This document shows positions 1 through 64,000 of a stretch of 64,000 bases of DNA, piece after piece. The stretch comes from Vicugna vicugna. Its lineage: Eukaryota. Position 1 is the stretch's first letter. Each line of letters opens with the position of its first letter. Where the stretch lies: assembly GCA_013265495.1 (NCBI GenBank), contig MU057865.1:434001-498000 (forward strand). The letters run 5' to 3'. The translations under genes were made by a program, and so were the position numbers. The notes beneath the pieces are model-generated. The model saw only the letters and a list, made by a program, of their open reading frames with translations. It was not told where the DNA came from and did not search any database.

Positions 1-544
1 AAAATGATTCATGCATTGGTCACAAAGAAATGTCAATTGCTTTATGATAGCTTGGGAGGGGTCAGTGTAGGTGAGGTTCCTGCCGTGTCCTTTATTTCTC
101 TCTTACTAGACATGAGAAATGTGCATAAATCATAAACTCTCAGAGACCTTCCGTATTGTGCATCCCTCCACCTCTATTTCCCAGACCAGGAAACGGGCAT
201 CAGAAAGGAAATGCCTTTTCAAACTCACAGAGCGAGGTCGCTGTGGACTAGGGCAACAGTTGGCTTCTGATCTCCCTCTAACTTGTGTCACCTTCCCCTG
301 CACCCTCCTGGCTCGTGAAATAGAAAGGCAGTGGGCTTTCCATATTTTTCCTTTCTTCGGGATCTCCATCCCCCCAGCCTCTACCTAGCAGATTCTGCCT
401 CATCTCCTGCGTCTAAGGTAAAATATGACTCCTTCATGGAAAGAGTTCTCAGCTCCCCTCTTCGCTCCTGGCTGCCTGCCATATTCTTCAACAGCGCCCT
501 GCCTTTCTTCAGCACTTCATTATTCTTCCAATTTCCTGACCCCT

Positions 545-640
545 GTCTGTCCTCCATGTACAGCTGTGAGCTGCATGAGCACACAGTGCCTGACACATGG
601 TTTACACTCAGTGGATATGTGTTGGCCGGATGAATGAATA
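545..640 (+). mobile_element. L2 LINE 3' end relic
   Basis: cacagtgcctgacacatgg...gatgaatgaat matches the L2 3' terminus motif. Confidence 0.6.
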
Positions 641-1084
641 TGGGTGGAGCCCTTAGACAGGCCTGTGTGTTCCAGACACTTTCACAAGGACATGCTGCCT
701 ATGACACAAAAGCACATTGTTGTCATTCAATTTTTAATGTTTTTTTGCGTTTATTGTTGACAACTCTGCTTAACTAAAGAAAAAAGTAAAATTTAATGGA
801 AAGCTATTGCTAACTCATAGGCGAGCCTGGGAACCAGGCTTGGGTAAGGATGTGGGCTAGAGACAGCTCCAGAGGAACAGACATGGTAATGGCTGGAACA
901 GTCTCCAAGTGGGGAGAGCTGGCCCTGGGGCCACGGCTCTGATCAGTAAATTCCTACACTGAAAATCTCTGTCATCATGAACAGGTTTCACGGGTCAGGG
1001 AAGGTGCACCTAATTAGCACAGGTGAGTCTGCTCCGTGGCCCATTGGGGAAAATGTCCATTTCTCAAAAGAAGATCTGATTACA

Positions 1085-1177
1085 GGGGGAGGGTATGGCT
1101 CAGTGGTAGAGCGCATGCTTAGCACGCACGAGGTCCTGGGTTCAATCCCCAGTACTGCCATTAAAACAAAAAAAAAA
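1085..1177 (+). mobile_element. tRNA-Ala-derived camelid SINE (Vic-1-like), short form
   Basis: ggggagggtatggctcagtggtagagcgcatgcttagcacgcacgaggtcctgggttcaatccccag with A-box (tggctcagtgg), B-box (ggttcaatcc) and A-tail. Confidence 0.9.
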
Positions 1178-1574
1178 TTCTATGAGGGAGGAGGATTGAA
1201 CGGTGACTGACTGGGATGGAAAGGCAAAATAGGACACAGGTGCATTTAATACGTACATGGATGGATGGCTTCAGGTCTTTCTGTGTCTTTAGAGACTGGG
1301 TGCCATGGCCCCTGGCACTTTGGGCCCCTCCCACACAGGGTGTAGGTCTGCCAGGATGTCTCCTTCCCCACGAGGGTGTGAGGGTGTGAGCTCCTGACGC
1401 CTGATGGATCCTGGCAGATGGCTGGTACACGGTAAATGGTGCTGAGGGGATGAAAGTGTGGACGAAAGACGGGTGAGGTGGCGATGAGCGGAGAGCACTC
1501 AGAGACGAACCAGAGGCAGAGATGACCTGGGGTAAATGTGGAACGTTTAACTTCAGGAGGATATTCAGTCCTCA

Positions 1575-1740
1575 GACATTTCTCCTGACAACCTTGTAAA
1601 ACCAGCAGGACAGTTACAGTCCTTACGTTACTGACGAAGAAATCAGACAGTCAGATTAGATGATTTATTCTGAGGTCACAGAACTAATTGCAAAGCTGGG
1701 ATCAGAATATAGGTCACCTGTCTCTCATGCCAATGCTCAA
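1575..1740 (-). mobile_element. MIR SINE relic
   Basis: acaacct...gaagaaatc...aggtcacagaactaa...agctgggatcagaat resembles antisense MIR core. Confidence 0.6.
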
Positions 1741-1939
1741 TATAATGGTTGGGTGATTTTTTTTTCATTTTTTAATTCAAATATTTGGTGATGGATGACA
1801 AGTCAGAGATGAGTTTGCGGTTTTGTAAGAAAACCAAAGAAGGCTGAAGACATTTAAAAATAAGGAACAGGGCTGAAAGTGAAATGAATAGGAAACACCA
1901 TATTTATGTATGTAGAGGGTGTGAAAATGGGAGTGGAGG

Positions 1940-1942
<3 letters not shown>

Positions 1943-1974
<32 letters not shown>
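1943..1974. repeat. (GT)16 microsatellite
   Basis: Direct reading. Confidence 0.97.
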
Positions 1975-1976
<2 letters not shown>

Positions 1977-2924
1977 TTATGTATTTAAAGTGGAACATTT
2001 GGGTAGAGATACACTTGGAAATGGGTCTCCGAGAGCGAGAGTAAAGAAATAAGAACGTGGAGACATCTTCTAAAATTCCATCTCATTATTCCTATCTTTG
2101 AGCATTAAGGTTTTTTGGTTGTGGTTAAATTTTTATAGTTTAAGGAATTATTATTGAAATGGATGCTTTTACTGTTAATATTATATAATATATCCCCCAG
2201 CAACAGCAACAGCTACAGAAGACCAGGAACAGTTATTAAAAAGGAAGCTTCGTGTTCTTGCAGAAACAGTTTATGAAACAAGAGGACTCATTAAACACCC
2301 ACTCAAGATGTTTTAGGTTGAGTAGTCATGTGGTGCACAATTACTGCTGTGGGATGAAAAGCCCTTTACAGGATGTGTGTGGGATGCCCTGAATATGGAC
2401 ACAGTGAGCCCACAGCGCAGTTCGGGATCCCATGACCCTCCTGGATAAGGGACGATGTGGATCTTTGCACTAGAGATCCCTGTGGGTGGGTCACTTCACC
2501 CTTTTTTTGTTATTTAGACTTCGTCTGGTATTGAGGGATAATGATGCATACATAGAACCTTCTCAGCCCCGAGCTTTGGCAGGTGGAACAGAAGGCATCT
2601 AGTCCAGAAGTGTATTTTCCAGCCAGCTCAGTCTCATCAACCTGTTCTGGGTTACACCCGTCATCTCCAAGCATTATTTAAAAATTTGGATTCTTAGGGT
2701 ACCGGCAAAGATTAATCTATGATGGGGAAGGGCATCAGGTGTGCAGAGCAGTTGACACATTTGCTCTTTCCTAATTTCCACCTGGAATACCAACCTGAGC
2801 GTTCATTTTGATGAATTAACGTCTGTATGTAAGTGAGAAAGGGAAAGCGCTAGAAAGAAGTGAGGGCAATGCCTACTGTTACTCCTAATTCTCAAAAGAT
2901 TGGAGAAAAACAGTATGCAAGTTC

Positions 2925-3630
2925 AATAAATTAAAAGCAGAACTACCCTATGGTCCAGCAACTCCACAATCCCACTTCTGGGTATTTATTCTGGACCTTG
3001 GAGAGCCATCTTCACCCCAATGTTTACTGTGGCATTATTCACAATAGCCCAGATACCGAAACAACCCAAGTGTCCTTGGATGGATGGATGGATAAAGAAG
3101 ATGTGAAAAAAATACACACATAGTATTATATGTAGTATGTAATACACACACAGCCATTTCATTTGTGACAACACGGAGGAATCTGGAGGGCATTATGCTC
3201 AATGAAATAAGCCAGACACAGAAAGACAAATCCTACATGATCTCACGTACATGAAGAATCTAAAAAAAATCAGACTCATGGAATCAGGAAATAGAATAGT
3301 GGCCGCCAGGGCTGAGGGGTGGTGGAGATGTTGGCCAACAGATACCAAGTGTCAGTCACGTGGGAGGAATAAATTCTGGAGATCTAATGCACTGCACGGT
3401 CACTGTAGTTAATAACACTGTCTTGTTTACTTGAAATTTGTTAAGACAGTTCATCTTCAGCATTCTCACTACAAAAAAAATCGTAAGTGTGTGAGGTGAT
3501 GTGTTAACTAGTTTGAATGTGATGCTCATTTCACAATGTATACGTATATCAGAACATCACGTTGTACACCCTGACTGCACAAATACAGTTTTTGTTTGTC
3601 AGCTATACCTCAGTAAAGCTCAAAAAAAAA
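2925..3630 (+). mobile_element. Old L1 (L1MA-type) ORF2 end and 3' UTR
   Basis: agaactaccctatggtccagcaa..., gcattattcacaatagcc, atgctcaatgaaataagccagacacagaaagacaaa; ends gtcagctatacctcagtaaagct plus A-tail. Confidence 0.9.
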
Positions 3631-3976
3631 TTAGAGCAAGAGATTCTTAGGAAAGATATTCCTGGAAGCAAAAAGGTCAAGGAAAAGGCAAGAAGGAAAG
3701 AAAGTCACAGTGAAATGGGGACCTCGGCATGAGGGTGGACGTGACCTGTGGGCAGCAGCCCTTGATGGAAAAGGGACCCCTTAGAAACCTTCAGCCAGAA
3801 CAGAAAAATGAAATCATCACACTTCAGTCCTGCTGGATCCTTGAGAAAGACTAGGAGCTGGGGGAATGGGAGGGAGGAAGAGAGAAGGAGAGAGAGGAAG
3901 AGAAGAGGGTGTTAGGTTTCATTGTCAGCAACATTTTGATGATGAGAACCGTGGTTCTATTCAGAGACTCATCTTA

Positions 3977-4018
3977 CAAAAAAAAAAAAAAAAAAAAAGA
4001 AAAGAGAAGAAAAAGAAA
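3977..4018. repeat. Poly-A/A-rich tract
   Basis: Direct reading. Confidence 0.9.
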
Positions 4019-4519
4019 CACTCTCCCATCATTTGGCAGTTCAGAAATTTAGCAACTAGTGTAAAGAAGGGGAAGAAAATCAGCACTTAAAACTTGTGAG
4101 TTTTCCTTCTTCTCCCCTTCTTTGAGTCCCCCTCCCCCGAGTCTTTGAAGCAGAAGAGGAAAATCACAAATCCCCCCCAGTTCCTGCAGACTCTAAGTGT
4201 AAAGAGAAAAGGGTTCCTGAGACGTAGATTTTGCCTTTCTACAGAGAGCAGAAATTAGCATTCAGCCTCCTCATTACAAGTCCCATTTTGATCTTTTTTT
4301 AATTGCCAGTGAAAAAATAATGAAAAGCAATTCCAACTTAGCCACAAAAATCCTACAAATGATTTTAAAAAAAAAAAGAAAGCCAGGCTGACAGGTGCAC
4401 TGAAGGTGGCCATGTCTTTCCTCTCATACTGAGTCTAACCATAGCTGATAATGGTCTGGACTCGTCCTTTGAACTCCTCCTGGTGGCTTTCATCCAGAGA
4501 GTTCAAAGCCTTTACAAAC

Positions 4520-4640
4520 AATAAATAGTTAGGTCTCACAGAAGCCCTAAAGCAGGCACACGAGAATTACACTGTACCCATTTTACAGCTAAATAATGGA
4601 TCGCCAAGGGCCCAGAGCTGGTCTTGACCCGGAGTGCTTT
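4520..4640 (-). mobile_element. MIR relic
   Basis: cccattttacag...cagagctggtcttgaccc. Confidence 0.5.
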
Positions 4641-5554
4641 CTCTCACTTTGGGGGCCTCTCAAACTCCCGTTCGCTCCTGGGAGAAGCCGCCCTCCACAC
4701 CATCACCATCTTCCCTGCTCTGTGGGAATTATGTCTCTGATGTGCCCTGCACTTCACAGACTAGAATGGGGCTTCTAGGCCCTTTGGAAAGACAGTTAAT
4801 GAGCAAGTGTTTCTTCATTACCTCCTGTGTCTGCAGAAGGAATGGTGACCACAGACCCTTCCTTGGAGAAGCTGCAGGACATCGCTGAGACCCAGGGTAC
4901 AGCAGGGAACCAGGCCCTGCGTCTAAGACTTCATTGTGTGTCACTTGGGTTGTGAGGACACAGGAATTCAGCAGGAAGTTGGAGGAATCAGACAAGATTC
5001 ATGGAGAAGCTTGGGTTTGTGGAAGTTCTGAAGACCAGGTGAGCAGCAGATTTGGGAGAGGCATTCCAGGTCCAGGGCCAAGAAGATAATCTGGGGAGAG
5101 GGGGAGTTGACTTGTTAGGGGGCGATCACTGATAAATAAAATTAGTCCCTTGCACATATTAGCTCCTCAAGAAAATGGGGTGTGTGACCGACACATGGAG
5201 TAGCAGCTCCCGAGCTCAGCACAGCCCTCCTCACAGTGGTCAGGACCTCAATCTAGCATCCTGCAGAGGAGATTTTTGTCTGTCATGCAGACTGAACGTA
5301 ACCTTTTTCCTAATGAAATTCTTTATCCTCGCTTTATTTTAACTTGACTCTTAGGCTGGGAAAGGGCCCTCTATCAGAGTAAATATAAAGCAGCCTGGGC
5401 CAGGGTTCGTGTGGAAAGGAAGGTTCCCTGTTGGGGCTTTGTTCAGTGCTGGCTTCGAGGAGGAGAAGACACACGAGCTGAGCTGGGTTGTGGGCTGGTG
5501 GAGAGCAGGGCGTGGGTCCTGAGACGAATGGGATGAGGGCATACAAGCTGGCGT

Positions 5555-5770
5555 TAGGAGGTGGTTATATGTAGGAATACGCAGTACTTGGCAGTTTTCA
5601 GAAACTTTTTCTATCTGCATTATTTCAGTCAAAGCTTCAGACATGACAGATTTTATTACCCCATTTTACAGATGAGAAATGTGAGAAGTAAAGTTTCGTC
5701 TGTCCCTATGGCTAATAATGTAACTATCCAGCAGCAGTTTAGGTGGAGAACCTGAGGATCCTTTGGCTAG
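5555..5770 (-). mobile_element. MIR relic
   Basis: ttattaccccattttacagatgagaaatgtgag core. Confidence 0.65.
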
Positions 5771-7169
5771 TGAGCTATGAGGGGCAGTGGAACAACCCTG
5801 GACCAGTCAGGCATCAGCAGCCGGTGTTTCCCAGTGTTTCCCGGAGGAACAGCCAAGGATCCAGGAGGCAAAACTGGTCCAGGCTCTGTCTGGGGGGCCC
5901 TCTGGCTGAGCTCATGTCTTATCACCATTTCCCTGCTAGACAGGGAACTCAGCACAGGGCCACGCACACAGTAGGTTGTCCATAAATATTTGTTGACGCC
6001 GTGGACTCAGCACAAAATGCTCACAGCAGGCCCGCCACACCTAATCACCTTGGAAAGGCCTGGGAAGAGACTGAAAGCAAAAATCTCATCAATGACAGAA
6101 TCAGCCGCTTTTCCTTCTCTGCCCAGGGAGACTTGGGTTTCTCAGTTGCATTTCCAGTATTTTAAGATGGGAATAATTTTCACAGTGGCAGGTACAGCTG
6201 GCGGGATGCTGTTTTAATATGGAGGAAAATGCTAGAATAGAATTTAAGAATATTAAGAAGGGATTTGGTTTCTGACAGAAATATTAGCTGTAAAGGCTGG
6301 TATGAAGATTTTAGAGAAATTTAATTAAAATTTAATCTTCTTTCTAATTAAAGTTTCCTTTAATTAAACTTAAAATTAAATTTTCTTTAATTGGAGGAAT
6401 TTAAAGGGTATTACCTTTTGAGTGTCAATCATTTGGAAAGAAAAAAAAAGTGTGTTTCTTTGTCTAGCTTAAAATGAGGCTTGGTGTCAAATTTCCAGAA
6501 AGTAATAAAAAAAAATGTTGTGCTTAAATACAAATCAACACTCCTTGGTGTCTGACTCCCATTTGCCTGGTTCAGAAACACTGACTTGAATTGTGGTTTT
6601 CCTCTGTGCGGGAGACCTCTGGAGACGGTCGGGTGTAGACCATCAAGGGCCTTCCCATCTGAGGTCTGCATTTCTTTCTCCACTTCTCAGGGCCCCCCCG
6701 GGAGCCGTCTCCCTTCTGGCTGGACCGCGCTAAGCCTCCCACTTGCCTGTGCCGGAGAACCTTGCTCAGTTGATCAATCTGGGGAAGCGTGTGCCTCTGG
6801 TCTCTCCCAGTGGCCCTGAGCCCCCTCATGCTCGTCCCTTCCTCAAAGCCTTTTCCATGCGATACATTAGAGTCTTTCAAGTCACAGGCGTCATCACCTC
6901 AAAAGCTGAGGCTGAAAGTGTGTTAATTTCTTCCCCCGGGGATGGCTCCCTCTTAGGACGTCACCATTTCCCATGGCAGCATCTCAAATGGCGGTGCTTC
7001 ATTCTCCCTGGACGTCCTCCTCCGTCATGAGATCCTTCACGGTCGCCAACACAGCCATGCCTTATCTCGTCTGTAGACAGATGAGGGCGACAGCTGCTAG
7101 CAGGTTCTGTCTGCCCCCCATCCTCCCTCTGATCTATCTTGCTTACTGTTGCCAACTCATTGGTCTAAA

Positions 7170-7600
7170 AGTACTGCTCCTTGTCTCTCGAGTAAACTCC
7201 AGACTGCCAGCCCTGGCATTCAAGGCCTCCGTGAGTGCTCACCTCATCTTTTCCACGTGGACTTGACTCTGCCAACCACACTTAGTCTGCTTCTGCCATG
7301 TTGGTTACACCCTGCTCCCCAAACACACCCTGAGATTTTTGCCTTTTGTGTCTTTTCTGTACCATTCTCCCAGCCTAGAATGCTTCTCTTTCTTCAAGAT
7401 CCTGATGGAATTCCAAGTCATCCGCAAATCAGCCCCTTATCAGTCTGGCTTGGCACGATGGCTCATTCCTCTGCAGCCCTGCCGTGTTTACTCTGCCCAC
7501 TGAAATGTACATCCTCGGGCCACGTGTATTCTGTATTTAGACAGTTTCTGAAGCTTGGAATGTGTTACCTTCCCACTGGATCGCCAGAGCCAGCGGTGAC
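7170..7600 (+). mobile_element. L2 LINE relic
   Basis: aaactccagact...ctggcattcaaggcctcc...cctagaatgcttctc typical of the L2 3' region. Confidence 0.55.
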
Positions 7601-9013
7601 ACTTGTCAGGAAGTGTTATCAGTCATGTTTCACATCTGACCTTCATATCATGAGGCTTGGAAAGGATCTGGCTTCCTCCAGGTCCCATGGCTGGTGAGTG
7701 ACAGTGTGAGGACTGGAATCCAGGTTCTCTCCAGTCTTGCTCCTGCAGGCTTCCTTTCCCTTTCTCTCCATCTGTAGGGGTTCCTGCAGAAGTTTGCTTT
7801 TTGGCTGTTCTGTTCAAAATATTTTAAATACTTCAGAAGAGAGAAGGACAAAGGCCTTGTAAGAACTCAGACTTGGAAACTGCCGGGACTTGCTGAGTAA
7901 GTTATAAAGATCCTCTTTCGCTGTTGTGACACAAAGATCCTCAGAGGAGGATAAAAGACCCACTGCCCTCTGACTTGTCATCCCTAATGTGCAGACGCAC
8001 TCCCCAAGGCATCTCTCTGTCAGGTTTCCAACTTCCTCCTCTCTCCCTCGCTTCTCCTTTCTTCCTTCCTTCTTTTGAAAAAGAGCTAAAGCCACTGCAG
8101 GAAAAGACACAGAATGCTGCAGGAAGAGGTGGTAGAAGCAGTCCGTGCGGTGGACGAGACTTTTAGGACATAAAGTTAGAGCTCAGAGCTGGCGCATGCA
8201 TTTTCCTTTGGATGCTTTGAGCCAACAGAGTTCTTGGTGTCGCTGTGAAGGCTGAGCAGGGAGGCCAGAGCACGGATGGTGGGGTGGAGGTGCCACTGAG
8301 GTCCAGGTAGGTGTATTGCTCAAGGAGCTGGGGGGTCCTTGGAGCATGTTACTCTAACTTTGGCGGGGGGAATCCTTAAAATGTGAAGGGGCTACTGTGT
8401 TCACATCTCCCTTCAATGGAAAGTGCCCTCATGCAGCTTGTGTGTAGAAGCTGGAGCTTCACTCTGAACGTTGGGAACAACAAAACCAGCTGTCCTGCCA
8501 CTGCCTAGACCAAGGGATGGTCTCAGCCAAGGGCGACCGTGGACAGGCTGGCCCTGTGGGGACTAGCCACCGTGCTCCGTGGAATACGGATGCTCCATAT
8601 GAGATGCCAGGGAACCGACCCAACCAGAGCCTCTCTCGGGGGAACGAATGCCGCAGGCACGTTAAGCTGGTGGCCCTCTGAAGTCATGATGAGTCCTAGA
8701 GCAGATGAACTGCTTTCCTTGAAGGTTGGAAGTTCCGGGACCTGAAACGGCCATACTGCCCCTCGGCCAGTTGCCTTGCTGTCCTGTCCCCTTTTGTGGC
8801 CATATAATAAATGATCATTACAGAAGGCATCTGAGGATCTCTTTTTCTTCGCAATCTTAGAAGCCAAGGCTCCTGATTACGTCACTTCACGTCTCAATAT
8901 CTTTCAGAGTTCTGGATCCACTACCTTTAAAATTATGAACGATCAAGCCTGTTTTTGATGACTGCCTGTCACTTACTCACCCTTTTAAACACCCCTCGAC
9001 GACTTTTCTACAT

Positions 9014-9331
9014 CAAGGGTCAGTGAGCTTTTTTTTTTTTTTTTTTTTTTTAAAGGCAGTAAACATTTTAGGGTTCGCGAGTCCCACAGTCTATGCTGTA
9101 ACTACTCAATTTTCAGCTAGTGGCTACAGACAACGCAGAATGAATGAGCATGGCTATGTTCCCATTGAAGTTTATTAACAGACACTGAAACTCCATGTGA
9201 GTTCATACATTTCATGTAATTTTCACCTGTCATGAAATATTCTTTAATTTTTTTCAACCGCTTAAAAAGTAACAACCATTATACAGAGACCAGCTCCACG
9301 AGAACACGTGGTCCTAAACTGACCAGCCCCG
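9014..9331 (+). mobile_element. MER58B-like hAT-Charlie MITE with expanded internal poly-T
   Basis: caagggtcagtgagc(T)n aaaggcagtaaacattttagg...aatgagcatggctatgttcc...tttcatgtaattttcac...ttcaaccgcttaaaaa. Confidence 0.75.
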
Positions 9332-9564
9332 TCTCCCCGTGGACAGAGTGCCCATGTCTCACTGGGTCCTTCTGTCCCCCGGGGACACCTCTGGTTTCCT
9401 CACTTCCACATCTTCGTTGTTAGCCTCTCAAACTGAAAAAAATCTTATCCTTGGTTCAGATTTGTCAAAATTCTACCTAATATTCAAAAAATCTCCCTCA
9501 AACAGTGAATTGAGATGAAATCCCAGATTTCCTGCTCTCAAGCCACACCAGGAAGAGGAAGTGG

Positions 9565-9790
9565 TGATGACCTTGAAATCCGACTGCGTGGCGCCTGAAT
9601 TCTCGCCTGACTGCTTAGCTAACTCTGTCATCTTGGGCCACCTCACCTTATTAAGCTTCATCTGAGAAGTGAAGATAATAACGATTCTCAATTCACAGTT
9701 CACAGGGCTATTGTAAGAATAAAATACTGTAAGCAGATAAAGAGCTTAGCACGGTACCTGACGAGGAAGAAGTCATCTGGCCATATTAGC
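9565..9790 (+). mobile_element. MIR relic
   Basis: tcatctgagaagtgaagataata...cagggctattgtaagaataaaa...gcttagcacggtacctg. Confidence 0.65.
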
Positions 9791-10944
9791 AGTTGTCAGC
9801 TCTGTGTCCTGGGTCCGCTGCTAAATGAATGGTGCACTAGCCTTGTGCAGTTTACACAGGAAACAATTTTGCAGGGAGGACAAACACAATGCAATTCCTT
9901 TGTTTTAGCAAAGGTCTTCATTCTTACGGGTACATTCTAATCTCTTCCACTTGGCTTGGAAATAACTTAAAAAGAACGAATATATTTTTCCCTCCCTTGT
10001 CTCTGCTTACCCCCAGAAGGAAATGTAATTTTCTATTTGCTGTTTTTTCTTAAAGTTTTTTTTCCCTATATATACGGTGATAGAATTAATGTAGTTTCTT
10101 CCTTTAACAAAAATTTATTCTGTTAGAATCTTATTCTACCACCATATCTTGGTTTAGATACCGGAGCCATCAATTTATATCAGCCCAGTTCTAGGAATAA
10201 TGTTGGTTTATTAATTCTTTTTGTAAGGTATGGAAACAGGGCCGAGAAACTCTGCAGAGAGAATTTATTTTCTTTCATTTTCCTTTTGATAGAGTGTAAA
10301 GAACATCAGGTAATTAGGAGCAGGAGGGTAAGAGAGATATATTTTTAATTTCGACTCATTTTAAACCCTGTCAGGTACAAGGCGGAAACCAGTTTCAACT
10401 TTTTGAATTCAAGTGGTAGTTTTTCATAGTCGAAGATATTTGCTTTCTTTGGTTACTTCATCTATCATGCCGCTCATTCAGAGCCTTTAATGAACACTTA
10501 GAGATCACCTGAGCTAGGTAGTCTAGGGGAAAGAAGATAAATGAGGGACAGTCATAATTAACTCGAGCAGCTTCCAGGCCACGAGAGCGCAAAGCCGCAT
10601 AAACAACGAACTGCTTCATCAGGCCGAGTGAGGTGCCCTGGGCTAGGCTCACAGCCACGCCGCCACTGTGGGGGGACCCAGCAGTGACGGTGCCACAGGG
10701 AGGGCTCAACAGTGGTGAGGAGGGTCTGAGCAGAGACAGAAGGGAACTGATGGAACAGCCTGAGTGCCAGGATGTCTGGCAAGTTCAGGAAAAAAAAAAA
10801 ACAAAACAATGTTTTGTGTGACTAGAGGGATATAAGGAGGGCTGGGGCTGAGAAATCTACACCCACCGTTGTAAAGCTCATTGCATCCTTGCAAAGACCG
10901 AGCTGTCTTTGAAGAAGGTGAATAAACCCCAATTAAAGATAATA

Positions 10945-11030
10945 ATTAGTTCATTTGTGTTATGTTTTGGATTCCACACAGAAGTGAGAACCACGTGGTG
11001 TTTGTTTTCCTCTTTTAGACTGACTTCACC
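10945..11030 (-). mobile_element. Short antisense L1 fragment (ORF2 end), possible 5' inversion
   Basis: Reverse complement reads gtgaagtcagtc...ctcacttctgtgtggaatccaaaacataacacaaatgaact. Confidence 0.75.
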
Positions 11031-11305
11031 AAATCTAAACATGGCACAAACGGACTTATTTACCAAAAACACAGAAACAGACTCACAGACGTAGAAAACA
11101 AACTTATGGTTGCCAAAGGGGAAAGAAGGCGGGGAAGGGGTAAGTTAGGAGTTTGGGTTTAGCAGGTACAAACTACTGTATATAAAATAGATAAACAACA
11201 AGGTCTTACCGTACAGTGCAGGGAACTGTATTCAATATCCTGTAATAAATCATAATGAAAAAGAATTTGAGAAAGAATATATATATGTGTGTGTGTGTGT
11301 GTGTG
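11031..11305 (+). mobile_element. Artiodactyl-type L1 3' UTR ending in (TA)(TG)n
   Basis: acagaaacagactcacagacgtagaaaacaaacttatggttgccaaagggg...gggaactgtattcaatatcctgtaata. Confidence 0.9.
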
Positions 11306-11309
11306 TAAA

Positions 11310-11505
11310 CTTTTTTTGAAGTTTATAGTTAGTTACAGTGTGTCAGTTTCTGGTGTACAGCACGATGCTTCAGTCATACATACACATACATATATTCCTT
11401 TTCATATTCTTTTCATTATAGGTTACTACAACATATTGAATATAGTTCCCTGTGCTATCTAGGAGTTTGTTTTTACATTTATTTTATATATAGTAGTTGA
11501 TATTA
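11310..11505 (-). mobile_element. L1 3' end (camelid/artiodactyl type)
   Basis: Poly-T then gtcagtttctggtgtacagc...attgaatatagttccctgtgcta. Confidence 0.9.
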
Positions 11506-12529
11506 GCAATTCTCTTCCTCTACAAGTGTTGCGTATGCTTACTTCCCCTCAGTCCCATTTCATTGTTCTCTCGGGTGGCGTGGAACTATTTTTTCACCTC
11601 TTTGGGGATTTTAATATTTGCCCACAGTTCGCTCTCCGGCACTACCACCACCCCATCTCAATAGCCTGGCTTGAATAAATGGCCCCAGTTTAAACGCTAA
11701 GTCATCAGGTTATTTTTAAAGATTGTGTGTTGGGAGAATTGAGGAGGGAGCCAGAAGGGGCTGCTGATCAAGAGGCGCAGACTGCAAGCCTGTGGAGGTG
11801 AACGGCTGTGTGTCTGCTGAACTACCTGCCATGGCGCTGGGCTGGCGAGGGGGATGCAGAAGTGGCAGGAGCCAACAAGAGACCAATTAAAGTCTGACCT
11901 CTTCCTCGGCGCAGGTCCTGGCTGCGGGGATCTGGGCCAGGCGGGTGGCCTCTGACCACCTCTCAACCTTGGCAACGGGTTTAGAAGCTTCTATTCTGAT
12001 GAAGTTGGGGGCGGTGGAGGAATGTACTGGAAAGAGACCGTGGCTGGCGAATGGTTTTCGATACCATGGCCTCCCCCGGCCTTGGAAGCAGAGTGTGAAG
12101 ATGACACAGCCCTTCAGGGGAAGAGGCGAGCAGAAGGTACTGGAAGGAAAAAATGCAATGGAGCAAACAGGGCATTGCCAATTTATTTTAGAGAACAAGA
12201 AGGAAGAATTTTCAAGGATGGAGGGTGAGATGCAAAAAGGGAAACAAATATACACCTTGCAAGCACACCACACACACGCACACAGACACACATGGCCCGT
12301 ATTCAGGGGTTTTCTGAGGCTCCCTGTTGCAGGATTTACAGGCTCTTGTCTGCAGGCTCTTTGTCACCCAGAGTGTATCAAACAGGCAGCTGTGAGAAGG
12401 CACTTTTCTGGGATGACAGTGTTAATGATTAAGGGCCTTCTTGTTGAGTTTAGCTTTCCTGACACACTGGTGTTACCATAATTAAATGCACAAACCTCCC
12501 TCCTGCCCTTCAAATTATCATTACATGAG

Positions 12530-12530
<1 letters not shown>

Positions 12531-12562
<32 letters not shown>
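12531..12562. repeat. (TTA)10 microsatellite
   Basis: Direct reading. Confidence 0.97.
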
Positions 12563-13229
12563 TCTGTTTCGTTCTGTTGCTCCTGCCACCTCTCCCTTTG
12601 AACTCCTTCCTCCAAGAAAAATTTCTGCAGAATTCAGGAGTTTTTATTTTTATTTTCCCTAAAAGACTACCATGTCTCCCTGCTTGAATAGAAGCTGGAT
12701 TGTTGAGTGTCTCCAACTCCACTGTGCTAGCGACTTCTCAGGCTGGCCAGGGCACCAGCATCAAAGATGAGTAACTAACAGACTCCCTGAAATCGCACGC
12801 CTTGGCTCTGAGAGCTTCAGCCCCGTCATGACTTAGGGCTGCACGCTGACTCCCGTAAGTAGGCAGGTTACAGCATGAATTAGTGTGATGACTGAGGCTG
12901 TAATTTTAAAACAAGGACCTCACCTTCTAGTTACTACACTCTTCAGACTTACTTCCAAATATTTTCCCACATGCAGTTTTTGATGGAATAAAGATGGTTT
13001 CTATGAAGTCCAGGCATTCTGGACTCCTGGCCTTTGCTGGGTATGGCTCTCTGCTTTCCCTAAGCATATTCCAATTCTACCCTCTCTCAAGTCCCAAATC
13101 AAGGTCCACCTCTTCCAGGAAGCCATCTATGACTGTGCCCTTTTTTATTCTAGATTCCCTTCTATCTCCACATTTATTATCAATCTATCATCTATATATT
13201 TACTTATTCAAATAGACTATTATTTTTTT

Positions 13230-13353
13230 CCTTTTTTAATTGATGTATAGGCAGTTTACAATGTTGTGACAATTTCTAGTGTACAGCAGAATGTCTCAGT
13301 CATCCATATCCATACATATATTCCTTTTCATATTCTTTTTCATTATAGGTTGC
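13230..13353 (-). mobile_element. Young L1 3' end inserted at the tail of an older L1MC
   Basis: ttgatgtataggcagtttacaatgttgtg...cattataggttgc; flanking repeats tagactattatttttt / tagactttatttttt. Confidence 0.85.
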
Positions 13354-13440
13354 TAGACTTTATTTTTTAGTATAATTTTAGGATCACAGCAAGTTGAAAG
13401 GAAGGTACAGAGAATTCCTACACACCCTTTGCACCCCAGA
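13354..13440 (-). mobile_element. L1MC-type 3' end relic
   Basis: ttttaggatcacagcaagttgaaaggaaggtacagagaattcc; antisense counterpart of the element end at ~21170-21237. Confidence 0.7.
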
Positions 13441-13821
13441 TCTACACTCGATTTATTTTTCATTTATTCAGAATAGTCCTGTATTTTTTCAGTTTTTTTT
13501 TTAAATTTTGTGTGTAAATTTTATTTTCCCATTAGGGAGGGTAGGAGTCTTGCCCAGGGTGACACTAGTACATAACAGATAATGTGCTCAAAAATGACAC
13601 ATTGCTTGATAATGCCATTGCTTTTCCTTAGGGGTAGAAAAGGTAGAAATTTGTGGCACATTTTTTCCCCTTGTATCTTGCTTTTCAATATCGCTACTGT
13701 TGTTTTAATAATACGCTGGAAATAATGAATGAACGGCTAATGTTCATAATGTGCGATACCTCCATCCACGTCTAGTCTCAGGGTCGACACCATCACTGGT
13801 CCTGGTTAATCACTTGAAATA

Positions 13822-14018
13822 TTTTTTTTAATTTTTTAATTTTTTAAAGTTTTTTTTTGAGTTATAGTCATTCTACAATGTTGTGTCAAATTCCAGTGAA
13901 GAGCACAATCTTTCAATTATACATGAACACACATACACTCATCGTCACATTCTCTTTCGCTGTGAGCCACCACAAGATCCTGTATACGTTTCCCTGTGCT
14001 ACACAGTACAATCCTGTT
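13822..14018 (-). mobile_element. Young camelid L1 3' end with 17-bp TSD
   Basis: TSD gttaatcacttgaaata (13805-13821) / gttaatcgtttgaaata (14019-14035); collinear with the copy at 27570-27729. Confidence 0.92.
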
Positions 14019-15254
14019 GTTAATCGTTTGAAATAAAATGATTTTTTGTCAAGAGTACCTATTGCACAAGGAGTTACATAGCTGGTTCTCTTCAGATCAC
14101 TCCATCCCTTCCTGTTTTCTGGAAAAGAAGCTTCAACTGATCGCCCACTCCTTTTAGAGGATTCCTTTGTATACCCTTGATGATGCCGAATGAAATAAAA
14201 AAAATTTCAGAAAGTCGTCTTGATCTCTACTTCCTCACTCAAGCAGACAACTTTAATGTATTTGTGCACAGAGAAGAGGAAAACCCACTCCTCTGGGAAC
14301 CGATGACTAAGGATATTGAAAGGCGACTAATCTGATGCCCTCACACGAGTAGGATCAGAAATGAACTAATTTTTGAGTCTTATGCCCCAAATGAAGTAAA
14401 AAAAAAAAATTCCACTATCCAGACAATCCTGTTTATTTCAGAGCAGGAGTTTGTGAAGTAAGTCCTTAAAATCACATCTGTTCACCTTACGTGGCGGGAA
14501 GGAGAGGCGACTTCTGAAGCAGGGTGATTGAAATGGAAATACATTCAAATAAATGGACGCGGGAGCTCCACTTTGTTCTAAATAACCTTTGCTGTGAGCG
14601 ATCAGCTTATTTGAAAGTATGATGGGTGGGCTATCGGGGCAAGGCTGTATCTGATTTTTTTTTTTAATCATTAGTCTATCTTCCCTTTTTATTCAACCTT
14701 TTGGAATAAGGTCTTATACTCAGGGCAGAACAGGGAGTCGGGGAGCTGAGGCTTCAAAGGACACTGTGCACGTGTTTCTGATGGGTTTTCAAGTGCATCC
14801 TTCTCCCCTCGGACGATGTCTCTTTCAGAACACCTAGATTTGAAATTTGCTGTATTACTGCTATAGTACTACAGAAACCAAGGAATGCCACAAGTACCGA
14901 TTTGTATGTAAGAGAAGAAGAAATCTGATTTTTTCTTTAATCAAGAATGCTGTGTGCATCTCTAACAGCCACACCTTGTGAAACACAGCCGTGTACCTTG
15001 GTTGGATGCGTCTGAACTGTATGGGAACAAAGGATCAGTTACAATGATATGTATATATTTGCACATGATCAGCTCAGATTTCCCCTTATAACCCTCTGAC
15101 TACACCTTAAATCAGACTCAAGATTTATGTAGCTTGATCTGTACATTGTCCCTGCCACCGGAATTTTCCCTTCCATCCTTTTGCTCACTTGAATGCCCTT
15201 TCCCCTCCATTCTTTCAAGCAGAAAGGTGAAGTGAACTTTCCTCTTTATATAAA

Positions 15255-15450
15255 ACATGGTATATTTTAAGCACTCTGTTGAAGGCTTTATACTGCATTT
15301 TATTTTATCCTTTTAGCAATGCTAAGAAAATAAAGTGTTATTTTGTCTTGTAGTCAGGAAATTTAAGGCTTAAAAAGGATTGAAGGAATTGTCTAAGTTA
15401 ATGTGGTTCTTCAACGGTGGTGTCAGGATTCCTATCAAGGCTCAGTCCTC
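15255..15450 (-). mobile_element. MIR relic
   Basis: aggaaatttaaggctt...ttgtctaag...caggattc. Confidence 0.45.
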
Positions 15451-15639
15451 CTTTTCCCCTAAATCTGATCTACAGTTTATTTATTCATGGATTCGACTAA
15501 ATTTTTCAGTTCCTGGACAAAACTCCTTTGCCTACCTTTCCTCCTTCCCTCTCCCGTTTAAATTGTTTGCTGGTGTCATACAATTTAAATAATCTAGAAT
15601 AATATAGAGCCAAAGTCTCAAGTGTCTTTTACCTCCTCG

Positions 15640-15850
15640 CCTTATTCTTCCTCCCATCATCTCGAGGTAACACTTTGCAACTTACTGTGTGTCCCTCCAG
15701 ACAATTGTCTATGTATTTCTGCGTATGTAAAAATTCACACATATACATATATAATTTTATATTCATATGTACATCTATAGCTTGGATCGATATTTTTCTA
15801 TAAATGGGATTATACTGCAGATGTTGTCCTGAAACTTGCTATCTTTCATG
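15640..15850 (-). mobile_element. L1ME-type relic
   Basis: gaggtaacact...tgtccctccagac...taaatgggattatactg...aacttgct. Confidence 0.55.
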
Positions 15851-15859
15851 TAAAGGATC

Positions 15860-16250
15860 TGTTCCAGTTATTTGGCTCCACAGCAAATAACACCCAGACC
15901 TTAGTGGCATTAAACACACATTCATCATGTTCATAGATTCTGTGGGTTGGAAATTTGGGAAGGGTGCAGGGTGGAAAGTGTGTCTTTCCTGCCCAGTGTT
16001 GGGGGCTTTGGAGGACTTGGAAGTGAGAAGCTGGAATCATCTGAAGGTTCATTCACTCACGTGTCTGAAGGGTGAGATTGCTCTTGGTTGGGGGCCCCAG
16101 TTCTGCGTCACGTAGGCTTCTCCATCTGGTCTCTCTCTCTGTTATGGTTTGGGCTCCCCATGGAATGAATACCCCATAACAGAGAGAGCCAGGAAGATGC
16201 TGTGTCTTCTTTTGTGACCTTGCCTTGAAAGTCACATAACATTATTTCCT
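15860..16250 (-). mobile_element. MLT1G/H-like MaLR LTR
   Basis: tgttccagtta...ttagtggcattaaac...attctgtgggttggaaatttggg...gctggaatcatctgaagg...gccttgaaagtcaca. Confidence 0.8.
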
Positions 16251-17462
16251 TAGACTATTTCCTAGAGCGCTAAAATATATAGCACACAGAAATCTGATGA
16301 ATGAAAACAGTCTATATCAAGCAAATTGTGCAAACAGTGAAGTGCGTTAAATTCTAAGGCTACATCTGGGACCCTCCGTCAAATGGCATATGGACAAGAT
16401 GGAACAAATATGGACCCCGTGGCCCATATTCTTTCTTACACAAAGACCTTCTTTAGGTATAAGCATTGCTGCTAGAAACAAAAACAAAAACAAAAACATA
16501 TGGCTCAATTGTTTTTGTTATAAATTGAGTTTTAACAAGGGCCCAAAATAACATTGGTTCAAAGAATATGGAAGTCAATTTCTCTCTCACGTGAAGGTTC
16601 AACCTTGTTTGGAAGTTTTGAATGCCCACAGGCTATGAGGTGCCTGGAATGGTTGAGAAAGGCGCGTGTGGTTGAGAAATCTTATTTGGGAAGATTATTT
16701 TCACCCTCTTCTCTGGCAAGATGTCTCCTTCATCCACATATTTCAAGCTAACTGTCTATTTTTATGATTTCTGTAGGATGGGACATTATCTTTTTCTTAA
16801 CGGCACAATCCAGAAATTGCCAACATCAATTATACTAATGTTCCATTGGTCAGAATTTATCCTGTGGTTGAGAAAGGTAGTCTTACCTAGATGGCCAATT
16901 GCCCAGCTAATAATTCAACTATCAGGTAAGAAGGAGAGAATGGATAATGAGCGATGAGTGGCCATCTTCCCCTTGGGACTCTATATAAAAAAGAGTTATG
17001 GGTAATTTCTTTCTCTCCTTGTGTCACTGACAGCTTCTAAGGATAGGCCTCATAGCTATCTGTTAGTGTGACAGAGGCATCTGTCCAGTGGACCCGCATT
17101 CTGGCTCCACAGTGTTGAGTTCAAAATGTACTTGGACCAGACTATACTGTCATGGGAGGCTGACAGAGATGAAAGCTGTTTGCTTCTGAGTGTCTGCATT
17201 GTACCGCACTGCACCATGTCGTCAAGTGCGTAGGCTTACCCATGGTTGACTTAAGTGTATGACATGCTCTCTGAGAAGTATCCAGGCTCTTTGTATCAAC
17301 CTGCTCCTACTGAGAGTCTAACGGGACTCTTACTCAGGTGTCAATACTCATAGTTATATATCCTATTAGTCAGGGGTCTGAAACCTTTTTCATCTGTCTA
17401 TTACTGAGTTCTCAGCTCTGGGTCCTGAATTTGGTTACTTTCTTCTGTGTCCTTTGGTTAAG

Positions 17463-17502
17463 TGTACTAGTCAGGGTTCTCCAGAGAAAAGAACCAATAG
17501 GG

Positions 17503-17550
<48 letters not shown>

Positions 17551-18082
17551 ATCTACCTATCTCTGTCTGTCTCTCTCTCTACATATATCAATCAATCAAT
17601 CAATCAATCAATTGGTAGCTCAATAGATATACAGAAAGAGATTTATTGTGAGAAACTGGCTCACATGATTATGAAGTCCCAAGATCTGTCATCTCCAAGC
17701 TGGAGGCCAAGGAAAGCCAGTGGTTTGGTTTCAATCCAAATCTAAAGGCCTGAGAACCAGGGGAGCCAATGGCGTAAATCTTGGACCCAGCCCGAAGGCT
17801 CAAGAGCTGGGAGCGCAGCTGTCCAAAGGTAGAAAAAGATGGCTGGTCCAGCTCAAGCAGAGAGAAATGTGCCCTTGCTCTGCTTTTTGTTGTGTTCGGG
17901 CCCTCAAAGGATTGGGTGACCCCCACTTGCTTTTGTGAGGGCCGTCTTCTTTACTCAGTCTGCCTATTTGAATGCTAATCTCTTTCTGAAAACCCTCACA
18001 GGCACTTCCAGAAATAATGTTTTACCAGCTATCTGGGCATCCCTTAGCTCAGTCAAGTTGACACATAAAATTAACCATTGCT
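17463..18082 (-). mobile_element. MLT2 (ERVL) solo LTR with 5-bp TSD
   Basis: tgtactagtcagggttctccagagaaa...caagttgacacataaaattaaccat; TSD ttaag at 17458-17462 and 18083-18087. Confidence 0.92.
17503..17611. repeat. Compound (TATC)12 ... (ATCA)n microsatellite inside MLT2
   Basis: Direct reading. Confidence 0.95.
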
Positions 18083-20629
18083 TTAAGTAAATCCGGTTTG
18101 ACCCAAGCGATGTCTGTCAAACGTCAGTCTCATTTGTCAGCATTCTTAATGTCCCTTCGCTCAGGGTTTTATTCTTACCAAAGAGTTGGTGGGAGGGAGC
18201 TCACACAAACTGTGATTTGGGTAAGGACCGCTCTGAGTTCAGATGATCCTAGAGGCATCTCTTTTAGTTCCTCTGTGGAGCAGGCTTCTGAATAAACTCC
18301 ACGTGGCTGTCTGTACGTCAGCATTTAATGCTACAGTATCTGCCATGAAGTAGATGCACAAGAAACATTTATTAAATTTGTGGCACTCAAAAACACAGGA
18401 ACCTCTTCGAGGCCACCTTGGAGAAATATTAATGTGCCTTTAATAGACCCTTCTGTTTCTTTAATACTTCTTTAATAGAACCTAATAGAATTTGACTTCA
18501 AAGACCCCAATATTCCCTTAATATGGATGTTGGATTTATCGCTTACTGGTCTAAACTTTGCTAGAAGCCTATTTACAGGGTGATTCATTCTTAGTATTTG
18601 TTCTTTGGAGAACAATGTAGGTCACTCAATGCTATTTTAACCCCAATATTTAGACAGTGATGAGATTTGAATTCTGTGTTAACAAATCAGAATTATACCA
18701 ACAATTATAGACTCTAATCAATAAATTTTCACTGAGAAAGCCTTTTGAGAATGAACTCAAGCCAATCTAATGCCTTGAACAGTTTTCTATAGACTGTAGT
18801 TAAGCCGTTTACTATTCTGCCCCCTCCCCCCAATTTTATTTTATTTAATTAAAATCATTTTTTCAGGAACAAATATTCATGCATAAAACTTACAATGATG
18901 ATTTAACTCATCTATGGAAAATCTTGCTTCTGCCAATTTGACTGTTTTTTTATGGGAGTTGTATCTACTGCATCCAATTTTTCTGAATCAGATTCTCCGG
19001 ATCAAAATTTGGGCAAGAAAATTAGATATCTCCATCCATTTTGAGCCGATAACACACTTTTCCGCAATGCATTTTCAACCACTGTCAGTTTTATTTTGCA
19101 ACAATTATTTTCACTAGGTCTAATTTTCCTGGGTCAATTTTTATAGTTTTGAAACTTACTAACATGATGACATCTTTCAATCAATTTTTCTTTTATTTTG
19201 CTATGTGAAGTGTTAGCCTTTTTCAGTTTAACTTTGTTGATTTTTTTTTTCAGTATTTGTTTATTTATTGGGACAAAAGTCCTAAGTAGGTCAAAGGTCT
19301 TACAAGGTGAAATTGAAAGATGGGGTTTAAGTGGCAACATCCTGCTTCACCTAGAAAGTACCTCCTTAGTGTTCCAATAGAGAGAGAGAAAGCCTTCCTT
19401 ACACAAAGTTCTTGGTAATTATTACTTTGTGAAATTATATTTACTGAGCCCCAGAGACAGAACTGAGACCAGTAGGACTGAGGAGGCTCAATTATTTCAA
19501 AATAAGAAAAAAAAAAGTCTATCGACTATTAAAATAGCCCAAGTTGAAAGGGAATTGGTGAGCTTCTCCCTAGCATTCAAACAAATTTGGTTAAAAATTT
19601 GTCACCAATTCCATCAGATTTTCTAAATATTCTTTAAAAAAGTCCATAGCAAACAATGCTTTATCAGTTTATATTGCATATTTTTCCAAATTATGGTTGA
19701 AGGGCAGATTTGAGTTTTCTCTCCTTTTAGCCTTTATCTTTCTCAACTGTAGAGGACGAATCACTTTAATCTGTTTTGTTTTTAGGGCTTTTGTAATAGG
19801 TCTTTGTTTTCTCTCTTGCTCCACTTTGTCCTGCCCAAACCCAAGCTCTCAGGTCCTATCCCAGGTCTCTGTCTCTGCCTTCCCTTGGCTCCTCTGTCAC
19901 TGGCCTTCTGAAGGTGGGTTAGGTATCCTTCAGTGCCATTCAGATGTTTAGCAACAAGTGGCATTGGATTATGTGGATGACTGATTGCTTTTCAAAAGTT
20001 TTATTACATGTAGCCATACTGACGACACACACGAACAGACCAGTAGAATATACTTTGCGAAATTACACAAAAGGATGTTGTGTGGCTCAAAGGAGACATG
20101 GTGTGCAGTCCTTCTCCAAGGGCTTCTGTGCCTGTTGAGGGATCAAAATATGTCTTTGTAAACATTTGGGAAAATTATAGGACACAAATTAGCCAAGTAT
20201 TCCATAAGTGTTACAGACAAAACTTGCTATAGAAGTTTAGGAAGTAAAGATTTACATGGGCTAATGATATCAAAGCACGTTTAATGGAAGAAGTAACATC
20301 ACTAATTATTGAGGCAGCTTTGGTATTTGCACTGTATTCTTCACAAAGAGAATTATTATTCAGGAAATCCTGTGTTTTGCTTTTAAATTTGTCTGTGAGT
20401 TGTAACAAGATAAGCTGTTAAGTTTTCCGCTGGCCTTTGGGGGTGTGTGGCAATCACACACACCCACAAATCCTCATTCTCAAAAGAAATATTAGAAAGT
20501 CTAGATTGTAAAGAAGAAAATCAGGAAATTCTGTGGTTAGAACGCTGGGCCGGAGAGGTGGTGGTTGAATCCTAAGTTTCCTGAGAGAGCTCAAAGAGCA
20601 GCATTACGGAGAAATCCCAGGCAGCCTGG

Positions 20630-20760
20630 GATTCATTCACGCCCGTCCCAGGTACTTACTGAGTATCTGTAATGTGTCAGACGCTACCCTAGTCCCTGGA
20701 GATGCAGAAATGAACCAGACAGATGTAGTTGGGGTTTCATGATTCTAAGTAGGAGAAACA
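20630..20760 (-). mobile_element. L2 3' end relic
   Basis: attcattca...tacttactgagtatctgtaatgtgtcagac...ctggagatgcagaaatgaaccagacaga. Confidence 0.65.
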
Positions 20761-20799
20761 CGCACATGCCTCTCCCTGCTCCAATCACCAATCACCTAT

Positions 20800-21237
20800 T
20801 TAGGAAGAAAATAGTCTGAAATGGCTACATACTGTATGATTCCAACCATATGACATTCAGGAAAAGGCAAAGCTATGGAGACAGTAAAAGGATTGTTGGT
20901 TGCCACAGCTGGGAAAGGGGGATGAATGGGTAGAGCACAGAGGATTTTCAGGGAAGTGAAAATACTCTTCTGTATGATGATAATGATGGACACTTGTCAT
21001 TTTACCTGCGTCCAGTAACACCAAGAGAGAACCCCAATATAAACTCTGGACTTTGGATGATTGTCGTGTGTTGATGAAGATTCATCCATTGTAACACGTG
21101 TGCTGCTCTGGTGCGGATGCTGATAATGGGGGGTGTAATGGGGGAATTGTGGGGATGAAGGTATATGAGAGATCTCTGTACCTTTCCCTCAATTCTGCTT
21201 TGAACCTTAAGCTGCTCTTAAGAAACAGTCTTAAAGC
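20800..21237 (+). mobile_element. L1MC1/2-like 3' end
   Basis: ggctacatactgtatgattccaac...ggaaaaggcaaagctatggagacagtaaaag...atctctgtacctttccctcaattctgc. Confidence 0.85.
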
Positions 21238-21640
21238 AAGTCAAGAAGCAAACCAGCCTCAGGCTTGCCACTTTTTCCCCTAAAATAAAGCCACAGTTTA
21301 CAAAATATTGGTAGAAGAATGTGGAAATTCTCCTTAAATGGTGATCTGGCTCTACCTCCAGGTCCACCTTGCATGTAAAATGATAATTTTGTCATGAAAA
21401 AGCAAGTGGATGGGTCATGTACCTACTAACCCCTGGATGTCCCTTCCAGCTTGGGCAATCCACGACATTCTCCAGCTCTCTGAGAGGTATAAATCCTGCA
21501 CTGCTGGTCATATTTACCTGATCTTCCCGTGTTTACGCTGGAGCTGAGGCTGTTCCCCTGTAAGTCTTGTGGTTTGCGATCATTTAATAATGCTCCTTTT
21601 GTCTGAACCTGGGATTGCTCACTTTAAAAAATGGATCTGG

Positions 21641-21947
21641 AGTCTGTTTCTGTTTCGGAGATGAGTTCATTAGTGAACACTCTTATGGTTACTGGGGGGA
21701 AGGGGATGGTTAGGGATAAACTGGGGAGTTTGAGATTTGTAAATGTTAACTGCTATATATAAAAATAAATTAAAAAAACGTTTCTTCTGTATGGCACAGG
21801 GAACTATATTCAATATCTTGTAATAACCTTTAACAAAAAAGAATATGAAAACAAATATATGTATATATAGGCAAGACTGGAACATTATGCTGCACACCAG
21901 AAATTGACACATTGTAACTGACTATACTTCAGTTAAAAAAAATAAAT
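21641..21947 (+). mobile_element. Young L1 3' end with 5' inversion and TSD
   Basis: TSD aaaatggatctgg / aaaatagatctgg; 21641-21671 is antisense L1, the remainder sense L1 to the A-tail. Confidence 0.9.
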
Positions 21948-22324
21948 AAAATAGATCTGGAAACCCATATGGGGGATTATTCTCACTTTATATGTATATA
22001 TTTTCCCTTGAAGGTGGTAACATATGGAGCAATAATTATAGCAAGATTTTCTTCTATCGTTATCGTGTTTAACGTTTTTTCCACCACATGGAGTACTCAT
22101 TTTTAAAATCCTTGGCCAAAACTCGATGTTGTCCTTTTCAATGACTAAACCTTTGTTGAATTCACAGGCACTGTATCATGTAGACTTTGCTCACCAGCCC
22201 CACCCGCGTCATAGATCACAGCAAAGCGCTTCTTGGAGCAGCTCGGTCTGGCGGCAGTGATGATGCAATTACTGAATTTAATGGGTCCGCTTCAGATCTA
22301 CTCTTTCAAACTACGGCTGAGCAA

Positions 22325-22432
22325 TATCCCCCTCTTCCCTCTCCTCTTGTGCTCCTCGATACACCTTTGTTTCCTTCTCTTCCTTGTAACTCCCCTCCTC
22401 TTCATCCTCCTTTTCCTTCTCCTCCATCTCTG
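22325..22432. repeat. CT-rich low-complexity tract
   Basis: Direct reading. Confidence 0.8.
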
Positions 22433-22814
22433 CCAGGACATGTAGCAGGCAGTCATTACAGCCTTGATGATGATCGTTTTTAACCCATAAGCCAGAGTAA
22501 TGAATGTGAATTCCCTGCTTCTAACAGTCTGAATTCGGGTCAGTTCTCCCCGAGAGCTACAGGTTTAGTCCCTTTTCCACTAGGCGGTTGGGACCAAAGG
22601 GCGAGAGTCGCCCAAACTCCTTCCCCATTTCCTCCCAGCTCAATCTTCACAGTAGTGTAGAATCCTCTCTCTACCGCCTGAAATGGGCCGGCATTCTCAA
22701 ATTCTGCAGCCCTGACTTCTCTGCTTTGCTAATCTGCCCCCAGCATTATTCATTGCCTTTCTCATGGGTAAAAGTTAATATATTTAGGGAAACAAAGGTA
22801 GGGATCTCATGGTT

Positions 22815-22990
22815 TTGAACTGCAAGCCAGGCAGTGTTGGAAACTTTATGTAGATTATCTCCCTTAACCTTAACAACAACCTCATAAGGTGGGTCTTACT
22901 ATCCCTTTTCCAATTTGAGAAAACCAAAGTTCGGTAGGATATGAGACATTTGGCTGTTGCTTTTTGGACCTGAATTATATATTGACTCAA
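22815..22990 (-). mobile_element. MIR relic
   Basis: gccaggcagtgt...taacaacaacctcataaggtggg...tgagaaaacc. Confidence 0.6.
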
Positions 22991-24594
22991 AAGGACTTGA
23001 CCATATTGAAATATTCTTTTTTTATGTTATTTCTAAGCAATCTTGTTTCCAACCCTGTTACATGAGGACAGAGGCTTTTTCTTTTTGAATTACCTCTGTC
23101 TAGCAGAGCACCTTGCATTTAGGAAGTATCCAGGCATTCTTGTTATCAGTTTCTGTGTTTCCAGCATCCCGATAGTCTCAAAATAGATGCCCTCCCCAAA
23201 TAAATACTGATCAATTCATCCATTGACTGATTTTCTTTCATAATCTTTAACTATTCCCAGAAATCGTTAATTTTTAAATGCATGTACTATCCATAAAATC
23301 AAAACATACTATTACCAATCACACACACAAACACACACACACACAAAACATTGTTCATCATCATTTCTCTTTCTGGGTTTCCGATTAATCTCCTTAAATA
23401 GGTACATTATATTTGCTCTCTCAATTTCTATGTTCTTGGAGCTTGGATTTTACAAATTTCAGTCCTTAGGGGTATCTGTGCCTTATTTATACCTCTAAAT
23501 TCCCTGCCTCTGGAATTGCTGAGGGAGGTAGACATACAAACCATGACAGTAAAAATCAAAGTTATTGCACTGCTGTCTAGGCTGCTGTAACCCAGTTCCG
23601 AGAGCTTTAAGAAAAGCTGACGATGGCTGGGACCAGGGAAGTCCTTGCTTCTTTCGTCCTCTCCTTCGAATCTCAAATAGTCAAGCGTTGCCAAAAATGG
23701 TTTTGGATGCAGAATCTTTCCCAGTCTGTTTCTTTCTTGCCCTGCTTGTGGCGGATGCGGGAAGGAAGAGTAGAAAGGCTATTTCTAGAAAGCAGGTCCT
23801 GAATATGCCTAGTAAGTGTATTAACCACGTGGAAATTCTGAAAGGCTAACAAGATGCAGGATGGCTGAATGAAATCCAAAGGGACAGACCCTGCCCTGGG
23901 GTCTAGCACCTGGGGCAGGAAGTGGCCATGCTCTTGCCACAGTAGGGCGCATGCAACCCACAGGACCTTGGTCACTAGCAAGAAAAAAATGAGTATTAAG
24001 TCTCAGACTCTTATCAGTTAGGTCAAGAGCTTCTCTTCCTGGTGAGAAATTAGTGAGGTTGATGGGAAGGGCCTGGGTGTAAAGTTTCCTTTGCAGTCAG
24101 CTCTAATTCCCACTGCCTTCCTAGGCTCCCTGGAGAATCCATTCAAAAGTTGTCCACTTTAGCGGCTAGCTGGCTTTTCCCTGTTTCCTCGCAGAGTCAC
24201 TGTATTTACTGAGTTTTCTCTTCTTGCTGTCTGAGTGGTGGAGAGGAGGGGTCAGCGGTTGTGTGCTGACCCTGGCGGGTCTCGGACCCGGGACAGCCAC
24301 TCCTGCGGTGTCTCTGGTTTCTTGACCTTGGCGTGTGCCCGTTGCCTCATGCTCTCTGCAGGCTGGCGTCCTTCAACTCAGCAGCCCACGCTCACCTTCT
24401 CTTGAGCGTTCCTTGAGCATCTCTTCTGCTGCTTCCCATGTTCTCCAGGCTGGGCTAAGGTAGTTCCTCCGTGTGCTCCTGAGGTCCTGTTCTCATTTCT
24501 AGCAGGTCGTTCTGTAACTACTTAATTCATGGCCTCTCCCCCGCCCCCACCTCCCTTGGCTGTGCTCCCTTGAGGCAGCTCCTGGAGTGGGATT

Positions 24595-24815
24595 AAGGTT
24601 CACCGAGTGCCTTCAACCTGCCAGACGTGGTGCCAGACCTGTCCCGTCCGTATCTGAGTAAATCTCCACACCCTGCCCTGCGAGGTGGATTTCACTATCT
24701 TTATTTTATGGATGGGTAAGTGGTGGCTTAGAGATACTAAGTAGCTTGCCCAAGGCCACTCATTAAGTGGCAGAGCTGGGCTTTGAATCCAGGTTTCTCT
24801 GACACTTCCAGCCCT
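24595..24815 (-). mobile_element. MIR relic
   Basis: taagtagcttgcccaaggccac...aagtggcagagctgggctttgaatccagg. Confidence 0.75.
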
Positions 24816-27550
24816 CGCTCGTCTCCTGGTGTCGCCCTTCGGGTGCCCTGGTAGAGCTCACGGGCAGCGCTGGCTCGGACGCTCACTGCTGGCTCAGTTA
24901 ACGCCACCGCCTTCATTTCTCTCCTCTGACCTCCTCTCAGGGCAGCACCTCCAGCCGCGGTTGAACCTGCCGACTTCTGTTCCCGCTCCTGCTTCCAGGC
25001 TTGTCCCGTTGACTAGAAGATTTGCAGCTCGAGTGACACAGAGTGACTGAGCTCACGGCCACGCGTTCCACTGTCGAGGGCTGGGCTTGTCAGCAGCTGG
25101 GAACTGACATGCCGGCCGTGGGCACTGATCGTGAGTCGTTCCCCATTAGTGGTCACGGCCAGACTCACCTCCCCACGTCGCGGCGTTCCAGCTGGGCCAC
25201 TGCCGGCCCTAAACTTAAAAAAGAAGCTTCACTATTTGGTTGTTTGATTTGCCCCTCGAGCAGGAGGCTCTCCCGTTCTCCCTAGTGGTTTGCATCTCTG
25301 GATCCTAAGAGGGGGGTGTGGCTAATTCATAGCGGAGCACATACTCCTTTTTCTAAGCTGATCATGGGATGCTGATCAGATTAGAGAGGCAATTAGCAGC
25401 TTTCTTTTTTTTTTTTCTCTTGACATCATCAGAACAGTGATTCTGTTTTTATTTGTCTGCTTTGCTTGCTGTTCTTGGCTTTCTCCTTCTCACCGTTGTC
25501 TTACCAAGTCTACTGTAACAATAATTTATACTCGCTGAGTGTTCACCAGGTGCCAGGCTCTGGTCTAAGTGCCTTAGGTGGATTAACTCCACGTGGTAGG
25601 AACTATTCAAGGCGGCTGAGTACAGCCACCCCCGATAGGTGTGCCCTGCACCCTTCCAGGCACTATTAACACACGTGCAGTGTGAGCATCGCCTCTGGAT
25701 CTGTTAGTGCCCGTCTCCTGGCTCTGTCATCCCCTCCTTGTACAGAGGAGGAAATGCAGAGGCAGAGATCCACCTGCTGCTCTCACTGTACCGCATCTGT
25801 TCCTTTCGGCTTCGCAGTAGAGGTTGGAAAATAATTTTGTCTGGATTTGTATTCCGGGTAACCGAGAGTAATAAAACTATTTTGCTTCAATACTTGAAAA
25901 TCTTTCTAAACGACTCAGTCGTCTTCCTACTCTGACAAGTCGAGTGCCCGGTGAAAGTGCCTGGATCCGTGTAAGCGACGGTCCAGCAGGTGCAGGAGCT
26001 TAGTCTGCTTCCGTCTCAGAAGAACTGCCATCTAGCTGGAGAAAGGATAGGAGGTTAGAAGAGCCTCTCCCTAACACAGGACCTAATTCAGACGTCTGAC
26101 ATTAAAAATTAGTTCTTCATCCCTCTGCATAAGCTGCACAGGGTCCACGGAAACAGGAGATTTTCTTATTTCCACTGTTAGGCTAGCTTGTAGCTGATCA
26201 CCGAATTGATTGGGTAGAATTTTACTCCAAATTACCCTTCAGTGTTAAGTTAAATAAGCATATATACTCCGATGATGGGATAGAAACATTTAAAAACGAT
26301 TCCTGGATTATAGCATCCCGAGAGACATTAGGCATCATATCTTTTAACCGAAATTAGAAATCACTTTACTGCTTCTGAGGATTTTTAAAATGAAGTCTCT
26401 GCTGTGGTGTCTTTATTCACAGGGATCTCCCCACCTCTGAAGATGGCCGTGGTCCCCTGAAAGGGCATCTCTTAGATTACCTTCTGGTTCAGTCGACTCT
26501 CCCACTCTCAGGCAGGGAAAATGGGGCCCCGGGCCACATGCTTAAGAGGGTCCTACTAAACACAGGCACGTGGAAATATGATAAATTAAATTTAAATGTG
26601 CTCACGTGCCTCTGATCTCTTGGGGTCAGGTACTTAGGGCTGGTGCAGCGTGACCCGTGACTCAATATCTCCTCTCAGGACTTGCACAATTCAGGCCCCA
26701 GGAAACGTTTACCCCCTCCCTTCTTCCCCCACAACCTCAGAACACAAAGCATGGGTGTCTGAGGGCCGTGAAGGCTTGTAGGCTGAACGCGGTAGAGGCC
26801 AGGGGCAGATAGTGCCTTGGAGGATGGGAAGGATTTGAGTGGAGAAAGGATGCAGTTAAGATAAAAGACAAATGAATTAGCATGGCACGTCTTTTCTTTC
26901 AGAAGGTGGGGTGGGCTGGGGACCCCTCAATTTCTGCCCTAGAGGTGGGCTCCGTTTTCCGTCGTCCTTCAGATTCTATTTCATGATTCTGGAGTCCCCC
27001 CAAACTGCCGTGGTGACTGGGGAGTTTTTGCAACATTAAGCAATTTGTATTATTTTCAAATTTGTATGTATGTAGTTTGAGCTAGGTGTAACATACATGA
27101 AGAGTGATACTGATTCTTTACATGGACGATTAGATATTGAATGCTAGTATGATGAATATTTTTATTTTAAAAAAAGATTAATAATATCCTATTATGTTTT
27201 CAGATTGTTAAATAGTTGAGTTTATAAAAATAATAATTTCAAAAATTTTGTTAACTAATTATAATTGATATTTTACTTTTTACTTTGAATACTTTGAATA
27301 CTTCAGAAGACAATATGTCTAAAAACATGTATAAAATAGTAAAATGTTTATATTCATTAATTTACATTTTATCAAAATACATTAAGTATATATACTTTGA
27401 ATATACAGCTACAATAAAAATTATCGATTGTTATATTCAATACAATCCAAACAATGTGAAAATTTTGTAACAGCATAATTACTATTTCATTAAAATGAAG
27501 AAAAAATACATTTTGTGGGATAAATAAATTACTTACGAATTATGAATGCA

Positions 27551-28195
27551 TTTTTTAACCTTTTTTAATTGATTTATAATCATTTTACAATGTTGTGTCA
27601 AATTCCAGTGTAGAACACAATTTTTCAGTTATACATGAACATACATATAATCATTGTCACATTTTTTTCTCTGTGAGCTACCACAAGATCTTGTATATAT
27701 TTCCCTGAGCTATACAGTATAATCTTGTTTATCTGTTCTACATTCTGAAATCCCAGTCTGTTCCTTCCCACCCCCCGCCCCCTTGGCAACCACAAGTTTG
27801 TATTCTATGTCTATGAGTCTGCTTTTTGTTTTGGTTTTATGTTTTGTTTGTTTGTTTTGTTTTAGATTCCACATATAAGTGATCTCATATGGTATTTTTC
27901 TTTCTCTTTCTGGCTTACTTCACTTAGAATGACATTCTCCAGGAGCATCCATGTTGCTGCAAATGGCGTTATGTTGTCATTTTTAATGGCTGAATAGTAT
28001 TCCGTTGTATAAATATACCACATCTTCTTTATCCAATCATCTGTTGATGGACATTTAGCTGTTTCCATGTCTTGGCTATTGCAAATAGTGCTGCTATGAA
28101 CATTGGGGTGCAGGTGCCATTTGGAAATAGGGTTCCTTCTGGATATATGCCCAGGAGCAGGATTCCTGGGTCATATGGTAAGTCCATTCCTAGTC
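27551..28195 (-). mobile_element. Young camelid L1, 5'-truncated, with TSD
   Basis: TSD ttatgaatgca at 27540-27550 and 28196-28206; contains the ORF2 C-terminus and full 3' UTR. Confidence 0.95.
27862..28195 (-). pseudogene. L1 ORF2p C-terminal fragment, frameshifted
   Basis: LPYDPGILLLGIYP...CTPMFIAALFAIAKTW then KCPSTDDWIKKMWYIYTTEYYSAIK...FAATWMLLENVILSEVSQ in a second frame. Confidence 0.92.
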
Positions 28196-28299
28196 TTATG
28201 AATGCAGTTTTAAATATCACAGGTTTGTCTACGGAACATTTAGACCTGCAATAGTAATTATTAATTTAATTATGTCACCTTTTGTTTTTGCCAAATTTT

Positions 28300-28451
28300 T
28301 TTATTTTAGTTTTTTTTGGGGGGGAGGTTAAGTTTATTTATTTATTTATTTTTATTTGTGTATTTATTTTTAATGGAGGAATAGGGGATTGAACCCAGGA
28401 CCTCGTGCATGCTAAGCATGTACTCTAACCCTGAGCTATACCCCACCTCCC
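28300..28451 (-). mobile_element. Vic-1-like camelid SINE with (TAAA)n and C-rich tail
   Basis: ggggattgaacccaggacctcgtgcatgctaagcatgtactct...ctgagctatacccc; degenerate TSD tttttgccaaatttt / tttttggccagatttt. Confidence 0.9.
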
Positions 28452-28854
28452 TATTTTTTTTTTTGGCCAGATTTTAGTTTAAAAACAGTATATTTTTTGA
28501 TATTATGGTTTTAAGATATATTTTCCAATATAGGAGGCTGGGACATATTTAATTGTTTGTTGCTTAATTTTTAACTTTTAAATACTTAGGCATGAGGTAT
28601 GTCAGTCTCCATCTATACTCTTGTACTCAGTCTTGCAAATGTAGTACCCTAGGACCATAGACTAACCTCTGCAGGGCTCAGTCCACTCATTGATAAATTG
28701 AAGATCATGATCTCTCATGACTGTGGTGAGAACTGACAATGCACATCAAAAAAATATGTAAATTATGAGGCACCATTCCAATATGTAAGCTATTGTTTAC
28801 CATCACTGTCTAAAAACACTTTTTAAATGTTGAATGAAAATCTACTTCCATATA

Positions 28855-29015
28855 ACTTAGAAGAACAGGATCTTCAAGTTGAAAGAAACCTTCAGATAAC
28901 ACAGACCACTTCTCCTCTCTTCCCTCTGCACTTTCTAAGGCAGCCCATTTTGTTCTTTGAGCACTATTTTTAGAGAGTTGAAATATGCCCTTTCTTCCCT
29001 TTGGTAATTTGTCCT
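28855..29015 (-). mobile_element. L3/MIR3-like relic
   Basis: caagttgaaagaaaccttcagat...aggcagcccattt. Confidence 0.4.
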
Positions 29016-29899
29016 TCTCAGAGGCATCATCACCGCTACACCGTTTTCTTAGATGTTACCTCTTGCCCACCTTTAAAATTGAGATACTTTTCAAAGACAC
29101 CGGAAATTGCAATTTAAAGACCCTCCCACTTCTCGTGAGCTTCTTCCTTTTAAAAAACACTCATCAGGACCCTGTATCTCTATTTTCCCTGACATTGAAT
29201 CCCATCCCCCTCCCCCAGTATATATCTCTTAGTGTACCTGTCTTCAGTGTCTTGAATTCTAGGCTGACATGATCATTTTCTCTTCCATCTTATTTCTAAA
29301 TTATTAGCTTACTGTTCTCATTGGTCAGAATTAAGCCCAGGATAACAACTTCCCTCTTTGCTTCTTCCTCCTTCCCAGTAACCCCATTCATCAGCAAGAC
29401 AAGCTAAAGCTGCATTGGATACTCTACCTTTCACATAACTAGACTATTTCCTCTGTTGATGAGAGTTGTGCATATATAAGCAGCCTGTGCGAGGGAATTA
29501 CTGAAATGATGCATTAATCTTCATTTCACGTGACGGCAAAATCATCCGTACCCCAAACTAGCAGATGTCCTGAACAGAGAGATCTGAATGGACTAGGAGC
29601 ACGTGGCAGACCCTCATGATGAGAGAGATTTCTGAGTATTTGCTTTAGTAAAATTCCTACCCAAACCTTGAAACACTGTTTTTTTTTTGTTCCCTTCCCT
29701 ATAGAACATTGTATCCAAAAATCTACATGAAATAAAGAAAAGTACAATTGTATTACAGAGATGACAGTGTGTGTGTATAACATTAGCTGCGGGGGGTACC
29801 ATGGTAGCAGTTTAGAGTGAAGTTATGGAAGTATACAGCCTCCTCCCGCTGCCTCCCTCTGCGTTATCAAGTGATGGATCTTTGGAAGTCAAAAGTAAA

Positions 29900-30175
29900 C
29901 CCTGTTGAGTTGCTATAGCCAACTCAGGATTGTACCAGAATTAATTATATCTTCTACTCCGTTGCAAAGGGTTGTCACCAATAAATTCTAATAAACAGGA
30001 GTAGAAAGATTTTATTCATGCCATTCCAAAGAAATTAGAACACAGTAATGTTATTTAGCAATGCAGATGTTATATTATTGTGTTGTTTATATGAAAATGG
30101 ATATGGCATGGACAGGTGTATCAAATGAGCACGAGAGAGATTTGAGCCGAGCAACTGTTTTGATTACGTATATTT
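29900..30175. mobile_element. Ancient hairpin-rich repeat, MER135-like
   Basis: Three inverted repeats seen directly; ttaattatatcttctactccgttgcaaagggttgtcaccaataaattcta and tattcatgccattc resemble my recollection of MER135. Confidence 0.5.
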
Positions 30176-30932
30176 ATTCATAATGCAGAAGTCGCTCCAT
30201 GGAACCTCTTCTCTGAAGATGGATTACCTATTTTTGGAAGGCTTATTCTATAGTTTTTATTATTTAGAAGTGTCAATGCCACCAAGGGGTAATATTTAAG
30301 AATGCCTTGTTTAAATTGTACCTTAATTGGTTTAGTCTCCAGAACTGTACGACATGATGCTACACCTTGTCGCTGAGTGAGTGGGGCAGATAATGGTGTG
30401 GTGCTGTCGGCTGGCTGCTGGCGAGTGGGCCGGCAGTACACGGTCTGAAAAACAGTAATTGCACTGTGATTCTGATTTGTTGTTTTGAGCATAATGTTGT
30501 TTCACCAGTAGATCACCTCATTTTCTATTTTGATTACTCAGTCAGGACAATATCCTAATGCACATTTTTTTTATGTACGCAATAGCAGTGTACTAAAAAA
30601 AGACTTCTGTTAACCAACTGATTGAAGAATTGAAACAATTAGATGACCATCATGCGGGCACCCATGCGTGCCTACACACACATGCACATCATCTCTCATT
30701 CTCTTTCTTCCTTTATTTGTGTATGTGTTTGTGTGTGTTTCTTGCTTGAAATACTCATGGCATTGTGATTTAGGGAGTATTTTGAATCATCAATGTCATG
30801 ACCGTTTCTTTAGTGGACTAGTCATACCCAAGCATTCCATATGTTTCAAAAAAAAAAAAAGATGATGAGTAATAAATGATTATAAACTGAGAAGTTAATA
30901 ACTTAGAAGTTAATATCCTATCTGGGGCAGAT

Positions 30933-30972
30933 ATGGCCAAATCCTCACAGTAATGGCCAAATCCTCACAGTA
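30933..30972. repeat. Perfect 20-bp tandem duplication
   Basis: atggccaaatcctcacagta x2. Confidence 0.97.
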
Positions 30973-32151
30973 ACTGCAAATCATTTTCGATTTGGTACAA
31001 TAATTACACCCATCTTTAAAACTGATACAGGCCCCACAAACCTTTCACAAGGCCTTATTCTCCCAAGCTCATTCCCTCTTCATGTATTACTTCCTGTCTC
31101 ATCAAACTCAGAACACATCAATTTCAAGTTTTCACTTGTTACATTTCATTTGACTCCAACTTGCCAATTCTCCCAAGTGTGCCCAGTCTAGTCCTCCAAT
31201 CTAGGATATCCTGCCCATTTTTCTGTGTGCATAAATGCCCAAGGATTATCACATAGATTATGGGGCCAACAGCAATACTCAAATGTGCCTTTTTTTTATA
31301 ACTGGTCATACCTAGCAGCAAGGACAAGCAAATATTGTTAAATGTATTTCTGTATCAGAAATACACATTTGTTTTTATTTATACTTTTCACTATCTCTTA
31401 GCTAAGTGGGTGAGAGAAGGGAGGGACCTAGTTGAAAGACATACTCTACAACTGATGGTAGCTGTCATCAGTCAAAACAAAGTAACGGGACTAGAGAGGC
31501 CTCTCTTGCAATCTCCAGATTCTCCTAAGGCCCTGGATCATCTTGTGGGCAAGGGACAGAGAGCAAGCATTTGTCCCTGTGCATCCCCATGGTTGCAGTC
31601 CCCGAAACTCAGAGACCAGCTGCCTTGAAGATGAGAAGCATAACTGCCTTTTACTGAAGGTTTTGAAGGTATATCTGATTTTTTTTACAAGTTACCAACA
31701 CATATGCCCGGGTGGTTCACTTCTTTGACAACTGAGTCATTCCAAATAAAAATTCAAAGCAACACTTGCATCATCATTAAATGTGATAGAAATTTTAACA
31801 TTTCTACAAGTTTTCAATTAATTTAGCCAATCGTGTGATAGCTACCATCTACGGAGGTCTCGTTACATTGTTAATACAAGGCAAAGGGATGAAATAAAAC
31901 AGAGGCCAGAGACATTTTCCAGGATCCTTCTAGCTGTGCTTTGGTTGCTTCAAGTCCCCAAATTCCATCTTCTCCCTGAAGACCACACTGACCGTTCCAG
32001 CTCACCAACTTTGGTCTTCAAAAGAGTGACACTTGATAATTTTTCTCTTTTTCCGTACTGCACATCTTCCTGGTTACCTAAATGATCTTCTGTTTTATCT
32101 TTGCCTTTTCCTCTCATCTAGGATGTAAGATCTTTGAATGCAGGAGACATA

Positions 32152-32525
32152 CAGCAGATTCTGTTTATATGGGGTGTTTATATTCTATAAAGTCACCCAA
32201 ACACTGAATTAGCAAACACCGAACCATTGTTCCTAGGCGAAATGTATCAGAAATGTTGAGGGACTTGTCTGAAGCCACTCCACTAACAAATCAGAGTTGT
32301 GTCACCATCCTCTGGTCATCTCTGTACAAGGGCTGAACCAAGATACAAGAGCATTGTTTCATTTGACCTCAGCTGGGAAATACGAGTTGGAGCCTTAAAT
32401 CTTTCCCCACTTTGGGCATACATGTTTATGAATGTCTGCAAATGGCCTGAAAGCCTGTAAGTTCTGCTTTGGGGGTTGCAAATAAATTTGCAATAGTGAA
32501 ATGCATGAAGAATGAGGATTTATTC
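32152..32525 (+). mobile_element. MER82-like Tigger MITE, internally deleted
   Basis: TA then cagcagattc...ttctataaagtcacc...aacactgaattagcaaacaccgaaccattgttcctagg; ends aatgcatgaagaatgaggat. Confidence 0.7.
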
Positions 32526-32684
32526 GTCGTATTTCTTTGGATGCCTCAACACTGAATACAGCCCTTTGCTAGTAGGGCTCTCTCAATAAAGGTTTGTTCG
32601 GTGATGGATTGGGTGAGTGGATGAGCTGGTTTATTCCTCGTTTATTTGTAATATATGCCCCCCCACCGTGTATTGAAAGACACA

Positions 32685-32900
32685 AAGTGAAAGTGTTATG
32701 AGCATGGACTCTGGAGACAGAGGGTCTGGATTTAAATCCTAAGTCCACCATTGCATCCACCTCCATGAGGTTGGGCCTCAGTTCCCTCATTTATAAAATG
32801 AGAGGTAATAATAGTATGCTCTTAGGGAGTTGTTATACGGTTTAAATAAGCTAATATTTGGAAAAGAATTTAGGAAGCACCTGGCACATAGTGTTACTTA
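32685..32900 (+). mobile_element. MIR
   Basis: agagcatggactctggag-like start, ctggatttaaatcc, gcctcagttccctcatttataaaatg, cacctggcacatag. Confidence 0.8.
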
Positions 32901-35900
32901 AGGGTTTGACAAAGTTCAAAACAGAAACAGAAAAAAACCAAAACCCCATACCATGTTCTGAATATCTAGCACTGCAGTAAACCATTTTTATTGTATTGCT
33001 GAACATTAATATCTATAACTTTCCATTTCTCTATCCTTATTGGTGGTAAAACGTCCAACTTCCTTCTTCCAGAGAAAACTCGGAGAGTACAGTGAAACTA
33101 TATTGAAAAATATAAACTTAAAGAATGCACAATATTGCTAAGATTCCTCCAGATGGCCAGTCTCTAAAGCCAGGATGTGGTCCCTTGGGTCTGGCCCAGC
33201 CCTCCTCTGAAGCTTGTGCTTTGCGGTTCACCCAGCACATGGACAGGTAGCAATTTTGCGGTGACTTTCTCACACTTCATGTCTTTGAATGAGCTGACAG
33301 AGCTCACTGCTGCACTGCCAGGAAACAACCATTTAGGGTGGAACTGTGTACATTTCTCCCCTTTTTCTACCAATCAACAGGTTATAACTTAAGAGAGAAA
33401 CGAGGCCCCCGAGTTCATGCTGGAAACGGGGGGAAAAACAGTAAGAAATGATAGGTTGTCAGCTTCCCTGAAAAGGTGCAAGGCGTCAGAGCTGCAAATA
33501 AAGACTTTATTGCCTTGCAAAGAAGGCTTCGTAGCATTCAGATATTACCTACATCTGCTTTAATGATTCCATTTAAGCTGTCATTTTCTACATTTACCTT
33601 GTAGCATTCAAAAGCAACTATACTTATATGTTCACAGCCAACGCATTGCCAGCATTTACAAAAGTGGGGTTGGGTGAGGGAAGAAAATGGTGTATGATGT
33701 ATTTCAAAGAGTAGTTTCCTTGCAGAAAATTAGCAGTAATTTTGTGGCTACTCTTAAAGGGAAATGAAGTTTCTTTGGAGATAAAAACTGCTAACATTGA
33801 ACAAAAGAGAAGAGGAGGCAGAGAGAGAGAGAGGGAGGGGGGAGCTAAATTTGCTCTCCATTTGGTCAGTTGGTCCTTTCTCTCTCCATCCTTTTTTAAT
33901 TTAATTTGCCAGGACACCTGGTCAAGCACTTTCGTGGGGACTGTGAGGAAGCTGGGGTTGAAGTTACCCAGCTTTTATTTCCAGCAAGACCAGTCCTGAT
34001 CAATAAAGGAAACAAATAAAAGTGACTTTCCTGGGGGTTCACTTTACTGCTTCTGAAGTGGGGATAACGGTGGCTCTGGTTTCCAGAGTCTGTAAAGCTC
34101 CCAAGAATTTTCACTGCTCCTTGGAAATCCTACAGTGACTTATAGTCTAGAAATGCAAATCCCTGTAGCAATGTTGTTAGGGCTAGTCAAACACTCTGAG
34201 TCAAATGCTGCAATTTCTTTTCTCAGTAGGCTTTATTTCTCAAGTTCCAGCTTAAATCCCACCACCACTTCCTGTGACCCCCTCCGATCCCCAGGGAGTG
34301 TCTTCCTCCTCTGCGTTCCTGGGGTCGGGTCAGCCTGACTCCAGTCTGCACCCTGAGTGCTGAGCGAGGGTATTTGTTTCTTTCTCTGTGTCTCTATCTC
34401 TGTTTATTTTCATAGCTCTCCAACTGAAGTTTAATTTTGTGAATTCAGAGTTAGACTTCTTGAGGCCACTCATGACTCCTGCAAGACACATTGCAGACAG
34501 TAGGCATTTGAAAGAACGAGTCTGTCTGCTATGTTTTTTTTTTTTACTAAAGGTAAGTTCCAAATCCACGCCGTCTGTAAGACTATGTCTGTTTACTTTT
34601 TGGACTCCTTTGCCTGCCTCTTTCTCCTATTAGGGGATTCTCCTTACATTAAGCTTCCAAATGATTTCAAACTCATCGTGTTCATGCTCCAGACAAACTG
34701 GAGCTGATAATTAAAATCAGGCAAACTTGGTTTCGTGGGAAGAGCAAAAGCTCCTGACTAAGGAGGACTGGCCCATCTGCCCATAGTTCTCTGCTCTAAG
34801 CCTCTTCAGGACCAGGCAATGGTGACACCAATCTTGAGGTCCTCCTTAGCCCTGAGGATGCAGAGTTCCTGTGATTATACAAGGGGGAACTTCATAAAAC
34901 TCTTTTGAATAAATGTATGCACTCATGGATTAGTAAATTCAACATCTTTGAGCAATTTTCTTGGTCCCCTTTAGATCTTCTGTAATCATGGGAATAATGC
35001 TGAGTGTCCTTTTAATCTGAGTGCATAATTTAACAGGTTTATGCTCAATTCTTGGGAGAAATCATTTCCATTTCTTCTTTTTTTTTAAATTATGGAATGA
35101 ATGTTTTAAAAGAGGAGAAAATTAGGGATTCTGAAATAGATGGCAGGCCAGAAGCAGAAACAGAGGGAGGAAATGCTGTCTGTTAATGCTACTCCAATAG
35201 TATTTTATTTCCTGGAAGGTGACAGGACCCTAGGAAATATGGAACAGAGTTTAGTTGTGGATTTTCATTATTTTGCTCCCTTGACTGAAGGTAGGAGATC
35301 TTGTCCTAATTTGCTTTTGCATTCAAGTGCCAAGCACAATGTTTAGAATACAGCAGGTGTTCAATAATTGCTTTCTGAATAAATGAAGGGGAGGCATGGA
35401 GACAGCAGTGTCAGAAAGGTAGGTCCAGAGGGGAAGTAGAGGGTCTAATGGAGAACATTTTGTCTGTGTTTCTGTTACTTCTTTTTCCAGAAACTCTTTC
35501 CCCATGGGAGTGGGAAGCGAAGGGAATTAATTTTTGACTGCTGCCATTCTTTCTCTGTATCTCTGCTAGGTCCTGGATCAAATTCCTTCTGTTTGGAACT
35601 CACAAGGGTGACTGTATACCTCACTCCACACCCACCTTCCCACTTCCGGTCAACTTGGCTGTTGACCAGAAATAATTGCCCACATTAGTGTTAATAATTG
35701 AATACAGATTGTTTTATTTTTCAGAAATGTTTGACTTTATCAGGAAAAAAATTGTGACACCAAAGATCTCATGCCTAATAGAATTCAAGAGGAGATTTCC
35801 TAAAGGTATTACTCAACCAATAATTAAAAAAAATATACATACATTTTTTCCCCCTGAGGTCCAAATAAATTCGAAAAGAGTGACTTAACTACAGTTTGAC

Positions 35901-38239
35901 TGGACTTCTCAATTTCTTGTTTTTAGTATACAAAATCCTATGTGAATCTCCACATTTATCAAAGTTATTTTCCCATGGAATTTTTAAAAAATAAAATGTC
36001 TTGAGAGATTAGAATTCTGTCCCAAATTCTTTGGAAAAATTTGTAATAAGCCGCCTCCCAGAGCACAATAACAGAATGAGGGCTATAAGCATCAATCCTG
36101 AAAACAAGCTGAAATGGAATAAATTTCTGATTCATTTTTTCCATTTCAGAATTCACACGGCATTATTCATTTCAAGCTACAAGACTGTTGAGCACTGTAT
36201 TCCTTTCCCCAAAACAAGAAAGAATATATTATAGCTGTGTGCAAGAAACTGCAGTAAAATCACCTGCCCTGCATAATGATTGGTTTAGTTATTGATAAGA
36301 TTGGGGACAATAACTCTCTGAATGCTATGCTGTATAACATTTCTCATAAGCCCCTATCTCCAAATTTTTCAGCTGCTTCAGAATGATTAATTAGTTCTGG
36401 TGTGTATCAGGAAGGCAGTAATTCCCCAATAAAAACCACAGGTATCAGACCAAATGGATGCAAACTGATCAAAATGTAATGTTATGTTTCCCATAATCAT
36501 GGCGGATCGTTTGGTTGGTATCAAAATTTAGACTTTAGTTTCTGCCACATTTGACTGAAATTTCCTTCCAGCCGTGGCAGAAGGAAGGAAATTTCAGTCA
36601 AATGTGGCAGAGACTCAAGAGGCTCTGCTCACCACAGGTGTTTAATCACAGGGATGCTCTTGGGGGAATAACACCGATGGCTGGCTCGGCCGGCGTCCAC
36701 AGATGGGGAAAAGCTCGTTGCAGGGGAGAGGCAGGTTAGAAGAGTATCAAAATTTGGACCAGCTCCAGAGCAAATCTCATCTTTCATTTCACACCTTTGC
36801 TATTTTCTGTCAGTCTCTCCCCAGAAAGCGTTATTACTTTGCAGCACTCAACAGGGGTTGATGGCATCTTGGATGTCTCCCCTCGGCTTCACTGCCCGGC
36901 GGCTGGACTACTTCATTAAAGCCTGCACCGCACTTCTCCCGGTTTAATGGCCATAAATATAGCTACCCAAAGAGGGGAAACACTTTTCTATCCATGAAGA
37001 TATTACATCCAAGAGACGAAAGGAAAACCTGCTAATTGAGAATCACACTCCGGCTTAATTACACAGATGCTAAAATAATGTAACTGAAGCGCCTTAAAAA
37101 TATAATTATCCACTATGCAATGCTTGAGAGCATGTTTTATCTTTTTGCCTTTAATGTACGTGATCAAGAAAGAGCCAACAAAAGAATAATTCCTGGGTAA
37201 TTTGGGAAAGTGGGACATGTTTGGATTTGAAAGATGTTTCAGAAAAGTGTCTTGCATTTGGAAGGAATCATCAAAGGTATTTTATGAGTAACTATACATA
37301 AAATCCTTCTTCTTTACCTGTATGTTCTTCAAAGGCACCTGGGATTAAAATAAATAGTAAATTTGAGGGTAGCTTGAAACTGTATCCAATTATCTCCTTT
37401 GACATAGCAGAGTGAGGACTGCTGTATATTTGGAAAGGCATACTGTGTTTACCGTGTGACTTGAAGAAGGTCTGGAAATCACCTCTGATTCACTGAATAT
37501 TCTTTCCACTTCCCCTTCTCCAACTTCAAGCCCTATCCTGTCAAAGTCACTGTTAACATGATGCTGGTTTATTATAAATTTTTCAAAAAATTTGCATTGC
37601 AGGCTAATATCTCAAACAGTGCTAAAAATAAACCTGATTATGTATTGTTTTCCATCGCTATTTCCATTGTGTTTTTTATTTTCCTTGTAGATTTTGCCTA
37701 TTTCTGTACATAGTGTTTGCCATGGGTTATCATATACATGCTTCACTAATGCTAATATTGTGCATTTATTATTAACATGGTGGACAAGGCATACTACTGC
37801 TGGCTAAGAAAGATTCTCAGCCAAAAATGTAAAGTAATTTAGCCAAGGGAGGGCTGATAAAGCTTACTTCCATATAGCAATCTAGAGATGGTACTAAAAG
37901 AACTTCATAGGCTTAATTCTTGCCTTCAAGAAGTGCAGACATTTCTAGATACTGGAAGGAGTTGGGTGTAGACATGAAAGGAGGAATGAAGTGGAAGATG
38001 GAATACAGGGACCTTCTAAGGCCAACATGAGGGGGAGAACTATGGGTTAAGTGCACATCCACAGACCATCTTGGTTGGCACCTTGATGAATTAGCCATGG
38101 GAGAGGGCATATGGCAGAGTAGGCATGGAGCTGGGCTAGATTCAAGCTGAGGGTAGGGTTGGTTCTTCCTCCCCCATTCTCTCCCCCCGATCTCCCCCCA
38201 CAATTGAGGTCACAGAGCTGTGAAGGAGGGAGGTGGATG

Positions 38240-38460
38240 GAAGCTCAGGCTCGGGAGTCTGGACAACCAGACCTTAAGCCTGGTTCCATCTGACACCAGC
38301 TGTGGAAACTTGCACAAGTGTCTAACCCTCAGTTGCATCCTTTGTAAGATAAAGATAATGACGGTACCCACTGGGTTGGGTTCTGGTGACAATTAAATGA
38401 CATAATTCAGTTAACACATTGAGAAGAGTGCCCAGCCTGTTGTGGACACTCAAAAATTAA
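38240..38460 (+). mobile_element. MIR
   Basis: cagctgtggaaacttgcacaagt...cctcagtt...tttgtaagataaagataatgacggtacc. Confidence 0.7.
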
Positions 38461-39214
38461 CCGGCATCAGTTGTCTGAAGCCCAGGCTGATTCCACTTTG
38501 CCAGACCATGTGAACACTTCAAACAGCTTCTGTGTGAATGCTTCCTCAGAACCTTTGAGAGGAAAGAAGATTTTGCAAGGTTTGAGGAGTCTGGGATTTT
38601 AAATACAGTGCCAAGTCAGTCTGTCTGCCACATCCTTGCAGTACTAGGAGAAAAGCTTCCTAGCTAAGAAATGGAGCCAGAACTGCATGTGGCTGCGACA
38701 GTTTGCAGGTGGGAGAGTCACAGATGTGTCTGCATTCATGTCTACAAGGTGCAGCCTCATTACTGCAAGGTGAGAGGCCACTGTATACATGTGCACCCAC
38801 TAACGACTGTGGACCTGTCCCAGCAGACTGCCTATACCATTACATTTTTTTTTCTGGATGATGTGGTATGTTTTGAGTGAAGTGAGGAAAGAAGAAAGGG
38901 AGGTATTTTGTTAATTGCCAAGCATCTTGAATAATCAACGTTTCTGGTCAGTAATCTCTAATTTTCTAATTGATACAATTGTAATAAAGCCATTTATAAA
39001 ATGCTTTCCTTGTATTATTACATTCATTGTAAAAGAAATCAAGAACATGAATACATCTTTTCAAAAGCTGTATTTGTAAGCTCATGTTGATCATGTTACT
39101 CTCATGATTTGCCATTGTTTGATACAGGAAATTTCTTGATAACCTTTTCTTACCAAAGTTGGTTTGTTCTCTTCCAGTCTTGAGCCAAATGAGAACTCCC
39201 TATAAAGAAGGAAG

Positions 39215-39430
39215 TGCTATAGAGAAAAGAAATTTGAGGGCTAAGTGGACCTGGGTTGAATCTAAGCTTCACAACCTATTAGTTGTGTGACCTTGAACAA
39301 ATTAGGTTCTCCGAGTGTGAGTTTTCTCATATCTAACATGGGAATATTAATATCTACCTTTGGGTGTTTGTAAGAGTTAGAAATAATATATGTAAAATGC
39401 CTGAAATATAGCAGGGACTAAAAAAAAATT
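39215..39430 (+). mobile_element. MIR
   Basis: acctgggttgaatct...tagttgtgtgaccttgaacaa...gttttctcatatctaacatgggaata. Confidence 0.8.
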
Positions 39431-39609
39431 AGTCATTTGATTGGTTTGATTTTGATCTGTTACTATGGTAACTCTCATGCCGAGCATTTAAGGATGCCTG
39501 TTGTTCCCCACCAACATGGTCCCTGCACTTCCCAAAGTTCTCCAGCAGTGAATACAGAGATGTAAGCAAGCAAGAGAATCAAGTGTATCAGTACTGATTC
39601 TGATTTCAA

Positions 39610-39850
39610 ACTCTGTTTCAGATCTGTTCACTTTCTCCTCCAATGTCCCCCATCCAAGGTCGGGCCACTGTCACCTCCCATCTCAGCTCCTGCAGGAGCC
39701 TCTTAACCAGTCTCCAGATAGACTTCAGGCCTTTCCAATACATTCCCCACTAGTGGTCAGAGTGGTCCTTTTAAGTTTCAATCAAATCATGCCATTCCCT
39801 TTCTGAAGACCTGTCTAGGGCTACCCAATACACTTAGAGATCTAAATTCT
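39610..39850 (+). mobile_element. L2 relic
   Basis: gccactgtcacctccca...agcctcttaaccagtctcc...cagagtggtcctttt...aatcatgccattcc. Confidence 0.6.
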
Positions 39851-40086
39851 AGTTGGAGGTACTTCCCTGCCCTAAATATCACTTTCTTGATCCATCAAAT
39901 AACTGAATTGGTCCAGGTAACTTCTAAGATCTTTCACGATCTTTAATTTTCCAAGATTCTAGAATTCCACTTGGATTTTTTCAAGTATCAAAGTCACCCT
40001 ACTAGAACCAAAATGATGAAATTTCTATTAGTAAGTGTGATTAATGCTAGCTGTTGTAACAAATCCCTTCACTTCTGAGGCTCAAA

Positions 40087-40306
40087 CAGTGATGTGGTGG
40101 TAAATATTTAACAACTGTCTATCCAAACTAAAAGGAGAAGACAGCGTTCACTTGTAGAATTTGCTATTTTCATGGGATAAATACTCCCATCACGGCTGAT
40201 GTGGAGATTTAAGTTAAAACCATCACGTCATTGCCTATGGAGTTGGGAAGAGATGCTAGCTACTGGCTCTTTGGAGCTGCTATGAGCTGTCTCCAGCACA
40301 ACACTG
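40087..40306. mobile_element. MER63-like hAT MITE nested in the LTR
   Basis: TIRs cagtgatgtggtgg ... ccagcacaacactg; taaatatttaacaac. Confidence 0.75.
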
Positions 40307-40743
40307 GAATTAACTCAATAAAGTTTCTTAGTTTCTCACTTAATGTGTCAGTTCGGTGTGATCAGTGGGTGCAGAGTGAGGCTCTGCTGCTCATCATCGT
40401 CCAGGCTTCCTGGTTGTCAGAGGCTCTAGCCTATGTGTTACTCCATAGATCACGTAGGGTGTTGACATCCTGCTGCAAGGCAAAGGACAGAGAGAGCATG
40501 GAGGATCATGGCACCTTTGGGCTACCAAGACTGGAAGTGGCAACAATACTTCCTCCCATTTTCCTTTGATAAGAAGTTAATCACATGACCACTTCAGGGG
40601 ACACTGGGAAACACAGCCTAGCTGTAAGCCTAGCAGTAAAGAGAAATACAGCATTATCCTTGACAGTGTCTTACTTTTTCCTACACTAAAATATACCTTT
40701 GCCTTGAGAGGTAGACTGATCCCCTGCTGGCTTATTGTAGAAG

Positions 40744-41201
40744 TGTCTTAGATCTAACCATGACAAAGCGCCACAAACTGGGTGGCCTAAAATAAGAAAA
40801 AAACCACTCTCTTGCAGTTCTAGGGGCTAGAATTCCAAAATCAGGTTGTGGGCAGGACTGTGCTTTCTCTGCAGTTTCTAGGTAGGAAGACTTCCTTGCT
40901 TTTCCAGCTTCTGGTGGTTGTTGACAATCCTCGGCATTACATCTCTCATAGATGCATCACTCCAACCTCTTGCCTCCATCTGCACATGGCCTTCTTCGTG
41001 TCTATGTCTCTCTGTCCAAATTTCTCTCTTCTTATAAGGACACCAGTCATTGGATTAAGGCCCACCCTAATTCAGTATGACCTTATTTTAACTTGATTAC
41101 ATCTACAAAGACCTTATTTTGAAAAAAATCACATTTACACGTACCAGTAGTTAGGACTTGAACATATATTTTTTTGGCAAGGCACAATTCAACCCATAAC
41201 A
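40744..41201 (-). mobile_element. MLT1C-like LTR
   Basis: ccacaaactgggtggc...tataaggacaccagtcattggattaaggcccaccct...cacaattcaacccataaca. Confidence 0.9.
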
Positions 41202-42001
41202 CCGGCTTACCCCAAGAAGGGGCTGGCAAGCTTGGTAAATTCCAAGGCTTAGAATCTAGAACCCTAATCACCCCAAGAGAGGGACTAGAATTTCCCCAAA
41301 TGTGAATGCCAAGCCAGCAAGAAAGGGCTGGGGCCAAGTTCTTGCCATGTTATATTGTAATTGTTTCCTATCTGTTGATCATGCTGGGGGAAGCTCTGGT
41401 CCTTCCTACTGTCCGATTTATGGTCCTATTCGATCTCTGTGCATCACCTTATAATGAAGAGGCCACATGGGACCAGGACACCTACTATTAACTTTGTCTC
41501 TGGGAGTTTTCACCAATCAGTGCTGTTTGGGGATGCAGCTGTGGGAACCGCTTGGCTACCTGCCCTGGCTTGCATGACACCTCTTCTTAAAGGAGGCAAC
41601 AGAAAATCACATCCAGTCACTGTGACCAGAGCTGACGGCCCAGTTATGCACATTGAGCACTGATACAGCCCTTAGTTGGCTATCCATGAAAAGAAACAGG
41701 AACTGTGCACCTCCCACATCAAATCGACACACAGTGGTTGAGTAAGGACATGGTTATGTTAATTAACTCCCATTTGGAAAACAAAGGAATAGAAAACAGA
41801 TATCATGGGACCACAGTAAACTGAAATTCTATAGGTCAAGTGTTGTAAATTTTTCTGCCTTTACAATGGGGAAATTCTTGGTGAGACTCTGGTTCTGTCC
41901 TCTGGGAATGTTTCCTTTGTCCATTTATCTCCTTGGTCTCTTGCATCACCCTCTGGGGAAGGGCTCCTTCCTGTTCTTTACCTTGCCTGCAACATCTGCG
42001 G

Positions 42002-42478
42002 TGTATTAATCAGAGTTCTCCAGACAAACAGAACCAATAGGATGCAAAGGTGATTTTGATGAGGGATTGGCTCACACAGTTATGGAGCTGAGAAGTCCTA
42101 CAATCTGCTGTCTGTGAGCTGGAGACCCAGAAAGGCTGGTGATATATTTCAGTCTGAGTCCGAAGACCTGAGAACCAGGGATGTTGATGATGTAAATTTC
42201 AGTCTGAGGGGAGGAGAAGATGAGATATGTCCCAGCTCAAGCAATGAGGCAGAATAAAAGGGGTGAATTGCTCCCGCTTCAGCCTTTTTGTTCTATTTAG
42301 TCCCTCAACAGATTGCGTGATGCCCACACCCACTGGAGAGGGCAATCGACTTTACTGAATCCACTAATCCTAATGCTAATCTCTTCCAGGAGAACCATCA
42401 CAGACACACCCAGAAATAATGTTTCACCAGACAGCTGGCATTTCCTGATCAACTTGACACATAAAATTAACCATCGCT
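42002..42478 (-). mobile_element. MLT2 (ERVL) solo LTR
   Basis: tgtattaatcagagttctccag...ttgacacataaaattaaccatc; homologous to 17463-18082. Confidence 0.9.
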
Positions 42479-43861
42479 GTAGGCACTGGGATGCATGCCC
42501 TTCTTGGGGCTGTGGAATTTTCAGAGCTCATTTAAAGGCACTAAGGCTGAGGTTGCAAGGATGGTTTTAAATCTTGAATAATCAAGGGGTTGTTTCACTG
42601 CAGGTTTATGGTTTCTCCAGCAACACGAATCCCTCAAAAACTTAGTAAACTGCTGATCTATTTGCTTAAAGTCAGCCTCATGTCAGTAACTGAGGCGCCC
42701 AAGATTTTTTCCCCAGATAGAGTCCAAATCTGATTATTTCTTTCTTTTCCTCTTTCAACCTAATGGCAGCTACCTTGAGGCTGTTGGGTTATTTTTAACC
42801 TCACCTTGTCCACAAATGCAGGGGAAATTGGTGGGAGTCTGTTGCACAAAAGCTTATTCGGTCTTTTTTTTCCCTACTCACTGGGGCCAAAGAAGCAGTC
42901 AGTATTTGTAATTCAAGTCCCCATTACTACTGGACTTTATTTTGTTTTATTTTATTTTTTATAAGCTGATCAATTTTTTTCTCTTGAGCTCATCACTTTA
43001 TTACAATTTCCAACTAAATTCAGCAATAATTGCAAACAAACACTAACACCCTACTGCATTTCCAACCACTTCACCTTGAGCCCCAGGCGCAGTGGGAATG
43101 AAATCTTCCTCCCAAGTATTTATCGCATGTACCACAGTGGTAATAACATGAGTCCCCATCTTTCCAGCTCCTAAGATCAGCTTCCCTGCTACCTGCCATG
43201 TGACTTCTAAGTCATTGCCACACATTTTGGTTTTTGTTCTAACAGCACTCCATTTCAGAGTAGCAGTTTCCATACTAGGATAACTAATGCTCCTTGTTGT
43301 AACAAAACTCCCCAATTCTCAGTGGATTAACACATCAAGAGTCTGTTCCTTACTCATGATTGGCAGAGGCGGGGAGGTACAGGGTGAACTCAAGATACTT
43401 TCATCCTTTGTCACTGCCGTCTTCAACATGTGGCCTTTGAGCTCACCACTGAAGGAAGAGAGAAGACCCACCATCTCAGTCTGTAAGTAACCCGTGGGTT
43501 TTCCTTGCATCCCTCTGGCTCCACTGGGGCACAAGGGAACTGGGAAAGGCAGGAATGTGGGGGCAGGGTCTGCCCATGGCCTTGGCGCCCGGGGTTGGGG
43601 GGTGGGGGATGCGGCTGGTGCGTCCGTGTGCTGGGGGGCTCCTGGGCTCACAGCACTATGAGCTGGCTTCATGGAGATCTGGAGTCTTTTTAAATTAGCA
43701 TTTTGCTGTAATGAACAGAACAAGACACAGAACAATAGTTCTTGACAACAGACTCAACACACTCCAAATGGAAACATAATGTAGAAGCTATTCGAATCAT
43801 CCCAAATGACCAAGTCCTACAAGCATGGCATTACAGTGGCACGTTAAGACATACCTGTTAC

Positions 43862-43888
43862 AATAATAATAATAATAATAATAATAAT
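43862..43888. repeat. (AAT)9 microsatellite
   Basis: Direct reading. Confidence 0.97.
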
Positions 43889-44129
43889 TAGTTGTGTATC
43901 CAGAACAGGAAATGCATTTGGTGAGCTTCTAGAATGGTCTCTGCCAGTGACCTAATTGTTTATTTCACTTATGATAAGAGTAGTTTTGCCCTCGGTCATC
44001 TCTGAACAGGGCAGTGTTAGGAAAGAAGTAGACTGAGAAGTGCAGACTGGATAAAAAGAACCTGAGTCAGAACCACTCACAATTCAACACAGCCAGAATT
44101 TATTGAACACTCACTACATTCCTGGCTCT

Positions 44130-44652
44130 TGTCTGGGTAGCTTTGATCATGCCAAGTAAACACTGGCACTCACCATCTGCCTCTACAGGGACTGGATCAC
44201 ACTGCCACCTGCCATCTAACTCTGCGTGGATTCAGCTGTGAGCCACTGCAGCCTCTGACCTCCCACACACCCTGAAAGGAGTTCGGGATGGAGGTCAGAA
44301 ATGAGGCGCTCTGTGCTCTGGGAACACTGGTGGAACAGGCCTTCAGATAGATGTTTTCATGAGATTTTATGAGCCCAAATTCTTGCGTCTCCTCGTATCT
44401 AGAAAAGCACTAACATCATTAAGGGTGACATCTGCTCCTCGTGACAGGCAGCAGGCCTCTGCCTAGGTATGTGTTTGACTGCATGGACCCCCTTTGCTGA
44501 AACCACATGTAACACTGAGCTCTCCCCTTGCCTCTTCAGAGCAGCTCCTCAGAACTTCCTGGGGTGCCGTCTCCCGGGCTATAGTCCTCATTTTGCCCCT
44601 AGTAAAACTTACCCCATGACTCTCGCGTCGTGTGATTTCATTTCAGTTGACC
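44130..44652 (+). mobile_element. ERV1-class solo LTR (cetartiodactyl type)
   Basis: tgtc start; tagaaaagcactaa; gtctcccgggctatagtcctcattttgcccc, agtaaa polyA-signal variant; ends tttcagttgac. Confidence 0.75.
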
Positions 44653-45392
44653 ATTGTGAAAGCCTCTTTTGCACAGCGTCTCTAAATGTCAGCTAGAAAC
44701 TGCAAACACGCAAGGCACCCTGTGATGTTCTGTGTGTTTTTGGAGGGGGTATAGAAATAAATCTTACCAAGGTGTTAGGATAAATTTTCTTTTAATCACA
44801 ATGGAAACTTCTCTGCAGATTTTCTCTCCTCTAAATCACTAGGCTGTTTTGAAACCTAAAATGTAAAGGAAGAGGCAAACATTACTTTTTAGTTAAATCC
44901 CTTTTAGGCTCAATTATATCTATGTCTGGCCCTGAAAACAGAGCCAAACATGATGCCCGGGTCCTGGGGCCTTGTGGTAACCAGACACTCTCGGGTTGAA
45001 TAATTCATGAACTCAGCATCACCGCACATCCTCCCTGCTTTTGTTGACTGAAGTGCTTTGTTTTTCAAAACCTCCTTTGAGAGCTTTGGCAAACAAGTGC
45101 TATTTAACTCATAGATTTCCAGCGATGACAGACAGAGGCCTTTTCCTGCAGGTACAAGACAGCTTACCTTCTGATGGTGGAAATCTGATTATTGGCACGC
45201 TCCCTGCAAACGACCCTGTCCAAAATCAAACACAAATCCGAGAGATTCAAAAACAAACGAAAAAAGCCTGAGAGCCTAGCAAAATTCAAATTACGGCTGC
45301 CCTCCACTAGTAGAACACATAGAGCAGTAGCGGTTTGGGGTTGAGAGCTCTGCTTTGCTGATTTTGAAAGAAAGCAAAAAAAAAAAAAAAAA

Positions 45393-45415
45393 NNNNNNNN
45401 NNNNNNNNNNNNNNN
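45393..45415. other. Assembly gap (23 N) inside a poly-A tract
   Basis: Direct reading; A-runs on both sides. Confidence 0.99.
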
Positions 45416-46680
45416 AAAAAAAAAAAAAAAAAACCCATAAACCCCACACAGGCAGCTGCCCTACTTTCTAGATGGACACAAGAGTATTTACTCAGCACAG
45501 AGCCAGTCGGAGCTAATGGTTCTGAGTGCCTCTAATGGGCCCCCAGGTTGGGCAGAGCCAATTTTGGAAGAGCAGAAAGGTAGGGCCATCTGAGGGTGAG
45601 AAAAATCCGCTCAGATGGGACTTAACACCTCCTAGTCTCTCTCTCCACCCTCTCTCCTCGGGGGCTTTCAGATCCTCCCCACAGAGCATGTGTGCAGGGC
45701 TTCCAAAGCTCCAGAGCTTGGATCAATACCAAAAAGTTTGGAGGCTTATGAAATCTTCCAAATTGGAATGAAAACATCTCCCTGGGTGCTCGGCAGCACT
45801 AGGAAATGGAAATGAAACTTCTGAGTGAGGACGAAGCACTCCCCAGACCTTCATCTTATTTCCACTCCGCTGTCGTCCGAAATTAACACTTGCTCCAGAC
45901 ACCTAGCCCATTAGCTCGGGGAACGGGTCCTCAGCTTCAAGGAGAAGGGCAGCGGGGCTGGGGGCCTGGGTGAGGGGTGAGGGGCCCCCCGACTTGGAAT
46001 TCCACCCTGGTGACCCGACAAGAGGCGCGCATTACCATTTCGTTAGAAAGACGGAGCAGATGTGATAACAAGGTTGTCCTCCCTGGCTCTGGTCCTGATG
46101 TCACCACAAGGGTTTCCAGCGGTTGCTCTTTCTCGTTTTGTGCTCCTCATTAATCTCGGCTCCTCCAGCTGCCTCCTGCTCCTCCCTGACGCGTCTGACC
46201 GGCCTGTGTGCAAAGCCATCGCAGACTGTCACAGCCCTGCCTGCGTGGGGCTGGGTCTTCGCTCAGTTTGGTTTCAGCTATCTGTGCTTTCCTGCCGGCC
46301 ACCTCATGCTCCTCTTAAAGCCCGGTAACTTCATCGTCACCAAATTATTGCGTTTGAAAAAAGATAGTTCAAACTCAGATGATGCGTCTGTGGCATCTGT
46401 TGTGAAGGGCCATTTCCTCTGAATTCCGTGACTGTTTTTTGGAATCTTCCCCTTGTTCCATTCCTGACAGCCCTGAAGCTCTCTCTTGCCCTTTTGTTTG
46501 TTTTCCTAATACCCAGCTTGAATGCAGATATAATCATTTACTTTTTCCCAAAGATCAGGCTTAACCAGACCCAAGACTAAAAACAAAGTAATGGATTTAC
46601 TGGTTTGGCATAGGCTGGGATTCCAGATCCCTTTCTGTCAGAGTCAAAACCGAGGCTGAAGTTGATTTTGGTAAGGTTCT

Positions 46681-46889
46681 TTATTTTTATTTTTAATTTT
46701 TTATTGAAGTATAGTCAGTTACAAATATATCAATTTCTGGTGCACAGCATAATGTCCCAGTCATATGTATACATACATAGATTCATTTTCATATTCTTTT
46801 TCATCGTAGGTTACTACAAGATATTGAATATAGCTCCCTGTGCCGTACAGAAGAAATTTTTTAAAAATCTATTATATATATAGTCGATA
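46681..46889 (-). mobile_element. Young L1 3' end with TSD
   Basis: ttattgaagtatagtcagttaca...tacaagatattgaatatag; TSD ttggtaaggttct / ttagtaaagttct. Confidence 0.9.
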
Positions 46890-47164
46890 TTAGTAAAGTT
46901 CTGTAAAAACAGTTCGCCAAATTTATTGTGCTTGAGATCTGGAACACAACTGGGCATATGTATATTTTCCTGTTTTTGGCTTCCTAGCCCTTGTGGGACA
47001 AACAGGTGACAAGGTACTGTAGCAAATACCAAATAAGGGGGTCTGTGTAAACACTTGGATGAGAGAAATTGTGTCCTTTCTTCCTCGTGCATTCCTAGCA
47101 CTTGACATGTGATAATCAATTCTGTCGTTGTGAACAACACACTCTTATTTTATTTTTCTTTTTT

Positions 47165-47385
47165 GAGCAGTTAATATATGCCCAGTACTGTGCTAAGCTT
47201 CTTATACGTTGAATCTCATGACAGCTCTGTAAAACCGGGGTTATTACACCATCCCCATTTCACAGACCTGAAAACTGAGGCACTGGGAAGTTAAGCCTTG
47301 CCGAATTCGTAGAGAAGATATTGCTGGAGGCTGGCTGGGAATCCAGGCAGGGTCATTCCAAGGCCTTATGTCTTAGTCATTATAC
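47165..47385 (-). mobile_element. MIR
   Basis: actgtgctaagc...atccccatttcacaga...aaactgaggcac. Confidence 0.75.
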
Positions 47386-48054
47386 ATTTTTTTTTCTCTG
47401 AAAAAGCTGACTGGCTGTCAGGATACAACTTATAATCTAAACATGGAAACAGTGCTTAAACGTAATAGCTAGGAAGTGTGTATGGGATGTAGGTGTTTAG
47501 AACTATAAAGATCCAGAGACAGGAAAGGGTATGGTTTCCAGTTTCTCAGAGGAGGAAAACGGGGTGGGGGTGGTGAGGGGAAGAAAAAGTACGCCAAGTG
47601 AAGCGCCACCTAATTCAAGCACAGGGAAGGCCATGTGATCATAGAGGAGGGGCGTGGAACCTTGTTTGACGCCTAGCCCATCACTCTGCAGGGGGAGCCA
47701 CAGACTCCCGGACCTTCCTAAGACTCGATAAAGCACTGCAGAGAGCCACAGATTTGAGGACCAGGGTGTTGTTTAGAGGCTTCATTGTTGCTGTCCACTT
47801 CGTAGACCAATACGTTGACCTGTGTTTCATGCGCAGCTGAAGTCTGAGTGCAGAGACATCTCTCGCACCCGGGGCGGACCAAGGAGAGGAACAGGAGGTC
47901 CTCGGCAGTCACCAGTGAGCTTTTCTTCTCCACATCCTCCGCTCGCTCTTCGAGCTGGACTCGTGGCTGTCCCCAGCAGGCACTCGGGGCTGCAACACTG
48001 CTGATCCGGTTCTAACTGTCTTCTCGATCGACCCCAACTAGATTGGTACAGAAC

Positions 48055-48130
48055 ACTCGTGTCAGAGGTCATTTCTTCAAGCTGCAAGTTTAGGTCCAAT
48101 AAAAGGAAACAGTATTATACAGAAAAATGA
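48055..48130 (+). mobile_element. CR1/L3 LINE ORF2 C-terminal relic
   Basis: Translates RGHFFKLQ, then after a frameshift FRSNKRKQYYTE, resembling the CR1-clade RGH..KL...FR...RK.FF motif. Confidence 0.5.
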
Positions 48131-51100
48131 AGATGTTACAGGTTTTTTTAGAAACAATTACATCATTGCAGAGTTGAAAACTATGACTATTTCAGGCAAT
48201 GAAGTAACATTTATACATAAGCCCTTTGATAGTTAATATCAACTCCTTCTAGGAAATCTTATTCAAAGATTCAATTAATTGTCTGATTGTACTTCCAGGT
48301 CAGGTCTGTAATGCTGCTCTTGAGTGTGGACCCCAGGTGCCCAGGTATCAGTGATCACGTATCCGAGAAGGTGTACGGCTCTTAGACTATCTGCAGAGAG
48401 ATGTCCGGAGAGCCAGAAACAAAACCGCTGAACCCATTTCCAGTTTATTGCTGTTCCGGTGGTGTGGCTCCTGGTAATTTACGAGACTGTCTGTGGGTTT
48501 CAGGAACTCTTGAGATCTCCCGTCTAATAAAATAGCCGTGTCGTTTTTCCTGAGTGAAGGGACAGACATATATCAAGCAGTGCAATTTGTTTGATATCTC
48601 TTTGTACAGGAAAGGGAAGGGTTGAGACATTTGTAGATTAGTATAAAGAGGGAGGAAGTTAAGGTGTATACGGATGTTGAGAGAGACCTTGCGGTGGAAA
48701 GTACATAAAATGTCCTTTTGTATTTAACATTTTGGGGGCAGAAGACTTTATACTAAGAATGCTACCATTTCAAGCTGGAGCTGTCAGTTTAAAGACTTCG
48801 AGGTAGCCCATTGCATATTCCTTCAGGTTTCAAAGATTCCAAAATCTTTCTTTCTAACAATCAGTTAAAGTAACCCCTTACCTGAAGAGGCAGGTCACTC
48901 TGCTTTTCCTAATTGCAATAAAAGCTATAACACTGATTATGAAAGAAGCCTTTATGACGAGCCTTCATTCCCAGTGAGTAAACTGTCCTTTTCAAATGGC
49001 ATTCCCCAAAGAAAGGTTTTGTAATACGTGTTGGATCACTTGATCCAAAGGCTGGGTTCCTGAATCTGACTCACCCCACAGCGATGCCAAGAAGTGCAGA
49101 TCCGTTTAGTATAAGTTATAAAAGTACGATTTTCACTGACAAAAATAGAAGCCTGCACTACATACATTAAGAAAGGGGATATTCAATTATCTACGATTCT
49201 AGGCAATAACTAAGCCTGGAGAATCTGATACAGGGCCCATAGCTAGATGTCTGTCTCTCTATGCTTGTGGTGTGTGCGTGTGTGTGTGTGTGCGCGTGCA
49301 TGCAGATGTTCATATATTTGTATTCGTAAATACGTGAATGAGACAGTGAGATCAGAAGGCTGAGATTACAAGGGGGTCCTCGTAGCATTGGGATTGTCAG
49401 TTGTATATGAGATTCTGATTAGGAAAGTGGAGATTTTCTGACTAAAACCTGGGAGTTCCTTGTGGGCAGGACATAAATGTGCAAATGAATGTGTATTGAG
49501 CCATGGGCTTTTATAACGTCTTACTGATGGCAATGGTGTCATAAGTTCAATACACATGTCTTTTCTAGGCAAGGTATAGAATAGCTTTCTTCTTCAAAAG
49601 GTATTTTTTTTCTCTAGCTAGGGCTTCCCTCAACAGTGCTGGGCATTCAGTTAATGCGCGATTCAGAGTAAAGAGATCTGATTCTTTATAGCCCCTGCCT
49701 TTTCTCATAGAAATCATTCAGCAGTGTTGAGTCATTGGGGGGCAGTTATCGGAGGAGCCTGGCTGCATTCTTCTGGGGGGTCCTTAAGAATGGGGACCCC
49801 AACATTGGATAGAGCACAGGCTGGTAACTTACGTGAAGCTCAGACAACTTTGCAATAATTCTTCCAACTGTCCAACTCAATGGCAGCCCTCAGAAGGTAT
49901 TTCTTATCTATGACAGTTGCAGCTTTCAGTCCTAGATTGGATTTTTCCCTCTCCTCCCAGAAGATGTTTTAGTGATGTACCGGCTTTAGCATATGATTGG
50001 TAAGGCCTTGAAATAAATCCCCAGCTAAAAGAGAGGCACGCTATGGTGGGGTGGGGAAGGGCGTGCAAGTTCCCTAGTAAATCTGATAGCCTGCTAACAC
50101 TATTTCTAAGAAAGGAGGCATTTGTTCTCCATTTCTGCATCCTTTCCAAGTTTTTTTTTGACTCCTCCTCTCTTCTCCTTCTATTGTCATTTCTCTGTAG
50201 AATGATTTGACCAGATCAATCATCGCTGTTCTGAAATTTGTGATGGGTCTGTTTGCTGCCCAAGAATTGATTTTGCCATCTGAGGTGGTGCCTGGGACCA
50301 GTCAGCGGACTGGGATTCATTGGGCCTGAGTGTCCTCTGTCCTCCCTGGCACTTCGTGTGGTGGTGGACACATACCTTTCCTGCCAAAGCCTTGGTTTTC
50401 TTTACTCAAAGGAAAAAACAAAACAAAACAAAACCTGGTTTTGCCTTTAAGCCACTTAATAGACAGAAAGGAGATTGAAAAATCAAAGTTGGAGAATGAT
50501 GAATAGGTGAGAAGACTTGGGGTGAGAAAAAACAATTACATTCAAGGCAGTGATCAATGAGCATGAGTTGGTAGGGAAAGACACAAGGAAAGGCAGGATG
50601 GGAAAGGCCAGGGCACTGGACAAGTAAACAGAAGAGGGAAGATGCATTGAGATAAAGGAGAGAGAGGACAAGCTGGTGGAAAGGAGGATGAATAGGAGAG
50701 GGGCAGGGACGGCGGCAAAGCAAAAGCTCCCGGAGGAACTTCTGAAGCTCCCTGGGACCATGGGACAAAGTGACAGACAGCGGCCAATGTGCATCACAGC
50801 AACAACACACTGCTACATCTTCTGGCACCTGTGCCCTGCAGGACAATGTGTGGGTGAATGTTGCCAGGCCAGTTCTGCCTTTTGGAGATGCCTTTCCAGG
50901 ACCTCCCAGAAAGTCTTATATTCTGAACAGGGGTGTTAGCTAAAGGCAGGAGCAGTGTCTCCTGAAGACTCTATAAAAATCCACACTATTTATCTGAGAA
51001 TCTACACGTTTTTCCTGTTAACGCTTCAGTGCAGCTGCAGCAATAAGCTAAGCACAGTGAGGTCGGAGGGTTAAGATGCGCCTTGTCTCTGCGGAGCTGC

Positions 51101-51726
51101 CGGCAGGGGAAAGCGATCTTACACACACGGCAAAGGTGTGTGTGTGTGGGGTGTGTGTGTGTACGCTCCCTTAAATGCTTTTAGTTAAGTGGCTTAAAAA
51201 CAAAAAAGAGAGCATTAGGGACTCGAGAAATCAGAGGCATCTTCAGGAAGGAGATGGAGTATGAGCAGAATATGGACAATTTGAGTAACTGCAGAGGCGT
51301 GAATTGGAACTTTCTTCCTGGTGCGAAAGATGAGGACACGCCCAGAGGCGCGGAAAAATGGAAAGTCATAGAGTGTTCTGGTGACAGCGAGGAAGCACTG
51401 CTTATGTCAAAACAGAATAGGCTCAGATGAGGCGAAGCCTTAAGTACATCAGGATAAAAGGAGGCACCCTAAGCACACAGGTTAAAAGCAGCCTGAGATT
51501 TGATGCTGGACTCCAAGCTGAAGAGCTTCTTCCTTTGTACGGTTTGCTTCGCAATCGACAACAGTTTTTGATTAATTTCTGTGTTAGGTGTAGAAAAAAG
51601 TACATGTGTTTGGATGCATAGATAGATTGCCACTATGTGTTCAGTTACATTGATTTTCAGATCTGCAGATAATGGCTACTCAGACTCCAAACTATAATTT
51701 TTTTTTTAGATTCAGTCAATTATATT

Positions 51727-52030
51727 GTATCAGTGAGGACTGAGCTCAGCTGCAAGTAACACAGACTTGATTATGGGTGCTTACTATGCAAACAGGGTTG
51801 CGCTTTTCTTACGGAACAAAATATCCAGAGGTCAGCGATGACAGGCGTGGGGTCAGTGGTATAGCGATGCCAGGGCTGAATTCCCTGTGATTCCCTTAGC
51901 TTTTCCCTTATTGTCTCATGATGGCTCCAGCCATTATATCTACAATCAAGATGGGAAGGAAAGAGAAACAGAAGGCCAGAATTGGGTCACACCACCTCTC
52001 TTCGTCAAAAAGGAAGCTTTCTTGGCTTTG
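51727..52030 (-). mobile_element. Old MLT1 (J/K/L-like) LTR
   Basis: tgtatcagtgaggactg..cagctgcaagtaacacaga...gatggctccagccattatatc. Confidence 0.6.
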
Positions 52031-52419
52031 CAGACAATCCAGTGAGGTGCAGAAGTGGAGAAGAGGGGTGCCGATATTTTTTCATTGCCATGAATACCTA
52101 CCATGATCATCTGGGTATTTTTCTGGCAATTAAAAGCCTTATTGTATCTATTAAATATGGAAATACTTGTACAAAGTCTATGGTGACTCTGAAGCGTCCA
52201 GATGTTAATATTAGGGAGCAACCAACTGTATTTTTCAACTTTCATCCCAGTTTTATCATTTTTAATAGCTTTATACATATTCACATTTCTTCCCATGTAT
52301 CTGTGTACTGGTGAATGTTTGCAATGCCAAATCCAAGATTTCTTGCAAAACACTAACCAGTGTTTCCAGCAATTTTCTGCTTTATGTCACGATTAGGATC
52401 ACAATCGTGATCCTAGCTG

Positions 52420-52630
52420 TCAACAATTATTGTGCCCTGGATACACGAGGTCTTTATATTTGTTATTCTTGTTTTCATGACACTTCAAGATAGTTACTGT
52501 TATTCTTGTGTTGCAAATAAGGAAACCGAGTCTCGGATAAAAGTAAAGTGACTTACTTGCTCAAGAACGTATGGCTGGAAGGTGGCAGAGTGAATTCAAA
52601 GTTAATTCTGTCCATCCCAAAATCTGGTTT
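52420..52630 (-). mobile_element. MIR relic
   Basis: ttgcaaataaggaaaccgagtctc...gtgacttacttgctcaag...ggaaggtggcagag. Confidence 0.7.
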
Positions 52631-53083
52631 TTTTTTTGTGTGTGTGTGTGTTTTGTTTTTGGTTTGTTTGTTTTCAGAAGGCTGTACTGATTTGGATGTG
52701 CCATTTGAGGGAGAATGTACTTACCTACTTCCCCAGATCTCATCTGGGTTAAAAACGATGATGATGGATTCAGGTATAATTCTTCTTACTCTAACTTGGC
52801 CTTAAGAAACGATCACCTGGAGTCAGAGTATAAAGGTCCACCGCCAAGGATTGTGCAAATCAGAGCAGTCAAAGGTGTCTTGCTTCAGTCATGAGAAGGA
52901 AGATAGTGATTAGGTCTTTAATAACTTTAATCGCTCCCTGTCCCTCTGTCCGTAGCGGCTTCATTTGGACTGCAGAGTTTTTGTTCTTAATGGAAGTCTC
53001 CATGTCAGCTTTTGATTTGGGTCTTGCTTGAAAGGGCCTGGATGAATGTATTTCCACCAGTGAACTTCCCTGACATGTCTGAA

Positions 53084-53280
53084 CAGTGGTTCTCAGCACA
53101 CACATTAGAACCGCCTCGGAAGCCTGAAAAAATATGACAACCTGCATCACCCACCAGAGATGCTGATTTAATTGGCATGGAGTGGAGCCCAGGCAGCAGA
53201 ATTTTTTTTCCCCATGTTTTATTTTGGTTTTTTAGCTCCCCAGGTGATTCTAATAGCTCAGCTTGAGTAGAAAACCACTG
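53084..53280. mobile_element. MER5A/B-like hAT-Charlie MITE
   Basis: TIRs cagtggttctc ... gaaaaccactg; ctgatttaattgg, ctccccaggtgattctaat. Confidence 0.85.
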
Positions 53281-54282
53281 GCCTAAATGATTAATGGAGG
53301 TACTAATGGAGGGGAGGGAAGAGAGAGCCCCAGAATGCGAGGTCTTCAAACTTTTCGGTCTATGGACCATTTTATGGGGGTGTTGAAAGAAATGGCTCTC
53401 TTCAGAATTAGTAGAGATAACTGGCTCATCTTTAATGAGACACCAATGAGCGAAAGGATAAGTGAATTACTAACGAGAGAGAAGTTATGTGTAGAGAGTA
53501 ACTTCATTGTGCGTCCCCATGCTGCTTTTATAGTTTTTTAAGTACCATCGTCCAAATTTACCAATTGACAAAATGAACAAACAAACAAATAAAAACTAAG
53601 ATCCTTTGGGAATAAATACATTAAAGAGACTGTCATTTTAGCTAGTGGCAAAACCTGAGTGAGAACTTTGATATGCTAAGACCAGATCCTCACTTATTCC
53701 GGAGGACACCCCGATGGGGAGATCTCCTTTTATGAACATTTCTGGGAGCTCTCACTGAATGCAGAGGTTTGTATCCTGGATGGAAGACTTAAGTGATCAG
53801 ATTGGTCCTCAGATTTCATTTCGAAGATGCTCTGTTCTGAACAATGTTCTCACAGTGGGAGGAGCCTGTTGTGTGTTCTTACACAACACAGTATACCATG
53901 GTTGTTTCCAATTCCCTGGACTTAATGTATTTCCTTTCTGTCTGGTGGCTTTGTTTCCCAAAGCCCATTTCTTACACTTTTTTTTTCTGTTCTAAAGTTT
54001 GATCCATCTGAAATCTATACATTATTTCACAGACATCAGTAGCTTTTTTTCCAGGTTAAATTATTTAATGGTGTTGTTTCATTGACGGTTTCAGCTTAGC
54101 CGTTGACACTTATTGGCAGAAAGAAACACGTTTTTCCATTGGGATAAAACATATTTTTTATTAGAGAAAAGAGCAACTAAATTGAGTTTCTGTCTTTTAA
54201 ATCCTAGTGGTGGCAAATGAAGACATCTGGGGCTTTAAGTGACAATTTACCTTCGTATCAACATGAGGCATCAGTCACCCAA

Positions 54283-54510
54283 CCTCTCCCTTCCGTCTCT
54301 CTCCCTGCTTCTCCCCTTCTGTTGTTTTCTTCTCTTCTGCTTCTCTCCTCTCCTCTTTCCTTCATTCCCCTTCCCCTTCCTCTGTCCTTGCCCTTAGCCC
54401 CTCACCCCCCTCCTCCCAGCTGGCTCCCTCTTCTTCACCATGGCCCCCTCCCCAAATCACCTTCGCTCTCTCCTCTCTCTCTGCCCTTGCCTCCCCTCCG
54501 CTGCCTTTTC
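54283..54510. repeat. Long polypyrimidine low-complexity tract
   Basis: About 230 nt, predominantly C/T. Confidence 0.9.
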
Positions 54511-56244
54511 TAACTTGCTCCACTGGGGTTGGCCTATCGTCTCATCTTCCTAGTCTTTATTCCTCTGGGTTTGGAGGTTTTAATTCCAGATGCCACTCAT
54601 CTCATGAAGTGAATAAATCAGGGAGCAGAAAGGAAAGACGGGAAAAAAGGGGGAGGTTGATTTCATGTATCTGTCTCTCCCTCTCTTTTTTTTTTAACTG
54701 CCAAGCATTTTTCTTGGGAATTCTACAAAAGTACATGGAAAGGACGTAAACTTTGCCTGTTTTACTATCCAGGTGGGGAAACAAGGGGAAGGAGATTGGC
54801 AGCTTTGTGGGTGCTCCTGCCTCTGCAGCACAGAAGCATGTAACTGCAGTTGGGCACCTGCTTTCCTGTCCTTTCTGGACCCCCCCCCCACTCTACCCGA
54901 TCTATCTGTCTGGGATTCCAGGCGCTGCACTGGCATAGCAACCTTCATGTATTTGACGAAGTAACTCCATAGCCACACTCCGCCACTTACCATCACAATA
55001 ACTCCTCTAGGCAGCAAATGCCCATTTTCCACATGAGGTCAGTGGCTTAAGCACTGGTAGAAAGAATCCTCAGCTGACTTGAGAGGAGAGCAGAGCCCGA
55101 AAAGTGGGGTGAAAGTTAGCAGTCACGAATAGCATCTGTCCCGATGCCAAGTTCAAATGGGGCCAGGTGAGTCGAGGAAGAGCAAAGCTGCCCAGGGAAT
55201 GGGGTGGGGGCAGGAGTAGGGAGGAGAGGTCAGGAGGAATTTTCTTAAATTAACATCACAGTGCTGGAGGCTCCTCGAGCCTCCTGGGTGTGCCTGAAGG
55301 GGCTGGAAGAAAGACAACCAGGGAAGGCCACCTCCTATGGCGAGATCCAGAGTGCCTGAATGACGGTGCGTGGCAAGGGACTAGGTGACATTGAACTCCA
55401 GCCACTCTCAGCTCTCCAAGGTGGGCTACAGCCCCGGAGGGTGAGGGGCTCGTCCTGGCAGAAAGGTCCCACAGGCTTACCTAACTGGACACTGCACCTT
55501 GAATTCAGGTAGCTTGCTTGAGTTACCAGGCTCTCCCAGTGAATAAGAGCCTGGCCCAAGACTGTGAACCATGACCCTTGATTCTTTGATGACTTCACGT
55601 GTTCCCTCTACCTGCTACTGTTCACTAGGTACCATTTTTCTTTTGTAACTACCGAAAAGGATGGCATGCAGACAAAGCCAGGGGTAAGCTCTTCTTTTCA
55701 AAATGGTTTGAAGAGACAAGCTCAGAAATTCCTCTTGGAGTGTAACGATCTCATGGAGAGCAGGCATTTTCTGTGCCTGATTTAACCAAACACCCTTCAG
55801 CCACACTAGGCTAAAGACAACACTTGACCGCTATGCTGCAGCTTTTAGTCTTAGTGGTGCCGCCGCCTCCGTTTCGCTGGGACTCCTCAGAGCTTGCTTA
55901 GCCGTGGGTGCAGTGATTGGACTCAATTATTCATTCCCAATAAATGAGCCAAGTAACTTGGAGCACATGGGGTAGACGGGGTGAGGGGGGTCATCGCCTC
56001 GGAACTGACAGGCGAGAAAATAACATAAAAGACTTCTTGAATATAAGGGAAAATCACAGATTTCAGGGAAGGATGTGTGGTCCTTGTTTTGTATCCCTCA
56101 TTCCATCTAAAACGGAAAACAAAGAGGAGACCGGGGATTATGGAGCTGGAAGGAGGGGAGCAGGCAAGAGGTGGACTGAGCGCAGCCCACATGCGTGTTT
56201 AGCACGATGCACTGAGGTCAGATTAGCAGCTGAAAATAAAGTCA

Positions 56245-56470
56245 TTACACACACTGGGTTGGATTCTGGAATTAGGAGATCGGAAACTCACTGGCTGGGT
56301 CTGCCTCATACATGTCAGGTTTCTCACCTGCAACATAACGTGTGCTGTGTATGGAGCACAGACTGCCTGCTCTGGGTGCCTCACCTATCACCATGAGATG
56401 CAGTAGACAAAATGCATTCGAAGCACATCGGAGATTATAGCAAACTCTTGTGCAAATAAAGGCGTTTTTA
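56245..56470 (+). mobile_element. MIR relic
   Basis: ggattctggaattaggaga...caggtttctcacctgcaaca. Confidence 0.45.
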
Positions 56471-56699
56471 TATGTTTATAAATTCCTTTTTTGTTCCTGG
56501 TCCCTTTTGCAAGCCCTTTCCTCCTATTTCCTTTCAGTGTTTAACCCCTTTACCTAAGGGCTGCAGCTGACAGATATGAGGCATGGATGTCTGACAGGTA
56601 GATCACAGAGTTCTCATACAAGGCATGCTCGTCAGGGTGGGACCACTTGGACCAGCGTCTTTCAAGTGAGGGACCATAGAGGAGATCCAATCATCCATT

Positions 56700-56830
56700 A
56701 GTATATAAACTTATGCATTCATCAAACATTTACGGAGGGTTTGCTGTATCACAGGCATTGCCCTGGACACTGAGGATGCGGCAATGAATAATATATAGTC
56801 ATTCTCTTGAGGATGTCAGAGTCTTGTACT
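56700..56830 (-). mobile_element. L2 3' end relic
   Basis: cattcatcaaacattta...caggcattgccctggacactgaggatgcggcaatgaa. Confidence 0.65.
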
Positions 56831-57499
56831 TTCTTGGAGGTCTTCCTGGAAAAATGTAGTCATATGTCCTCTAAGAGAAGCCCAGAAACTTGTTGGACCA
56901 TGTAGGAACCTTTTAAGCAGAGCATATGCATTGTTTTGGAAGGACGGACTTTCCCTCAACACACGTAAAAGTGGCTACGCATGTTGGGACAGCCTTTTGG
57001 GTTGACTGCCTTTTCCTTCCTCTCCCAGGAAGCAGAAGACTCATGACTCGTGCATCTAGGGAGTGAATTCTTTGGAAGTCAAACAGCCACTGTGTTGAGC
57101 CAAACTGGAGAAAGAAAACCGTTACCAGAAAGCCAACCAGGCTTAATATGGAGGCAGGGCAAGAACACAGGGCTGGAATGTGTGTAAAGTTGGCCAGGAA
57201 GGGATCTAGGCGTATGGAGGGAAGAAGGAAACATCGTAGAGTAGCAGGTGAGGGAGTGAGCTTAGGAAAGGAAGGAGAGGCATGTGTGTTAGGACACGGC
57301 TGGATCTGCCGTGGCCAAGGTGACTCTTCACAGGTTCTCAGTGTGGCATTGAACAGACGCTCCCTGAGCTACACCATACCGCTCAGAAGAACTTAGAATG
57401 AGATTCTAATATTCCGTATCAAAGAGATCATTTTGATTTCCCTCATCAGATTTTCTACCCCAGTTTTTACCTCTTCAATAAATAGTCACTAAAACCAAA

Positions 57500-58200
57500 T
57501 TAAATCAACACATATTTACTGGGAATCTCTCTGTGCGAGAGCCTTGGGGGTTCAAAGATACTGAGAACCTTGGAGTTTTCAAACTGAATCAAAGTTTGGG
57601 GGCAGGTTCTGCCTTCAGAGAATTTTCAGAATGGCAGAGCAAAAATGACTCTGTAGAATGTAAGAAAGCCTGAGAGGGATAGGTCTAGCGTTTCATGGGG
57701 TTGAAAGAAGGCAAGATTGCTTCAAGCTGAGAGTCTCCGGGAGAATGAGGGCAGTGCATGAGAAGGAAGTAACACTCGACCCGGGAAGGTATGAGATGAT
57801 GAGAAAATGAGAGTTTCATAGGAAAGAAACAAATTGAACCAAGAAATTGAAGGAAGTGTGGCACATAAATAGGAAAGCATGAGCTCTGTGAGGGCAAGAG
57901 TGGAAAATTAAAGTTGGCAAGGTCAGTTTGGGCTCAGTCATAAGGTACAGAATGACTGAAAAGCTGAAAAGGCTCATACTTTATTCTGTAGCCAACAGGG
58001 AGCTGGTGACAATTTTCGTGTGTGTATGGAAATGTTATAATCAGAACGGCATGTCAATATTAATCCGGCTATCAATCAACAAATATTCATTGGGTGTCTA
58101 CTCACTGCAAGGTGCTATGCTAATACTGATGGAATACACATGGAATGTACCATGTAATCCCTGATCTAAAGGTTTTGCGTTCTGGGTGAGAGAGAAGGCT
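57500..58200 (-). mobile_element. Fragmented L2 relics
   Basis: tcaacacatatttactg; ctttattctgtagccaacagggagc; atcaacaaatattcattgggtgtctac. Confidence 0.5.
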
Positions 58201-60839
58201 AACTAATTATTGAGTTGTTTTACACTCACTACTGGATAAATAGTGACACTTCCAACACTCTTTCGGTTTCCATTGAGTGTAATCTGGAATCTTCCATGTC
58301 GAAATTGTTTATTACAAGGTTGTCTCTTTGTTGTCAGTTTGTAATCTGTTAGTTGGTTCTAAATTGCTGCTTGTAGAAGGGAAATTACACAGCAAATGTG
58401 AGCGCTGCAAACCCACTACCCTGAGCAGATTTACAAAGAATATCTTCCTAAGCACCCCCCTCTCCCCTCAGCTGTGAGTGCATTTAGCTGAATGGAGATC
58501 CTTTGTTTGCCTCCATGATTAATTACATCTTGCACTGTCTTAGAACCTGATATTTAATTACCCTGAAGTGCTTTATGAATATAGATTATATGTCTCCAGG
58601 ATCATGCGAGCAGGCCAGGGATGTCTGAGTGATCTTTTCTTTCATCAACGTAAATTTTGCCAGAGACAGGCAGCCGCAGAGACTTCTTCGTTGTCTGACT
58701 TTGAACTATAGCTCCATCCGGAGGGAAGGACACACCATCTTAGGGCACCTTTTCTCTCAGGTCACAGCTGGAATTCGGATGCTTATGCCACCAGCCTCAG
58801 CTATTAATTCTGACTTGGGTCCTTGTCAGGTGCACACGTGTGTGTGTGTGCGTGTGTGTGTGAGCGCGTGTGTGCAGATCACTGACGAGATAGCACACAG
58901 TGAGGTTTGTTTTTGATTTGTGTTTGGCTTGTTTTGTTTTATTTGTTTACTTTTTGGAGACAGGAGTCACAAGGGAATCGCTTGCACTTGGCTGGTGGAA
59001 GTCCTGGGGGGGCTCTCCCTCTTGTGAACACCACCACCATCATCTCCATCATGACAGCATCGCCAACTTCGTCATCAAGACTTTACTAGGTACTGCCCTT
59101 GAGTTGGGTTCCGTGTATGACGATTTTATTCGCCATAAGAAAGACGTTTTTAGACTTTTTTATAGTCCGGGGGGCCACCATTGACTTCATGTTAATTAGA
59201 CTATTCGGCCAGGTAGCAGAGTCAGACTGTGCACTTGCTCAGGTAACTTGGCAAGATGACCAGCCGGGATATGGAGCTTAGCCTGAGGCCACAGACTGGA
59301 ACATGTGTAAAGTTAGGACTTTTACTTTTATGTGGGTTAGATCTCGTTTGCTCTGTACAGAATTCACCGGGTTAATTGCCTACAGGCAAATAAGGAACTG
59401 ACAGTTAATACTGGATGCTGATGAAGACACTGGATATCTTCTCAAAATAGCCACTTCATATTTTTCCTTATTATGGGAAGCCCTTCCTTGTCTTTTTCAG
59501 TCATACTTTAAACCCATCTTTTCCACCTTGGCGCAGACACAGGCCAGCATGTGGAAGGTGTTAGTCTTCCCCACAAAATTTCGAATGGTGAGCTGGTAAG
59601 ACTTTAACTGAAATATTTGACAATCAAGTTCATTCCCTTGCTCTAGTGTTTCTGCAGGTGAGCAGCCACATCGCTCAGTATTGTTGAGGGTGGAAAGGGC
59701 TGTGAACACGTTGTGGGGCCGCCAGATGTTTTGAACTCCTCTATCTCCCCAGCTGCACCGCATCTAACAGCCTGAAAGTGTTTCCCTTCATGATATTTCA
59801 TAGCACATTGCAAATCTAAATTGAGGCTTGTTTCCTAAATACATTTAAATATTAGCTGAATATAAAAATGTGAATACAGCCGACCATCCATGAATACGCA
59901 AATGGATTTCAAAACATTCTTCACCCTGAGAATCAGAAAATGGCATATCTGGGACAAGCGAAGATGGATGCAAGAGACCAAGATGGAAACATGCCTATCT
60001 GTGTATCTAAGCATTACTATTGTGTCCATCACCATAGTGCCTGGGCCTTGGGCTGAGAAACATTTCTCCTTTGTAATGACGATGTACTCGGGAATACTCA
60101 GGAACAAGAGAGCTAATGTACAAATAACGTGAATCCCATCCATAATGGCCAGTATTGGGAGGCCATTCTGTGGGTACCATGGATACATTCCAATGGTTAA
60201 GTGGAAAGGTTGGCAACAGTGCAGACTCTTTGCCCATGTGCAGAGACCAGAACAAACTGGGAGAAGGGGAGATGGGATGAGAGGCAGGTCTTTTTTGTTT
60301 GTTGGTCTTGGAGATCCAAAATGTGAGGGGAACCTCGCAATTCCGGATTTTAGCAGCATTCACACCTGTAATGCATTGCTTCTATTCATGACCAAGGTCT
60401 TGGTTCACAGACCTTTGCGAAATTCATTTCTAGGAATGAAAGAGGTCTGGATGGATTTAATAAAACACACGTGACTGTACCATGGCTTTGATTTTATTGT
60501 GGGTTACATAAAATTTCCCATTTGCACGGCTACCAGTGATGCAGCTAACTCCGTGCTGATGTGCTTTGTAACAAACACGTAGAAATCTATTGTGACCGGT
60601 GACTGGGCCAAGATGGAGTCCAATTTCATTGCATTTCCTTCATCTTTCTCATAGAAAACCTTTGTCTCCTGCTTTTTCTTTTTCTGCTAAGGTAGTTCTC
60701 AGTGAACCCTACACAGAATAAGGACTTTCTAATCAGCCCCCAGTATAGAGTTGGTCCCACAAATAAATATTTGTTGATGGAGTGATTTTGAATGGGTATG
60801 AACTACTGTTTCTTGTCTTAAAATAATCAAAGATCAAAA

Positions 60840-61540
60840 ACAATTACTGAGTGAATCCTATAAGTTGAACTGTACTTCCACTGGGTAGACGGGAGCAAGA
60901 GTCCTTTGTATTTGAGAAATCCAAAGGGAAAAGTGTCATTTTCCTTCATGTAGCTCCCCAGATGCTACGTTAAATTCTAGGACTAGAGTGGTGAGCAAAT
61001 GGCTGGTTCTGGGCCTCATTATGCAGAACATCCAGGGGAGGGGCTATAAAGAGGATAAAATATTTGAAATATAGGTCTTGATCTTAAGGAATTAGTGTTC
61101 AGAAAGGAAGAAAATACTGTAGATAATTACCCATATAACATAGCATGTGACATGGTGGTGGAAATATCCAGCACTATCAATATTCACTATGAAGGTATCT
61201 CATGATGGAGCTTTCAAGGAAAACACCTTGGGCGAGGAAGGGACTGACTTGGAATTTGGGGGAGATTTTGACTGGTGGAGCGAAGTCTTTGCAGTGAATG
61301 GCAGGAATAGGGTGCAGTGTGGAAGGAGGGCAGGTTTGTGTAATGCACATCCAGAGGGCATTACTTGGGTCAACATGAGTAGAGCAGAATTTATATGGGA
61401 TGAGAGAAGTTTGTCTGACCAGGTTTGCGCTAGATCACCGAAGACTTTGAATAGTCTGTTAAGGAGTTTAACCAGATAGACCATAGAAGTCCACTAAAGA
61501 TTTCCTAGAGTAAAATAAAATTAAATGAGTCAGGATTATG
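60840..61540 (-). mobile_element. Fragmented L2 relic
   Basis: ggtcttgatcttaaggaatt; taaggagttta...tagaagtccactaaagattt. Confidence 0.45.
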
Positions 61541-61590
61541 TAGATAAGAGTTGGCAGGGACTTTGTCAGTCTGTCAGCTTCTAGTCCATG

Positions 61591-61623
61591 TCTTATATAA
61601 CAAAGTATTCTTATATAACAAAG
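61591..61623. repeat. Short tandem duplication (15-bp identity, 18-bp period)
   Basis: tcttatataacaaag x2. Confidence 0.9.
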
Positions 61624-64000
61624 GCTGGACAGGTTTAGTATTTCTTCCGGGAACTTCTAACTCCCTAGTCAAGTAGATCACTTTGACCCTTTTTGCAATC
61701 CAACTTGGACAAAGCAGATTTTCACAGATCAGGGCCTTGCCTTGTCCATCTCAGACACATTTATTAGATAACTTTGATGATCTCAGACACTCAAAAGCCT
61801 GGCATTTGTCAGAAGTCAGTATACTGGTCACTCTGTTGAATTTCAGCACATTTTATAATTGTGATATATAAAGATGAAATGAAGTAATCACACTCCGCTC
61901 TCTCACATGACGATCCTTGTTACCCATCTGCTCTGATGTCTCTGTAGCAATATTATGAGTGGATATTTGACATGATGATCTGGTGACAATCAGGGCAATT
62001 CTCAGTGCAGTGATTTTAGTCCCATCTCTTGCTTTCCTTTTTACTTCCAGACACTGTGCAAGTTAAAGCTAAGTAAGCATTATTTCCTTTTTTTTTATAA
62101 GTACATTAAGGATAGGTAGTGGGCAGCCAAGAGGATAAATTAATTGTCTGCTTAATGCAGCTGAGAGCATTATCTTACCCAGAAGTGAAAATCTTTAGCT
62201 CCCAGGTAGCAGCACAATAGGATAAACCAACTGAATACTTCTCAGGGACTCAAAAAACCCTGAAGTGGGCAGTCAGGGAGACCCCAAACAAAAGTGAAGT
62301 GTATACACTTATTGAGATAGGACATAAACTGTATTTTGGACAGTTTACTACTTTCTTCTTTTCACTCTGATGGTTGTACTCTGGCCATTTTCTGCCCTAG
62401 AAGTGGGCTGGACTCACTCCTCTCAAATGGACTTACTCAGTTGCCCCAGGCAGCACTCTCCGATCCCTAGAACTTGCAGTCTGTTTTCCTGCAGGAGCGC
62501 CGGTGTCATCAGGAACACCTGCCCCTCTGTTCTTGCTCTATTTGTCTTTCACCCATTCTTGAAGGTCTGCCCCATCCAGGACACTTTCTGTGTCTCTGCT
62601 AACCATCCACAATGGCTCAGGTCCACATCGCACCAGCTGGAACTGCATTTCATACGTGTCTTCTCATTTCTGGTTGTGTAACAGCGTTATCCATGTAAGA
62701 GTTTCTTTTCTTTTTATTTCTTTCAAATATTGAATCATTTCTTTCACCTTGGCCCCTGTATCAGAATTAGTTATGGCACTTTGCAAAAACCACGAGACTA
62801 TACCCAGAGAATGTGATTCTGGGTGGTCTGGTCCTCTGCATTTGTGTAAAGTCCTGTGGGTGATTTAGAGGCATAATTATGGTTCAGGAATTTTGATTTA
62901 ATGCTTTGCGTTGCCTATTTTTATTTCATATGAGTAAATCTTTCCTTTGCAACTAAATTATAAGGCACTGCAGTTTCATTGGAGTGTTTTATCTTCCAGC
63001 ATTTGCATTGTCAATAGTATAGTACATTGCTTTGGTTATTTCACTTTGCAGAGATGTTGGGAGAAGACATGGTTCTGACCTCAGATATGCTTCTCCAGGG
63101 CTGTTATTAAACAATTCTGAGGAAGATGCAAAGATCCTCTGCCTCAAGGAGCCCTCACAGGACACACAGCTTCAAGAGAACACAGTTTATTTTGCCAGGA
63201 ACAGAAGCCTGAAGGCATTTTTAGATACTCTTGTTTTAGAGTCTAGAATTTATATGAAAAACAATAACTCCTGATGAATATAAAAACTGGGGATGAGCTG
63301 ATGTTCTAATCTACATCTAACCCTGGCCGTTAGGAAATGCACTCAGAAAAGTGTGAAGCTCCAAAAATCTCATCAGAATCTTTAAAACAGACAAAATGAA
63401 GCAAAAAGAAGTTAGTGTAGCCCATTCATAAAGTGCCTGTGCCCCCGGGTACCCTGAAAAAGAATTAAAAGCAGGTTAGGGAAACCCTCGTAACCTACCC
63501 CTCCTTTGTCTGCCACCTTTTCTATTGCTGTTGCTTTTGTTTTTGTTTTTCCCACAGTGGGAAAGCACAGCACCTCTGTATACGATCTGTTAACTCACTG
63601 GTATGAGGAGTGGTGATAAAGATGCAGCCACTTCCAGGGTAAGGGCAGGTGACCACGGAGCCTGACCAGTGGCCTGGCTGGTCTACCGGAAACGGACATG
63701 CCACTTCCGGCTCAGAAAGAGGAGACCTTGTTCGCTTGTGAAGGATGCTGTGCTTCATAGAAAGCTGAACCAGATCTGTTTGCAACACTGCCTTCTGATG
63801 ATGGTGTCCCCCAGACTCTTTCCCCAGGGACCCCCCCAAAGTCCATCCACCACGCCCTCCTCTTTCAGCTTGGCTGTTGTGAGAATTGTGCTGGGCGGGG
63901 CTCCGGGAGGTGAGAACTTGCTGCCTCTGAAAGGCGAAGCTCGAGCCTGCCTTTTAGGTCAGACCTTTTAGGTCTGCTCCTGTGGCGAAGCTACTTTTCG

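Follow-up and report, generated by a model that had tools for sequence, protein, structure and literature searches.

How a short L1 3' end in the genome of Vicugna vicugna came to carry a dense cluster of changes of one type on one strand is the question raised by this locus. The copy lies in a window of 64,000 nucleotides, i.e. the whole stretch of DNA that was analysed, and all coordinates refer to its forward strand (+). The L1 itself reads on the opposite strand, such that T>C on + corresponds to A>G in L1 sense orientation. A first-pass annotation, made from the letters alone, had explained the cluster by ADAR hyper-editing of the L1 RNA prior to retrotransposition. Editing of the L1 RNA by ADAR before retrotransposition is also the best reading of the present analysis (probability about 0.6), and would place the changes before the insertion.

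The focal feature is a 5'-truncated L1 insertion flanked by a target-site duplication (Table 1), and probably a fossil without function. The left and right copies of the duplication disagree at two neighbouring bases of the 17. At the right junction the T/A step alone fits the endonuclease site TTTT/AA, the preceding bases being A rather than T. The motif TCCTG is present upstream of the left duplication copy and again at the end of the insert (13800-13811, 14012-14025), which suggests either that microhomology was involved in the 5' junction or that the duplication extends slightly further. On +, the 37-base tract 13822-13858 consists of 29 T, 7 A, 1 G and no C and thus contains no letters of the A>G type. 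No paralogue of the insertion flanks was detected within the window, and no host gene was recognised by eye among its 19 long frames.

Table 1 Coordinates of the focal L1 insertion, its change cluster and the L1 copies used for comparison
Feature	Coordinates	Strand	Remarks
Left copy of 17-bp target-site duplication	13805..13821	+	2 adjacent mismatches vs right copy
L1 3' end, 5'-truncated, dead copy	13822..14018	-	
Poly(A) tail and extreme L1 3' end, T-rich on +	13822..13858	-	
Final 160 bases of L1 3' UTR, 5'-truncated	13859..14018	-	86% identity to sister 3' end
13 sense A>G changes, within 142 bases	13873..14014	-	Relative to sister and older L1 ends
Right copy of target-site duplication, abutting 5' truncation junction	14019..14035	+	
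Older L1 3' end, about 470 bp from focal copy	13236..13357	-	Local control and outgroup
Sister L1, same subfamily: ORF2 C-terminus, 3' UTR, tail	27552..28195	-	Comparator

The closest relative in the window is a sister L1 of about 640 bases, which is flanked by a separate duplication, some 16 bp long (at 27540 and 28196). Its residues encoded at 27865-28050 match L1 ORF2p (PDB 8uw3/8sxt/9hdo/9k6g, E about 2e-18), while a Pfam search with the same 62 residues returned no family. A 76-base repeat, a putative tRNA-derived SINE, occurs in two copies (86% alike) at 1091-1166 and at 28368-28443. Five older L1 ends in the window, with 66-73% identity to the focal copy, served as outgroups.

Global alignment of 13859-14018 with 27571-27729 revealed 22 differences in 160 positions: 12 T/C (sister/focal), 3 A/G, 2 T/G, 1 T/A, 1 G/A, 1 A/C, 1 A/T and one 1-base gap; no position has C in the sister and T in the focal copy. 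At 13938, where the sister has A and the focal copy C, all five older copies have T, which adds a 13th T>C change. The cluster thus comprises positions 13873, 13910, 13930, 13936, 13938, 13943, 13954, 13968, 13980, 13987, 14002, 14009 and 14014. The first-pass annotation had counted some 13-14 of about 22 differences as C on +, a count that agrees with the 13 of 22 obtained here, and all examples that it quoted were recovered (13873, 13968, 13980, 14014, 14002 and 14009). Its count of about three A>G changes on + holds for the raw pair; on the focal branch only one of them persists, and the other two are G>A changes of the sister branch, each with G in 4/4 older copies.

The five older L1 ends polarise 10 of the 12 T/C sites of the pair as derived in the focal copy; 13910 and 14009 are polarised by the sister only. 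Further comparators came from a HMMER profile of the antisense reading frame, searched against 1.84 billion proteins with 7 hits, of which three (P0001, P0004 and P0006) were compared with the cluster at each site, three (P0003, P0005 and P0007) were aligned only, and P0002 was discarded as unrelated. P0001, a database protein in the same antisense frame, is identical to the focal frame at 21/32 residues, and its source copy looks like a member of the same subfamily, judged by the encoded residues. It covers 11 of the sites, requiring T at seven (13930, 13936, 13938, 13968, 13987, 14002 and 14014), being silent at three and disagreeing at 13954, where it carries the focal residue amid a stretch of divergence of its own. 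P0006, a Camelus isoform model starting inside an older L1 end (XP_074219516.1 and cluster), covers 12 sites, requires T at eight and is silent at four. P0004 carries the focal residue at two sites, both located in a CA/TA dinucleotide stretch, where they may represent recurrent changes. Overall, 10 of the 13 sites have uncontradicted support beyond the sister, two have the sister only and one is disputed.

Two observations on these proteins stand apart from the polarity of the cluster. By eye, P0004 has several further residues of the kind expected from T>C changes, and could be a second hypermutated copy or a sequence with recurrent TA>CA sites. Among RefSeq models, long Camelus 'cryptic protein' isoforms match the antisense frame of an L1 3' end with their first about 80 residues; these starts are either exonised L1 or annotation artefacts.

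After assignment to branches, the focal copy has 16 changes on +: 13 T>C, 1 A>G, 1 T>A and 1 G>A. Left out of this set were 13861, which is focal-derived by one outgroup of four with three letters competing, and 13959, because P0001 has the focal residue there. At 13952, C is the ancestral letter, and the gap there is a deletion in the sister. Within the cluster, the C at 13954 may be common to another subfamily copy, as represented by P0001, and that at 14014 may have been contributed by the target site, since TCCTG also precedes the left duplication copy.

Compared with the sister, the excess is pronounced: T>C affects 13/64 T on the focal branch vs 0/64 on the sister branch (Fisher p=1.2e-4). 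The probability of at least 13 changes in 64 T is 4e-10, 5e-8 and 1.4e-5 at assumed backgrounds of 2, 3 and 5%, respectively; the upper value would not survive across the L1 ends of a whole genome, and the sister branch suggests that the lower backgrounds are closer to the truth. Among the 20 repeat-pair alignments listed in the window, an imbalance of 12:0 was observed for this pair only. The strand bias is likewise evident: on +, 13/64 T vs 1/45 A are changed (p=0.006-0.007). It persists in a stricter set (9/60 T, p=0.04) and falls to 8/53 vs 1/36 (p=0.07-0.08) in the harshest set, from which the CA/TA stretch, the junction and 13954 were removed; the excess over the sister branch remains there with p=0.006. 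The comparison of sense A>G with sense T>C, proposed in the first-pass annotation as a check, therefore favours A>G (13/64 vs 1/45, p=0.007), at p=0.07-0.08 in the harshest set. Cut-offs applied to hyper-edited reads demand A>G changes at at least 5% of the length and at >60% of the mismatches (PMC4365171). The branch-assigned cluster, with a density of 8.1% of length and a purity of 13/16, exceeds both cut-offs (PMC4365171), while the raw pair, with 12/22 or 55%, is under 60%.

Strand and confinement are also the features by which GC-biased gene conversion (gBGC) can be judged, i.e. post-insertion fixation of A/T>G/C changes at a recombination hotspot with a strand bias that is partly due to chance. 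This explanation is unlikely, though it is the first of the rivals to be weighed: 14/16 focal-branch changes are A/T>G/C, the CpG observed/expected ratio is locally high (0.54 at 13601-15000), and the duplication mismatches are readable as one T>C plus one A>G. However, gBGC is strand-symmetric, and a symmetric process is at odds with 13 vs 1 changes (p=0.006-0.007; 0.07-0.08 in the harshest set). Moreover, no A/T>G/C transversion is securely polarised, 13861 being open among three letters, local GC (0.39) is below the 0.43 of the window, and neither the tail nor the L1 end 470 bp away shows an excess. Alongside its 29 T the tail contains no C (p=0.0014 if changed as often as the cluster), a control that is weakened by the reshaping of tails through slippage. 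The nearby older L1 end has 11 changes at 104 scored sites, of which 1 is T>C and 2 are A>G.

The CpG ratio of 0.54, for an interval that was picked post hoc, compares with 0.32 for the window and is equalled in 9/626 overlapping windows. Values of 0.42-0.61 were also observed over 24001-27000, against the same window mean of 0.32. Both regions may reflect either low methylation or GC-biased fixation.

The letters could also have been inherited, if the source element belonged to an unsampled L1 sub-lineage that had acquired them by ordinary drift. This origin is improbable, given that drift would not make 13/16 changes of one type on one strand. It draws on the small number of same-subfamily comparators, which are two only (the sister as DNA and P0001 as protein only), and on the focal residues in P0001 (13954) and P0004 (two sites). 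Searches with focal words yielded no focal-like protein; they found one same-subfamily copy, and their power is thus very low. Exact-motif scans of viral, metagenome and genome contigs provided no further subfamily copy, the sole match (L001) being a chance match, and blastn with the sister as query gave no match in plasmids or phages. Word-based protein searches resulted in 2 candidates for query A3, neither of them significant, and in 13 hits from 3408 candidates for query A5. Five of the latter are query members; the other 8 represent older or other L1 lineages and were left out of the polarity analysis.

The sequence context of the changed sites adds a further line of evidence. By 5' neighbour in sense orientation, the change rate is 6/17 for U, 6/23 for A, 1/13 for C and 0/11 for G, and this order, U>A>C>G, is the one measured for ADAR1 and ADAR2 (PMC3113232 Table 3). 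The first-pass annotation had stressed that no changed T precedes C on +, and indeed 0/10 sister TC sites are changed. As an argument on its own, the depletion of 5' G is weak and not significant (0/11 vs 13/53, p=0.06-0.10), such that from the original case for hyper-editing the direction and the strand bias, each based on several comparators, stand more firmly than the missing 5' G. By 3' neighbour, rates are 3/7 for G, 6/20 for U, 4/23 for A and 0/14 for C, with G vs the rest at 3/7 vs 10/57 (p=0.14). The order reported for ADAR1 is G>C~A>U (PMC3113232); the top rank of G fits it, the 0/14 for C and the 6/20 for U do not.

In 12/13 sites the 5' neighbour is A or U (WA context, p=0.02), and WA is also the motif of polymerase eta, whose signature comprises changes of A to C/G, A>C being a prominent part of it (PMC4686820). 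The 5'-neighbour pattern hence does not separate ADAR from polymerase eta, and the neighbour-context check proposed in the first-pass annotation gives a mixed result, with the U>A>C>G order on one side and the p=0.06-0.10 for 5' G and the shared WA motif on the other. A strand-coordinated burst of error-prone synthesis or repair of the polymerase eta type, at the time of insertion or later, or a transcription-linked A>G bias, both acting in DNA, could have made the cluster; this origin is considered slightly less probable still than the inherited letters. Of 14 changed sense A, 13 became G, one became T and none securely became C, which has p=0.008 if A>G makes up 60% of changes by this route and p=0.2 if it makes up 80%. 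The A-rich tail, all of which is WA, is untouched. As to transcription, 20% of A are changed, well beyond what transcription-linked bias produces, and the window has no recognised host gene. An L1-specific germline strand bias was not confirmed in the literature consulted.

Repeated misincorporation of dC opposite rA by the L1 reverse transcriptase, from a skewed dNTP pool in this one insertion, would likewise be strand-specific and confined to the insert. We regard it as quite improbable. The tail is copied first, yet is without change; the rA:dC mismatch is less favoured than the G:T wobble; and a U>A>C>G order is not expected from such errors.

An assembly or sequencing artefact is very improbable, as 14/24 listed runs, public DNA runs from 5 studies and under 3 organism labels, contain a share of 0.88-0.95 of the words sampled from the 2-kb region, four of them at 0.92-0.95 and thereby above the ceiling of ~0.91 expected without the changed-site words, or near 0.88 without the insertion (even sampling assumed for both). 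This evidence, which is at the level of sampled words, is weak in that the best-matching run may be the source sample. Word shares in RNA runs are 0.05-0.12 and are not evidence of expression. Two scenarios that place the changes in the sister were also considered. APOBEC G>A editing of the sister was rejected, since according to the outgroups and P0001 it is the sister that has retained the earlier base. Decay of CpG on the sister branch, also rejected, could account for 13943 but for no other site; at 13987-13988 it would have to proceed in two steps.

Together, the A>G changes on the sense strand, the neighbour order and the clean tail and nearby L1 end are compatible with an event on the RNA strand that was limited to the UTR. 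In the editing scenario favoured here, ADAR would have converted A to I at these sites when the L1 RNA was in duplex form, paired presumably with antisense or inverted L1 sequence at the source locus. Target-primed reverse transcription in a germline cell would then have copied inosine as G. The tail would have escaped by being unpaired, and the edits would have arisen in the insertion's own template rather than in the round of retrotransposition before it. The strand with the A>G changes corresponds to the RNA; had ADAR acted on the cDNA of the RNA:DNA hybrid, the opposite strand would be marked. As the sense 3' UTR alone folds no better than its shuffles (z -1.35 for the sister, -0.13 for the focal copy), the duplex is one that we infer.

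Inverted arrangements exist elsewhere in the window. At 10958-11514, two older L1 3' ends point towards one another from either side of a (TG)n tract, with an inverted match at 11171-11498 (69% over 341 columns), and could possibly form a duplex if transcribed; the first of them has an apparent short inverted 5' piece at 10958-11029. An 87-base self-inverted stretch, 85% complementary, was observed at 36533-36619.

Whether comparable copies exist is of wider interest. A full-text search of openly accessible papers, screened by titles and the starts of abstracts, found no report of ADAR-type clusters in genomic L1 copies. APOBEC scars in retroelements and ADAR-type A>G changes in avian retroviruses are known; for the L1 case no report was found within that scope. 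Chances are about even that there is a recurring, so far uncatalogued class of mammalian L1 copies made from ADAR-hyper-edited RNA. If true, such copies would represent a fossil record of ADAR editing retrotransposition-competent germline L1 RNA, would imply that inosine-rich templates integrate, and would be for A-to-I editing what APOBEC-edited endogenous retroviruses are for cytidine deamination. If genomic L1 copies include a sense-specific A>G class, this class would settle, by sequence, whether ADAR-edited L1 RNA retrotransposes; it would also place germline ADAR activity in time and give a case of RNA editing turned into heritable DNA change. The focal copy is short and has 13 sites, yet it is a pointer to a cheap genome-wide test.

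Among known systems, the focal cluster resembles a cluster of ADAR hyper-editing that L1 retrotransposition has fixed, and is a candidate member of that class. Retroelements of vertebrate genomes that were edited by APOBEC and became fixed (Knisbacher and Levanon, PMC4866542; Zaranek et al., PMC2873906) share with the focal L1 a dense, one-directional and strand-biased cluster of transitions, interpreted as the scar of a deaminase that became permanent upon retrotransposition. APOBEC scars, however, are sense G-to-A changes resulting from cytidine deamination of cDNA and were screened for in LTR elements, whereas the focal changes are sense A-to-G in a non-LTR L1. In the main text of PMC4866542, A-to-G is mentioned once, as a filter only, and the term 'ADAR' does not occur. 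ADAR hyper-edited RNA (Porath et al., PMC4365171; Eggington et al., PMC3113232) is matched in density, purity and 5' order. It differs in being called from RNA against the genome with a findable duplex, in contrast to the focal case, in which the change is in DNA, the duplex is a postulated one and the 3' order fits partly.

ADAR1 and ADAR2 are reported to restrict L1 and to bind the L1 RNP, so that the enzyme meets its substrate (PMC5224506, PMC8677026). This restriction is described as largely editing-independent, and no ADAR1 or ADAR2 editing was seen in the Sanger-sequenced part of ectopic L1 RNA (PMC5224506, PMC8677026). Rare molecules would escape bulk Sanger sequencing, a point that PMC8677026 allows, and the focal copy would be just such a rare edited RNA that integrated. 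Avian retroviruses (Rous-associated virus, avian leukosis virus) provide an example of A-to-G hypermutation ascribed to ADAR and, as in the reading favoured here, of edits of the ADAR type that reached DNA by way of reverse transcription (summarised in PMC12925331). The avian changes lie near an inverted repeat and affect about 50% of A, whereas those of the focal copy lie in a germline-fixed L1 3' UTR and affect 20%.
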